From Paragordius varius (taxonomy: Eukaryota; Animalia; Nematomorpha): a stretch of 64,000 nt of DNA. The stretch covers positions 1,240,001 to 1,304,000 of the forward strand of contig OZ176051.1 of assembly GCA_964247055.1 (NCBI GenBank), written 5' to 3'. The position numbers and the translations under genes were made by a program. The first letter of the stretch is position 1, and each line of letters starts with the position of its first letter. Positions 1 to 64,000 of the stretch are shown piece after piece. A model generated the notes under the pieces. That model had not been told where the DNA came from, searched no databases, and saw nothing but the letters and a program-made list of their open reading frames with translations.

Positions 1-690
1 TGTCATGTATCTAAACAAACAAAATTATATACGCATCTTCAAACAATAAAATATTTCCCATATCATTAAATAAAATTTAAATATAATTAACTTAGCCATA
101 CATCCTATATATTTCTTATTTATACAAAGATAAATTTGTTATAACATACACATGATATATGATAAAAAAAACTAAAAAATCATGTCACAAAAAATTGAAT
201 AATATAGATATGTAATCAATATGTGTATTAAAGTTGCCTTGATGCTTTTTAAAACTACTTTTTTTCACTAATATTATTTTGCCTGTGTGGATTTAAGTGA
301 GATCTATGAGACACTTAAATGTATATGGGATGTTTAAGCTAAGCTTATTTCTTAGGTGTGTTGCTAACATTCTTGTAAGTAAGTCTATTGAATTTCGTTT
401 CTCCTTACAACAATACAATATTAATTTTCTTAGGCGAGGGAGTAGGTAACTTAAATTCTTATAGATCCTATTCACACACGCAGTGAAGTAAGTTGATATT
501 TGATGGGTAAATTGAATGTATATTTATGAAACCTAGATAATAGTAAGAATAATGGATCTTAATTAGGTTCGAAGTGAATATTCTTTAATAAATTCTATAT
601 GATTTAAACTGAAAATCAATAAAAAAACTTACATCTAATGAAATACACAGTAATAAATAAATGGCAAGAGGAGATATCACACCAAATTGA

Positions 691-3267
691 TTATCGTCCA
701 CGATTTCCACCACCTAAAAAACATATGAGATTACTGTAAAGCTAAGAAAAAAACAATGTTAAAGATTAGGGGGAAACATATTTTTTGATTTATCTATGCG
801 TCGACATTTTTTTAGTAACCTATTGGCATCTCTATTTTTTACTTTCGACCCAAAACAATAGGAAATATGAAAAAATCAAGAAAACAAGGTTTTTCTAAAT
901 AATCCCATATTAATTATGTTAACCTTTTAATAATATGTCCGTAAAATTTCAATTAGATCCAAATAAGAAAAAAAATAAAAATAACCTCTGCGATTGCCTC
1001 CGAAATTGTGATAAGGAGTTCCGCCCCCTCGTCCGCCAGACTTTCCGCCCCCTCGATTCCGGATGGGACCTCCTCCGCCGCCGGAACCCCAATTATTGCC
1101 TCCACCAAAATCGCCACCTGAATGCGCAAAAAAATATAAAAAGATTGTTTATCTTTGTAAAATAACTTGATGAATCTTCCTAAAAACTAATATGTTTCAT
1201 GGACTGAATTACCCAATTTATAATAAATGTGTATTTAGTATTGTTTTCACAAACATAAATAATTAATTTTAAATAAAACAGTTTCGATTTGCCATATAAA
1301 TTGAATAATCAAGTACAAACTATCGCATATTTAATAAAATTCTTAACAAAAAAAATTTAAGTTAAATTTATATAAGTATTGACTCACTCATATTAAAGGA
1401 GGTATCAGACCCAGCACCACCAAAAAAGCCAGGAGATCCTCCGAAATCAGAACCTCCCCCTCCTCCCCCATTAAATCCGCCCCCATTTAAAGAAAAGGCA
1501 GGATTTCCGAAATTGCCAACGCCGCCAGCAGAACCGTTTCCCATCATACCACCCCCGGGTGGGCCGCCAAATCCTTGCATCATGGCTAAAATTTTATTTA
1601 TAAAATCTTTTTTTATAATCGAAAAAACCAAACCATATTGTTTGAAAAAAACCGTAAAAATGAAATTTAAAGGCATACAATTTTTTTTTCAAATAGAAAT
1701 TATATTTTTAATGAATATATTGTTTAAAATTGCGAACTTAATTCTATAATCCCAATTATCATGAAAAATAGAAGATTTTCTTAATCTTAAAATATCCTTC
1801 ATTTTTAGAAATTATCAATTTTTAAAAAAAAGCTAAAAATTATTTAAAGTGTAGAAAAACCCTCACCATTTGGATTACAAGCCGCGGCAGCTGCAGCAAT
1901 CTGTTGCATGAAACCGTTTGAACCAAACATCATTGACTGCAAACTATTAAAGTCAAAACCGCCCCCAGGTCCTCCCCCATTCGGACCGTCAAAGAAATTG
2001 TTATCTGGGAAATAAGTTACAAAAAAAAATTAAAAAGAGATGTTCTTTTAAAACAGCCTACTTTTTTAAACCCTGACATTTTCTATATTACTTTTATGAT
2101 AACTAATGTAGTATACATTAGCCTGTTACCAATTTACATGTTAAATTTTATTAGCTAAAATGATAAGTAATTAAAAAATATGGTTGTCTTTTTTTTAAGA
2201 AAAAAAATTTTACGTTTTGTCCTTATAGTTTTAATTTATTTTGTAAAAATCAAAGCAAATATTTTATGTATAAAATTAAACTTACTGTTGAAAGGCTGAT
2301 TGTAATGATCTGGTGGTCCGCCTGAATTATAATTGTTGTAGCCTTGATCTATACAAACAATGAATATTCATTAAAAAACAGGAATTACGTTTTTATAACA
2401 AATTATAGGAGAAACAAGTGAGATGATTTTATTTTCATTGTATGAAAACTTAAAAATCAAATTACAAAAATGTATATTATTTACATCGACTTTGGGTCCC
2501 AGCTTTTGCCATAACTTTGTTTCGTTCTTCTTTACTTAAAGCTTTAGTAACATTGAGACGATGTCCGTTAACTTCATGATTTTTGTGCACTAAACGAAAG
2601 AATGTGCTTGATAAATATTATTTGTGGAAAAATATTTTAGCAAACAACTTACAAACAACTTTATCAACGGCGTCATAATCATCGAATTGAACAAAAGCAA
2701 ACCCTCGACGATTTCCGCTGTCATCATATTTGATTTCTGCATCCGTTACTGTTCCATAAGATGAAAAATAATTTTTTAAATCCTCTTCTGATATGGACGG
2801 ATCTTTAACTCCAGTAATGTAAATTTTACTGGACGATACAAACAATTCATTCTTATCAGCTTCCTATAAATACGATGATATTTAACTAAATTAAAAAATA
2901 AATATCAGATAATTAAAAAAATAAACTAATATTAAAAAACATATAATATAAGGAAAAACTTTATATTATATTAGCTCACCCCTCTGGGGACTGCCCTTTT
3001 TGGATCAACATCTCGGTCATCAATTCTATGTGGGCGAGCACTCATAGCTTTTTCAACAGATTCTTCATCCTTGAATGTTATAAAACCAAATCCTCGGGAT
3101 TTTTTGGTATAAGAATCTTTCATGACAACAAAATCAATAATTTCCCCCCATTGACTATAATAATCTCTAAGTCCTTCATCGGTTGTGCTAAGATTTAAGC
3201 CACCAATAAATATTTTTCGATTAGATTCATTTTCAACGAATTCCTTTGGTGGTCGACGAGGTCCCAT
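691..3267 (-). CDS. HNRNPA1: hnRNP A/B family RNA-binding protein (2 RRMs + Gly-rich tail), about 8 exons
   Basis: Exon 1 3267-2980 has RRM1 (KIFIGGL, RGFGFITF); exon 2 2863-2653 has RRM2 (KIYITGV, RGFAFVQFDDYDAVDKVV); later exons from 2589 read LHKNHEVNGHRLNVTKAL, then Gly/Asn/Phe-rich exons end GGGNRGR* at 691. GT-AG junctions keep frame. Symbol is family-level only. Confidence 0.9.
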
Positions 3268-3919
3268 TTTTAGATGATGCGATTGTTTACAAATAAACCA
3301 ATGTGTGAATTAAAATAAAAAATAATAATTTTACAAATTTTAGGGATCACATTATTTTTATTTCATATTTAAAACAACTTTAATTAAAAATATATGTTTT
3401 TATTTTATAAAAATGCCATTTTTAGATAAAGTAAAGCTTTGTTTATTTTTCTTAATAGCATCATGATAACGGTAATGATGTTAAATTTAATCACTTTAAA
3501 AATATTGATATAATTTTTTTTATAATTTTTGAAGTATTAGGAATGTAAAGCCGTTTAAATTATTTTTATAAATTTAATATATTAAATTATTGAGAAAGAT
3601 TGAAAAGCAATTTATGCGTTTTTATAAAATTTTGCTTTGATACTTAATTTAAGAATGTCTAACAATCTAACTTTTTAAATTTATTGTTGAAGAGTTCGCT
3701 TATTAAATCCCAAAACATTTGGGATATAATAATGTATAACAATGTTATACTTTTTATAAGTGAAAATTTGGCGATTTTCGTTTATAGAGAGACCAGGGGC
3801 GAATATATTGACACTCTTATTTGAAATTTTACTTAGAAAATTTGAAATTTGAATATCCGAAAAAGTATAAAAGGTAAAACTAATTAAAAAATATGCTTTA
3901 TTTTGCCTTTTATGCGCAT

Positions 3920-4030
3920 TAACACCTCTTTTCAAACTGGGATATCTAAATACACCAGGCAATATTTTTATTTGGTATTTTAGAAAATTACTGAAAGAAA
4001 CGGAGTTTATTATGTTTTGTTTTTATATTT
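3920..4030. repeat. Dispersed repeat (family B) with GGGATATCTAAATACACC-type hairpin core
   Basis: Similar to 34420-34500 and, inverted, to about 35130-35200 (ACTGAA(A/G)GAAAC and GGGTATCTAAATACCCC motifs). Boundaries approximate. Confidence 0.55.
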
Positions 4031-4199
4031 AGCTTATGCACACATGTAATGTTGACAAAATTTTTACCTTAGGGTCATAGAATATTAAATTCTTCTTTTT
4101 ATATCGGTTTATTATTGCTTTATAGGCGCCAACCTTTGCCATAGTTTCATCATTTTATTCAATTTAAATATTAAATTTAAGCAACCTGAGGTATACAAC

Positions 4200-4570
4200 G
4201 GCCCTAATTTGAATCGAACCACTGAACTCAATGTGTTGTATTTAGGGTTATATTTCCATTTTTTTTCGATAGTTTTTTAACTAATGAAACAAGCAAATAA
4301 ATATATAATATGGTGAGAAAATGCAAATTTATAACTTCAAAAATTCAGGCTTTTTTTACCAGCAAAAACTGGATTTATTTTGATTAAATATGAGCTGTTC
4401 ATTTCGATAGTCTTTTCGTGCCCCAATTTCCTTTAGAAGTCACAATGTAAAAATTTAAGCTTTTTTAAAATAACTTCCGAAACTGTACAGTTTTTTGAGC
4501 ACTGGAATAAAAAACTACCGCAAAAGGCTAGACAAAAGAGTAGAAAGATAATGAAGTTTAATACTTCCCA
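4200..4570. repeat. Dispersed non-coding repeat (family A)
   Basis: Shares the blocks CAGGCT..TTTTACCAGCAAAAA, AGCTGTT, TAGAAGTCACAA and AAAAT(T/A)TAAGC with copies at about 30340-30860 and 31780-32270. Boundaries approximate. Confidence 0.65.
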
Positions 4571-4937
4571 GGCCTTGTGATTCATTATACATTTTTGTAT
4601 CAAATATTCAATATTTTGCCCTCTAAAAGTCAGACTGGTTTTTTAATTACATTTAATCGTTTTGACTAAGTTACTGGTATACGCATGTTGGAGGTAAATA
4701 TTATTTATAATTTTAATTTTATGTGTTAAAAGAGTAAAGCCTATTTATCAACTGATAATATTAGCCGGATTTGTAATTATACAATATTGGATATGTTAAT
4801 TAAATAAATAAAAGCATGGATCAATATTTAGCATGGCAATAGATTATATAAAAACGGTTATTTAGTATTTTACACTTCAGAATGTAATAATATTACTATC
4901 TGAGTTTGTCTAATATATCAATTCATTCACATTTGCC

Positions 4938-6494
4938 ATGAGTTCAATAGGGACCGGGGTATAATTCGATATAATATGTAGTATGATCTCTCAGCCTCTC
5001 AATTTTCTCCGGATGGCCGAATCTTTCAAATAGAATATGCTCTTAAAGCTGTGGAAAATAGCTGGTATTGATAAATTATAATTTTGTTTTAGCACTGCTT
5101 TAGGCATAAGAACCAAAGATGGTGTTATTCTTGCTGTTGAAAAGCCACTACTGTCCAAATTGTATGAGGATTCTTCCAATTCTCGATTGTTTAATATCGA
5201 TTTGCATGTTGGGATGGTTGTTGCGGGACTTTTAGCAGACGCTAATCAGGTGGTCGATGTTGCCCGAGAAGAGGCCGCTAATCACAGAAAAAGACTCGGC
5301 TGTCCGATTCCAATCAAAGTTTTTTTTATTTGATTAAATTTTGATAATTATTTAATTTTTAAAAAAATAAATCTACAAATATTTAAACGATTTTACATAA
5401 CGGACATTATGTATATTTAGTATTTAGTCAAACGATTGGCTCAATACTTCCATGCTTATACGTTATACAGTGCTGTGAGACCTTTTGCTTGTAGTGTCAT
5501 TTTAGGCGGTTGGTCTCCAGAAAACGGACCAGAGCTCTATTCTATTGAGCCATCTGGGATTGCATTGGTATATTTATATTTTTTATAAACTAAAGCAGGT
5601 TTTTAAGTATTTCAAATTTGTTCGAAATTTTGTTTTATCAAAATTAGGTTCAATAATTTATTATTAAAAGAGATTTTTTTAACCTAGACTTTTATCATAT
5701 CGTTTTGTGTCGCAAAATAATAGAAATGTAAATGGTAATACTCTCAATTACATATTTAATTGCAATGTTATTTAATTTATTAAAATACCAAGACTTTGAA
5801 AAGTCCTTTTAAAATTATTTGTCTTTTATACGTTTTGACTGATTTTCGATATTTACTGTATTTTATATCCATTAAAAGCTTATATTTTGCTAATGCGATA
5901 TTTAAATTATAATAATTTATATAATACAGGGATATTATGCTTGTGCGATTGGGAAGGCGAAACAGAATGCTAAAACAGAATTTGAGAAATATAAAGTATG
6001 AGATTTGATTTTTGATTGTTTTTATATAGTTTCAAGATATCCAAATGAATGAATGTGTCAAAGATGCCTTTAAAATGTAAATTTTTCAAATTATTTCGGT
6101 TTTAATACTTTTTTTTATAATAACTCTCTTGTTGGCAATTTAGTTTATTAACCATACACGACGAAGTTAAAGATAAAGACAACTACATTGTGGAGATTGG
6201 ATGGTGTGGGAAAGGTTACAAATTTTATTTTAAACAATAATTTATTTTAAATATATAATTATCCTTAAATATTTATTTTGATCATTTTTAGACACAAAAG
6301 GTCTCCATCACAAAATTCCCAAGGCGATTTATGATGAGGCTCAACGAATCGCTAAAGTAACTTTTTCGTATTTCAATTTTTGGAAAATTGCAAATTTTCA
6401 AAACCATGTTTTACCTTTTGTTATGATTTTTTATCAAATATTTTAGGAATCTATGAAAGAATCCGACGACGAAGAAGATATGTCATTGGCATAA
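4938..6494 (+). CDS. PSMA3: 20S proteasome subunit alpha type-3 (alpha7), 9 exons
   Basis: Spliced translation [52 protein letters not shown]...[10 protein letters not shown]...[20 protein letters not shown]...IHDEVKDK...[11 protein letters not shown]. Needs introns 4959-4981 (23 nt), 5065-5092 (28 nt) and 5996-6029 (34 nt), plus longer ones. Confidence 0.95.
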
Positions 6495-6684
6495 ACAATT
6501 TGCATATATAAATAAATAAATTCTTTATGTAAATTTTTGATTATTTTTTTGCTGTTAATTTTATTTATTTTTGAACGCTTTATTTACGACGTATCGACTT
6601 TTTAGTTAATAGTTTTATTGGTTAAACTCAAAAACTCATAAATAAAAAAATTTACTTCAACATATTTGCTTGATATTATAGGCA

Positions 6685-7560
6685 GATAGGTAGGTTATTT
6701 CTTAGATCGAGTTTAACTCCTTGGAGATAAAAATAACTAATTTCCTCGAATTGTCTCTTTTCCATGCTATTCCCTTTAATTTGTCTATAAATCTACCAAA
6801 TATCTTTTACAGTGTCGAGCCATCTTAACATCAATCGTCCTTTTCCCTTCAACTCTCCCAAAAATCAAATCCTTCTCAAGGGATGTACTTCTTAAAATGT
6901 GACCAATATACGTTAACCTTCTTTTTATTATGACCATAAAATGACTCAATATTTAATTTTTATCATATTATTTCATTCTTAACCTTGTCATACTTATATT
7001 CTACATTCTCTTTCAACACCACATTTCAAATGCTGCAATCCTTTTTTATCATTCAGTTTTAATGTCCAACTTCGGCAGCATAAGTCACTACTGGAAAAAC
7101 CATGGATTTTATTACTCTCACTTTAGTTTTCATAATGATATCTTTCCTTTTACATAATTTTGTCAACTCGTTCGCAGCTGATTTCCTTAATGCTATGCGG
7201 CGTTTGGTATCTGGCGTGAGGAGCTGTTAGTATTTATTTGAGAGCCTAAGAATAGGATTTTATTTACTACTTCTACTGGGGTGGCGTCTATGGTTATATT
7301 CGGTTTAATTTTTGATAAACTCATAATTTTGTTGTCTTAGAATTGATTACTTTCTTTTCTTACTAACCTTATTAAATAACTTTCTACATTATCTGCGAAC
7401 CTTAGATTTTTAATCCTTCTTCCCATATTAGACTTCCAGTAACTTCATGTACTTTTCTCATGATCAATTCTGTGCAAATGCTAAACAAGTATGGTGAGAG
7501 GCAACATTTAAACACCTTTCTTTACTATCCATTGGTTCTGCCCACCGGGGTTTGTAGTAA
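6685..7560 (-). mobile_element. Degenerate RTE-clade LINE 3' fragment
   Basis: Minus-strand translation with stops and frameshifts shows RT motifs (CCLSPYLF, KNLRFADN) and the RTE C-terminal region (RRIAL...VFPVVTYAAE, KRIAAFEMWC, LEKDLIFG). Confidence 0.8.
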
Positions 7561-7569
7561 GGCTTTTTG

Positions 7570-8012
7570 ATTTTCATATAAATTTTTAAGCAAGGTTATA
7601 AGTCTTACTCCAAACTTTGCCACATATGTATTTCTGGTAGCGATTTATGCTACAGAATTGGATATTAAAATTGAATAATAAAAAAAGGATTGTAGTATTT
7701 AAAATGTGATGTTGGAGGATGTTTAATATAAGGCTGTCTGACAAGGTTAAGAATGAAACAATAAGAGAAAAATTAAATATTAAGAGTAACTTAATGGGAG
7801 GTATAATAAAAAGAAAGTTTACATACATAGGGCACATTTTATGAAGTACATCCCTTGAGAAGGATATAATTTTTGGGAAAGAAGGCAAATAGAAAAAAGG
7901 ACCAATGTCAAGTTGGTTCAACCTCAAAAGAAGAATTCTGGTAGATGAGGTGAATTAAAGGAAATAGCATAGGAAAGAGACAAGAGGGGGACCTAGGGAA
8001 TTACATATCTAC
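7570..8012 (+). mobile_element. Second RTE-clade LINE 3' fragment, opposite orientation
   Basis: Plus-strand translation reads DKVKNETIREKLNIK..IIKRKFTYIGHIL.STSLEKDIIFG; it is a diverged reverse complement of about 6685-7120. Confidence 0.75.
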
Positions 8013-8462
8013 CTTTGCGAATTCCAGTAAAAAGCAGCGTATAACAAATTTTTATGTTATATTTTGTTTACAATTCATCCATTATGTATTAAAAGGCTAC
8101 CGTAAATTTTAAAAGTGGAACCGAAATTAAAACATTTGACTAAAAAATAATAAAAATGTAACAGAAGAAAGAATTGACTTAGAATTAGAATAAAAACGGT
8201 TATTAATTCAATTTATACCCCGATGTTTTACTTTTATTCTGAAGGTATCTCCTGCGAATTAACGTTAGTTGTTCGATGATAGCTTTAATATAATTTGTCA
8301 TATATATATATATCCCGAAATATATATATTACGATTTATTTAAATAAATGCGCCAAAAATTTACAGAATTTTAATTTACTCAATTTCTTTCTTCCACGAA
8401 TGATTATTTTTAGCCATTCAATATCACATTATACTGAATCTCATAATAAAATGTGCATTATT

Positions 8463-10022
8463 TTAACCATCGTTTAGAAAATGATCGAAAATATTGCTTT
8501 TCCCTTTCCCGCGATCACCAGAAACGGAAGTCAGTTTGTTAAAAAAATCATGGAGTCTGGCATCGTTTGTGAAATGATCGCTTTTATAATGAAATGTCAT
8601 GTTTTCACATTTATAGTAACGATTTAGGGGGATGTATCGAAGATTGAGAATACTTCTAGCAACTATTCCGGTCCACATGACATCTTCGTTTTGTACGAGA
8701 GGAAACAATTGTGTTTGACTTTTAGCGTAGAAAAGGCGGGCAATGTTATGACTAAAAATGTAACCGAAACCCGAACAATACGGTGGATAAAATTTGGCTG
8801 AGAAAATGCTGTAATTCGCATAGTTTTTATTCTCAGGATCATGAATAACATCCATATTCTTCCATACGGAACAGTAAATGGTGGTATTTGAATGGGTGTA
8901 TCGCATTTCGCTGTAACCATTTGTCGGGATACCTAAATCTGTAGCTATTTCTTTTGTGTTTTCATCTTCTTTATCCGTATGTCGTTGTCGATATCCGGAA
9001 AAATGTGTATAGTAATGATCAAAGAAACTAATGTACGATAAAATGGTGTACAGGAAAATAGAATTTACACGAATGTCCGAATCAACTTTAAAGAATAGGA
9101 GTGTACTATCGGCTCTCTGTGGTTTGCAGTTCAGTGCTATCCATTTATACATGATTCCACTCTTTAAATACAAGTTTTGATAGGTGTCTGCAAAACTTGC
9201 CTGTACCAAATCCCCATACAGCAAGGATTCTATCCGCAATCTTGGGTGATAAATATTATAATTTTGGGAATAGCCAAGTATAAAAGCTACCTTAATATGT
9301 ATGTTTCTATTCCCATTTCTTAACACTGTTTTAACATAATTTGCAACTGAGATTGGAATACGATTCAAATGCCGTTTTTTGTTCCACACAGTATTCCGAA
9401 TAAATTTGGATGTTATGGTTTTGTTGGTCCATTTGGTGCGCATTTTGTTTCGATCACTAAAATCCTCAACTCTCGTAAAGATTAAAATAATAAGTCCAAC
9501 TGAATTGGAGGGAAATGTGCAAAAACTTGCGGATGGTTTTATCAAAAAATGACTCAAATTTTTAGGCAATATCGACATTAAGTTGCTTTCTGGTGGTGAT
9601 TCAGGAACGCCAATCGTAGTTAAATGTTGATTTTCGTTGCCTACCAAAGGGTTTGTGAACCTTACTATAATAAATTGATAGAAAAGAAGGGTGAGTCCCA
9701 TTAGAGAAAAAATCTTTGCCAAAGTATATTTAAGATTCATGAAGCTAGAACATATCGTTACTCCGTCTGGATAAAAAAGTGGTGAATTTGGCATCGGCAT
9801 AATGGTATTTTTTGGTTTCATTCCGCAGTTAAAATTTTTATTTCTTTTATTGGCATCATTATAATCCATTTCTTGCAGTCGTTGAGCCGTTTTATTACTT
9901 ATTTCAATTTTTGAGATCAATGGAACATGACACATATAATAGTTATTTGTTTTCTTATTATTAATAATGGCATATAATTTCGTTTTGTTAGCGGCTAAAC
10001 TTTGGTTTTCTTCACTTTCCAT
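8463..10022 (-). CDS. GT31 beta-1,3-galactosyltransferase-like type II membrane protein, intronless CDS
   Basis: 519-aa ORF with a hydrophobic anchor (IFSLMGLTLLFYQFIIV) and Galactosyl_T motifs: RNKMRTKW, DLVQASFADTYQNLYLKS, FFKVDSD (DxD), YPPYCSGFGYIFS, EDVMWTG. Confidence 0.9.
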   Translation of the reverse strand: MESEENQSLAANKTKLYAIINNKKTNNYYMCHVPLISKIEISNKTAQRLQEMDYNDANKRNKNFNCGMKPKNTIMPMPNSPLFYPDGVTICSSFMNLKYTLAKIFSLMGLTLLFYQFIIVRFTNPLVGNENQHLTTIGVPESPPESNLMSILPKNLSHFLIKPSASFCTFPSNSVGLIILIFTRVEDFSDRNKMRTKWTNKTITSKFIRNTVWNKKRHLNRIPISVANYVKTVLRNGNRNIHIKVAFILGYSQNYNIYHPRLRIESLLYGDLVQASFADTYQNLYLKSGIMYKWIALNCKPQRADSTLLFFKVDSDIRVNSIFLYTILSYISFFDHYYTHFSGYRQRHTDKEDENTKEIATDLGIPTNGYSEMRYTHSNTTIYCSVWKNMDVIHDPENKNYANYSIFSAKFYPPYCSGFGYIFSHNIARLFYAKSQTQLFPLVQNEDVMWTGIVARSILNLRYIPLNRYYKCENMTFHYKSDHFTNDARLHDFFNKLTSVSGDRGKGKSNIFDHFLNDG

Positions 10023-10510
10023 TCCGGAATAAAATATATCAGTGCGAGATGATAATTATTTTTATATCATACCTGGATATTTTTTTGCGCTAATAAACGC
10101 CCCCCGCCTTACGCCATATATAAATGTGAGCCTATTTATTACTATTTTAACATAAAAAAACACTTATTAGGATATAAGGAAGTTATCAATCGATTTAACA
10201 TATTATTCATTTTTATTATTAAATATAATGCATTTTGCTGACTCACCTTAGCAATTTCTAAGTCATCCGCCCATTGAATTAATTTATTCCATCAAAGCAC
10301 CTAAATATTCCTACTGCCTATAAAACCATTAGAATTTTTATTCATTCTACATTCAGGCGCAATATTATCATACATTAATAAATTTGTTGAATTTTGGATA
10401 TATAACAGATATTTATTATAAATAACATAATAATATTTACAAGATTAATAATATGCAGTGTAATTATAAAAAATAGTTTATCACAAATTTCAGTTGGACA
10501 AAATTATATG

Positions 10511-11392
10511 CTAAAATTCGCTACGTTCATTTTTGATATATGATAAAGTAGAATTATTGAGGTTTTTATGTGGAGGAAGTGTGTAAAGGTCCCAGGTATT
10601 AATGTAAACATAACGAGAAAATATAAGATATAAATATCTAAACCAAATTCGTTGACTGTGATGTTGATTAAAAGCTTTCCAAGTGCTTATAACACTTTTT
10701 GGATTACTATAAATTTTTAAACTGGCATTATGAATACCATCTGAACATACTAAACTTTGTAAGAGATCTATCAAAATATACAAGAATGATATATATTTTT
10801 GATATATGGAAACCGATCGTAAAACATATATATAAGGTTGATGTTTATAATCCAAAAAACGTTGAAACAATGTAGTTAGCTCAGGTAATGAATAATAAAT
10901 TGACCGATGATTTATATGGCCACTAATACCATACTCATCAAATGTAAAGATAGAAAAATTTGCAAAAGGATTTGTTCGATAACTGTTTAACAATTTAAAA
11001 GACATCAAAAGAGTGTCAAAAATTTGGCTGGCCACTTGATTTGAATCATAAGGCGTATCGGGCTGGTCAGTAAAATTTAAAATAGCTATATTGTCGGGAT
11101 TTATTCGATAGAAAAGCTGAGAAGAGTTATAAAGTTCCAATATTCTATCATTACCACGATGGTAAAAATTCCCATTGGTCAAACAGATAAGGTAAATAGA
11201 AAAATTTTTGTCACCAAAAAGATTATTGGAAAAATGGTAAAGGGTCGGTGAAAAGAATAAAATTTCGTCATCAGGATGGGCAAATATGAAAACTAGATTT
11301 TGACTTTTAATATCTTTCCATGGACGAAATTTATTATGAAAATATTTTAACAGCAAAACAACAAAAATTGGTAAAATTAAACTAATTTTCAT
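10511..11392 (-). CDS. PIGL: GlcNAc-PI de-N-acetylase (GPI anchor biosynthesis), intronless
   Basis: N-terminal TM (ISLILPIFVVLLLKYF), catalytic AHPDDE, LTNGN, FTFDEYGISGHINH, and C-terminal HHSQRIWFRYLYLIFSRYVYIN. ATG at 11392 is the only Met before AHPDD. Confidence 0.93.
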   Translation of the reverse strand: MKISLILPIFVVLLLKYFHNKFRPWKDIKSQNLVFIFAHPDDEILFFSPTLYHFSNNLFGDKNFSIYLICLTNGNFYHRGNDRILELYNSSQLFYRINPDNIAILNFTDQPDTPYDSNQVASQIFDTLLMSFKLLNSYRTNPFANFSIFTFDEYGISGHINHRSIYYSLPELTTLFQRFLDYKHQPYIYVLRSVSIYQKYISFLYILIDLLQSLVCSDGIHNASLKIYSNPKSVISTWKAFNQHHSQRIWFRYLYLIFSRYVYINTWDLYTLPPHKNLNNSTLSYIKNERSEF

Positions 11393-11909
11393 TTGAGGAT
11401 AATGAATTGTGAATAGTATTTGATAATGTTTGAGCTTCGGATAAGGCTAATCTCAACTCTTGAGCGGCTTCTTCGTTTTGCGTTTGTAAAACGTGAAAAA
11501 TTTTATTTGATTTATTAATATCGTTTGGGAGTTCGGAGGGAAGGTGTGATATAAGAGTAGATATATCTTTGACTTTTTTTGCAATTAGTTTGGAAAAAAG
11601 GGATGGATAATCAGAATCTTGATTTTCGGACAATTTTTCTTTTTCATCGGGAGATTTTATGTTTTTATTGGATGCATTATGGTTGTAATTTTCCAAGGCA
11701 ATATCTGCCGATAAAGTTCCGGAGCTTTTAAAATTTTGGTAAATATCTGTGGCCAATGCGGAATCAGGTTGAATATCAAGCAATTCACAATATTTTTGTT
11801 TTAGTTTAGAGGGTCCATCAACTTGTTGTTGTATAATCCCGATGGCATTGCACATATTTTCTGCTAGCTCGTTTATGGCATCTTGTAATTGCGTTATCAA
11901 ATCAGCCAT
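11382..11909 (-). CDS. MED21: Mediator subunit 21 (Srb7), intronless
   Basis: N-terminus MADLITQLQDAINELAENMCNAIGIIQQ; C-terminal half FSKLIAKKVKDISTLISHLPSE...LQTQNEEAAQEL. Both halves match the MED21 pattern. Confidence 0.92.
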   Translation of the reverse strand: MADLITQLQDAINELAENMCNAIGIIQQQVDGPSKLKQKYCELLDIQPDSALATDIYQNFKSSGTLSADIALENYNHNASNKNIKSPDEKEKLSENQDSDYPSLFSKLIAKKVKDISTLISHLPSELPNDINKSNKIFHVLQTQNEEAAQELRLALSEAQTLSNTIHNSLSSNEN

Positions 11910-11950
11910 GTACCATACAATATTTTCTTACACACATTAATCCATTAGAT

Positions 11951-14327
11951 ATGAATCGTAATATTGGCTTTGAAATATTTTTTGATTCCCAGAAGGATAA
12001 GTTATCGGATAAGAGCGATGTATTATTTCTTAAGCTTCATTGGCTCTTAATTCAAAGTGGATTTTTACTGTTTGATGAGAAAGTTAATGTTTAAGGTATA
12101 TTTTAGGCCAATTATTCTACCGAACTATTACCGAAAGATTGGCAAAACCTTTCAAAATTTACATATAAAAAAGATGATAATATTGTGCATCTTGATATTT
12201 CCAAAAAAGGGACAACGCTTATTTTTGATCTTAAAGTGCATTTTAATTAATTTTAGAGCAATAAATCAGGCAATTCTAAAACCATTCAATTAAATCCAGA
12301 TCAGTACATAGATGACGACTATAAAATATTTAAAAAGTTTTATAATTTAAATTTTAGGGCATATAAAAACCTTAATGAAGTGGATAAAGTATTTGATTGT
12401 CCCTTAGTTACTCATAACAGCGATAATCCTGATTCGGGAAACAACAATGCAGGCGAGAAAAAAGAAAATGTAAAACAAGATAATTTCAAATCATCTTACA
12501 ATGTTGACGAAAATGCCAAAAGTTTTAGGGATCACACACCCGGAACACGGTAAGAAATATAAAATACTGTAAAAATTAAATTTATAAGAAATAATAAAAT
12601 TATTAATATAAGGGATAAAAGGTCAAATATATTTTTACCAAAAACGGTTTTATTTTAATTTATGCATAATATGATAATAGAAATAACCACAAAATCATAA
12701 ACCAATAAACCAATCTATTATATACTTTCCTATGAAAAATCCAAGGAAATATTTTTATGCTTCAAATAAGATTGAATGCAAAAATATGTTAAAAATTAAA
12801 AAAATAAATATGTTTTAATTTAACCTTACTAAAACCATTTTAATGGTGGATAAACTATTTTCAACCTGTAATTCTGGTACGATTCTGATTCTAACCTTCA
12901 GATTTAATAATTGAAAATAAAAGATAATATATTTTTTACAGGGACCAAAACTTGGGTGGGGGGAGTTTTGGGGGTGGTGGGGGCCCTCTGGGCGGAGGAA
13001 GTAGTGGGCCGCCATCTGTCGGGCGAGGGGACATTTATCCAGGAAGCGGACAGAATTCTGACATGTTTTTTGATCCCATGCGGAACATGAGGTAAGAATA
13101 CACCTTTAAAAGTTTTAAAGTAAATGTAAAATAAAAGATTTTAAGAAGATTGTTTTATCAAGAGGTTTGTGCCTAATTGGCTGACTAAAAATAAGGTAAT
13201 ATTGCCAGAATTTGGTTGGTATTCTATTATAGCCGTTAAGTTACCGCCCTAATTTGCTATTTTTTTTCTTTCGTAGTTAATAGGTATTTTTTTTATAAAG
13301 ATTTGATAATCCAACGCTTATACACAAAGATATTATCTGTAACGTCAAAAGTTAATTTAAAAATAGGATAAGTATTTAGTATTTAACTGTTTTAATACAA
13401 ATTAAAATTTGATCAAATATAAAATTGTGTAAGGTAATGAGGTTTCTAACTTTATAGACGAATTTCCTGATTATGGCATAATATTTATAGACCCAATTAT
13501 TTTTTAGATTAAATATTGAATCATAAATGGTTTTTTATTACGATACCCCATGTATGTTAATTTTAGTATAGATACGTTAATTTACAGTGTGCGTAACTAT
13601 ACAATGCTGCTAATATTTGCAGAAAACATATATAGAAAAGATGATTATTATTAATGAATAACAAAAAAGCGACTTTATCTGAAACCTATTTTTACTCATA
13701 TTCTAAGTAGCTATGAAAAAGTGTTTTATTTTAAATTTTTTTCAAATAAAAAGACAACCATTCGTCCAAGACGACAACCATAGAAACCAAGGCGGTCAAC
13801 CATTTCCCCTGGGCGGCGGTCCTTTTAACCCAGATGGCGGATTATTTAGACCGGTTAATCCAAATGCTGGAATCCCAGAAAACTTACCACCTGGAGCCGT
13901 ACCTCCTGGGGCACGTTTTGACCCTTTTGGCCCATCTGTGCCACAAAAAGAGTACTTTTTTAGTTTTTAGTGATATGACATTATTCTATGCATTTGAAGG
14001 ACAATTTATTATAAAGGCAATATTTTTAAACTTTAATATAAGATATTAATGGATCTAAAAATAGAGTAGAATTCATTTATTTTATAATCGTAATGATTTA
14101 GTTTATAGAAAATATCAAGCTTTAAAAATTATGGCTGTCTTTTTAAAAAATATTTATCTAATTCCTACGTTTCTATATAATTTTTATTCTCTAATATGTG
14201 TTATATTATTTAATAAAACCAAGATTTTTATAAAAAAACCAAATTTATATATACATTGTTCTTATAATATTTTAGCCAAAGACCTGATATTCTAAGACCA
14301 CCTGGAAGCGATGATATGTACAGTTAA
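11951..14327 (+). CDS. PSMF1: Proteasome regulator PI31, 7 exons
   Basis: N-terminal GFEIFF...DVLFLKLHWLLIQSGF, LNPDQYID..AYKNLNE, VGRGDIYP, the signature LPPGAVPPGARFDPFGP and C-terminal PPGSDDMYS* (HbYX-like). First three introns: 12083-12106 (24 nt), 12236-12256 (21 nt), 12337-12358 (22 nt). Confidence 0.92.
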
Positions 14328-14506
14328 ATTTCAAGGCAATTTACAGCATGTTTCGGAAAAACTCAATATTATTTCTTGATAATTATGCAATATTATTTCA
14401 ATTCTAGCAAATTTCAAATTGTAGTCTAAAGTTAAAACATAAGCTTTATTTAAAATAAATATTCATTATATTTTAATTACATTTTTTCATTTGAAATATA
14501 ATTTGT

Positions 14507-17500
14507 TTATTGAGTTGGAGGATATTGTTGTGTTTGTTGTTCTTCTGTTGGGGGGTAAGGGGCAGTTTCTGAGTAAGATTGTGGATAATTTGCTTCTTGA
14601 TTCGCTGGTGGGATCGTACCCGTTTCTGCATTATAATTCCAATTGGCAACTTCCTGGTTTGCTGAGTAAGATTGTGGATAATTTGCTTCTGCCGTTGATT
14701 GGTTATAATTCCAATTAACGGCTTCTTCCGGGTTGGTTTCTTGATTAAAAGTTTGCGTAAAATTTGCTTCTTGAGTCACTGGTGTGGGGGTTGTCACCTG
14801 TTCTGCGTTATAACTCAAATTAACTCCTTCTTGATTTGTCCCAATCTCTATGGGCGCTGCAATAGCTCCTCCACCAGTTTTATCATCGTAATAATAGTTT
14901 TCACCACCATACTCTGAATGAAATAAAACAGGGATAAAACATATAAAATAAAGTTATTATATCGTTTAGAAAAACATATTCTTAATAAATGAAAAGGCCC
15001 ATTAGAACGAAAATTGCCATAAGTTTTTGGTGCGCAATATGTATATATATCTTATAATTACTCTTATCATTACCGTTTTCAATGACAATGTTTTGGTTCA
15101 AGGGCACAGTTATGTTTTCGTAAGCGTAATCATTGTAATAATAGTCTTGATAAGTGTAGGCATCTTGATTGCCCGCAGTTGCTCCCTCACTGGTGGAACC
15201 TGCTTGGTCTGTTTTAGTTTCTGGCGTTGTTGAACCTTCTGTGGGTTTTTCATCCGTCTTAATTTTTTTGTGTCGTTTTTTTCGAATAATTTTCTTTATG
15301 ATAAACTCACCTAATACATTAAACCCTTTGTAAATATTGCCAATTTTATTTTTAAAATAAGATAAAAACTAAACCTGTCTCATCCCTCCCCAAAATAAAG
15401 ATAGATATGATTGAGCTTGTGATTAATCCGATAATGACTAAGGCACCCACGATTGATACGGCTTTGCGAGATGGTTGTTCCATTCCTATGTAATATTATT
15501 TCATATCATGATGGAGTAAATTTAATTTTACAATTCTACTGTATTTGAAATAGGCAAACGTAAACACATAAGGACAAATATTTTTTTATTCAAAAGATAA
15601 CGTACCTTTTAAAACTTTAATTTTTCTCACCCAAACTATTTTATTATAATTATAAATAGGTGATTGAGTGTGCTACCAGTTTACATCTCTATTCTTTATT
15701 TTGCGACCCAAAATGTTGAGTAAATAAGTATCAGGTTTTATACGTTTGTGTTATAAAAAAATATTTGTCTTTTAGTATTTACCTTTTGTCTGTCTGTATG
15801 ATTTTAATAATTAAGTTGTCGAAAACATCCATTAACTAATCAAATATTTCCAGATTAATAAAAATATGTTTAATTTTTTTCCTCTAATCTAATAAACATT
15901 TGGTAAATTGTATAGAATTCGATATTATTATAGATTTAGCCTAAGTATTATACTTATTTTGTGCAAATGTATATTTTAAAAAAGTAATTAATTTATCTAG
16001 ATGAATATTTTTAATAACTCTTCATTACATATTCAATTTTTTGTAAGTGATGACATTTTGGGGTAGTTTATAATCCAGATCTTAAAGAAGAAAGAAAATA
16101 CTGCCTTGAAAGTTGTTTTGATTAAAATTTAATTATTAAATACAAACTTTTAGGGTCCAAATTCGGATAGGCTGATTGAATCAAACAGCTGATATTTAAA
16201 TGAATAAATATAAATTAAAAGCTTTTCAAACTTAAAATTTTTGCCATAATATACATTTATTTGCATGTTATATTTGCGATAAAATTAAAAATAACGGCTA
16301 AAAGTTTGAGATGGGTATTTTACAATGTAATTTTTATTTTTTTGGAAAATAAAGGCTAAAGTAGGCATATTTTTTAATTTGGCTCAATGTTAAAAATTTA
16401 ATATATTTAAATTTCAAATGGCTTAATATAAACCTATATAAAATTTCTAAATTCGTTTAAAACATAAAAATTAAAATAAATTGAGGCTAGGAAAGCCATC
16501 CTCGCTTAAATAATTTTTACTAAGATAATTATATATTTTAAAAAATTATAGAAAATAAAAAGGCGCATATTTGGTTAAAGATTAATTTTGATATTTGGGT
16601 TAGAAATCTTATAAAAATAAAGTTTTATTTCCCGTCAATATTTAATATATTAATCTTATTACATAATCCTCCATCTAATTAATTAAATAATATAATATAA
16701 TTTGTATAATAAAAATATATGCCTTTGACTTGATTATTATAAATAATCTATGTTAAACATAACACTGAAAAAATATTTCCGTTTTTCTGCATATCGTTGC
16801 CAAAAATTGGAAAATTACTGTTTTGGTGTTAAAATTAAACAAAACTCTGGTTATAGCAAATAAATTACATTTATAAAAAAACTCAGCTTATCTCATTTTT
16901 AAATTAACATAATATAAAAATAAACCAATCATGATACGTAAAAATGGGTTATTGAAATATAAAATTATATTAACTTTGGAGGGTCCGAGTTACAAATTTA
17001 AGTGTTTGAGCCTGTCCTCGCCCCACTTTGTTTACACCAAGGATTGTGGCAATGTATTTCGTGGCAGGTTTTAATCCAGTTATATTTAAATTTTGCTGTT
17101 AAATATGATAAAAATAAAATTATTGTATATTAAAAATATTAGAAATTAAACTTTCTACCTCTTCATTTGATTGTTTTAATTTTTGTCGATTGGCGTTTTC
17201 CAAATCAAACCCATATTCGATTTCAAAAAAGTCTGCTCCTTCGGCTTTGAGAGTCCACTCTAAAAGGACGCTTGTATCTGCCACTTTTGCCTGAAAATTG
17301 GTAACTGCTTGAGGTACTTGTAGATCTGAATTTCCAATAATCATATTTTTTTTTATCTATTCATTTTTAAAAACCCTTTCGCTTTTTTGAAATTTATTAA
17401 ATTTACAGATTGAAAATATAATTTAACTTACAGTCACACGGAATCAATTCGACACTTTCGACGTTCATGGTTTTTAACATGTTGGGTATTGTTCCTTTCA

Positions 17501-19673
17501 AACTATCAACAACGCTATTTATAGTTGGTAAGCTGTCTTGAGAGGCAAACAAGACTTTGAATGAAAGAATTTGCTTTATTCTGTAAAATAAAAATTTTTT
17601 AAACAATTGTAACTCCCATAAACTTATATATTCCGTAATTTTGGCATTTATTTATATCTGTATTATTGACATTTATTGTGGTTTTATCTTGTAAAGATAT
17701 TATTGGATGTCCTCCTATATTTTAGGGCACGATGTGTACCTTTTTTGAAATTGGGTAAAAAATGATTACAATTTGAATATGTTTTCAAAACACTTTAACA
17801 ATATATTGGTAAAACGTCTATTACATAGACATCGCTTTTGATAAAAAATATTAACATTTCTCCTTTTAGATTTGTACAGAGATTTTAAATACAGGTGTAT
17901 TGAGCTGGCATAAAATATGCATTCTGTTACCCATTCAATTTTTAAAAATTTATATTTGTCAAAAAATTTGATCTCAACTTTTTGACGCAAAATATTTTTT
18001 GGGAATATTTCATGAATTTGTTGGTTAAAGGTGAAATTTAAGTTTAAAATTTTAGTTTACAATTATTTGTAATAATCTAAGGGCAATTGAAAAAATCAGT
18101 TGTTTATTTTGATTGTGTAGAGACACTGTAGTTAAAATGCGATTAAAACTTTATGTGTATGAATGATTATAGTTTTTTACAATTTAATTTCGGAGAATAG
18201 CCAAAAATAAAATTTATATGAAGTGAATGATAAAGAATAAATTTATTTTTGAATAAAAGTTTGAGTTGCTCTGTGTTATTAAAAAAAATTCAAGCATATA
18301 TCATGTTAATTAAATTTTTTGTAATTTTGTCCGATTGTATACACTTTATAAATTTAAGTTTTTTGATAATTGGGATCATGTAGGAAATAAACCAAAAATC
18401 CAAACAGCTGATTAATATAATATTTGGGGTAAAAAATGATATAAACTGCTTTTTATTTATATTTATAATAATTTATAGGTATAGCATATATAAAACTAAA
18501 ATTTATTACAAAAAGTGTTTTCAGCCCCTTTTTTAAAAAAGTTGGTGAATAGGGCCCCACCCTATGTTAAATATGCCTCCATATAACATGACCGCAAATT
18601 TCACAAAGCTTACCGATTCGATAAGGGTTTTAAAAATATATAATTATCTTTAGATGAAGGTATATTTTTAATTATGTCTTGATTTTTTCATTTGCTACAA
18701 ATTTTTTACCCACATTATATAACAAAAAATATTTCATTGAGAGATGGTTGATGACAGAGATACTTAACATAATACTTTACGAATATAATTGAAAATCATT
18801 AAAGCATACTTGTCGACGGTGATTGCAGCAATTTTGACCTGTTTGAAGGTGGAAGCAAATTTTTTTCGCAATACAGAATCTATCTAAAATTTTGTTATAA
18901 AAATTTAGTCATAAAAAGTGTTAAAATCAAATTAAATATAAATAATATAACTTACTGCGGTAAGAAAATTTTCTTCAACTATGTAAAATTGTTTGGAATC
19001 GGGAGCGGCTGAGCTTTCATTAAAATTTGGTATTTGCGTTTTGAATTGGATATCACACTCGGCGTCAGCTAAAATGAAAATGGATATTTTTTTTATATTT
19101 TTGAATAAATATCGTATTATATACTTACCTTTAACACATTCCTTGTATAAACTATAATAGAGGTCAGAACATTCGCATTTCTCCTGGTTTTCATTGAAAG
19201 GCCGGCAATATGATCGGGTTGGGCACGGATCACCATTACACACATCTAATTTAGAATATTTTTACTTTTTTTTCGTAATAGAGTAACGAAAGCTATTATT
19301 GGTCATTTCGCTTTTTAATTGGCTAAAACTGGATTAAATTTTACATGCTGTCTGTTGCCAAGCATGAGAATTTATATTTAAGAGTTAATTGAACACTCGA
19401 TTTTTATAAACAATTTCGAAAATGTAACATGGCGACACGCAGGCATACATTCCATTTTGGCCAATTAAAAAACGAAACGGTAAATACTCGAGTTATTATA
19501 TTTATTATTTAAATTTTAAACCAGAGCAACAAACCTCGTTTAGATCTTTCTCCCATATGACCCTTACATATTCTGAAAAAGGACCCAAGTATAATAACAA
19601 TCAAGAGTATGGAGATATTTTTGGTTACGATTGTCGAAACATTTTTGTTAACGCTTGACTTCCATATATTCAT
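14507..19673 (-). CDS. Type I membrane protein: signal peptide - RSKR - EGF-like - SEA-like - FN3 - TM - Tyr-rich repetitive tail
   Basis: Phase-compatible GT-AG exons: 19673-19535 (hydrophobic leader, RSKR), DVCNGDPCPTRSYC..KCEC, SEA-like FNESSAAPDSKQFYIVEENFLTAIDSVL..., FN3 VPQAVTNF..VLLEW..ITGLKPATKY, TM AVSIVGALVIIGLITSSIISIFIL near 15400-15460, tail ending YPPTQ* at 14507. Extra small exons between 15.5 and 16.9 kb cannot be excluded. Confidence 0.75.
14565..14720 (-). repeat. Intragenic coding repeats (EANYPQSYS x2; NWNYN x2)
   Basis: CTGAGTAAGATTGTGGATAATTTGCTTC occurs twice, and TTATAATTCCAATT occurs twice, on the plus strand. Confidence 0.85.
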
Positions 19674-19958
19674 AATTCAGTTGAAAAACTCAAATACATG
19701 CTGTATTTTTTCAAAGATTTTTTTGGTTCCTTCTGTTTATTTTGGTGTAACTAAGGCAACTGCGCCCGAAAATGCCATTAAAATCATTATTATAATAATA
19801 AACTTAAGATATAAATAAACTTATACACCAATATGATTGTTGTTTTTATATGGAAAATAATTTAAGGCAAATTTTTTTTTATGAATAATAAATGCAAACG
19901 CGATGTTTTGCAAACACATGAAGTGGAACCCAAACTAACTTTTAGGGGTTGGCGGAAA

Positions 19959-20289
19959 ATGCCCACAAACACTGGAATTAAAAGAATTATTCGACGGAAA
20001 AAACGAGATTCTTCTCGGCCACCAATTAAAAAAAGTTTTATTAAAAAACCTGCCGGTTTAAAAAGATCCCGAGTTACCTTTGATGATGGATTAAAAGAAA
20101 TCCGAAAATATCAAACATTATTTTCAGGTTTTTCCATTTTTTCACTTTTTAGAACCTAAGGTAAATGGTGTTCGGGAACTGCTGAGAGAAACGCAATGTC
20201 AAACTTTGGCAAAAGCTATTATTGAGTTGCAAGAAAGTGATAAAATCCTAGAAAGTGCATTGCATACCCTACAAAATTTATTTTTGTAA
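19959..20289 (+). CDS. Small basic orphan protein (about 101 aa), 2 exons
   Basis: Exon 19959-20127 MPTNTGIKRIIRRKKR...KRSRVTFDDGLKEIRKYQTLFS joins through a 25-nt GT-AG intron (20128-20152) to EPKVNGVRELLRETQC...LQNLFL*. I recognise no family. Confidence 0.5.
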
Positions 20290-22829
20290 TAAATGACATA
20301 ATGATACTCCAAAAGGACTTACTTTTATACATTTAAAATATATATATGTATATTATTTTCTAATTTAAGAGCTATGAAAATGTCAACATATCTTATTTAA
20401 ATTTTTGTCGAAATGTCTTAAACATTTTTTTATGTATGCTAGGCTTTTTGGAATAATGCGATGATTTTAGCTTCAGATTACTGTAAAATAATAGAGAAAC
20501 AGATAAAAATAGTGCATGTTTTTTAACAATATTTAGCATTTTTTAAGGTCACCAATAAAGGGATATAATTATAAATGAACAATTAAATAGGTAACAAGAC
20601 AATAGCTGCGTACGTATTACACTTTATAAGGTATATATATTGTTTGGGACGCATTATTGTAATATAAAACCCCTTGAAATTTTGGTCAAAAGTCAAAATC
20701 GGCAGATTTTTGATGAATTTGAAAGCTTTTTTCTGGAAGAAAAATGAAAAAAAATTATGTAGTAAGCTTGATGTGTTTTATTGTTAAACATTTCTTTATT
20801 ATACAACACTAACTTAAATCGACACCTTTGTTTAAAGAATATATTTACATATATAACAGAGGGGATAAGAGATAGATAACAAGAAGATAATTATTGTTGA
20901 CAAAATCTATAAAATACAGCATTCATTGGTTGGACACATAAAACATCTCAATATTGTATTGTTTTCAAAAACGATATATAATTATATATAAGACGATTTC
21001 TGCATAAAATTATTTTATACATATATTTAAATTTTTTAGCATTCTCTACCTTACAAGAGTAATTGACAGGTGCAGAATATTAATTAGGCACACTTATTCA
21101 CCTTTTCAAGCGCATTTTTTAGCTATACTGTCATCTCAACTTTTTTTGTTAAAAAACATAAATTTGGATAAAATTTTATAAACACAAAGTTTATTAGATA
21201 TTAAGCAATTAACCATAAGATTTTAATGAATGTTATCTAAAAGGAATATGGTTTTTTTAAATCATAATCTTGGAAAATTTTACACAATTATAGAAGCAGA
21301 GTTTCAAATCACCAACCTCAAATAACTAGTTTTAAATACTATCCTGTAGTTTCAAAATATCCATTCCTGTTTTTTTATAAATACTCCTATGTGAAAATGT
21401 ATGTCATAAATTTAATTTATATAAAAAAATTCTCATTTAATTTGATTTTCTGTTTACTTAAAATTTATTTTTTTCAAAAAAATCCCTTTTCATCTTCGTT
21501 CATTTTTAAGAACTAAAAAAATGACTAAAAAGAAAAGAAATAAAATGTGTGGACTCAATAATCATTTGTGTCAACTTTCGACTTTTTTTGAAAAATTTCA
21601 CACGACTAATTTGTTTGTTTAATTTTTGTCAAGGAAAGGAAATAAAAAAATGATTTAAACTATATTTTCTTTAGCCAATATTCCATATTTATAATATAAA
21701 ATTTTTAGAAATTCTTTTTATTTTATATAAATTGACAAAAAAGTTAGTGTCTTTGGCTAACAACATATAATGATGTAATCCAGATAAAATGAAAAGCTTT
21801 TGCAAAAATAGTGGTTGACAAATTAAAATAATCATTTTTTGTTTTTTTTATTTTTACAATAAAACTTTTTATGATGGTAACCAGAGCAGCTTATATACGA
21901 AAGTGTCATATCTGTATAATAGATGTCATCAAATTAAGACATTTTTCTTTCTATGATATCCGAAAAATGTTAATCAACAATAAATTTTATAATTATATAG
22001 ATATAAAGGTTATAAAAAAATATTTTTTTAATTATAAATTTTAAAAAGAAAAGATATATTTTGTGGATGATTACATATAAATTTAGTTTCTTTTGACAAA
22101 TAGTATATCGTAACTGAATTTATAAAACCATATCATATATATTACATAATTGGTAATTAGATCACGGAAAGTGATTGCGTGTCTTTATTAAATTGTCAAA
22201 ACTGATTTTATTTATTTATTATCGTAAATTAATTATAATATACAATATTTGTAAATGTAGAGAAAGAAAGAATATAAATTTTAAGATAATTTAAATATAT
22301 TTATTAGTTAATCTTTACATTTTAAAGTTTTTTCTTTAATTCCTTAAAATGATAAAAATAATGATCATTAAAGGGCAAAACTTAGATATGAAAGATAATA
22401 TAATATTAAATCTCCAAATTAGTTAATTTTTTTTAATTGGGGGATCTATTAATATATATTTAACTCCTATTTAAAGTTTTGGAATAAATTTTTATCTTAA
22501 TTAACATAAATATTGGAGCTTATATTATAAAAGGTACCATTAGCATTTAGTAATATAATTAAACATTTTCAAGATTTTTTTGGTTCCGATTTCATTCTAT
22601 AGTTTAAAAAACGGTTCCAGGGAAAGGGTTACGATTCAAATAAAATTAAAAATATTTAAGATAATACTGTAGCAAAATATTAAAAAACATTTTAACCCGT
22701 TTAAAACTGCAGTTTTGGTTTCACGGTTTGAACCGTTTATTATCTCAAAAGGTTATATATAATCTTGCTTTTTCGGTTCCACAAAAACGGTTCTATTTCC
22801 GATTCCCCATAATACCAAGTATAGTCATA

Positions 22830-23860
22830 TGTTTTTATTGGTTTTTTGGTAAGAAAACATGTAATTTTGAAAGAATTTAAAATATCGTACATTGGCTTCT
22901 ACACAATTGTCTGTTTCTCTAGTAATATATGAATGCCGTGTCAGAAAAACTGATTAACTTTTGCGGAAAACCGTTTGTTAGGCCATTTTAAAACGTCTTC
23001 AAAATTGCTTGGGTACTGCTTTGCGAGGGTGTGCCCCATTGATACCAGTCTTTATTAGTTAGATGGGGCCAGATGAGGAGATTTAATGGATGCTCAAAGC
23101 GATCTTAAGGTGTCTTATACTGGTTATGCTATGTGAGACGGACCATTGTCATACAAATACCGTCTGACTAAACTGAGACATGGACTTATTGCCGAAGCGA
23201 TTTGACCTTGGTGTGGATGGACCGGCTTGAAGGTGAGAGCCACGATTTTTTTCACTATGGATTAAAATAAAATCACTGCGCATTAGCCGCCCCAATTTGA
23301 GGCAAAATGATTTTTTTATATGATGCAGAAGGAAGATTCCGCATGTCATTTTGCAATTTAAAATATGATGTTCATTCATATTAGGTGGGACCCATTTACC
23401 AAGTTAATTGGCTTTTCCCATTGCTCTTAGACATCTACTGATTATTTTTGTAATACATGGTAAGGCTTCAAATAATCGCCGTTGTATTGAATCTTGATCA
23501 ATAACTCACACTTGATCATTTTCTCAGTTGTATGGTGTATAAGAGCGCCCGCTCCCTTTTTACACATTGAAATCACGACTTTTAATCCTTGAGCTATGTT
23601 TCGCATGTTTTAATCGATGTAGCATGTTCAGCATATGTTTCTGCCAGCAAATAATGACTCTCACCCTTCGTGATGGCACTGAAGGCCGCATGTTCAAGCA
23701 CAAAAATCGACAATATTAATGAATGATAAAATTAACTGCCTTATGGTGGACATGTCAGATTAACAAAATGAGACCTCTATCAAAATAATCGTCTGCTTTG
23801 TGCTCACGTATTTCGTGGCAATTACTTATGACTATACATAACATATTAATGGTGTTTTTT
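22830..23860 (-). mobile_element. Degenerate mariner (Tc1/mariner) transposon
   Basis: Broken minus-strand translation resembles Mos1-type transposase: AEGESHYLLAETYAE..IKTCE, YDNGPSH, (S)PHLAPSN for YSPDLAPSD, and FEDVLKW..F..HGIH. TIRs not resolved. Confidence 0.75.
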
Positions 23861-24246
23861 ATAGATAATTGATAAATATGCGATCCTATAACCTATTTGG
23901 TGGATAAAGTTTGATAAGTTTTTGTTCTTTTTTATACTTTTTGAGTTAAGGCGGCTATACAATCGATTTTTAAAAAAGGCAACAAGTGTCAAAATTAATA
24001 ATTCACTAAAAATAATAAAAATTAAAAATTTGGAAACCTACGGCGCCTTAAATTTTCAAGAAGGAATATCATTAAAAATTTAATAGCTGGCGAAAAGGAT
24101 TGTGTTGTGTACATAAACGGCATTTTCTTCTAGCAAAAATTTGCAATACAAAAGAATCATTTTATATAAATAATTAATTTTTTTCTTCAAAATTGTCCGC
24201 AGTTTGGACATTAAAACGCCTTTAAATTCCTGCCAAAATTATTTGC

Positions 24247-24278
<32 letters not shown>
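24247..24278. repeat. (AAT)10 microsatellite
   Basis: Direct reading. Confidence 0.9.
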
Positions 24279-24280
<2 letters not shown>

Positions 24281-25969
24281 TTTGAAGAAATCCAATATTT
24301 AAAGCTTATTAATTCATTTTAGAATAAAATAGGATCATTAAGCAAGGAAAATCATATTAATATTTCATAAGATCTTAGGGTCCCCCAAAACTGTAAATTT
24401 CTTAGATATACAACAAAATTGACAAAATATAACCATGTTTGATAAAATCAGTAGTGTTATATATAAATAAATGTAAAATCTGAAACATTTGAATAATATG
24501 ATAATTTCATTGGGCAACTCTCTATTCGCAAAAACACAAAATACTCATTAATAATTTATACACATTTTCGTTGTTGTTTTAAAAAATTCGGACAACACTT
24601 GAATTTATTTTATATGATACTAATTAATTTTGTCACCATATTCACAAATTATACCTACTAAATTATAATGTTTTATAAATATTAAGACACAACAAACTGT
24701 GATTTGAAAAATCATCAAATTTTTTTGTAAAATACCGAGAAGATATGCTAAAAATACATTATATTTAATAATTAATATTTGATAAATTTTTGAATTAATT
24801 TAAATGAAAACAGTTTCCTTTAATTTTATTAAATTTAATTTTTGTTTGCATATAAACACAATTATATATCATTGTACTAAAATATGTCCGTCTATCTTTT
24901 ACGACTTTTGGTGACAATCATTCTGTGCCACAAAAAGAAGCTAGTATATGTAATAAAATAATAATAAAAAAATCATTACATATATATATATAAATGTTTC
25001 ATATTATGTAATCATAACAATAATGGCAAATATATTTTATAATTTAAATTTTTACCTCGTATCTATTTTCTAAAATACTTTTGTTTCAACAATTAACGAA
25101 AATATACGATTCAAATATAATAATTACCTGTAAGTTATTACGGAATTTCTTTCATGAATGTTTATCCCTGGAAAGATTCGCATCAAATCAATTCAGATAT
25201 TAAAAAAAATTTATCTGGGAACTTCAGAATCCAAAATATAAATCTATCATTATTTCAAAATATGGAAAAAATAAAATCTGTAAAATATTAATGCAGATAT
25301 TATATATAAATATAAATTGATAAAAAAGCCTCCTAATTTTTTTTATTCACGGAATGCGTGAGTCTATTCAGTGTGCTTTGATATCATGCCAAGCCTACCA
25401 TTTTTGCATCCTGAAAATTAAATTATTCTCAATTTTGCTTTAAAAACATACATATATTTAGATAGAATCATCATATCTCTCTCTCAATATATGGGAATAT
25501 CTCAAAATTTATTATTAAATGATATATTTTAATAAAAAAATAAACTATATCACGGAAAATGCGAACCTTAACAAGTAGACACTACAGACGGATCCCTGAA
25601 TCAAAATATACTCCATGATCCATTAAATTAACCAAACAATTCTTAATAATCATAATATATATTAAATTTATCAGTTAATTGCTATTACCTATCGACAAAA
25701 CCCAAACATAAGGTTGGACAGATAAATGATCAGTTAAAAAAATGGAGTTTCCCTTATGAAAAATATATAACTTGCCCGAAAATTTGATATTAAAATTAAA
25801 AAAATTAAGGAAATAAAAAAAATTTTTTTTAAATAACCACTATTATTTAATCAAGAAATCATGTTCATAAGTTGTTTCAGATATAAGGAATTTTTAATAT
25901 AGTTTACGCCTTTCTTAAATACGCATCTGCATGTATAATTAATTTAAAAATATTATTATTATCAAGAGT

Positions 25970-28900
25970 ATGAATCATTACAATGGGAAAGAGGCCCAAT
26001 TTTATACGGAATCATCCCGGATTAGAGAACCTGTTAAAAGTGGTCTGGCATATTCTCCATATCTCAGCAAATTAAATAATTTATGTTCAGTCAATACGAC
26101 AAACTATTTGCCTGCCACGTTTCCCACGGTTTTGAATTCAAAACCCAATTTTTACGAGAGGACAAGCTATATAAATCATATAAGCAGCAATGTTACTTTT
26201 CAAAACACCCAACAAATGACAAATTTACCCCCAAAAGAATGTTATTATCAACAAAATGGTTATCTTAAAACCGATCAAATCAATAATAGCAACACCAATA
26301 ATATCATAATAATAAATAATAACATAAATAATAATTTCAATTATAATCATATCAATACCACTACAAACGTTGTCCGATATCACCCATATAATCAAAGAAA
26401 CAATCCCTGTTCCTCTTTTATTCAGGGCGAAAAAAATCGCAATCATTACTTTCCTTCTTCAGAAGAACTCAATAAAAATAGCAATATCTCCATAGTTAAT
26501 GCCTTAATCAGAAATCCTTCTTCCACTAACTCTGTAGGATCTGGCAGTACGAATCCGAGTAAAAGGCACCGAGAGAGACTAAACACCGAACTTGATAGAC
26601 TTTCTTTAGTGTTGCCGTTTGAAAGTAACATCATTTCCAAACTGGATAAGCTTTCGATTCTTCGATTAACTGTCAGCTATATCCGTATCAAAGCGTATTT
26701 TGATGGTATTATTTTTAATATATTTTCAATATATTTATAAACTAGGACACAAAAAAAGTTTAATGTTGATATTTTTAGCTGTTTCGGAAAGACGAACCAA
26801 CACTTCCCAAAGTAAAAAGGAGCTTTTGCCATCACGAATTTTAGCTTTACTTCCCTGCCTTAAGAATCCAAGAGAAATTTCACAAAAAATTTGTAACTCT
26901 GACCTCTTGAACGAGGTTTTATCTATTGGATTATATTATAATTCTTATCATGGTTATAATAAAATTTTAAATTTTTTCGCAGATTATCAACGGTTTTCTA
27001 TTGATAGTAACGGGCAATGGCGATATTTTTTATGTATCGCAAAGCGTTGAAAATATATTGGGATTTCATCAAGTATTGTAACATACTTATTTTTAATAAA
27101 TTTAAAATATATTATTTATGAATTATTGTTATTGTTTTGTCATCATTGATAGTCTGATATCCTTCACCAATCTGTTTTTGACTTAATTCACTCTGAAGAT
27201 CGAGAAATGTTGACAAGACACCTTGCGGATATCAATAAATTAATGCATGACATAAGAAGTTCAAAAAGTAAATATTGTATTTAAAACTATGGTAGACAGC
27301 GATATATTTATCAAATTTAAACTTTACTATTCTTAATATTGTCAACTAAACTTTTTAGATTCAAAAATTAACCCTAAAATTCACCGTAACACTTGCCTCA
27401 GATTTAGATGTTTGTTGGACAACACATCAGGATTTGTGGTAAAATATTCTTTGTAAAAAAAATTTTATTATAAAAAATGCAGAATATTGGTTCTAAAGCA
27501 GGGGTAATTAATAGAATGGCTTTGCGGGCCGAATTTTTGATTCAAAAAATCGACGGCAGTATTTTAAAACATATTTGGCCATTAATAAAAATTTAATTAG
27601 ATTTCTATCATAGGACTGTACAACAAATTGTAAATTACTGATATTTGCTACTTTGTTGCTATTGGAAAGAATTCAGAAAATCTGTTTAAGAAATATTAAT
27701 TAATTATACAAAGATATTTGAGCAAGTTTTTAAACATTATGGATTTTGGTATTTTTTTGGTTCAAATTTTATGCGGGTTGCACATAATATCTAGAAGCTG
27801 CATGTTGGGCACCCCTTCGTTAAGGTATTTTACCGGAAACTCACCTTACTTTAACTGAACCCTATAGAGCCTTTATTAAGTTAGACTTTTGGTTTAGCTT
27901 TACATATTAGCGATGAGACATGCAATTTTTAACAATTCATACACTATTATTGAAATAACTCAAACTTATATTTTACCCCAAGGGCAAAACTATACCATTT
28001 GACCATTAAATATTGGATTTATAACTAATTTTCCAGATAGCCCATCAGATCGATTGGAATAAATTGAATAATTTATTATTATCTTCCTTTGCCAAGCTTT
28101 TAAGGATTTTTTTAAAAGTATTGAAAATGCGGAAAATCTATTGAGCCTAGGTCAAGAATGGGCTCTAGTATTTAAGTGAATAAGCCCTTTTAGACAATGG
28201 TTTTTTAAATTTCAAGCTCTAAATTTTAGATCCAATAGAGGCAGAAAAATTAAATTTAAATGCGGACATGTCCTAATTTTAATATTGATACCAATAATAT
28301 CATATATTGCAACAAAGAAACCGATTACATGCATGGCTAAGCATAATATTGAAATGCTGTTATGTCTTGAAATTCAAAATTAACTTTTACCTTTATTTAA
28401 AGTTATATTTGGTGATTTTACCCGAACATTTGCAGATTCTTAACTTTATAACCTAAATTTTTCACGCGCGTTCATCGAGAAATGTATATTGTAATTTTTA
28501 CCTAATATAGAAACTTAACGTGAAGGGCCGATTCAGACCTTTGCATGGAATACAGCACTTTATCCATGGAATTCATCATAGTTTAGATGGGGAAGATATT
28601 CCAACCATAAATTTTAGGAACTTAAGGAAAATTAAAAATCATGTAGCATTGGATAAACATAATCATCAGAATTCGACGAGCCACAATCAAAATGGTTTTA
28701 GCGCTTCGGGCAAAAAAATGCCCCAAATACCAGAAAATTGGGGATATTTTGTATTGTGTTGCCCTGACTCTACAAATTCTTGGGAAATGGCGGCATCTCT
28801 ACCCTTCAACCCAAACACGGCCCTTAATTGCAAAGATGTCAATTTTAAAACAAAACATAATATGGATCTAAAGCTTATATCCATAGAACAACGGTAAGCA

Positions 28901-31900
28901 TTTGTTAAATTGTATTCGATCATTTAGCTTAGAGTCAGAAATGCGGTTTAACCAGTTTTAGAAATCAATATTTTTTAATAAAAATGTTAACCGTATTTTT
29001 GATATATAAATAAATTTAAGCCTTTCCCATTTTCAAAAAGTGTATATGAAACCGGAATCAAAGATAAAATTGAACCCAGTTCCAGCTCCCAGTTATAAGG
29101 TATATTTTTTATTTTAGAGGCAAAAATCTATTGAACATCAATGATCTGCCAAATAATGGTCTGAGTTTTTACTCGCTAATATATCCGGAAGACGTGGATT
29201 ATCTAAGTTTCGCTCATCATGAATGTAATTTGAATTTTTGCACGCATAAAATTTTTTATAAGGGTATTTCAACTTCAAAATTGAAATACACCTGTATATT
29301 TATTTACCTTGCCAAAATTAATTTTATGCCTAAATAATTTCATCAATATCATAAAATATATAAATAAGAGATAATATTCACATATATCCTTTTTATTTGT
29401 TCCAGTAATGAAATCAGGCACTGCAAGCTTAAACGCATATCGAATGACCCCTAATACGGAATCCCATCATTGGATTCAAACTAGCTTTCGAACAATCTAC
29501 AAAAACGATAAACCGGATCATATTCTCTGTTCTCACAAACCGCTTTTGTATGTTGCACATTTTTTTAATTTTATAACATTGACTTTATCTAAACTTTGGC
29601 TTAATACACAAAGTTTAAATTTAAAAACTAAAAATATAAAAATATTATATTATTCAGTTGGATCAAAATTATCATTTTTGTGAAGTTATAAAAAAATTTT
29701 TTAAGAATAGTTTTATAATTAGCCAATGATTAATCTAAATATTTGGGACACATCCTTAAAAAACACTGTATAGGGTAAAGTTATTGTTACTGGTTTGAAA
29801 CGAAAAAATCCCTAATTAAATCCATACATTATTACGAAACATAAGGAAAAAATCTGTTAATTCGATTTTTAATTAATTCAATCAAAATGAATACATATTT
29901 AAAGTCCAATAAATTGTTATATTAATGTCCCATACTTCCTCCATAACCTTAAGCGAAAACTTTTCTAATTATGGATGAAAAATAATTTAAAAAGTATTTG
30001 TTTTATTCGACCAGATCTTTGAATATTCTAATTTTGATAATGTCTTGTTAATCGCTAATATTCCCTTAAGCAAACTACCTAACTTAACTGCAGATGCTAA
30101 TTATTTTTAAACTTTTTTCTACCTATCAGATATTTGTTATCTACATATGTTTCTGTCATTGAAAAAAAAGATACTATTGATACTAAGTAGATGTCAGAAT
30201 CCTTGAAATGTTTTGATCACAATAAATAATGTTGAGCCACATGTCCTATATATAGCTTCCAATGTTATAAACATTGGAAGCCACCACAACATGACTAATC
30301 GTGAAGAATTAACAGTTTTTGCTCCATTAACATTTCATTACCAGGCAGTTTTATATCCCACGATTTGAAATTTGAATATCTTAAAAGGTGTCTAAGGTAT
30401 TTAGTCGAATGGAAATAATGCTTAAATAATCTTAAGGCGCATAATACAATTTTTTTTTTGAAAAAATGTTGTAAAAAATCTTCATCTTGAATTTTACCGC
30501 CATTTTTTTCATAAATTAATTTATATCGCCAAGGCAACTGAATAATTGTATATGGTTAGAAAATGTAAATAATTAACTTTAAAAAACTTTCAGGCTATAT
30601 TTTACCAGCAAAAATTATTTTGATTTTAATATCAGCTGTTTGTTTCAATCTGGCTTTGAAGCTGTCCCAATTTTAAACTCTAGAAGTCACAAAATTGTTA
30701 AAAATATAAGCTTTTTTAGCTAATACATGAGAAAAATGTTTGATAATTAAATTTTAACAAAATAATTTTTAAAACTTTACATACAAAATTAAGCATTGGG
30801 ATATAAAACTTTCCTAAATGTAGAATAGGACAAAAAAGTGATAAGCTAATGAAGTATTAATCATATCAACTTAGATAGTTCTTATTTGAATTTTAAGATC
30901 CTTTTAAATTTAAATTTATTATTAAAATCTACTCCTTTCAAAGTGATTAAATAATTGGAGAGGCCAACGGTGCCTTTATTAATAACAGTATATTATGAGA
31001 CATTGTGCAAGAACAGTAGGACAGGCCTCATACCGGTCAAAAATTGAAGCGGGCTTTGTTAGTTTAAGCGGTAGATGTCGATTAAGCTTAACTTGTGTAT
31101 TGGATTATTATCGTTTAAAAATAGTTTTATATTATAATTGTATAGACGTCACAAAAATTTGATTTAAATATTCATTTTGCCGAAAGAGGATGCCATCATT
31201 TTAAACATTAAACCTTATATTTTCTATGAGCATGAAAAAAATAAGTTACTTTGCCGTTTTTCAACGCCTTTTAGTTAATGATTTCATTGAAATATTTAAC
31301 ATAATCAGGTTTATTAAAGGGGGTGTGAGGAAACATTTTTGGTATAGAAAGACTAATTTGAATGTTTGGCGGTGTTACAGCACTTCTGTTTGAAACATTT
31401 AATATATATATTAATTATGGCCGTAAGAATTAGGATTATGGAACATAACATGCATGTATCAAAATTCTAGTATCTAGTGTTATTAACATAATATTATCTC
31501 CAGATCTAGTTTTAGGGATTGAATGAATAACTATAATAGTATGTCAGCAGACCATGTATGCTCAACCTTTTATGCAGTTATTTACCTTCAATATTGATTT
31601 TTCCATTAAACTAACCTAAAATTCCGAATGATCAAACATAATATATTAATATTAGGAATTAATAGGGTGTATTTATGCATTGAGAATGCATTCCTTATGA
31701 ATATTAGAATAAAATCCCAAAATGTATAATAGAATAAATATGTTGAGTATTTATTAATACTTTATTATCTTTTAGATAATTTTATATCCCAGAGCGATTT
31801 TTGGATATATTAACAAGTAATTATTATATTATAAATTTAAAAATGTGCTTTCATATTAGGCGCATAATATAAATTTTTTCCCCAAATAAATTGTAAAAAA

Positions 31901-33123
31901 TCTCATCTCAAACTTTTTACCCGCTATGTTTTTCCAAATTTTATATCGCTAATACAATAAGCAAATATATATATTATGGTTAGAAAATGTAATTAATAAC
32001 CTTTAGTAAGTTTTCAGGTTCCATAATCCAGAAAAAACTTAATCTTAAATAAAAAATTATCTGTTTAATTTTCAATCGTGTTTTGCTGTCCAAATTTTGA
32101 CTCTAGAAGTTACAAAGACGTAAAAATAAACTATTTGTATAATGCAGGAGTGTTTAAATAAATTTTTATTAAAATAATTCGAAAGAGTATTTAATTTGAT
32201 TTAGTTCTTAAATATAAAACTAGTCCAATATGTCATCGTGGACAGGAAAGTGAAAAGGTTATGAACTAAACAATATTTAATATTTGTTTTTTATTATAGG
32301 GAAGAAGAAGGAAGAGATTTATATGGAAAGCGGAAAAAGGAGTTTCATATTCCGTTATTCGATTACAACGAATGCATAAAAATTCCAGATTGTAAGAGAG
32401 TTCATGAAAAAAATGTCAACCCCCCTAAATCAAAAAAACTATGTGTGCATCAAAATAAGCCTACAAAACATATTGCAATGGAGTCCTTCGACAATATTAA
32501 AGCTTTTACATCAAACAATTCTAATGAAGAAAAATGGGATACACTAAAAAAAGGAAGAGGTCGGCCCCCTGGCGCTAGAAAAACTAAAAATATTTTATCT
32601 GTGGCCTAATTATATTAAATAAAAAAGTCATATTTATGTATGAATGAAGCGAGCCCAATCGATAAGGTTGCTTTTTTAAAATTTATTTTAGTTTAATTCG
32701 TCTCAATCACCCATTGTTATATGGAAAAATCCCGGTTCTTTAACTCCAAAACCTAGTAAATATGAAGATTTGTCATTTACTCAAGAATATATACCCAACG
32801 AACAAAAACCCAAAAATCGAAAAAGGCGCAAACGGATCGATTTTAATGAAATTTTATCTGGCTATAAAATGAGTCCAAACTTAAAAAAAGAAGATAATGT
32901 TGATAAAAATATAAACGAAGATTGGTTGGATGATCCTGACCTTTTATTTTCTTTAAGTCAAATATCTGATTCCCTATTCGATCCAACAACTAATAAATTT
33001 CGCACTCCTCCACGAAAAGTCAAACAAATAAAAAGCAATATCCCCAACAAAAAAAATAAGAATGATATAGAATTTATTCCAAGTGATATTTTGGAAGCTT
33101 TAACACAAGATGATACATTTTAA
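25970..33123 (+). CDS. AHR: Aryl hydrocarbon receptor / spineless-type bHLH-PAS factor
   Basis: b[41 protein letters not shown]; [45 protein letters not shown]; [13 protein letters not shown]; [34 protein letters not shown]; [12 protein letters not shown] from 32300. The last exon 32692-33123 is joined by a predicted intron 32601-32691; unspliced, the CDS stops at 32609. Confidence 0.93.
30340..32270. repeat. Two direct copies of repeat family A inside an AhR intron (about 30340-30860 and 31780-32270)
   Basis: Shared TTTTATATCCCA, AGGCGCATAATA, TTGTAAAAAATC, TTTATATCGC, ATGGTTAGAAAATGTAA and CTCTAGAAGT blocks in the same order. Confidence 0.75.
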
Positions 33124-33138
33124 TAAATATAAATAAAA

Positions 33139-33595
33139 TTATATTTTTTCTGCTATAACTTCGATTTCTATTAACGCATTGTTTGGCAATGCTACTACTT
33201 GTACGGATGACCGAGCTGGATATTTTCCATTAGGAAAATATGATTCATACACTTTGTTTACTATAGGCATGTCAGATATATTGGTAACGAAAATAGTCGT
33301 TTTTGTTACTACAAATTAGCATTTCAAAATACTTTTTTCCATATCAGAAGCTCCATTATGCGTTAAAACTGCTTTTATATTTTCTAAAATCTGCACCGTT
33401 AAATAAAACAAACTCTTTTAGTTTGTGCTTCGATTCCGCCTTCAACCATCTTCGATGTTTTAGGATCAATTGCTATTTGTCCTGACAAAAACAGTAAATT
33501 TCCTGATTCCACTCGCACCCTATAATTGTTTTACTAATTTACCGATAAGGACCGATAGGCGTTGGGGCATTTTCAATTTTTTCATTTGGATGCAT
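33139..33595 (-). CDS. RIDA: RidA / YjgF-YER057c-UK114 enamine-imine deaminase, 4 exons (missed by the ORF track)
   Basis: Spliced: MHPNEKIENAPTPIGPYR/VRVESGNLLFLSGQIAIDPKTSKMVEGGIEAQTKR/ILENIKAVLTHNGASDMEK/ITKTTIFV..VNKVYESYF..YPARSSVQVVALPNNALIEIEVIA. Introns 33542-33520 (23 nt), 33413-33391 (23 nt), 33332-33309 (24 nt). The N-terminus may extend upstream. Confidence 0.92.
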
Positions 33596-34199
33596 GGTTG
33601 AATCTAACCACGTTGTATTAGGCTGATTTTGAGAAGATATTACAACTGGATAAATTGAAAGAATTATAAATATAAAAGTTACAAACATTTGGCGCTAAGT
33701 ATCCGTTATTTAAATTATCCACAAAAAATTCTTAGATATAATTTGTTGTATACACTTTTTGAATAGTCGCAAAAAATATTTATATTTAACAGTGCACAAA
33801 AATCGGAGATTATAAAAAATATCCTAATGAATATATATTCTATATAAATGATTTAAAATTCTTATATTAGTTTTGGTTTTAAGCCTTACGATTCTTATTA
33901 GTAGGCTAATACCATTTTTAAAGTACCTGCTCCCGCACATTTTACCAAATCAAATTTTTTAAAAGTTATATGCCTGTTTTAAATTATATTATTAATATAT
34001 TTATATATATGAATATATATATACAAAAATATAAGATTTATTTTTAGATGTGGAATTCAAAAGTCCCAAAAATATGCCACCACTAAAAAAGACTAGTTCT
34101 CTTAAATTAACACTCACAACACATTCATTTCAGTCCTTCAATTCAAATTTGGGTAATTGGAGATCTTAGGCCTGTATAATAAATACTTTAAAAAATATT

Positions 34200-35230
34200 G
34201 AAGGAATAGGAACCATAGCAAAATTTTGCGCTACATTAATGAACCGAAATATATAAATTTTATTCAAAAATACTTGATATTACTTATTTTGATATGATAC
34301 CAAAGGAAAAATCTAATCAGCGCAACATGTGTGCATTGATTAAATGAAAAAATAATGCAAATACATCCACTACATCTATTTTTTTCAATGTTATATGTAA
34401 TTTAACACTTCGATTCAAATTAGGGTATCTAAATACCCCAGACTAAATTTAAGTTATGATTTTTTAAAAACTACTGAAGGAAACAGTTCCAATTTAAATT
34501 TATGCTTCTATCCTAATAAAAAATATATAAATATGCCAAAATATCTAAATAAAAATTTTGTTTTGAAAAAAACTCCGCGTCAAACTACTTCGACGCCATT
34601 TTTATTTTATAAAAGTTTTGCAAAATATCGTCTATATTTAATTTTAAGGATAGAATTAAAGCTAATTTTTTATTTAAATTACATCTAACATTGATAGATA
34701 TAGAAAAAGCGGGTTATTTTGTATTATTTTTCAATCTTACCATTGCACACATGTTCGGTTTTAATATCAAGTATTTTTGAATAATTTTTTTTATATATTT
34801 CGGTTTATTAATGTTATATAAGTGCAAAATTTTGCCATGTTTTGATCCCTTACATATTTTTTAAAGAATTTAATTCTTAACACGCCTGGGGTATTTAACT
34901 ACCCCAATTTGCAAATGACTAAAATGAATGTGTTGTATCCAAGTGTTAAATAAAAAATCAGCTTTAATTTTACCTTGAAAATTAAATGAACCCGATATTT
35001 TGCAAAAATTGTGTGAAATAAAAATGGGGTCGAAGTAGTCTGACATGGATCTTTTTTTAAAAAATTAAACTTTATTTAGATATTTTGACTTATTTATATA
35101 ATTTATATCAGGATAGAAGCATAAATTTAAATCGAGACACCGTTTCCTTCAGTAGTTTTTTATAAATTTTGATTGAAATTTTGTCTGGGATATTTAGATA
35201 TCCCAATTAGAATTGTGGTGATAAACACAA
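34200..35230. repeat. Cluster of inverted MITE-like repeats (family B)
   Basis: About 34200-34400 is inverted at about 34690-34860, and about 34420-34610 is inverted at about 35020-35200. Recurrent palindrome GGGTATCTAAATACCCC; TTAACAC motifs near several ends. Confidence 0.6.
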
Positions 35231-36004
35231 AATTGGCGAGATTCTGCGTTATATTTTAAAATATATGCTAGATGGCATTGAAAAATCATATTTTTGAAAT
35301 GACACTTTCTTCAAAAATTTATTATTTAGCAAAATTTTTTGAAGCCTGCTTCACCCTATTTTGAGTCATAATGGAAACGGTATAGAATAGTACACTTGGA
35401 TACAAATATCCATTTCAGCCCTTCGGTTTCTAAGCCTGTAAAAAATCATATTTTTCAGAAAATATGTAATAAATTGAATGAGAATGCATCTAGTCAACAA
35501 TTTTAGGTTTTCCTATTAAAAAGGTAATAGCCGAGCGCCTTCTTTAAATTAGTGGCTAAAAGCTTTACCATAAAAAGATAACGTGGCTTTGAAGCAAATT
35601 TTCCGAAATTAAAAAGACCATAAAGATTGTATAAGGATATTTTTGCTTCTTACATATATAAAATTCGGTACCTTTTTAAAAAGCTGTTGGGTATGGCTAA
35701 GGTGACCAGACGTCCCGCTTTTGGCGGGACAGTCCCGCTTTTTCACACTTTGTCCCGCCTCCCGCTACGTTTTTAAAATGTCCCGCTTTTTCACGATTAT
35801 ATATAAAAAAAATTTTTTTTTATCCAAATAAATTTTTTTATCCGTTTAAATTTTTTATCATTAAATATCTTTAAAATCTATATAAATTTTAATTTTAAAT
35901 TTTTTATTTTTAAATTAAAAATAATTATTTTTTTCGAAACTTATATCATATGATTATACACTTTCCTTCTTACTACTACTGTCATTATTATCAAAAAGCC
36001 AAGT

Positions 36005-36320
36005 TTATACCACAAATCTCTAGATTAAAAGAATAATTGATACCACAAATCGGTACCTTACACGTTTATTCCAGAAAATTAAGGTAATATAATATTTATT
36101 ATACTAATATTTTAGTTTTATTACAAGCCAACATTATTAAAAAGCCAAATTAATACCACAAATCGGTAGCTTAAAAGACAAAATGATACCACAAATCGGT
36201 AGCTTAAAAGACAAATTGATACCACAAATCGGTAGCTTAAAAGACAAATTGATACCACAAATCGGTACCTTACACGTTTATTTCAGAAAATTAAGGTAAT
36301 ATAATATTTATTATACAAAT
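36005..36320 (+). repeat. 33-bp minisatellite upstream of the hAT transposase
   Basis: Unit ATACCACAAATCGGTAGCTTAAAAGACAAA(A/T)TG at 36153, 36186 and 36219, partial at 36252; six ATACCACAAATC cores in total; an approximately 65-bp block is duplicated at about 36040 and 36252. Confidence 0.9.
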
Positions 36321-36334
36321 AGTAGTTTATAAAT

Positions 36335-38138
36335 ATGAGCACAAAAAGAGGTTGTAAATTCAACGATGAATTAATGAAAGATTTTTCTTTTATTAAAAAA
36401 ATGAAGAATGAATCATCTGTTAAATGTCTTAATTGAGAGGGGGAATTCACCCTAGCACATGGCGGCAAGCATGATATTACAAAGCATATGGCAACACAGA
36501 AACATAAAAAATGTTTAGATATGGCGGCATCATCTTACAAAAGCGATTTTTTTCGAAAAACCGTTTTTGGAGAGGAAGAAAAGAATTTGGCCCTAGCTGA
36601 GGGCGTGTTATCTTTTCACGCCGTTAATCACAATCATTCCTTTAGATCTATGGACTGTACCTCACAGGTTATTCGCACGTTTTTCCATAAAAAATTTACA
36701 TGTACCCGTACAAAGGCTGAAGCCATTGTGTGCAATGTCCTTTCGCCACATGCATTTCTGAAATACAAAAAGATTTGCTAAAAATTAATTTCTTAACCCT
36801 ATACTCTGATGCATCAAATCACCATGAAACAAAATTATTTCCCACTTTGATAAGATATTTTGATTCAGAAACCGGAGTAAAAATTAAAACCCGGTGAAAA
36901 TTCCGAAATAATATTTACTTCAATTATGCATATTCTAGAAAAAAATAATTTAAAAGACAAATCGCATATTGCGCTGACAACACCAATAAGAACTTTGGTG
37001 GAAAAGCAAGGAAGGGAACAAAAAATATTTTACATAAATTAACAGATAATGTTAATCAAAACATTATTGGCGTTGGGTGTGCAGCGCATATAATACACAA
37101 CGCTATTCAAACAGCTGCTGATTTGTTACCCCTAGATGTGGTAAATGTAGTAGTTAAAATATATTCCTATTTTTATATATCCACGGTACGTGTTGAAACG
37201 CTTAAAGAATTCTGTGAAAATGCAGAAGTTCAATATCAAAAAATGCTTGGATATTGTAAAACGCGTTGGTTAGCTTTTATGCCAGCTATCGAAGGAATTT
37301 TAAAAATGTATGATCCTTTAAAATCTTTTGTTTTTTGAAAGTGATTCTTCAAAAATATGGTTAGAATTCTTACATAATCAAGTTTCTCTCTTTCAAAATG
37401 TTATTAAATTTATAGAAGGTGACAAAATTTCGGCAATCGAAGTAGCCAATGAAGTTAACTTAAAATTCCAATCTCAAGAACGGTTAGAAAATAATTTTAT
37501 ACCATTAACCATCCGCAATATAATAAATAATTTAGAAAAACAAGGCTTAATAAATCGCCAAGATATCCTGTACCATATAAAAATGTTTTATACAAACTGT
37601 AAAGATTATTTGGAAGCTGGACGATGCAATTCAATGAAATTGATCATTTTCATTGGATAAAATTAAAATCAGAATTTAATTGGTGCGATGTTCAAAAATC
37701 ATTTGATTATATATGCTCCCAAAAATTCTCAAAAAGTAATCTTTCAGAAAATGATCTTTTTTCTGAAATATCATTAGTTAAAAGATATGTTAATAATGAA
37801 AAACTTAAATTATGGACAAACGAAAAATATACAGTAGAAAAGAAATGGTTGGAAATATTTCATCATTTTGAAGCCAACTATATTACAAACAATAATATTT
37901 TAAAAATTGTGGAATTCGCACTATCTTTACCTGGAACCAACGCTGCTACTGAGCGCGTTATTTCCACAGTAAATCAGGTGTGGACCTAAAAATCAAATTT
38001 AAATGTTGAAACTTTAAAGGCCGTTTTATCTGTCAAATATAATTTGACAAATTCTTGTGAATACTTCTACAATATTTTAAAAAATGATGACAATCTGCTA
38101 AAAAGCATTCACTCAAACAAAAAATATACCAAAGAATA
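36335..38138 (+). pseudogene. hAT transposase pseudogene
   Basis: BED-like start (VKCLN*..H..KH) with a TGA at a Cys position, frameshifted segments (TKAEAIV, GCAAHIIHNAIQ, KTRWLA), and the hATC motif LSLPGTNAATERV. Confidence 0.85.
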
Positions 38139-39169
38139 AAATATTTTCTTTAAAGTTTTTGTGTTAAAAAATAAACAAAATTACTTAAAATATTGTATAA
38201 GTCTTCATAATTTGTTAAATTATATTTGAACACATAAAATGGCTTTTATTCAACATTTAAATTTGATTCCGTGTCCTTACCTATAATTTACTGTGAAAAA
38301 ACGCGTTCAATAGCAGTGGTTCAGGTAAAGATAATGAAAATTCTACAATTAAAATATTATTGTATGAAACATAATTTGTTTAAAAATGATTATTTTAACC
38401 ATTTCTATCCTACTTATTTTTTTCTATGGTCCATAATATAAGTTTCATTCAATATATTTATTTAATATTGAGACTTCATAAAAAAGTGTCATTGTACACC
38501 GTCTTGTCTTCCAAATAATCGTTTCTGTTTGTATAAAACATTTATATATTCTGGCTATTCATTGAGCATTGTTTTTCTGGATGCTTTATAATATTGCGAT
38601 TAGGTAATGGTATAAAATTATTTTCTAACCTTTTTTGACTTGAAATTTTGACCTTTGTCCTGTGATAAAAAATAGGATTCTAGGAGATCACATTTTTATA
38701 AATATTTCAATCGCTGGCAAAAGAGCTAACCAACACTTCTACAACCAAGCATTTTAACATCTATATTTTTCACATCCAGGGGTAACAAATCAGTAGTTGT
38801 TTGAATAGCGTTGTGTATCTGCCAACAATGTTTTGATTAAGATTATTCGCTTAATTGTTAAAAATATTTTTATGCCGCTTCTTGCATCACCCAGCGCACT
38901 GTGTGATGATTTCGTCTTTATTATTTTTTTCTAGAATATTGCAATCACTTCATCCTTTGTTCGTGCACATGTAAATTTATTGAATAAGGTACAAACAACC
39001 TGTGAAATTTTTTTTCATATTTATAATGTATTTGTGTTAAAAATAAATAAATATTACAATAAATTTTTTGTATAAAAATTTTTGGTTTTACCCCCCAATG
39101 ACCCCCCCCCTTCTCAGATTTGTCCCGCTTTTTCCTTCAAAAAATCTGGTCACCTTAGGTATGGCTCCA

Positions 39170-41050
39170 TCAAAAAATACGCTACCATAGACTAATGCAA
39201 CTAAAAAGTGGTTTTTTGCCCAAAGATGACTTATCTTTCATCAGCTGCCCTCGATATTGGCAAAAACAATCCCAATCAAAAGGAGCTTTATAACAAATTA
39301 AATAAAGAGTTTGCTAACCAACAAAAAAATGATATAAACGCATATTAGGATAATCTTTGCGATGAAATCGAAAATAAAAATAAAAATAAAAAGGGTATAA
39401 ACATTATCACCTCAGTCAAACAAACTATTGCAACAAAAATATATTTATAAAGGACCTTTACTTGATTCCAATGGGATAGAAGTTACTGAAAAACATAATA
39501 TAATTAACAGAAGGAAACAATATTTCAAAGACCTTTACAGTGACTCAAACTTCACACATTCTCAGCATAACATCCCTATAGATAAACCACCCATCCTAGA
39601 AAGTGAGGTCCTCAATGCAATCAAATCTCTTCCTCGCAACAAAGCCTTGTGATATGACGACATCCCTATAATACTAAATTACATTCCATTAAAAACACTT
39701 ACAATCGTTTACCAAAATTTTTTCGATCCGCCATCTGCCAAACAATTGGTCTAAATCTCTACTTATACCGATTCATAAAAAAGGCAATCCTAAAATATGC
39801 AGCAACTACCGAACAAAAGCGCTTATATCGCAAGCTCAAAAATATTATAAAAAATATTGTATGATAGATTATTATCCCAAGTTGAGAATAACATCTCACA
39901 AAATCAAGCTGGTTTTTGGAAGCGAGGAGGCTGCAGAGACCATATCTGCAACCTTAGGTTTATCATGGAAAGATATATTATATAACACAACAAACCTTTT
40001 TATCTCTGTTTTATTGATTACACAAAAGCCTTTGACAAGATTATTCACAACACACTATGAGGAACCTTGGAAAAAATTGGCACAACACCTGCTCTCATCC
40101 AAATAAAAAAATCTTTATACAGCAACATTGATGCATGTATTCAAACCCTTTGATTTTTCATACAAATAGGGGCGCGCAAGGGTGCATCCTTTCACCACTA
40201 TTATTCACTTCACCGAACATATCTGGTCCAAGTTAGATACTCAGAATCATATCGGTCTAAATCTAGGCGGATAAATTAACCTTAAATACGCGGACGATAC
40301 TGTTCTACTTTCTGACTCACATTACGATTTATAACGCCTCCTGGAAAAACTACATCTTGAGAGCCAATCTCGGCCTCGAAATTAACCTGGCAAAAACCAA
40401 TCATATCAAATGAAGCCACATGCTCAATCAAAATGGGCGAACACTGTATAGAAACACTCGACAACTATATATTTAGGAGTCGAAATTATTAATAAAAATA
40501 ATACAACACCTGAAATTAAACGAAGACTAGCCATAGCCAGGGCTAAAATGAAATCATATCGCAAGATATGGTCTTCACAGAAAATACCAAAACTACCAAA
40601 ATAAAATTTTAAATTTAATAATATTCCCAATCGCAACCTATGGCTGCGAAAGCTGAGTATGCAAAAACTCTAACCAAAAAATTCTACAAGCTTTTGAGCG
40701 AACCTGTTGGAGAATGCTACTTGGTAAGAAATGGACGGACAAACTCACTAATGAATGGATCCGCATTACAATGAATTCTAAGATTATTTACTTCAAATGA
40801 TAACAAAACGGAGATTAGGCTACTTTGGCCACATCATCCGCAACAACAAATTGAAAAAACAATCATGCTAGGCCTGGTAAAAGGTAAACATAAAAGAGGC
40901 AGATTCAGAAAAAGATGGTCAAACAATTAACAGATGACACCCACCTTACAATCTCCAATCTGATCACAGATCAGCCTACAGAAAATTTGTCCAAGAAGTC
41001 CAGAAAATTGAATATGTCATTCACTTATTCATCAGACTATATAAAATCAC
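39170..41050 (+). mobile_element. Degenerate RTE-clade LINE (reverse transcriptase region)
   Basis: Broken frames contain CFIDYTKAFDK, (G)AQGCILSPLLF, NLKYADDTVL, RRLAIARA, YGCESW-like and YFGHIIR motifs. Confidence 0.85.
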
Positions 41051-42917
41051 TAATGATTTTAGACATTTCATGTTTAATGGCGTATTCAACTGAGCGCTTT
41101 CTCTTCTTATATTAACCTTTTTGCAGCACCTTATGCTAAATAGCCCTTGTGGGTATACGTAGTTTTGAAGCAATTTTTAAAAAAAACTTAGGAGACGAAA
41201 CGGCTTCAATTATAGCCATTTAAAAGCGAAAATTTTAGTTTAATTTTTTCAAATAGCATATGGTTGGGCCGTACGCGATGAATGGGTCTCCAAACACAAA
41301 ACACTGGAGACTATTTTTTTCTGCTTATTGCATAAAATTAATGATATTATCGACTAAGTCACAACGAGTAACGGAGAAATAGTAAGCAAGATTATTTAGC
41401 GCAAATAATAAAGTTCGATAGATTTTGCAGGATATATAAAGTAAGCTCAAAGCGGTGATCCGCCATGTTAAACTTATTTAGTAATTTTACTGTGATGATA
41501 TTTCAAGTTATAAATGCTGGAAAAACAATTTTTAGTCCTTACAATTTTATAAAAAAAAGTTCTTTATTCCGGCCACATGTAACGTAAAATCCAGTGCTCT
41601 ACGCAGGAGACAGACAGTTGGTTATATATTGAATTAGTAATTAAATCCCAAAAGGATCTTTTTTATTATATCAGTATGAAATATTATGCAAACTTGTTTG
41701 AAAGTCGAAATTTGTTTATTATCTAAATTAACTTCAATCTTATGGGAACATTACTTGAAATTCAGCAAATTTCCATAACACTTAATTTAAACCGTTTTTT
41801 AGCATCTCTTTTCAAAAATTCGGCATTTAATCCTGTCTTTTGAAGTCCGGAGAAAAATCTTATTTCTAGTTATAAGTCATGTGTTACTCTACTTTTTAAA
41901 TTTTACCTTAATCAATCAAGTCCACATCTTCGCAAATGCACTAACCATTATAATAAAGTTTTTTAAATAAAAGGCATAATAATATATGGATAAGCTTAAT
42001 TTTTATTTTTAATTAAATATGATAAAGATAAATCTAATAGATTATATTGATCAAAGACATATACAATATTATTAATATACGTGCGTTTAATACGATCTAA
42101 GTACTAATATTGTGCTGAACTGGTTTTTTTGTATTATTATATAATTATTTTATAAAATGTTTTAATACTTTATTGTTTTCTATTTCTCGAATATAATTTT
42201 TTGTGAGTAGCCTTGGCATTATTTCGACAATACCGCTGTTAATTGTTTATATTCTCACCTTTAACGCTAAAAACTGTATACTTTAAATCGTAATTAAAAA
42301 ATTAGACTTTTTTCAAAAAACGGTTATTTATAATCAACACAAAATCAAGAAAAAACAATAAACATACAAAACATGATATTTCCTTATGAATTATTTTTCG
42401 AATCACAAAACAAGCATTGTTTTTCAATGTAAAGTCCCGCCTCTATTCATGGAATAAGTGATTATTTTGATAAAGAATCGCCATATAAATTATGTTATCT
42501 ATGTAAATTTATTATATAAAAAATATTTTGATCCATCTCTCCTCGATAAATTCGATAAATTTCCAAAAAATATAAATTTACAAATTTACCATGTATACAT
42601 ATATTTATTTTTCGGAAAATATTGCAATCGCTTTACCTGTTTCATAGTAGTAATTATATAGCAATATAATCCACGTGCCGACGAGATTGACATATAAACT
42701 ATGTCAATATTTGGTTTAGAAATGAAGAGAAATGTATCATATAATATATAATGTAAAACAAGCGCGTTTTTATTTTTTTTGGATATCATATCAACTCGAC
42801 TCAATCAAAATGAATTAACAATATTAACAATATTATATTCACCAAAAAAAAGATATTTTAAAAGCATATTGATTGAATTTTCTACCCAATCTTTTACACG
42901 GAAACTGTAATTTTTGG

Positions 42918-45900
42918 ATGAGAAATAATCACCTTTTCACTTTATACGACACTATGGGACACCTAACAAAAACCAATCATCCGAAACGCAAAAAAAATTC
43001 CATTTTAAATTTTGTGTTGAGTGTTGGTCTTGGATTTCTAATCTCTATTGTTATACAATTACTTATACTTTCACGTACGCCTTGTCAAATTCTCAACAGT
43101 TTTAGCAATAAATTTTATCAAAAATTGCCACAAAGTTTCGGATCACCTCAGCCTTTGATTGGACCGAATAATAATTTAAACTCTGTGTTAACAGCCAATT
43201 ATTTGCCTAATAATGTACCAGAAATCGGATCAGGTATGTATTGCGTTTATAAAATTAAATCCTTAAGTATGCTAAAAAAAGTTTTTAACCCAATAAATTT
43301 TTTAATGTTCCTTATTATTGACAATTTTTAAATATGTTATGCATATTTGCAAATAATATTAATATGAATTCAATTTTTATTTTTGTTTTTTTCTTTCACC
43401 TTTCGATACTTTGATTTTTAGGTATTGTTTATTTGACAGGATGTTAGTAATTATAAAAAAATGTTTACATTATATCAAAAAAACAACGCTGTTTACATAA
43501 AAATTGGCCATGATTTTTAATTTATAAAAAAGATATAATCTATAAAAAATGTAACATATCGGAAATACTGTGTATTTATAAATGGTTAGTTGTGTATAAA
43601 AAATAAAAAATTACAGTTAGCAGGGTTAACAATACAAATAGCTTTATGGGCCACATTAAAAATATATATACGCATTAATAAATATTTTATTCGATTTCTA
43701 AGATAAGATTGTAAAAATAATTATGAATACAATATTACTACCACACCAATTTTTGCTATTTAGTTGCCAACGTTTGGGCAGACTTACTCAGAAAATTTGT
43801 TGAAGAAAAATCATAAGATTTTGGAACTAGCATATCTTATAAATCATGTTATTAATGCAGTTATTATAACATAGAGTTCACCCCTGGTTTTCGAGCGATT
43901 TCTTTTAAGTTTTGTAATTTTAGATGTTTTTTTACCAAAACAAATTTTTTTTAATGTGTTTAGATGTAAATAACTTAGTTATTGTCGGCGTTATGACTGC
44001 ACAAAAATTCATAAATAGCCGAGTCATTGCAGGTTACGAAACTTGGGCCAAAACTATCCCGGGGAAAGTCATTTATTTTTGCAGTGATATTGATGTGGAT
44101 TCTGACAATATGACTCTAAATGCAAACTCAACACAACTACCTTTAAATGGAACTGAAACCGAGATCGACTTAGATTCTGGTAGGATTTATATCAATTTTA
44201 GTTTATGATAAATATGTTGTCACTAAGACAAGTTTTTTTATATAAATTTTAAGAATAAGTGTGTAGTTTGAAAATTTTTTTAGAGATAAAAAATTTATTA
44301 ATTGGTGCTCAATTTTATTGGTTAGTTTGTATAAAAACAAATCTGAAATATTTTTTCATTTATTGTGTAAAATATTATATTCTTCTCTAAATATATTCAT
44401 TACATTTACTCAAGACAAAATCTTTGAGATGTCGCCCAAGTTTCTGAGATTCAAACCGAAAAGAATCCATATTCCTGGCATGTCACCTGAGCAAGAACCG
44501 CTCATTATTTCTTTGCCAGGGGTCACTGATGCCTACCCGCCCCAAAAGAAATCTTTTATGATGCTCAAATTTTTGTATGACAATTTTTATGATCAGTTCA
44601 AATGGTTCATTAGGGCTGACGATGATGTATTTATAAGGGGAGATCAATTAACTACCCTACTAAAGTCACTCAATGAAAATAGACCGTATTTTATAGGTAT
44701 TCTGCTTCCTAAGAGAATGTTGTTACAATTTAACAGCTAAAATTTAAATACGGGCAAAACGTAAAAACATAAAGACAAATGTTTTATTTTAAACCACTAT
44801 GTTTATATATGATTTTTTTTTAAAATATACTCATTGTTTCAAACTGAAAAGTATGAAAAATCAATTATTTATTTAAAAATGTAACTTTATAGTTTACATA
44901 AGAAAAATTAAGGTTTAAAAAGTATGGTTGACTTTTAAAAATATTTCTTACGTTTTGTCTGTATAATATAAATTTTTACGATAGTATTTATAAAATCTTG
45001 TATACATAGGTCAGACCGGTCAAGGGATTAAAGCAGAGATGGGATTGTTACATCTTAACTTTGATGAAAATTTTTGTATGGGTGGACCATCTATGATTCT
45101 CAGCAAAGAAACGATAAAGCGAATGGCACCTCACATAAAGTATTGCTTGAATCATTTATACACCTCTCATGAAGACATAGAAATCGGGCGATGTGTTAAA
45201 ACATTTGCTGGGACAGCGTGCACTTGGGCCTATGAGGTATTAAATAATGAATTTTCAAAAATTTGTAAAGCAAAAGATTTTGATTTATAAATAAGGGTTA
45301 AATTTTTGACTTAATATGCAAAATAACCGGTCTGACGGCTTGTAAATTCAGGACTCATAGTTATAATCATAAAATTAATACCACAAATGCATATCCATAT
45401 TGCAATTAAATAACAAATTTGCCAATTAAATCGGTTTAATAGTGCTGATATAATATTATAAACAATTAACGATTTGAGAAATTTTATTTTATACTTTCTT
45501 ACATTGAATATTAATTTCATACCATTATTTTTATATGATTTATATCATGGGACAAGCCTGTTTACAATTTTTTTTGACTGGTTATTTTTAGAAGCGGAAA
45601 TCAATCGAGGTCTGACGCAACCCTATTTCGAAATAATTATAAGCATAACTAAAATCCAAAATTTGTTTGTAATTACAATGGCAACTTTTTCAATTGTCTC
45701 AAATATTTTAATTGATATAATATTCAAGCACATCAATTTTCAGTATATATGTATATTCTATATATCTTTCAGACTCAAAACATATTTTTGCACAACCCGA
45801 ACGGCGAAACTGTTTGGATCCGGAATAATACTTCAACAATGAAAGCAGCTTATGATCGGGCACTAACTATCCATCCATTCAAGAACCACATGGGGTTTTA

Positions 45901-47476
45901 TGATGCCCGGGCTTATTTCCTTCAGCGGAAAATGATGCATTTGCGACAATACCATTGGCAACTCAAATTGCAACTCAACGCATTTAAAAAAACACCGAGC
46001 AATGATCCTTTTGTCAAACCAAAGTTTGACCGAAAACAAAATATCCCTCAATATGTTTATGTGGTTAAGGATTATATTTTACTCTCCAACAAAATGAGTA
46101 ACCCGAAAAGAAAAATAGATGATAGCTTAAAGGAACACTTGGAAAACATAAAGAATTGGATTGTGGCACATTTGAATCCCTTGATACAAAATCAAGGTTT
46201 GTACTTTTACAAATCTGAAATTCGGTGGACATACCTTAGTGTAGATAATCCCTTGGGACACGATATGTACATGAGTATTCTCTTCAACTACAAACGCCAC
46301 AAATCAAATTACCGGAAATGGATTGATGCCGAATTTAAAATTCATTGCCCTTACTATGATATGATTTTCCAGGAATTCGATCCACTTGATACAAGGTTAA
46401 CTATGAGGAGCGGTTTAAATATCACAAATAGCAAAAACGGAGGGAATGAAAACAAAAAAAGCTCTCAACCGGCGGCCCCAATTTTAGATTTGAATGCTTG
46501 GAAACCGGTTTTCGCTAGCCTTGTGGATCGCATTAAAGAAATGGCTTTGTCAGATTCCTCCAACAAACAAGACATTTTAGACAGTAACAGCAATAGCAAC
46601 AATTATTTTTTGAATGAATGGCGAAAAATTACCATAAACTTTATCGTTCCTTTGGCTGGACGAATGGCCAATTTTAAAAGATTTCTCACAAATTTTGAGC
46701 TCGTTTGTTTGGCTAACAATGAAGCGGTAACCTTGACCATTGTTAATTTTCAAATCAATGACATCAACAATAGTAGTATTCCTACTATGGAAAACAATGA
46801 AACAAATACATTGATTCTAAAATACTTGAATGAGTTAAAAACGAAACATCCAATTTACACGAATGCAATAGATATCATAAATTTGAAGGGTGATTTTAGC
46901 CGAGGATTGGCTCTTGAAATCGGTTCTTCCCGGTTCCAAGCTAATGATTTACTGTTTTTCATTGACGTTGATATGATTTTTGATAGAGCATTTTTGCGAC
47001 GCATACGTCATTTTGCTCGTTTTAACCAATCCATATATTATCCCATAGTGTTTAGTCAATACAATCCTGAATTCGTTCCTGGCAATAAGAATTACATTCA
47101 ATCCATTAATGATTTTAACATTACCTTGTTGCCGAATTTGTTGTCGTTCGCTAATCAAGGACATCTCATAAGCCTTGAACGTGGATATTGGCGAACTTAT
47201 GGTTTTGGGTTGGTTGGCATTTATAAATATGATTTTGAGCAAGTTGGTGGTTTTGACATGAGTATTTTGGGTTGGGGAAAGGAGGATGTAGACCTCTTTG
47301 ATAAAAGTTTGAAAGAAAAGTATCAAGTTTTCCATGCCCCCGACCCTGGGCTAATTCACGTTTTCCATGATTCTGAGTGTCCTTCAGAGCTTAAGGATGA
47401 CCAGTTTGCCATGTGTCTCAAATCCAAAGGCAATAACTTGGCTAACAATAAAAATTTGTACAATTACCTTTATTAA
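42918..47476 (+). CDS. CHSY1: Chondroitin sulfate synthase 1-like, 5 exons
   Basis: TM in exon 1, then VGVMTAQKF..WAKTIPGKV, LPGVTDAYPPQKKSFMMLK..WFIRADDDV, FCMGGP..HEDIEIGRC, and a CHGN-type last exon (IVPLAGR..F, LLFFIDVD, YYPIVFSQY, GFDMSILGWGKEDVDL). Start codon could instead be 42953. Confidence 0.93.
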
Positions 47477-47784
47477 TCCTTCCAACTCTGAAAAAAGTAT
47501 AACATAATAGAAACTAAGCAAAGAAAGCATTAAAATACAATGGAAAAATGGACATTTTTCTCTTTTAAAAAGTACTCAGATACAATTACACACCTGCCAT
47601 TGCTCAACCAAAGTATATCAATCAAGTCACCAAAAAAAACAATTAACATGTATTTTATCATATTATAATATTTGTATATATAAGTTTTTCATATTTAAAA
47701 CATATTAATTAAATAAAATTGGAAAAACATTTGATTTATTCATAACTGAAATCGACAAATGTGAGCTAATTTATAAAAAAAATG

Positions 47785-50412
47785 TTAAAGATTAGAGTTT
47801 TTGGGGTCTTCAGGTTCTTTAACCTTTTCTGTTGAGATTGAGGTTTCCGATTTTGTTTCTTTTTTATTTGCAACATTTTTGTAATGTGTTTCAAGCGCTT
47901 GAAGAAATTTAAGCCAATCTAACACATACAAAAAATGGATATTTAGTGGTTAATTAAAAAAGCAGAATAAAAATAGTTTTTATATAAAAAAATTAACCTC
48001 CATTGTTTGTGGCATCCAGTATTTTATCTTTATAACCAAAGCTTTGAATCAAAGCGGATAATTGGCCAGATTGAAATGCTTGGGCGAAAATGCGAAATGC
48101 CTAGAAAAAAATTTAAAATGTCAGTTTTTTAAAAATTTATCTCAATATTTTATTACATTTTATAAAAATAAAAAAAAATCTATATATTTACCTGTTTAAA
48201 TTGTGGACTCGTCAAATTTTGCTTGATATATTCTGGATCGGAAACAGTTAAATCAATCTTATCAGGTAGGAATTGAAGTAAGGCTTTAACATTGGACTCA
48301 TTGTTACAAACCTCATTTATCAAATCGGCTTTGATTAAGGGTGAAACATCGGCAACTATATATATACATAAATTAAAAAAAATGTTTTTTTCAAAATTTA
48401 CAGTAAAATAATTAGAATTTTGAAAATTAAGAGAGAGCATAAAAAACAAATACTATATTCATTAAGAAAAGATATTATATAAATATATAAATATTTTTAT
48501 ATACAAATATTATTTTGGGTAGCGAATTAAGGAATAGAGATATTTGTTTATTTTATATTCAAAAATTGTATTCAAGAGATTACATTCCAAAATTAAAGCT
48601 TAAAAACTTAGTCTTTTGTTTTATAACTTAAAATTTCATTTAAAAATATTAAGCAATAATTTACAAAAGGTGGTATAAAATACCCTTTTCCTGTTGTTGT
48701 GCATTGAGGGCTGTTTGTTCATTTGCCGAATAATCAGACTTGCCTGTTATATTAGCCAAAGCACTTTGTAACATTTTCAATTCAATTTTATTATTACTAA
48801 CATTATTACTAACTGCTGTCCCCCCAGAACTAGTTTGGGTTGTTGAGTTATTTGCATTTCCAGATTGAATGGCCCCTATTAAAATAAAGAATCGTAAATT
48901 GATATTATTGATACTTTTTTCCAATTTTAAACACATATTAAACTATTGTATTAATAAACTATTGAATAGTAACTGTGAAAATTTTATTTCTGTAATAAAT
49001 ACACCTTCCTTATGCCCCCTTAAACCAGCTTATTTTACAGTATACACCAAAAAAATCGTCAATCAAAATAACTATGGGAAATTATCAAATTTAAATGCAT
49101 AAAAAATTCGTTCTCTTTGACAATAATAACAAAAAGTAAAACCGAAAAGACAATTATTTTTTTAAAAAAGGCGATATTTAAGAATAAATATCTTTATAAA
49201 GCCTAAATGATAGCAATTGAAACATCTTAGTCTTTAAATTTTACAACTCAAAACAATAGTTTATATTTAAAATATCTAAGCTAAAAAAATTTAGTTTTTG
49301 TTTCCATAATTTCAATTTTATTAAATTTTCCATTTAATAAATAAGCATAAAAATACCCAAAAGCGAAGAATTGGCAGCATTAGAGTTTTTGGGAATATTA
49401 GCGGCTGGTAAATTAGCATTATTAAGACCCCCAAAGAGTGAACCAGCCGCTCCACCCGGGGCGCCGAAATTGCTTGAAAGCAATTGCATAATTTGGTTTC
49501 GATTCATTCCGCCCAGGAAAGATTGAATATCATTTTCATTCATACCTATTATCGTTTATTTTATAAATGTGATGCGTTGAAATACTTTCTGTATAAATTC
49601 AAATTATAAAAGATTTTATATTTTCTATAAACAATATATATTTAGGTAGTTATAGTTAACATGATTTACACATAAATATTTTTACCATGTATATTTATTT
49701 TGCTCAAAACGTTTTAAATGCCTTTATTGAAACCATATGAATAAAATAGCGTTGACCATAAAAAATGGTAATTTGTGAATATAAGTTAATATAGTATCTT
49801 TAAAAAATATTCTAACGAGTTATTTTTATATTGCTCATATAATTTTTATCTAAAAATATTTGAAAAAGAAACATACCACCCAAACCCCCAAACGGATTAT
49901 CTTTGCCAGCAAAAGTTCCCGATTCATAATCTGCATCTTCTCCGTTAACGATATCCATAATTTTGTTCCAATTCTCTTCATCTTTCTCAGATTTTGGTTC
50001 CTAAATTATATGTATATAATTACAGTAAATTAATCATATTTAACTTAATATATCAATAAATTTTAAACTTAAATTATATAAAACCCATATATATATTTAC
50101 CTGCATCCAATAAAAGTGCTTAGCTAAGCCCGATTTAATCTTAAGCAAATAAGCACGTCCGGTTGTACAGGCGTCAAGTTTTTTAATCTCCACATCATCC
50201 GGAAACAAAATAAGATCCTTAATTTTAAAATATAAAATTCATACATCTTCTTGAGTTCCAGAAGTGCGATCTTTCCAACAAAAATGCACTAAACCATCTT
50301 CAGACTTGTATAAATATATGAGTCCTTTACGCTTATCAGGGTGAACCATATCGCCTTTAAGATACATTTTTCCAGCCCGCATCGATACCAAATTTTCGAC
50401 TTTAACAGCCAT
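47785..50412 (-). CDS. ADRM1: Proteasomal ubiquitin receptor Rpn13, about 8 exons
   Basis: PRU domain [57 protein letters not shown]; DEUBAD-like [22 protein letters not shown]. First intron 50244-50218 is 27 nt. Confidence 0.93.
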
Positions 50413-50522
50413 GTGTAGAGATGTGTGAATGATATTGTAGATAAGCGAAAAGCAACATTTCTCGATTAGGTTGCATATTTTTATAGTTAAAACGCCGATA
50501 TCTTTCGTCATTTTGAAAGTTA

Positions 50523-53500
50523 ATGGGGTTACTAACCACTGGTCACCCTTTAACATGGGAAGAAACTAACAAAGAGAAAAACAAAGTTAAAGAAAAAGGT
50601 CTAAAACAATTTATACACACTTTCCACAAACTAAAGGATAGAAAAACGCCATGTCTAATGTGGGGCGATGAAGTATTTTTTTATATTTATTAAAGATTGA
50701 ATATATGCTTGTTTCTTTTGATGATCAAATTCCCAAGGCAAAAGTTTTGTTAAAAGGTGAGAAGCTCATCGAAGAGTTAAACGAAAATGGGTTTTTATTT
50801 TTCTTACATTTTCAGCGATCCTGATTTTGTTTGGAATCCCGAGTTCGCCTCTTACATGGTTGAAGGAACGCCTGGAAGTCCATACAAAGGAAACATGGCA
50901 TATTATAATATTGTAGAGTTAAATATGAAAAACAGGTATATGCAGACGTTTCAAAGATAAAAATTTTGACAGAAAATATAAGGATAAATTTATACTAAAA
51001 ACCATATATACATTTTAAAATTAGGAATTCCGAATATAAATATGAATGTTACCAAATTACATATCTATACCATTTGCTTTTCAAGAGTGTCCTTGAACAC
51101 TTCAAGTTGGTCCTTGAACATTTCCAGTTGGTCTTTGAACATTTCAAAATGATCTTTGAACACTTTAAGTTTGTCCTTTAACTTTTTTGTTTTGTTTTAA
51201 TTTTATCAATCAAATCGTAAATCATTTATCTATTTTATGGTTTTTGACATATTTTCAATTTAACATAATTTTAAATTAATATTAACTATTAATAATTGAA
51301 AACTGTATATCTCTTTTTTATTTCTTAAAATCATTTTGGATATTTATAAGATTTTAATACTTAATTAAAAAATATATAAGTTTACTAGGTTATTATTTAC
51401 ACTTTTTCATTGAAAACATTCACAAGTTAATAATTTTGTTTAATTGGAAAAAAATTAATTTAAAGCAAAAAAGTGGTTTTTAATTAAAATTTTTTATTTT
51501 TTAATAAATAAATATATAATAAATAAAATTAGGTTAAAAATAAAAAAATAAATGCAAAACTTATGGTTATTTTAAAATTTAAAAATTCTAAGGAGCAACG
51601 AAGTGTTCAAGGACACTCTTGAAGTGCAAATGGTATATTTCGCTTTAAACGATAGGTTAAAAAAATATAGTTTTAAAAAGTTTTCTTTAAAATTATTAGT
51701 CTTTTTATGAGTTCTCTTAATATATTTGATTTTTACTGGTTTATTCATATTCTTATTATTTTAATAGGCGAGACGCAATTAGATCCTTACTTTTACCCAA
51801 TGAAACAGTTTTAACTATCCCTTCATTTCCCAGGTCTTTATTTTTTTATCTAAAAATAAATTTCTATGGTTAATATATATTTGTTTGACCGTTTATTAAT
51901 GACCATTGTAAAATTCATATATGTTTTTACAATGGTGTAAACTGGCATAAAACTTAATTAACCAGGAATATCTAAAATTTGGAATATATCAAAAGTTTTT
52001 TTGATTATACCATTAAAAGCCATTTTATTGATTAATTTTATTTTGTTTTTTACACCATATATATTTAATTGTGTTGTTAACTGACCAGTTATGACCTTAA
52101 ATAAGTCCATTTATATGAATGCATTTAATTTTAAGTGGTTAAAAACCTAATTTAGACATACTATTTTAAATTTTTTTATACAAATTATTAAAAAATTTTA
52201 TCAACAGATTAGGTTGCGATGATTTTTGTGATCCAATAACTCGAACGAGTCCTGGTTCTGGCGTTATGCAATCCCTTTACGTTCCTGACCGCTGTGCTAA
52301 CAATTCTCATCCAAGATTTTTGTAATTCACTTTATTTCTATCGTAAAAAAATTTATTTTAGTTTAACAATTTATATTTATTTTGTTTAAGGAAAAAATAA
52401 TATTGTTTTTAAAAACTATTTTCGGAAATTTTTTTGGTTTCGACTCAGTTTTTTTTCAAGGTCTAGAATGGTTTTGATTTGGCTTCTATTTTCATATTTC
52501 AAAGAAAGTGTTTATAATTTTTGAATGTAAATAAAAGCAAAAATAATTTAAGTGCTACTTTTTATTTATATATAAGGTTGTTTTAAAAAAATCTTAATCT
52601 TAATATGGTTAAAGAAAAATATTTTGAGACCATATCAACCTATTTTAAAAATATTTTATAGCTTGAAAACAAGTTTTAAATTTAATAAATTCTTCAAATT
52701 TAAATTTTTAATCAAATATTTTTATTTACAGAACACTGGCCGGTAATATAAAAGCCCGAAAAGGACGAAAAGTCTACATAAATATTCCAAGTATTTTACT
52801 TTATAAGAAAAACTTTATTACCGTAAAATCTAAACTATATTTGCAAATAAAATAACTAGTTATTTTATCAAAATCCATCTTTTTAAAGTTTTATTTCTAA
52901 TATGACCTATCGATTCTATAAAGAAAAATAAGGTCAAATTTTTATAAATCAATTTTAGATATAAATCTCAAATTAAATATAATCTCTGATATATATTTTC
53001 CAGTTTATCAAGATGTCAACACTCCAAAACCTTTCAAAGAAAGATTTGACCATTTAGGTCCACCTGAGGTTGTTAATGAAAGCATGGAAGTGAGTATTCC
53101 TAATCACATTTACATGGATTGCATGTGTTTTGGCATGGGATGTTGCTGTTTACAAGTTTCACCCACATATATTTTTTTATAGCTATTTTTGAGTGTGAGT
53201 TTTGAAATTTTAAGAAAATAAAAATATAAATTTTGTTTCGGATTTCAATTTTGAATATATTTGAGTTAAATGGTTTAAGAATGGTGGCCAATTAATTTTA
53301 AGTGCTTAAATTGTTTTAGGATTTTAATTTTTTTTACATTTAAATGAAATTATTTTATGCTTAAAATGCTTAAGAACGTGTCTCAATTTGATTTGTTCGT
53401 CATTTATAGACCCTTTTGTCAATGAAATATTTATGATATGGTTTTGCCAAATTTTTGATTCGAATCGAAACATTATTCAATACTGTAGTGTAATGTTATA

Positions 53501-56500
53501 TTGAACAATTAAAATGTATGGTAAAAATATTTTTTTACAAAATTAATTCCTTAGGTAACTTTCCAAGCTTGCAATATTGAGGAAGCCCGTTACTTATATG
53601 ATCAACTTGGTGCACTTTGTCCAATTATGGTATATACAAATCAGAAAAATCAAAAAAATTGTAAAAATTTAACTGAATTTCACAAGAAAAACATTATTTT
53701 CGAAACCTTTACCTTTTTCAAAATAAATTTTCTAGGTTTTATTAAAATCATGCAAAAAATATGATTTTTCCTATAAAATTTGCATTTTATGTTTTGTGCC
53801 TTTATAATTTTAATACATATTTTTTAAATTTTTTTAGAATTTATTTCAAAATTTTGTTTAATAATTTGTGAATTTAGCTGGCTTTAACTGCCGCATCGCC
53901 TATCTTCAAAGGCTATCTTTCTGACCGTGATTGCAGGTGGGATGTTATCTCAGGTTCAGTCGATGATAGAACTCAACAGGAATTGGGTATTCAGGTATCA
54001 AAAAGTCAAATTAACCTTTTTGTAATAAGATTATAAGAAAAAACCGATTTTTTAACTATTTCAAGGCATTTTCAGATTTTAAAATCTTAGTTTTTTTAGA
54101 TGTGACGACCGTTAAAAGTTTCAAAAGTTTATTTTTTACTAATTATTGGCTAAAATTAATAAAAAAAATAATATTTTTACTGAATCAAAACTTGACCATC
54201 ATTAAAAACAATAGAATCAAATATTTCTATGGCAGAATAAACTTAATAGTTTTATAAATCTAAATAATATCAAATTGATTAATCTAAACTATGCGATATT
54301 AACCACACTATTTTAGTAAATAAATTTTTAACCGAATTATAGTTATCATAAATAATATGTGGATTATAAACAATGCAATTATAACCATTTTTTTACCAAA
54401 AATAAATTTGAACCTTTCGACTCATCTTGATCGAAAATAATGGTGTAATCAAATATTTTTAGTAAAATATACGTAACAAATCCTACATCAATTATGAAAT
54501 TGTTTAGAACTAACGCCATATTATAAACTAAAACCAATCCTTTTTTAAAACAATGCAATTCTTATCTATTTTATTCCAAGACAAACCTTATTTAACTCGA
54601 ATTTACCCCAAAACAGTTTTTCATTTTTTGATAAACCATATCTCTTTTCTAAGTATGCTAAATATCAACTGTCTCTATGCTTCAATAGCCACCAGTGCAA
54701 ACAAACAATCAAATTCCAAAGTCTTCACCCCTCAATTTTGGTGGTAATTTACGTAAACCGCGTTCAAATTCTTTTGAATCATCTAATACAAATCCTCCCC
54801 CAATCATTCGTAAAAGTCGATATGATAGCATAGATTGTTACATATCTTATGCTGGTAAGGCTTACAATGATATTCCCCTGGTTTATGATCCAACACATCT
54901 CGCTATGTTACTCGAAGCCGGAGTTGATGAGTTATTGGCTCAACACGTTGCGCACCTTTTTATACGGGATCCTGTCCTTTTGTTTGCTGAAAAGCTCGAA
55001 CAAACGGACCAAGAAATTGACCATTTTGAAGTATAAACATCCGTTTTCTTTTGAGTGAATATTATCGTTTTGTTTTTAACTAGTGTCTTCTCATATATAA
55101 ATAGTTAGCCACAACCCTTTATCTCGCTTAATAAATTATAAAAAATGGTGTGGAACTTAAATTTAACATAAAAAATTGTGAAATTTCAATTCCATTTAAT
55201 TTTTTTACTGTATTCAAATCATTTTTAATGGATCACTTGATTTTGTTTGGTGTGATTACTACATTGGCATGATAATGACTTTTTTTGATTATAAATGAAT
55301 GTATTCATATGTGGTTAGATCAGTTTACTAATTGAGGCTACCTATAAACATTTATTATATGTACTCATTATATATCAGAATATTCAATCCACAAATTGGC
55401 AAACTATGCGCTTTAAACCGCCCCCTCCCAACACAGATATTGGCTGGAGAGTTGAATTTCGACCTCAAGAAGTTATAATTTTTTATTTTTTATGCGCAAA
55501 AATGAATATATAATTTTTAATAAACATACGTTTTAGATCCAATTGACAGATTTTGAAAACGCAGCCTATGTTATATTCATTGTTTTGTTAACTCGTGTTA
55601 TACTCTCCTACAATCTCAATTTCCTTATTCCCATCTCTAAAGTAGATGATTTTAACTATTTAGTTCATTAAAAATCAAAAGAATTTTAATTGTACGTTTA
55701 TTCATTGGTTAACAGTAAAGATATTTGAGTAAAAAGCCGATAATTTTTAAATAGAAACCTTATTATATATTTTTAATTATAATTTTGAATTGCCAAATGA
55801 GTAAAAACGATTGTTGACACCGTATTTATTTCACTATTTTAACTATATAGGATATACAGAAAAAAGATAAAAATGGTTTTGTTTATCAAAAATTTTAAGT
55901 TTTCCCATTCATATTCATGGTATTTTGATTTTTATAAGCATATTTCGTTAAAGATTTATTTGTATTGACCTTTGAAAAAATTTAATTTGTTATGATATTA
56001 GATGGAAATTAATATGTGTGAAGCACAGAAACGAGATGCAGTATTAAATGGCAAATTTTTCTTCCATTACAAAAATTTTGCTAAAAATATGGACGTTATT
56101 CAATGCGAGGAATGTGCCATAAAGCAAGAGGAGAAAAATTACAATGATAGGTATTAATTTAATAAGTATACAGTAAATTATGAAAATAAAAAAGTTTTTA
56201 TATATATAAGGACGCAATTAAAACGTGAAAAACTTGCATTTTTTGAAGTCAATCATATTTATAGCTTTTTATTTTTTCTATTGACCTATATGGATCCATA
56301 ACCGCTATGTAACAAATTGTTTTATATGTTTATAGAAAAAAATGAGAAAGCTTTATGAACAATGACAGTTTATCTCTAAAATTGCATCTTTATATAAAAT
56401 AACCATAAACTTTTATTGTATTATCTATTGTCCTTCTTTAAATTTTACTGACTATATTTAATGTTTTGTAAAATTTTAAATAATTTTGTTATAATAATGA

Positions 56501-58122
56501 TTTTTAGCCGTCGATCTTCAGCAGATACCTCTCAGGCCAGCACCCAAAACAATACATCATCACCGCAAAATTTACAAAAAGACTTTCCTCACAATACCTC
56601 CTCACCGAATGGGTCCATACCTCGCTTAGAAAATGGGTTTAATTCGCCCTTGACTGATCTTAAAACACCACCACCAGGACAGTTTCAAAAAAGTGAAAAT
56701 AAAGAAGTTCTTTCCTGTTCTAGCGATTCTGGTTGTGCTGCTCGGAATTGTGCCTCATGCTTTTCGCCGGCTTCTCCTTCCGATTGGAAACTCATGTCTT
56801 GCGATGAAATTATCAATGGAAATGTAAGTGGAAATGTTTTTTTAAAATGTTTAGATACGAAATTTTTGAATTTTAATTTTCTAAAAATATTGAATGATTG
56901 GCTGTTATAATTTGTAGTTATTTATAAAATGTTTCAAATAAGCTGAAGCTATGTTTGGCTTTTCTGCATACTTTTTGATGCTTTTAGTTAAAGCTAATTT
57001 CACATATGATTAACAACACGTGTTTTAAACTAATTATTAATTTAATTTTTTATGTTAATATGCGGTTTTTTATTTATATATTGTTTCCTAAGAATTATTT
57101 TAATTAGCGTGATTTTTTATATATGTTTAGCGAGAATTCCCAGGTTTGGTGCCCTTAGTTAAAAACTACATAAACAATATGGAGATGGATGTAACTACAC
57201 GATGTAACATTCACCAATATCTCAAACTCATTCAAAAACGGGCTACTGGTAAATTTTAGCAACATACAAATAGTTAACTATTTTACTTATAATCCATTTT
57301 TATTTTTGGAACATATTGGAAAAAATAATTTCTTTTATCTAAAAAATGCGAAATTTTTCTATGCATTAAAGCATTTTATCTATGTCACGTGCCGCATGAG
57401 GCCCTCAAACTGATTTTTTGGCCATTTTATGCAAAAATATCAAATTTTTTAAGGTTATGTTGGCGATTCCGGCTTACAACACTATATTATGGAGCAATTT
57501 AATGCGCCTATATTTTAAAATATAAGGAATTCTCCATTTAATATAATTTATCATATCTAGTTAATAGCAAATTATTCGTTGTTAGTTTTTACATCGTTAG
57601 CAAAAAACGTTATTAAACCAAAAAATTGTTTTTAATTAAAATGGTGTTTTTCAATCATATATTTTCCTTATATATATTATGTTCCTTAAGTGCTGGTATC
57701 TGGTATGGTTAGCTCTATATTTATTAGTCTCATAAATTTTTATATCCAAATATATTACAATAAAAATATAAGATTTATTTAAGAATCTTTATTTTTTACA
57801 TAACACAGGTGAAATACCGACTATGGCACGATTCACGCGTGATTTCGTGATGCGACACCCAGATTATCGCAAAGACAGTAAAGTTTCTGACCTTATAAAT
57901 TATGATTTTTTACGTCTTTGCGATAAAATGACCAAAGGACAAATTAGTTGTCCCTTTCTGTTGGGCGCAAATGAATTTCAAATCCCTACGCTGGAATCGA
58001 TTCAAAGTTCCATAAAGCATCATGAAAGACGCTCCAGTAAAGAACAGCAAACTGCAGATTTACTTTTGCACACTAACATTACCAGTCCCTCGTCTGAAAG
58101 TGTTAATGTACAATCTCCATAA
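50523..58122 (+). CDS. GCLC: Glutamate-cysteine ligase catalytic subunit, about 16 exons
   Basis: [104 protein letters not shown]; ends at the 57823-58122 ORF. First introns 50673-50695 (23 nt) and 50791-50815 (25 nt). Confidence 0.95.
51068..51635. mobile_element. MITE with about 36-bp TIRs, TA-flanked, carrying a 21-bp tandem array (about 51093-51180)
   Basis: Left TACCATTTGCTTTTCAAGAGTGTCCTTGAACACTTC; right GAAGTGTTCAAGGACACTCTTGAAGTGCAAATGGTA; TA on both sides; lies in GCLC intron 3. Confidence 0.85.
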
Positions 58123-59868
58123 AAATTTTAGTGATATACGGTTAAAATTAAAAGACTTAAAATGTAAAAGTTTTTTGATATAGAAAACCATTTTTTCGCT
58201 TAATTTTGCTTGAAATATTAAAGTGTAATAAACTAAAAATTTATTCAATATCTATCCCAAACTATCTTGAAACTCATAGTATAATGAAATATGGGTTACT
58301 TTAGTAAAAAAAATTGTCTTTTTCTCTATATAATTATTAGCAATTTTAAAACTCTATCATACGCAAGTTAAATATATATATACTCTTGTTACACACTTTA
58401 CTTAATTTAAGGGTACCAATTCATTTTCTATTATTAAATTTCTTTGCATATGTTATAGAAAATTTATATATTGTGTATAAATTTTGTGTTAATAACACAA
58501 ATCTATCCGCATTCATAATAATGTTGATTTATCGTTGATCTTAGCATATATATTTTTAATTAATTATAATTTATTTAATATAGAAATGTCTCATCTCATT
58601 TAGTAAACCATAATCTTAATAAATGATGTATATATATCATTTGAAATTCGGATAAAAATGGGCTTGACAATTTTGTTAACTAATATTTAACACTTAAAAA
58701 AGAATTTTTTCGAACATTATATAAATAAACAATCTTCATAATTTAAAACCTTATTGATACCACTTAAAACGTGATATATTTTGACCATAAATTTATTTTT
58801 TTTGATTAAATTTTAAGATAATAAAAGGTCCGGTATACATTTAAATCATAAATTAAAATATGAGTTAAAACATTCTTTTATATAAATACATGTGAATTAA
58901 TATTTATTTTCTATTAATGTTACCATAAAAAGTTTCAAAATCGAAATAGGAAAAATTTAATACCAAATAAAAATGGGTGGGGTGATAAAAAATTTTTTGA
59001 CTTGACTTGCAAGTTTTTGATTCCTGGCTTGCTTTCATGGGATAAAAAAAATTTAACATTGGACGATTTAAGCCAAGCAAGAAAACTTGATTCGGAGGTG
59101 ATAAAAATTTATATGATCAAGTAAATCATAAAATTTAAAAATATGGAAAAATTATTTTGGAAACTATTTATGTATATAATTTAGGTTTTATATAATTAAA
59201 ACTGTTAATGCTATAAATTGTTATTTGATAATTTTTGGCTAATTAAATTATTCAAGGATGGATGCAAAAGGGGATAATTTTTGAGAAAAACTCTTCTAAT
59301 ATTTAAGAGCAATGCATAATATGCTAAAATTATCAATTCTGAGAACCCGTAAAAAATTTGATTCTCAAAAATATATTAAATCAATAATTAAATACATTTG
59401 TGTTAAAGAAAAATAATAATGCTAATCGTTTTTTTGACCATTAAAACATATGAAAAGTTTTCATCAAAACTGTAATGTTGATGATCAATAAAAACAATAT
59501 GTTAAATTGTAAACATCTTCCTATTATATTTGCAAATAGACTCCTAACAAAATGAGTAGTGTGATAAAATAACACAAATGTTTTCAAGGAGGAGTTACAT
59601 CAACTTAAATTTTAGTTACCGGGCTCAATATTTAGAAAAATTCATATTATTAAATAAGATACGTGTCGCTGAGTTTGAAAAACTTCAATAAATGCATATT
59701 GTAGTGATGGCTTATCTTTGCGTGCCTTTTATTAATTTTTTCCGTAAAATTAAATTGGGTGGCAAAATGTTACATTTATAAGCAAAAGTCCTGACTTAAG
59801 TGTTTTTTTATCACCGATCTTCAAGTGTCTCTTTTTTATCATGCCATCCAATGAATGCATAGTTAAAC

Positions 59869-60173
59869 ATGGATGGTGAAGATAGCGAGGAGCATCTTGA
59901 CCTGCTAAAATTGCTGGACAAATTTAATAGTGATGAAAAAACAACCACTACAAGTTAGCATACATTTTTTATCCAGATAAATTATTTGATAAAATGTTAC
60001 AAATAAAGGATATGCAAGATAAATTGGTGGAAAAACATTTTAAATTTTGTCAGGAGCAAGAAGATGAAACTGAGCCAGAAAAGCTAAGAGTTTCCAATGA
60101 AGCTAAAATTAATAACTTAATGGAGGATTTAGTTAATATTAACAATTCTTTGCATTTATTAAGTGATCAATAA
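59869..60173 (+). CDS. CCDC28: CCDC28-like coiled-coil protein, 2 resolved exons (missed by the ORF track)
   Basis: MDGEDSEEHLDLLKLLDKFNSD../NKLFDKMLQIKDMQDKLVEKHF..AKINNLMEDLVNINNSLHLL resembles the CCDC28A/B core as I recall it (LLNLLNDFHSG..HVREMQEKLARLHF..NLEDLSNSI). 23-nt intron 59954-59976. Upstream exons unresolved. Confidence 0.7.
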
Positions 60174-60180
60174 ATATAAT

Positions 60181-60528
60181 TTACTTTATATACTTTTTAT
60201 AAATAATTAGCATCAATGTAATCACTTCTAAAATTATTATTGTTATTAGCAAAAACTTATTTGTTAAACTTCTAAAAATAGAAAGAATATAACTTTTGAA
60301 ATGTTTGCCTCACTATTCTGTTTGTGTGTAAGAGTCCGTCATTGGATTTATGAATCTATAATAATTCAATAAGATACATTTGATTGTGCATTCAATAGAA
60401 TTTCTTTTTGATTACTCAGATCTTGTAAAATATTGTTGGCTATATGACTTGTTTCATGGGAAACTTGTAAAGATTTATACAAAGGCGCATCTGTCCCTAC
60501 AAGTAACTTAACCATGTAAAATGAATCG
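60181..60528 (-). CDS. VTI1: Vti1-type Qb-SNARE, SNARE motif and TM exons (missed by the ORF track)
   Basis: KLLVGTD..SLQVSHETSHIANNILQDLSNQKEILLNAQSN/IHKSNDGLLHTNRIVRQTFQK/SLTNKFLLITIIILEVITLMLIIYKKYIK*. Two 22-nt introns (60377-60356, 60293-60272). N-terminal Habc exons unresolved. Confidence 0.8.
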
Positions 60529-60939
60529 CTGTTTCAATTACATTATGGTTTACAGTTGTATTTTATCACATTATGCGCAATCGAGCCTTAAGACTTTTAT
60601 ATTTAATATTTAAGATATTCTAAAAAATTATGCATTTTTTGCCTTTAAGACTTATAATTATTTTTTCTTAATTTTATAAAAATTTTCTTCATCTCAAATC
60701 AATTATCAATTAGTGGCTCTGGTTAAACCGCGGTAATAAAAATTTAACAATCCATTTATATTAAATTTTCCGGTTTTTATGGTAGAGCAGGCGCTTTTTT
60801 AAAATAATATTGTTTTCTGAGAATTTTTTTCCCGATAGAGCTTTGATTAAAACAGACCATATCTAGACCAATTATAGTTTTATCCAAATAATTAACATCA
60901 TATTAAATATTTTTTTCATCTATTAGTTTAATTTTAGAT

Positions 60940-62185
60940 ATGTGGCTTTGTCATTTTATTCATGAGTCGAAGGCTATGAACAAATCACTTAGAAATTTTA
61001 TCAATAGAACAGGATGGCATAGAGAAATTTTAGATTATGGCAATGATTGTATTAAAATTCAATATCAATAATCAATATATTAACATGCGAAAGGTGGTTA
61101 CAACGAATGTTTTTTAATATTTTTAACATAATCTACACAGATTGATAAACTTTGCTATTGCTAGATTAGTAAGTTTTTTTACCCATAATTAAGGGATATT
61201 TGACCTTCCAGATTTAAAAATTTATCAACGGAATGGCGCATATATAAATGAAATGTAAAACTATAACTAAAACAAATCTATATGTTTTTTGGTAAATTGT
61301 ATAAAAATATTATAAAATCTTTTAGATAAATAAGACAGATATTTATATATACCATTTACAATTCAAATATACCCTTAAACAATTCAAATTCACCCTCAAA
61401 TAAATTATATGTTTTTTAAGATTAAAATTTACCTTATAGTAATATTAAATAATAAACATGCCACAAAGATATATTTCATATTAATAACTTATATTAGTTC
61501 GAAAACACATAATTTATTTTTAGGGTGAATTTAAATTGTTCAAAGGTAAATTTGAACTGTAAATGGTATAATTTTAAAAATTTACTGTTAACATATAATT
61601 TTATAAGAACGTATTTACTATTTTAGAATTATGAGTTTTAACAATTTAACATTGGTCGCGTTAACTTCAATACCGTATTGGTATGGGGTAGGGGAGGTGA
61701 AATATTGTTTTTATGAAAAAAGACATTACAAATATTCACTTCAACAATATTATTCATGGCGCCCAGATACTTTGGAATGGGAAAGAATTGTTTTAACCGA
61801 AGATCAGCTGACGAAACAAATTGAACCCTTTTATAGTCATTATATTTTACATATAAAATATCCAGAAATTAGAGAAATCATATACAGTAATAGTTATAAG
61901 GAACAAGATTATACAAATGTTGATGGCTATGATAGGAATAAAGTTGTAAACATCATTAAAGAATATGTTGAAAAATAGAAAGCCATGCAGAATAATGAAT
62001 TGAAAACTGCTATAAATTCATTGCTAATCAAATTATTTGAACAGTCTACGGATGTAACCACAGAACTTACAAATGTAAATCTTATCGATGATTCGACTGA
62101 AATTTCTTCCAGAAAATTTAACAGTTGGTGGCTTTTTACAGAATGTTATTTCAATAATCCGTTGTATACCATGAATATGCATTAA
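60940..62185 (+). CDS. Orphan aromatic-rich protein, predicted 3-4 exons
   Basis: Phase-compatible exons 60940-61048, 61194-61254 and 61627-61978; ORF 61985-62185 continues in the same frame after a single TAG. No family recognised. Confidence 0.45.
61350..61568. mobile_element. 219-bp MITE, TA-flanked, with long imperfect TIRs
   Basis: Left TACCATTTACAATTCAAAT..CCCT.AAA; right TTTAGGGTGAATTTAAATTG..ATTTGAACTGTAAATGGTA; shares its terminal TACCATTT with the 51068 element. Confidence 0.8.
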
Positions 62186-62235
62186 GTGATATTTTCTGGA
62201 TTTTTTAATAAAACAATTACTAAACACAACATTTA

Positions 62236-63766
62236 TTATTTACAAGGGCACGGTCTAGAAACCAAAGGTTTTTGTCTATATCGAGAACAGATGCTATCAT
62301 CAATAAAATCTTTTAGCGACGGGTCTTTGACACAAAAAACTGACCGATACTGTAATGTTGGGCTGAAATATAGAGAGGATTCATTTTTCGAATGGTATGA
62401 TGAAAAAGTTGTATTAACGTCTTTTGTTGTTTCGCGGCAGAAACAAGGTTGCCAGTATCCTAACCACCAAAAAGGGAGACAAGTAAAATTATTGCATTTT
62501 CGGGATAAAGTTGCTTTAGGTTTTGGTTGAGGACAAAGTTTATCACTCACTTTGAGTCCAGATATGGAATTGGCACAAAAATAAGCCTTATTTTGTGTGC
62601 CCATTTTGTTGTTATTAGAATTTTCAAAACTACATTTTTTATTGCATGGACTCCAATCAGTTAATGCCCAGATGTATGATGTGTTGGTGGGATCATTGGA
62701 ATTTAAACTTTTGTTTGGCTTTACAGATTTGTGATAATAGTTGACAGATATATTGATCGAAACATTTAACTGAGTAATAAGAACATAAACGATCATATCT
62801 TTTTCGAGTGGACCCACGATTGAAATTAATTCTTGATGACTTTTTTTGGTTGAAGTATAGTTATAAACTACGGCTTTTACTGCTGATGAGGTTTTTACCC
62901 TATGTACCCCAAACCAGGTGATTGTTAAATTGCCATTAAGCATATATTCAGCATCCTGTGCATAAGTCAGAGCTAAATAATTAGCATTCTCACTCATTTC
63001 TTGAACGGTTATTTGTGTTGCATCTTTTGGAATGGTTGCTACACTCAAATACGAGCTTGCATTGTTCTCCAAAAAACTATCCTCAACCTGACTCGTGTTA
63101 AGAAAAACATAATTTTCCACTTTTTTGCAATTTTTATTGCCTCCATCACAGATGAGACAATTATCTTTCTTAGCTCGGCTCTCGAGTCTTCGATCGCAAG
63201 CTATCGGATGACAACGCCCTTCTATACAAACACCATCTATAAACAAACGAATCATTGAGATAAAAAGAAATAGTTATTAGGTTTAAAGAGTTTCCTATTA
63301 TCTATTTTGATTAAAACTGGCGGAGTTCAAGATAATCGTTTATTTTACTTATGCACCGTTTACTCGATTAAAAAAATATATTTTTAACCAATATTTGTAA
63401 TGTATTTGCAAAATAACTTTTACTTACTGTATTCGATATCACTTTTAATTTCTAGTGGCGTGTGTTCGAAATTAACACTACCCATATTACACAAAGTCCC
63501 ATCTCGTAAACTGTGAGCATATGAATCGATCATTTCTAAGCTAACATTTTTCGTAATATTTGGATGTGAAATTAAACTTTGCGATTCATTTAGTTTTTCT
63601 TCGTTTGGCACGGATGATTGATATTCCGATTGAATATTTTTGCAGTTTAAATGACAGGCAGGTGCGCCATACATAATGGTTTGATAGTCAAAAATCCAAG
63701 TAGAATTGCATATTCCTTTAATTTTACATCCATACTCCTGACATTGGTAATTGGGATTGTATTCGT
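62236..63766 (-). CDS. 3' part of an ADAMTS/ADAMTS-like protein (Cys-rich, spacer, 2 TSP1 repeats); gene continues beyond the window
   Basis: Exon from 63766 YNPNYQCQEY..CHLNC..LRDGTLC, then GVCIEGRC..IACDRRLESRAKKDNCLICDGGNKNC, spacer ATIPKDATQITVQE..NYLAL, and TSP1 WALTDWSPCNKKC and WWLGYWQPC; stop at 62236. Confidence 0.85.
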
Positions 63767-64000
63767 CTTAAATATATTGCAATTGATAATGAATTAACAA
63801 TAAAAATGGAAACTATACGGACAAAATATAAAAATATAAAGACATAATTTTTTTCAAAAGACAACCATGCTTTTTAAACCTAAATTTATCCTAAAAAAAG
63901 CATTTAATTAAATCGTAAAATAAATAATTGACTGTGTTACCAATTTACATTTCTATATTATACTTTATAGTTTAAAACAATAAATTCTATTTTAAAAAAA

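What the first reader, a model, noticed from the sequence alone, without database searches (positions are those of the whole stretch)
10511..11909. MED21 and PIG-L overlap by 11 nt on the same strand: a candidate translationally coupled bicistron
MED21 ends ...TCA AAT GAA AAT TAG (stop 11384-11382). PIG-L starts ATG AAA ATT AGT at 11392, 8 nt before that stop, in another frame (shared ATGAAAATTAG). Both ORFs look complete and both are intronless. The PIG-L ATG is the only Met before its TM anchor and AHPDD motif, so it cannot start further downstream. There is no room for a PIG-L promoter or MED21 3' UTR outside the partner CDS. Established knowledge: stop-start overlaps drive coupling in bacteria and termination-reinitiation in caliciviruses, and a GPI-pathway bicistron exists in human (PYURF/PIGY). 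I know of no MED21-PIGL bicistron. Inference: PIG-L is made by reinitiation, by trans-splicing inside the MED21 CDS (an AG in GATTAG lies about 55 nt upstream), or from an internal promoter.
Basis: partly seen in the sequence, partly recalled or inferred. Interest (0 to 1): 0.85.

Follow-up and report, generated by a model that had tools for sequence, protein, structure and literature searches.

The report
MED21 and PIG-L genes overlap
In a horsehair-worm genome two unrelated housekeeping genes (Mediator subunit MED21 and the GPI-anchor enzyme PIG-L) really do overlap by 11 bases on one strand; a distant horsehair worm has the same gene pair joined at the same spot, so they behave as one linked unit, but how the second protein is made still needs RNA data.

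Summary
Observation confirmed. ORF 11382-11909(-) is a complete MED21 and ORF 10511-11392(-) a complete PIG-L. They share the 11 nt ATGAAAATTAG in different frames.

The window is from a nematomorph (CHSY best hit Gordionus, 43% identity). Gordionus has the same order, PI31 <> MED21 > PIG-L. Its MED21 ends with the same NEN-stop. RefSeq isoform X2 of its PIG-L starts 9 nt after that stop, then crosses a 5,055-nt intron. So the linkage is old, and the window looks like an intron-less, collapsed version. An assembly indel is unlikely.

Mechanism is inferred; no RNA run was available.
- No TURBS motif and no RNA structure at the junction.
- Leaky scanning from the MED21 cap meets six AUGs.
- The last 255 nt of MED21 before the PIG-L AUG have no AUG in any frame. 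All three sites there that could form ATG use the rare C-ending codon (P about 0.02).

I favour (about 45%) a PIG-L RNA whose 5' end lies inside MED21, read by ordinary scanning. Termination-reinitiation gets about 20%, a leaky-scanning/uORF chain about 12%, and SL trans-splicing about 10%.

First-stage notes list more tight same-strand pairs elsewhere in this genome. I did not check them.

The parts
11382..11909 (-). MED21 CDS, 175 aa, no intron, stop TAG at 11384-11382
   Evidence: Pfam Med21, 2.7e-18. 43% identity over the full length to Gordionus MED21, with the same C-terminus NEN*.
10511..11392 (-). PIG-L CDS (GlcNAc-PI de-N-acetylase), 293 aa, no intron. It has an N-terminal membrane anchor, AHPDDE and HxxH motifs.
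   Evidence: Pfam PIG-L, 3.5e-11. 36% identity, E 2e-39, to Gordionus PIG-L P0078. 1,875 homologues.
11382..11392 (-). The 11-nt overlap ATGAAAATTAG. The PIG-L start codon is made by the MED21 Asn-Glu codons AAT GAA.
   Evidence: The same ATG exists in Gordionus, where it opens only a 7-codon ORF.
11393..11644 (-). AUG-free stretch: the last part of the MED21 CDS has no ATG in any frame. Candidate 5' leader of PIG-L.
   Evidence: last ATG at 11647. (inter-ATG gaps of 255 nt or more are 1.1-1.5% of gaps; none occurs in 5 other ORFs). (expected 2.2 ATG, P(0)=0.02).
11468..11525 (-). Three codon pairs that avoid ATG by using the rare C-ending codon: AAC GAT (11525), CAC GTT (11495), AAC GAA (11477).
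   Evidence: the background is 71 of 87 T-ending before a G-starting codon. Coordinates.
11654..11669 (-). A-rich TATA-like element AATAAAAACATAAAAT in the non-conserved MED21 linker, just upstream of the AUG-free stretch. This is inference only.
   Evidence: for coordinates. It resembles the TATAAAAATAA element about 60 nt before the GalT ATG. Not significant on its own in 28% GC DNA.
11330..11335 (-). AATAAA 47 nt after the MED21 stop, inside PIG-L codons 20-21. Candidate MED21 poly(A) signal (inference).
   Evidence: The chance of one such hexamer within 100 nt is about 0.2.
10412..10417 (-). AATAAA 94 nt after the PIG-L stop. Candidate poly(A) signal of PIG-L or of the whole unit.
11435..11448 (-). 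The two AGs nearest upstream of the PIG-L ATG (ends at 11447 and 11435). These are the only possible trans-splice acceptors close to the start.
   Evidence: Neither has the TTTTAG form of the cis-acceptors seen in PI31.
11910..11950 (.). 41-nt spacer between the divergent start codons of MED21 and the PI31-like gene.
   Evidence: In Gordionus the same two genes are about 2.2 kb apart.

Best explanation
MED21 and PIG-L form an old, nematomorph-specific tandem unit. In this species it has collapsed until the two CDSs overlap, so PIG-L has no intergenic promoter or leader. The most likely mechanism is that PIG-L is translated by ordinary 40S scanning from an RNA whose 5' end lies inside the MED21 CDS, somewhere between about 11644 and 11526. 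I think this end most probably comes from an internal promoter in the poorly conserved MED21 linker. On that RNA the AUG-free last part of MED21 serves as the 5' leader, and the AAT-GAA-derived ATG at 11392 is the first AUG met. MED21 mRNA would either end at a poly(A) signal inside the PIG-L CDS (AATAAA at 11335) or run on to the PIG-L 3' end. Shown here: the overlap, the completeness of both genes, the conserved gene order and junction in Gordionus, the AUG-free stretch and its codon bias. Inferred: the position and origin of the 5' end, and the poly(A) choice.
For: Geometry. AUG distribution: six AUGs lie between the MED21 AUG and 11647, then none for 255 nt up to the PIG-L AUG. Gaps that long are 1.1-1.5% of inter-ATG gaps in the window and occur in none of 4,686 positions of five other ORFs. 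Codon choice: all three Asn/His codons followed by a G-starting codon in that stretch are the rare C-ending ones, against 82% T-ending in the background. Resampling synonymous codons gives 2.2 expected ATGs and P(0)=0.02, while the first half of MED21 is ordinary (6 observed, 5.5 expected). The sharp boundary in mid-gene suggests a leader that begins there rather than at the MED21 cap. Start context: PIG-L has A at -3. Local compaction shows that signals must sit inside neighbouring genes here: 41 nt between the divergent PI31 and MED21 ATGs, against about 2.2 kb in Gordionus. A promoter embedded in MED21 would also explain why the gene order is kept in Gordionus.
Against: There is no RNA evidence at all; the runs laid are DNA. 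P=0.02 is post hoc and comes from one locus. Gordionus MED21 exon 2 has 9 ATGs and no such desert, so the feature is not conserved. The Gordionus X2 junction is more simply read as MED21 read-through than as an internal start. The TATA-like element is not significant in AT-rich DNA. First-stage notes report several stop/start overlaps and 1-2-nt spacings elsewhere in this genome (unchecked). If real, they point to a common mechanism in which the stop-start distance itself matters.
Confidence: 0.45

Rival explanations
1. True bicistronic mRNA with translational coupling. Ribosomes finish MED21 at the TAG (11384-11382), the 40S stays on the RNA, moves back 8 nt and restarts at AUG 11392.
For: The stop and start overlap by 11 nt. 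The PIG-L AUG is the only AUG within 255 nt upstream and about 60 nt downstream of the stop. In the mature Gordionus X2 RNA the PIG-L AUG would lie 9 nt after the MED21 stop, so closeness of stop and start is conserved. The junction is unstructured (z +0.49). PIG-L is needed in small amounts (established knowledge). First-stage notes list other TAATG or 1-2-nt pairs with short upstream ORFs in this genome (unchecked).
Against: The upstream ORF is 175 codons, and reinitiation after long ORFs is normally very poor without a tethering element (established knowledge; reviews listed: PMC10275272, PMC5972666). No UGGGA motif lies within 150 nt. This model does not predict the AUG-free, codon-biased stretch, because translating ribosomes ignore internal AUGs.
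Confidence: 0.2
2. Bicistronic mRNA read by leaky scanning plus serial reinitiation. Some 40S subunits skip the weak MED21 AUG, translate very short out-of-frame uORFs in the first half of MED21, then scan the AUG-free 255 nt to the PIG-L AUG.
For: The MED21 AUG has a pyrimidine at -3 in both species (T in the window; C in Gordionus). PIG-L, PI31 and GalT have a purine there. All five out-of-frame AUGs open ORFs of 2-20 codons that end by 11585. The AUG-free stretch fits.
Against: An in-frame AUG in good context (Met19, 11855) and five uORFs must be passed, so the yield would be low. Selection has not cleared the first half of AUGs (6 observed, 5.5 expected). Gordionus has 9 ATGs in exon 2 alone.
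Confidence: 0.12
3. An operon resolved by spliced-leader trans-splicing. A polycistronic pre-mRNA is cut at an acceptor inside the MED21 CDS to give a capped PIG-L mRNA, so each precursor yields either MED21 or PIG-L. This would be like the SL1-type operons of C. elegans.
For: Nematomorphs are the sister phylum of nematodes, which use SL operons (established knowledge). Co-transcription is implied by Gordionus X2. In Gordionus a strong acceptor-like site (T-run followed by cattatAG) lies 12 nt before the isoform X1 ATG. The gene classes noted in other tight pairs are housekeeping genes, as in known operons (unchecked).
Against: The two AGs nearest the ATG (-42, -55) lack the TTTTAG form of this genome's acceptors. 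The AUG-free stretch reaches much further upstream than such a site would need. Rfam finds no SL RNA in the window, which is weak evidence because only 64 kb were searched. No paper in the library links nematomorphs with spliced leaders.
Confidence: 0.1
4. Artefact or decay: an assembly indel in the A-run, or one of the two genes is a dying copy.
For: One A fewer in ATGAAAATTAG would fuse the two frames. The contigs shown do not explicitly bridge 11382-11392.
Against: The MED21 end NEN-stop is identical in Gordionus. Both ORFs are intact, with catalytic motifs. Four DNA runs from two species labels cover the bin with no listed indel. The only indel listed in PIG-L is an in-frame TTG insertion at 10971, as expected of a gene under selection.
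Confidence: 0.03

Closest known systems
Gordionus sp. m RMFG-2023 MED21 / PIG-L locus (OX940783.2, locus L006)
   Same: It has the same order and orientation, PI31 <> MED21 > PIG-L, and the same MED21 C-terminus. The PIG-L isoform X2 start codon lies 9 nt after the MED21 stop.
   Different: There is no CDS overlap. A 5,055-nt intron follows a 7-nt coding mini-exon, and MED21 has a 42-nt intron. A second isoform (X1) starts 5 kb downstream. MED21 exon 2 is not AUG-free.
Human PYURF/PIGY bicistronic mRNA (recalled from the literature, not read here)
   Same: A GPI-pathway protein is encoded downstream of an unrelated small protein in one transcription unit.
   Different: It is a different GPI gene (PIG-Y, step 1, against PIG-L, step 2) with a different upstream partner. 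The ORFs do not overlap in this way, and a bicistronic mature mRNA is not shown here.
Termination-reinitiation of caliciviruses and influenza B (TURBS)
   Same: Stop and restart codons overlap or lie a few nt apart.
   Different: The defining UGGGA motif is absent. This is a cellular gene pair and no dependence on termination is shown.
C. elegans SL1-type operons and tunicate operons without an intercistronic region
   Same: Same-strand housekeeping genes have no spacer, and 3' end formation of gene 1 would compete with 5' end formation of gene 2.
   Different: In those operons the CDSs do not overlap and an acceptor precedes the downstream AUG. No SL is known or testable here.
Overlapping transcription units in compacted eukaryotic genomes (microsporidia, nucleomorphs)
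   Same: Promoters, leaders and 3' ends lie inside neighbouring genes, and intergenic spacers are extremely short.
   Different: This is an animal genome that is not compact overall: only 13 ORFs of 120 aa or more in 64 kb. The compaction is local.

Membership tests
Med21 (PF11221) and PIG-L (PF02585) protein families | Profile match above the gathering score over the whole domain; for PIG-L also the AHPDDE and HxxH motifs | tested here: met
   (67.1 bits against a cutoff of 37.3; 44.1 against 28.2). Motifs are aligned with the Gordionus orthologue.
TURBS-type termination-reinitiation | Stop and restart codon overlapping or within a few nt | tested here: met
   The AUG at 11392 lies 8 nt before the TAG at 11384-11382.
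TURBS-type termination-reinitiation | UGGGA motif complementary to 18S rRNA helix 26 in the approximately 90 nt upstream | tested here: not met
   No TGGGA, GGGA or TGGG within 150 nt upstream. No stable structure either (z +0.49).
TURBS-type termination-reinitiation | Downstream translation depends on termination of the upstream ORF | not testable with these tools
   Needs reporters or ribosome profiling.
SL trans-spliced operon | A spliced leader on the downstream mRNA and an SL RNA gene in the genome | not testable with these tools
   No RNA run was available. Rfam finds nothing in the 64-kb window. Nothing in the literature library.
SL trans-spliced operon | A 3' splice acceptor upstream of the downstream AUG and after the 3' end signal of the upstream gene | tested here: not met
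   The nearest AGs (11435, 11447) lie inside the MED21 CDS and lack the TTTTAG form. The first AATAAA is downstream of the PIG-L AUG.
Leaky-scanning bicistronic mRNA | No AUG between the cap and the downstream start other than a weak upstream start | tested here: not met
   The MED21 AUG is weak (T at -3), but six further AUGs follow, one of them in frame. Only the last 255 nt are AUG-free.
Overlapping monocistronic units (internal promoter) | An AUG-free leader in front of the downstream start, inside the upstream gene | tested here: met
   255 nt without ATG, with P(0)=0.02 given the protein sequence.
Overlapping monocistronic units (internal promoter) | A capped 5' end inside the upstream CDS | not testable with these tools
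   Needs CAGE, 5' RACE or long-read cDNA.
Conserved co-transcription unit | Same order, strand and tight junction in a distant relative, with a transcript-level link | tested here: met
   Gordionus L006. The X2 CDS (10001-10007 plus 15063-16072) translates exactly to RefSeq protein P0078. That X2 rests on RNA-seq is my inference from how RefSeq isoforms are built.

The most novel reading that the evidence does not exclude
Horsehair worms keep a class of true bicistronic (operon-like) nuclear mRNAs for housekeeping genes. MED21-PIG-L would be one such unit, conserved since this lineage split from Gordionus, with PIG-L translated from the same mature RNA as MED21 by reinitiation close to the MED21 stop codon. 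If general, this would be a cap-proximal-independent way of expressing full-length second cistrons in an animal. It would also bear on whether operon-type gene expression predates the split between nematodes and nematomorphs.
Probability: 0.25. Interest if true: 0.85.

Novelty: new member of a known kind. Interest (0 to 1): 0.6.

Why it matters
Same-strand overlaps between two conserved, complete protein-coding genes are rare in animal nuclear genomes. Here the junction is conserved in spirit across two deeply diverged nematomorphs. Part of the MED21 coding sequence also seems to be shaped by a second job, staying AUG-free as the leader of PIG-L. The locus is a compact, easily tested case for how animals express genes that have lost all intergenic space. 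If the other tight pairs noted in this genome hold up, it is also an entry point to asking whether the sister phylum of nematodes has operon-like or bicistronic expression. No paper in the searched library addresses that question.

Tried and rejected
- RNA evidence: the look-up of sequencing runs gave no RNA holder. The four runs laid (701 letters, within the operators' limit) are DNA contigs with even depth over genes and spacers and two haplotypes, so they say nothing about transcripts. That used the only read-laying run.
- Exact-protein look-ups: the window's MED21 and PIG-L and Gordionus X2 found nothing, so no transcriptome contig could be recovered.
- PIG-L relatives P0005, P0006, P0007 and P0077 and the MED21 relative P0068 come from unrelated organisms. 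None has MED21 next to PIG-L.
- A hidden tiny intron that would remove the overlap: rejected. No GT lies in the 50 nt before the ...AAAATTAG, and both protein ends are confirmed by homology.
- A MED21-PIG-L fusion by frameshift: rejected as implausible, since it would join a nuclear protein to an N-terminal ER anchor and there is no slippery site.
- An Rfam scan of the window found nothing.
- Literature searches for nematomorph trans-splicing or operons found nothing.

Full report
**What is there.** On the minus strand, ORF 11909..11382 (175 aa) ends ...TCA AAT GAA AAT TAG. ORF 11392..10511 (293 aa) begins ATG AAA ATT AGT. The two share 11 nt in different frames.
- Pfam calls the first Med21 (E 2.7e-18, residues 1-171 on profile positions 1-140 of 144).
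- Pfam calls the second PIG-L (E 3.5e-11, from residue 34), preceded by a hydrophobic anchor and the AHPDDE motif.
- The ATG at 11392 is the first start codon after the upstream in-frame stop, and the next in-frame Met lies beyond the catalytic motif.
- A beta-1,3-galactosyltransferase ORF follows on the same strand after a normal 488-nt spacer (8463-10022).

**Whose genome.** The window has 23-33% GC and carries animal genes: chondroitin synthase, ADAMTS and bHLH.
- The chondroitin synthase ORF hits Gordionus sp. m RMFG-2023 (Nematomorpha) at 43% identity, E 4e-140. The next hit scores 4.6e-66.
- The published Gordionus assembly has 26.9% GC (10.1101/2023.06.26.546503).
- I take the window to be from a horsehair worm other than Gordionus.
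- The neighbouring PI31-like gene has introns of 24 and 21 nt, of the form GT...TTTTAG.

**Not an artefact.**
- The window MED21 aligns end to end with Gordionus MED21 (43% identity). Both end in Asn-Glu-Asn-stop, AAT GAA AAT TAG against AAT GAA AAC TAG.
- The window PIG-L aligns with Gordionus PIG-L at 36% identity (E 2e-39), including AHPDDE and HxxH.
- Four public DNA runs under two species labels cover the junction bin. None of the best-supported indels shown lies in the overlap.
- The only indel listed inside PIG-L is an in-frame TTG insertion. Twenty-one weaker indels were not shown, so a check against raw reads is still worthwhile.

**The key comparative result.** An exhaustive search with PIG-L and a cluster look-up found the Gordionus orthologue. 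Its locus (L006) has the same arrangement: PI31 on the opposite strand, then MED21 (9353-9991, one 42-nt intron), then PIG-L. tblastx confirms colinearity of all three genes.
- RefSeq isoform X2 of Gordionus PIG-L starts with ATGATTG at 10001-10007, 9 nt after the MED21 stop.
- It uses the donor G|GTAGGT, skips 5,055 nt, and joins the main exon at 15063.
- This reconstruction translates exactly to the deposited protein.
- The main exon has no in-frame ATG before AHPDDE, so PIG-L there needs an upstream exon.
- Isoform X1 uses a different small exon 5 kb downstream, itself preceded by a strong acceptor-like site.

So an RNA that starts at or before the MED21 stop codon runs into PIG-L in Gordionus. 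That X2 rests on RNA-seq is my inference from how RefSeq alternative isoforms are made. The window looks like an intron-less, collapsed version of that unit:
- The MED21 intron and the 5-kb intron are absent.
- The PI31-MED21 spacer is 41 nt instead of about 2.2 kb.
- The PIG-L start has moved 17 nt upstream onto the ATG that the MED21 codons AAT GAA create. The same ATG exists in Gordionus but opens only a 7-codon ORF.

**Tests of mechanism on the sequence.**
1. *Coupling at the stop.* No UGGGA-type motif lies within 150 nt upstream. The junction RNA is no more structured than shuffles (z +0.49). The upstream ORF is 175 codons.
2. *Leaky scanning from the MED21 cap.* The MED21 AUG is in a weak context (T at -3; C in Gordionus). 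Six further AUGs follow, one of them in frame.
3. *AUG distribution.* All six of those AUGs lie in the first 262 nt. From 11644 to the PIG-L AUG there is no ATG in any frame for 255 nt.
   - Inter-ATG gaps that long are 1.1-1.5% of gaps in the window. They occur in none of 4,686 positions of five other ORFs.
   - The three places in this stretch where Asn or His is followed by a G-starting codon all use the rare C-ending codon (AAC GAT, CAC GTT, AAC GAA). The background is 71 of 87 T-ending.
   - Resampling synonymous codons for the same protein gives 2.2 expected ATGs and P(0)=0.02. The first half of MED21 is ordinary (6 observed, 5.5 expected).
   - Translating ribosomes ignore internal AUGs and scanning subunits do not. 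This pattern therefore favours a model in which the 3' half of the MED21 CDS is scanned as the PIG-L leader.
   - The sharp mid-gene boundary favours a 5' end there rather than at the MED21 cap.
   - This is post hoc evidence from one locus, and Gordionus exon 2 shows no such depletion (9 ATGs).
4. *Trans-splicing.* The nearest AGs upstream of the ATG end at 11435 and 11447. Neither looks like this genome's TTTTAG acceptors. Whether nematomorphs have a spliced leader could not be tested.
5. *3' ends.* AATAAA lies 47 nt after the MED21 stop, inside PIG-L, and again 94 nt after the PIG-L stop. Neither is significant by itself.

**Context.** The same window has a divergent pair with 41 nt between start codons. 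By a first-stage note, it also has a convergent pair with stops 7 nt apart. First-stage notes elsewhere in this genome list further tight same-strand pairs:
- PFDN1/TMEM199 and C19orf53/GatC, each with a TAATG overlap;
- COX17/DPH3, 1 nt apart;
- ANAPC16/RCL1, 2 nt apart;
- SMIM12/TRNT1, overlapping.

I could not check these. If they are real, with mostly short upstream ORFs, they raise the odds of a general bicistronic mechanism. They are the main reason I keep the coupling models alive.

**What could not be done.** No RNA run holds the stretch. Reads were laid on DNA runs. Exact-protein look-ups found no transcriptome contigs. The searched literature has nothing on spliced leaders or operons in nematomorphs.

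**Verdict.** Mechanism ranking:
- An internal 5' end with ordinary scanning through an AUG-free stretch of MED21: about 0.45.
- Termination-reinitiation at the MED21 stop: about 0.20.
- Leaky scanning with a uORF chain on a bicistron: about 0.12.
- SL trans-splicing: about 0.10.
- Artefact or decay: about 0.03.

The remainder is unassigned. One long-read cDNA or CAGE experiment would settle it.

Noticed in passing
window 12083-12106 and 12236-12256 (+): The PI31-like gene has two tiny introns of 24 and 21 nt (GT...TTTTAG), both multiples of three. Removing them restores one ORF. Exon 1 weakly matches PI31_Prot_N (E 0.065), and the gene is syntenic with Gordionus PI31.
   Followed up: partly
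window 11910-11950: Only 41 nt separate the divergent ATGs of MED21 and PI31, against about 2.2 kb between the same genes in Gordionus. Both promoters or leaders must overlap the partner gene. An acceptor-like site (pyrimidine-rich stretch ending ...CCATTAG) ends 2 nt before the PI31 ATG.
   Followed up: partly
L006 9981-10007 (Gordionus): A chain of overlapping small frames. An ATG 8 nt before the MED21 stop opens a 7-codon ORF, and that ORF's TGA overlaps the PIG-L X2 ATG in an ATGA arrangement. This may be chance.
   Followed up: no
L006 14940-15063 (Gordionus): The first coding exon of PIG-L isoform X1 (about 46 nt) is preceded, 12 nt before its ATG, by a T-run plus AG that looks like a strong 3' splice site. 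It is followed by an intron of about 40 nt. It may be an internal cassette exon or a trans-splice site rather than a first exon.
   Followed up: no
window 10023-10110 (-): The GalT gene has a canonical-looking TATAAAAATAA element about 60 nt before its ATG and an AUG-free stretch after it. This suggests short leaders (about 30 nt) in this genome.
   Followed up: no
window 7800-13500: Public DNA runs show two haplotypes at roughly equal depth and many SNPs. A second species label holds 43% of the sampled words. The listed indels fall in spacers, apart from one in-frame TTG insertion in PIG-L at 10971.
   Followed up: partly
window 1-64000: Only 13 ORFs of 120 aa or more occur in 64 kb. The genome is therefore not compact overall; housekeeping genes sit in very tight islands within long AT-rich DNA.
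   Followed up: no
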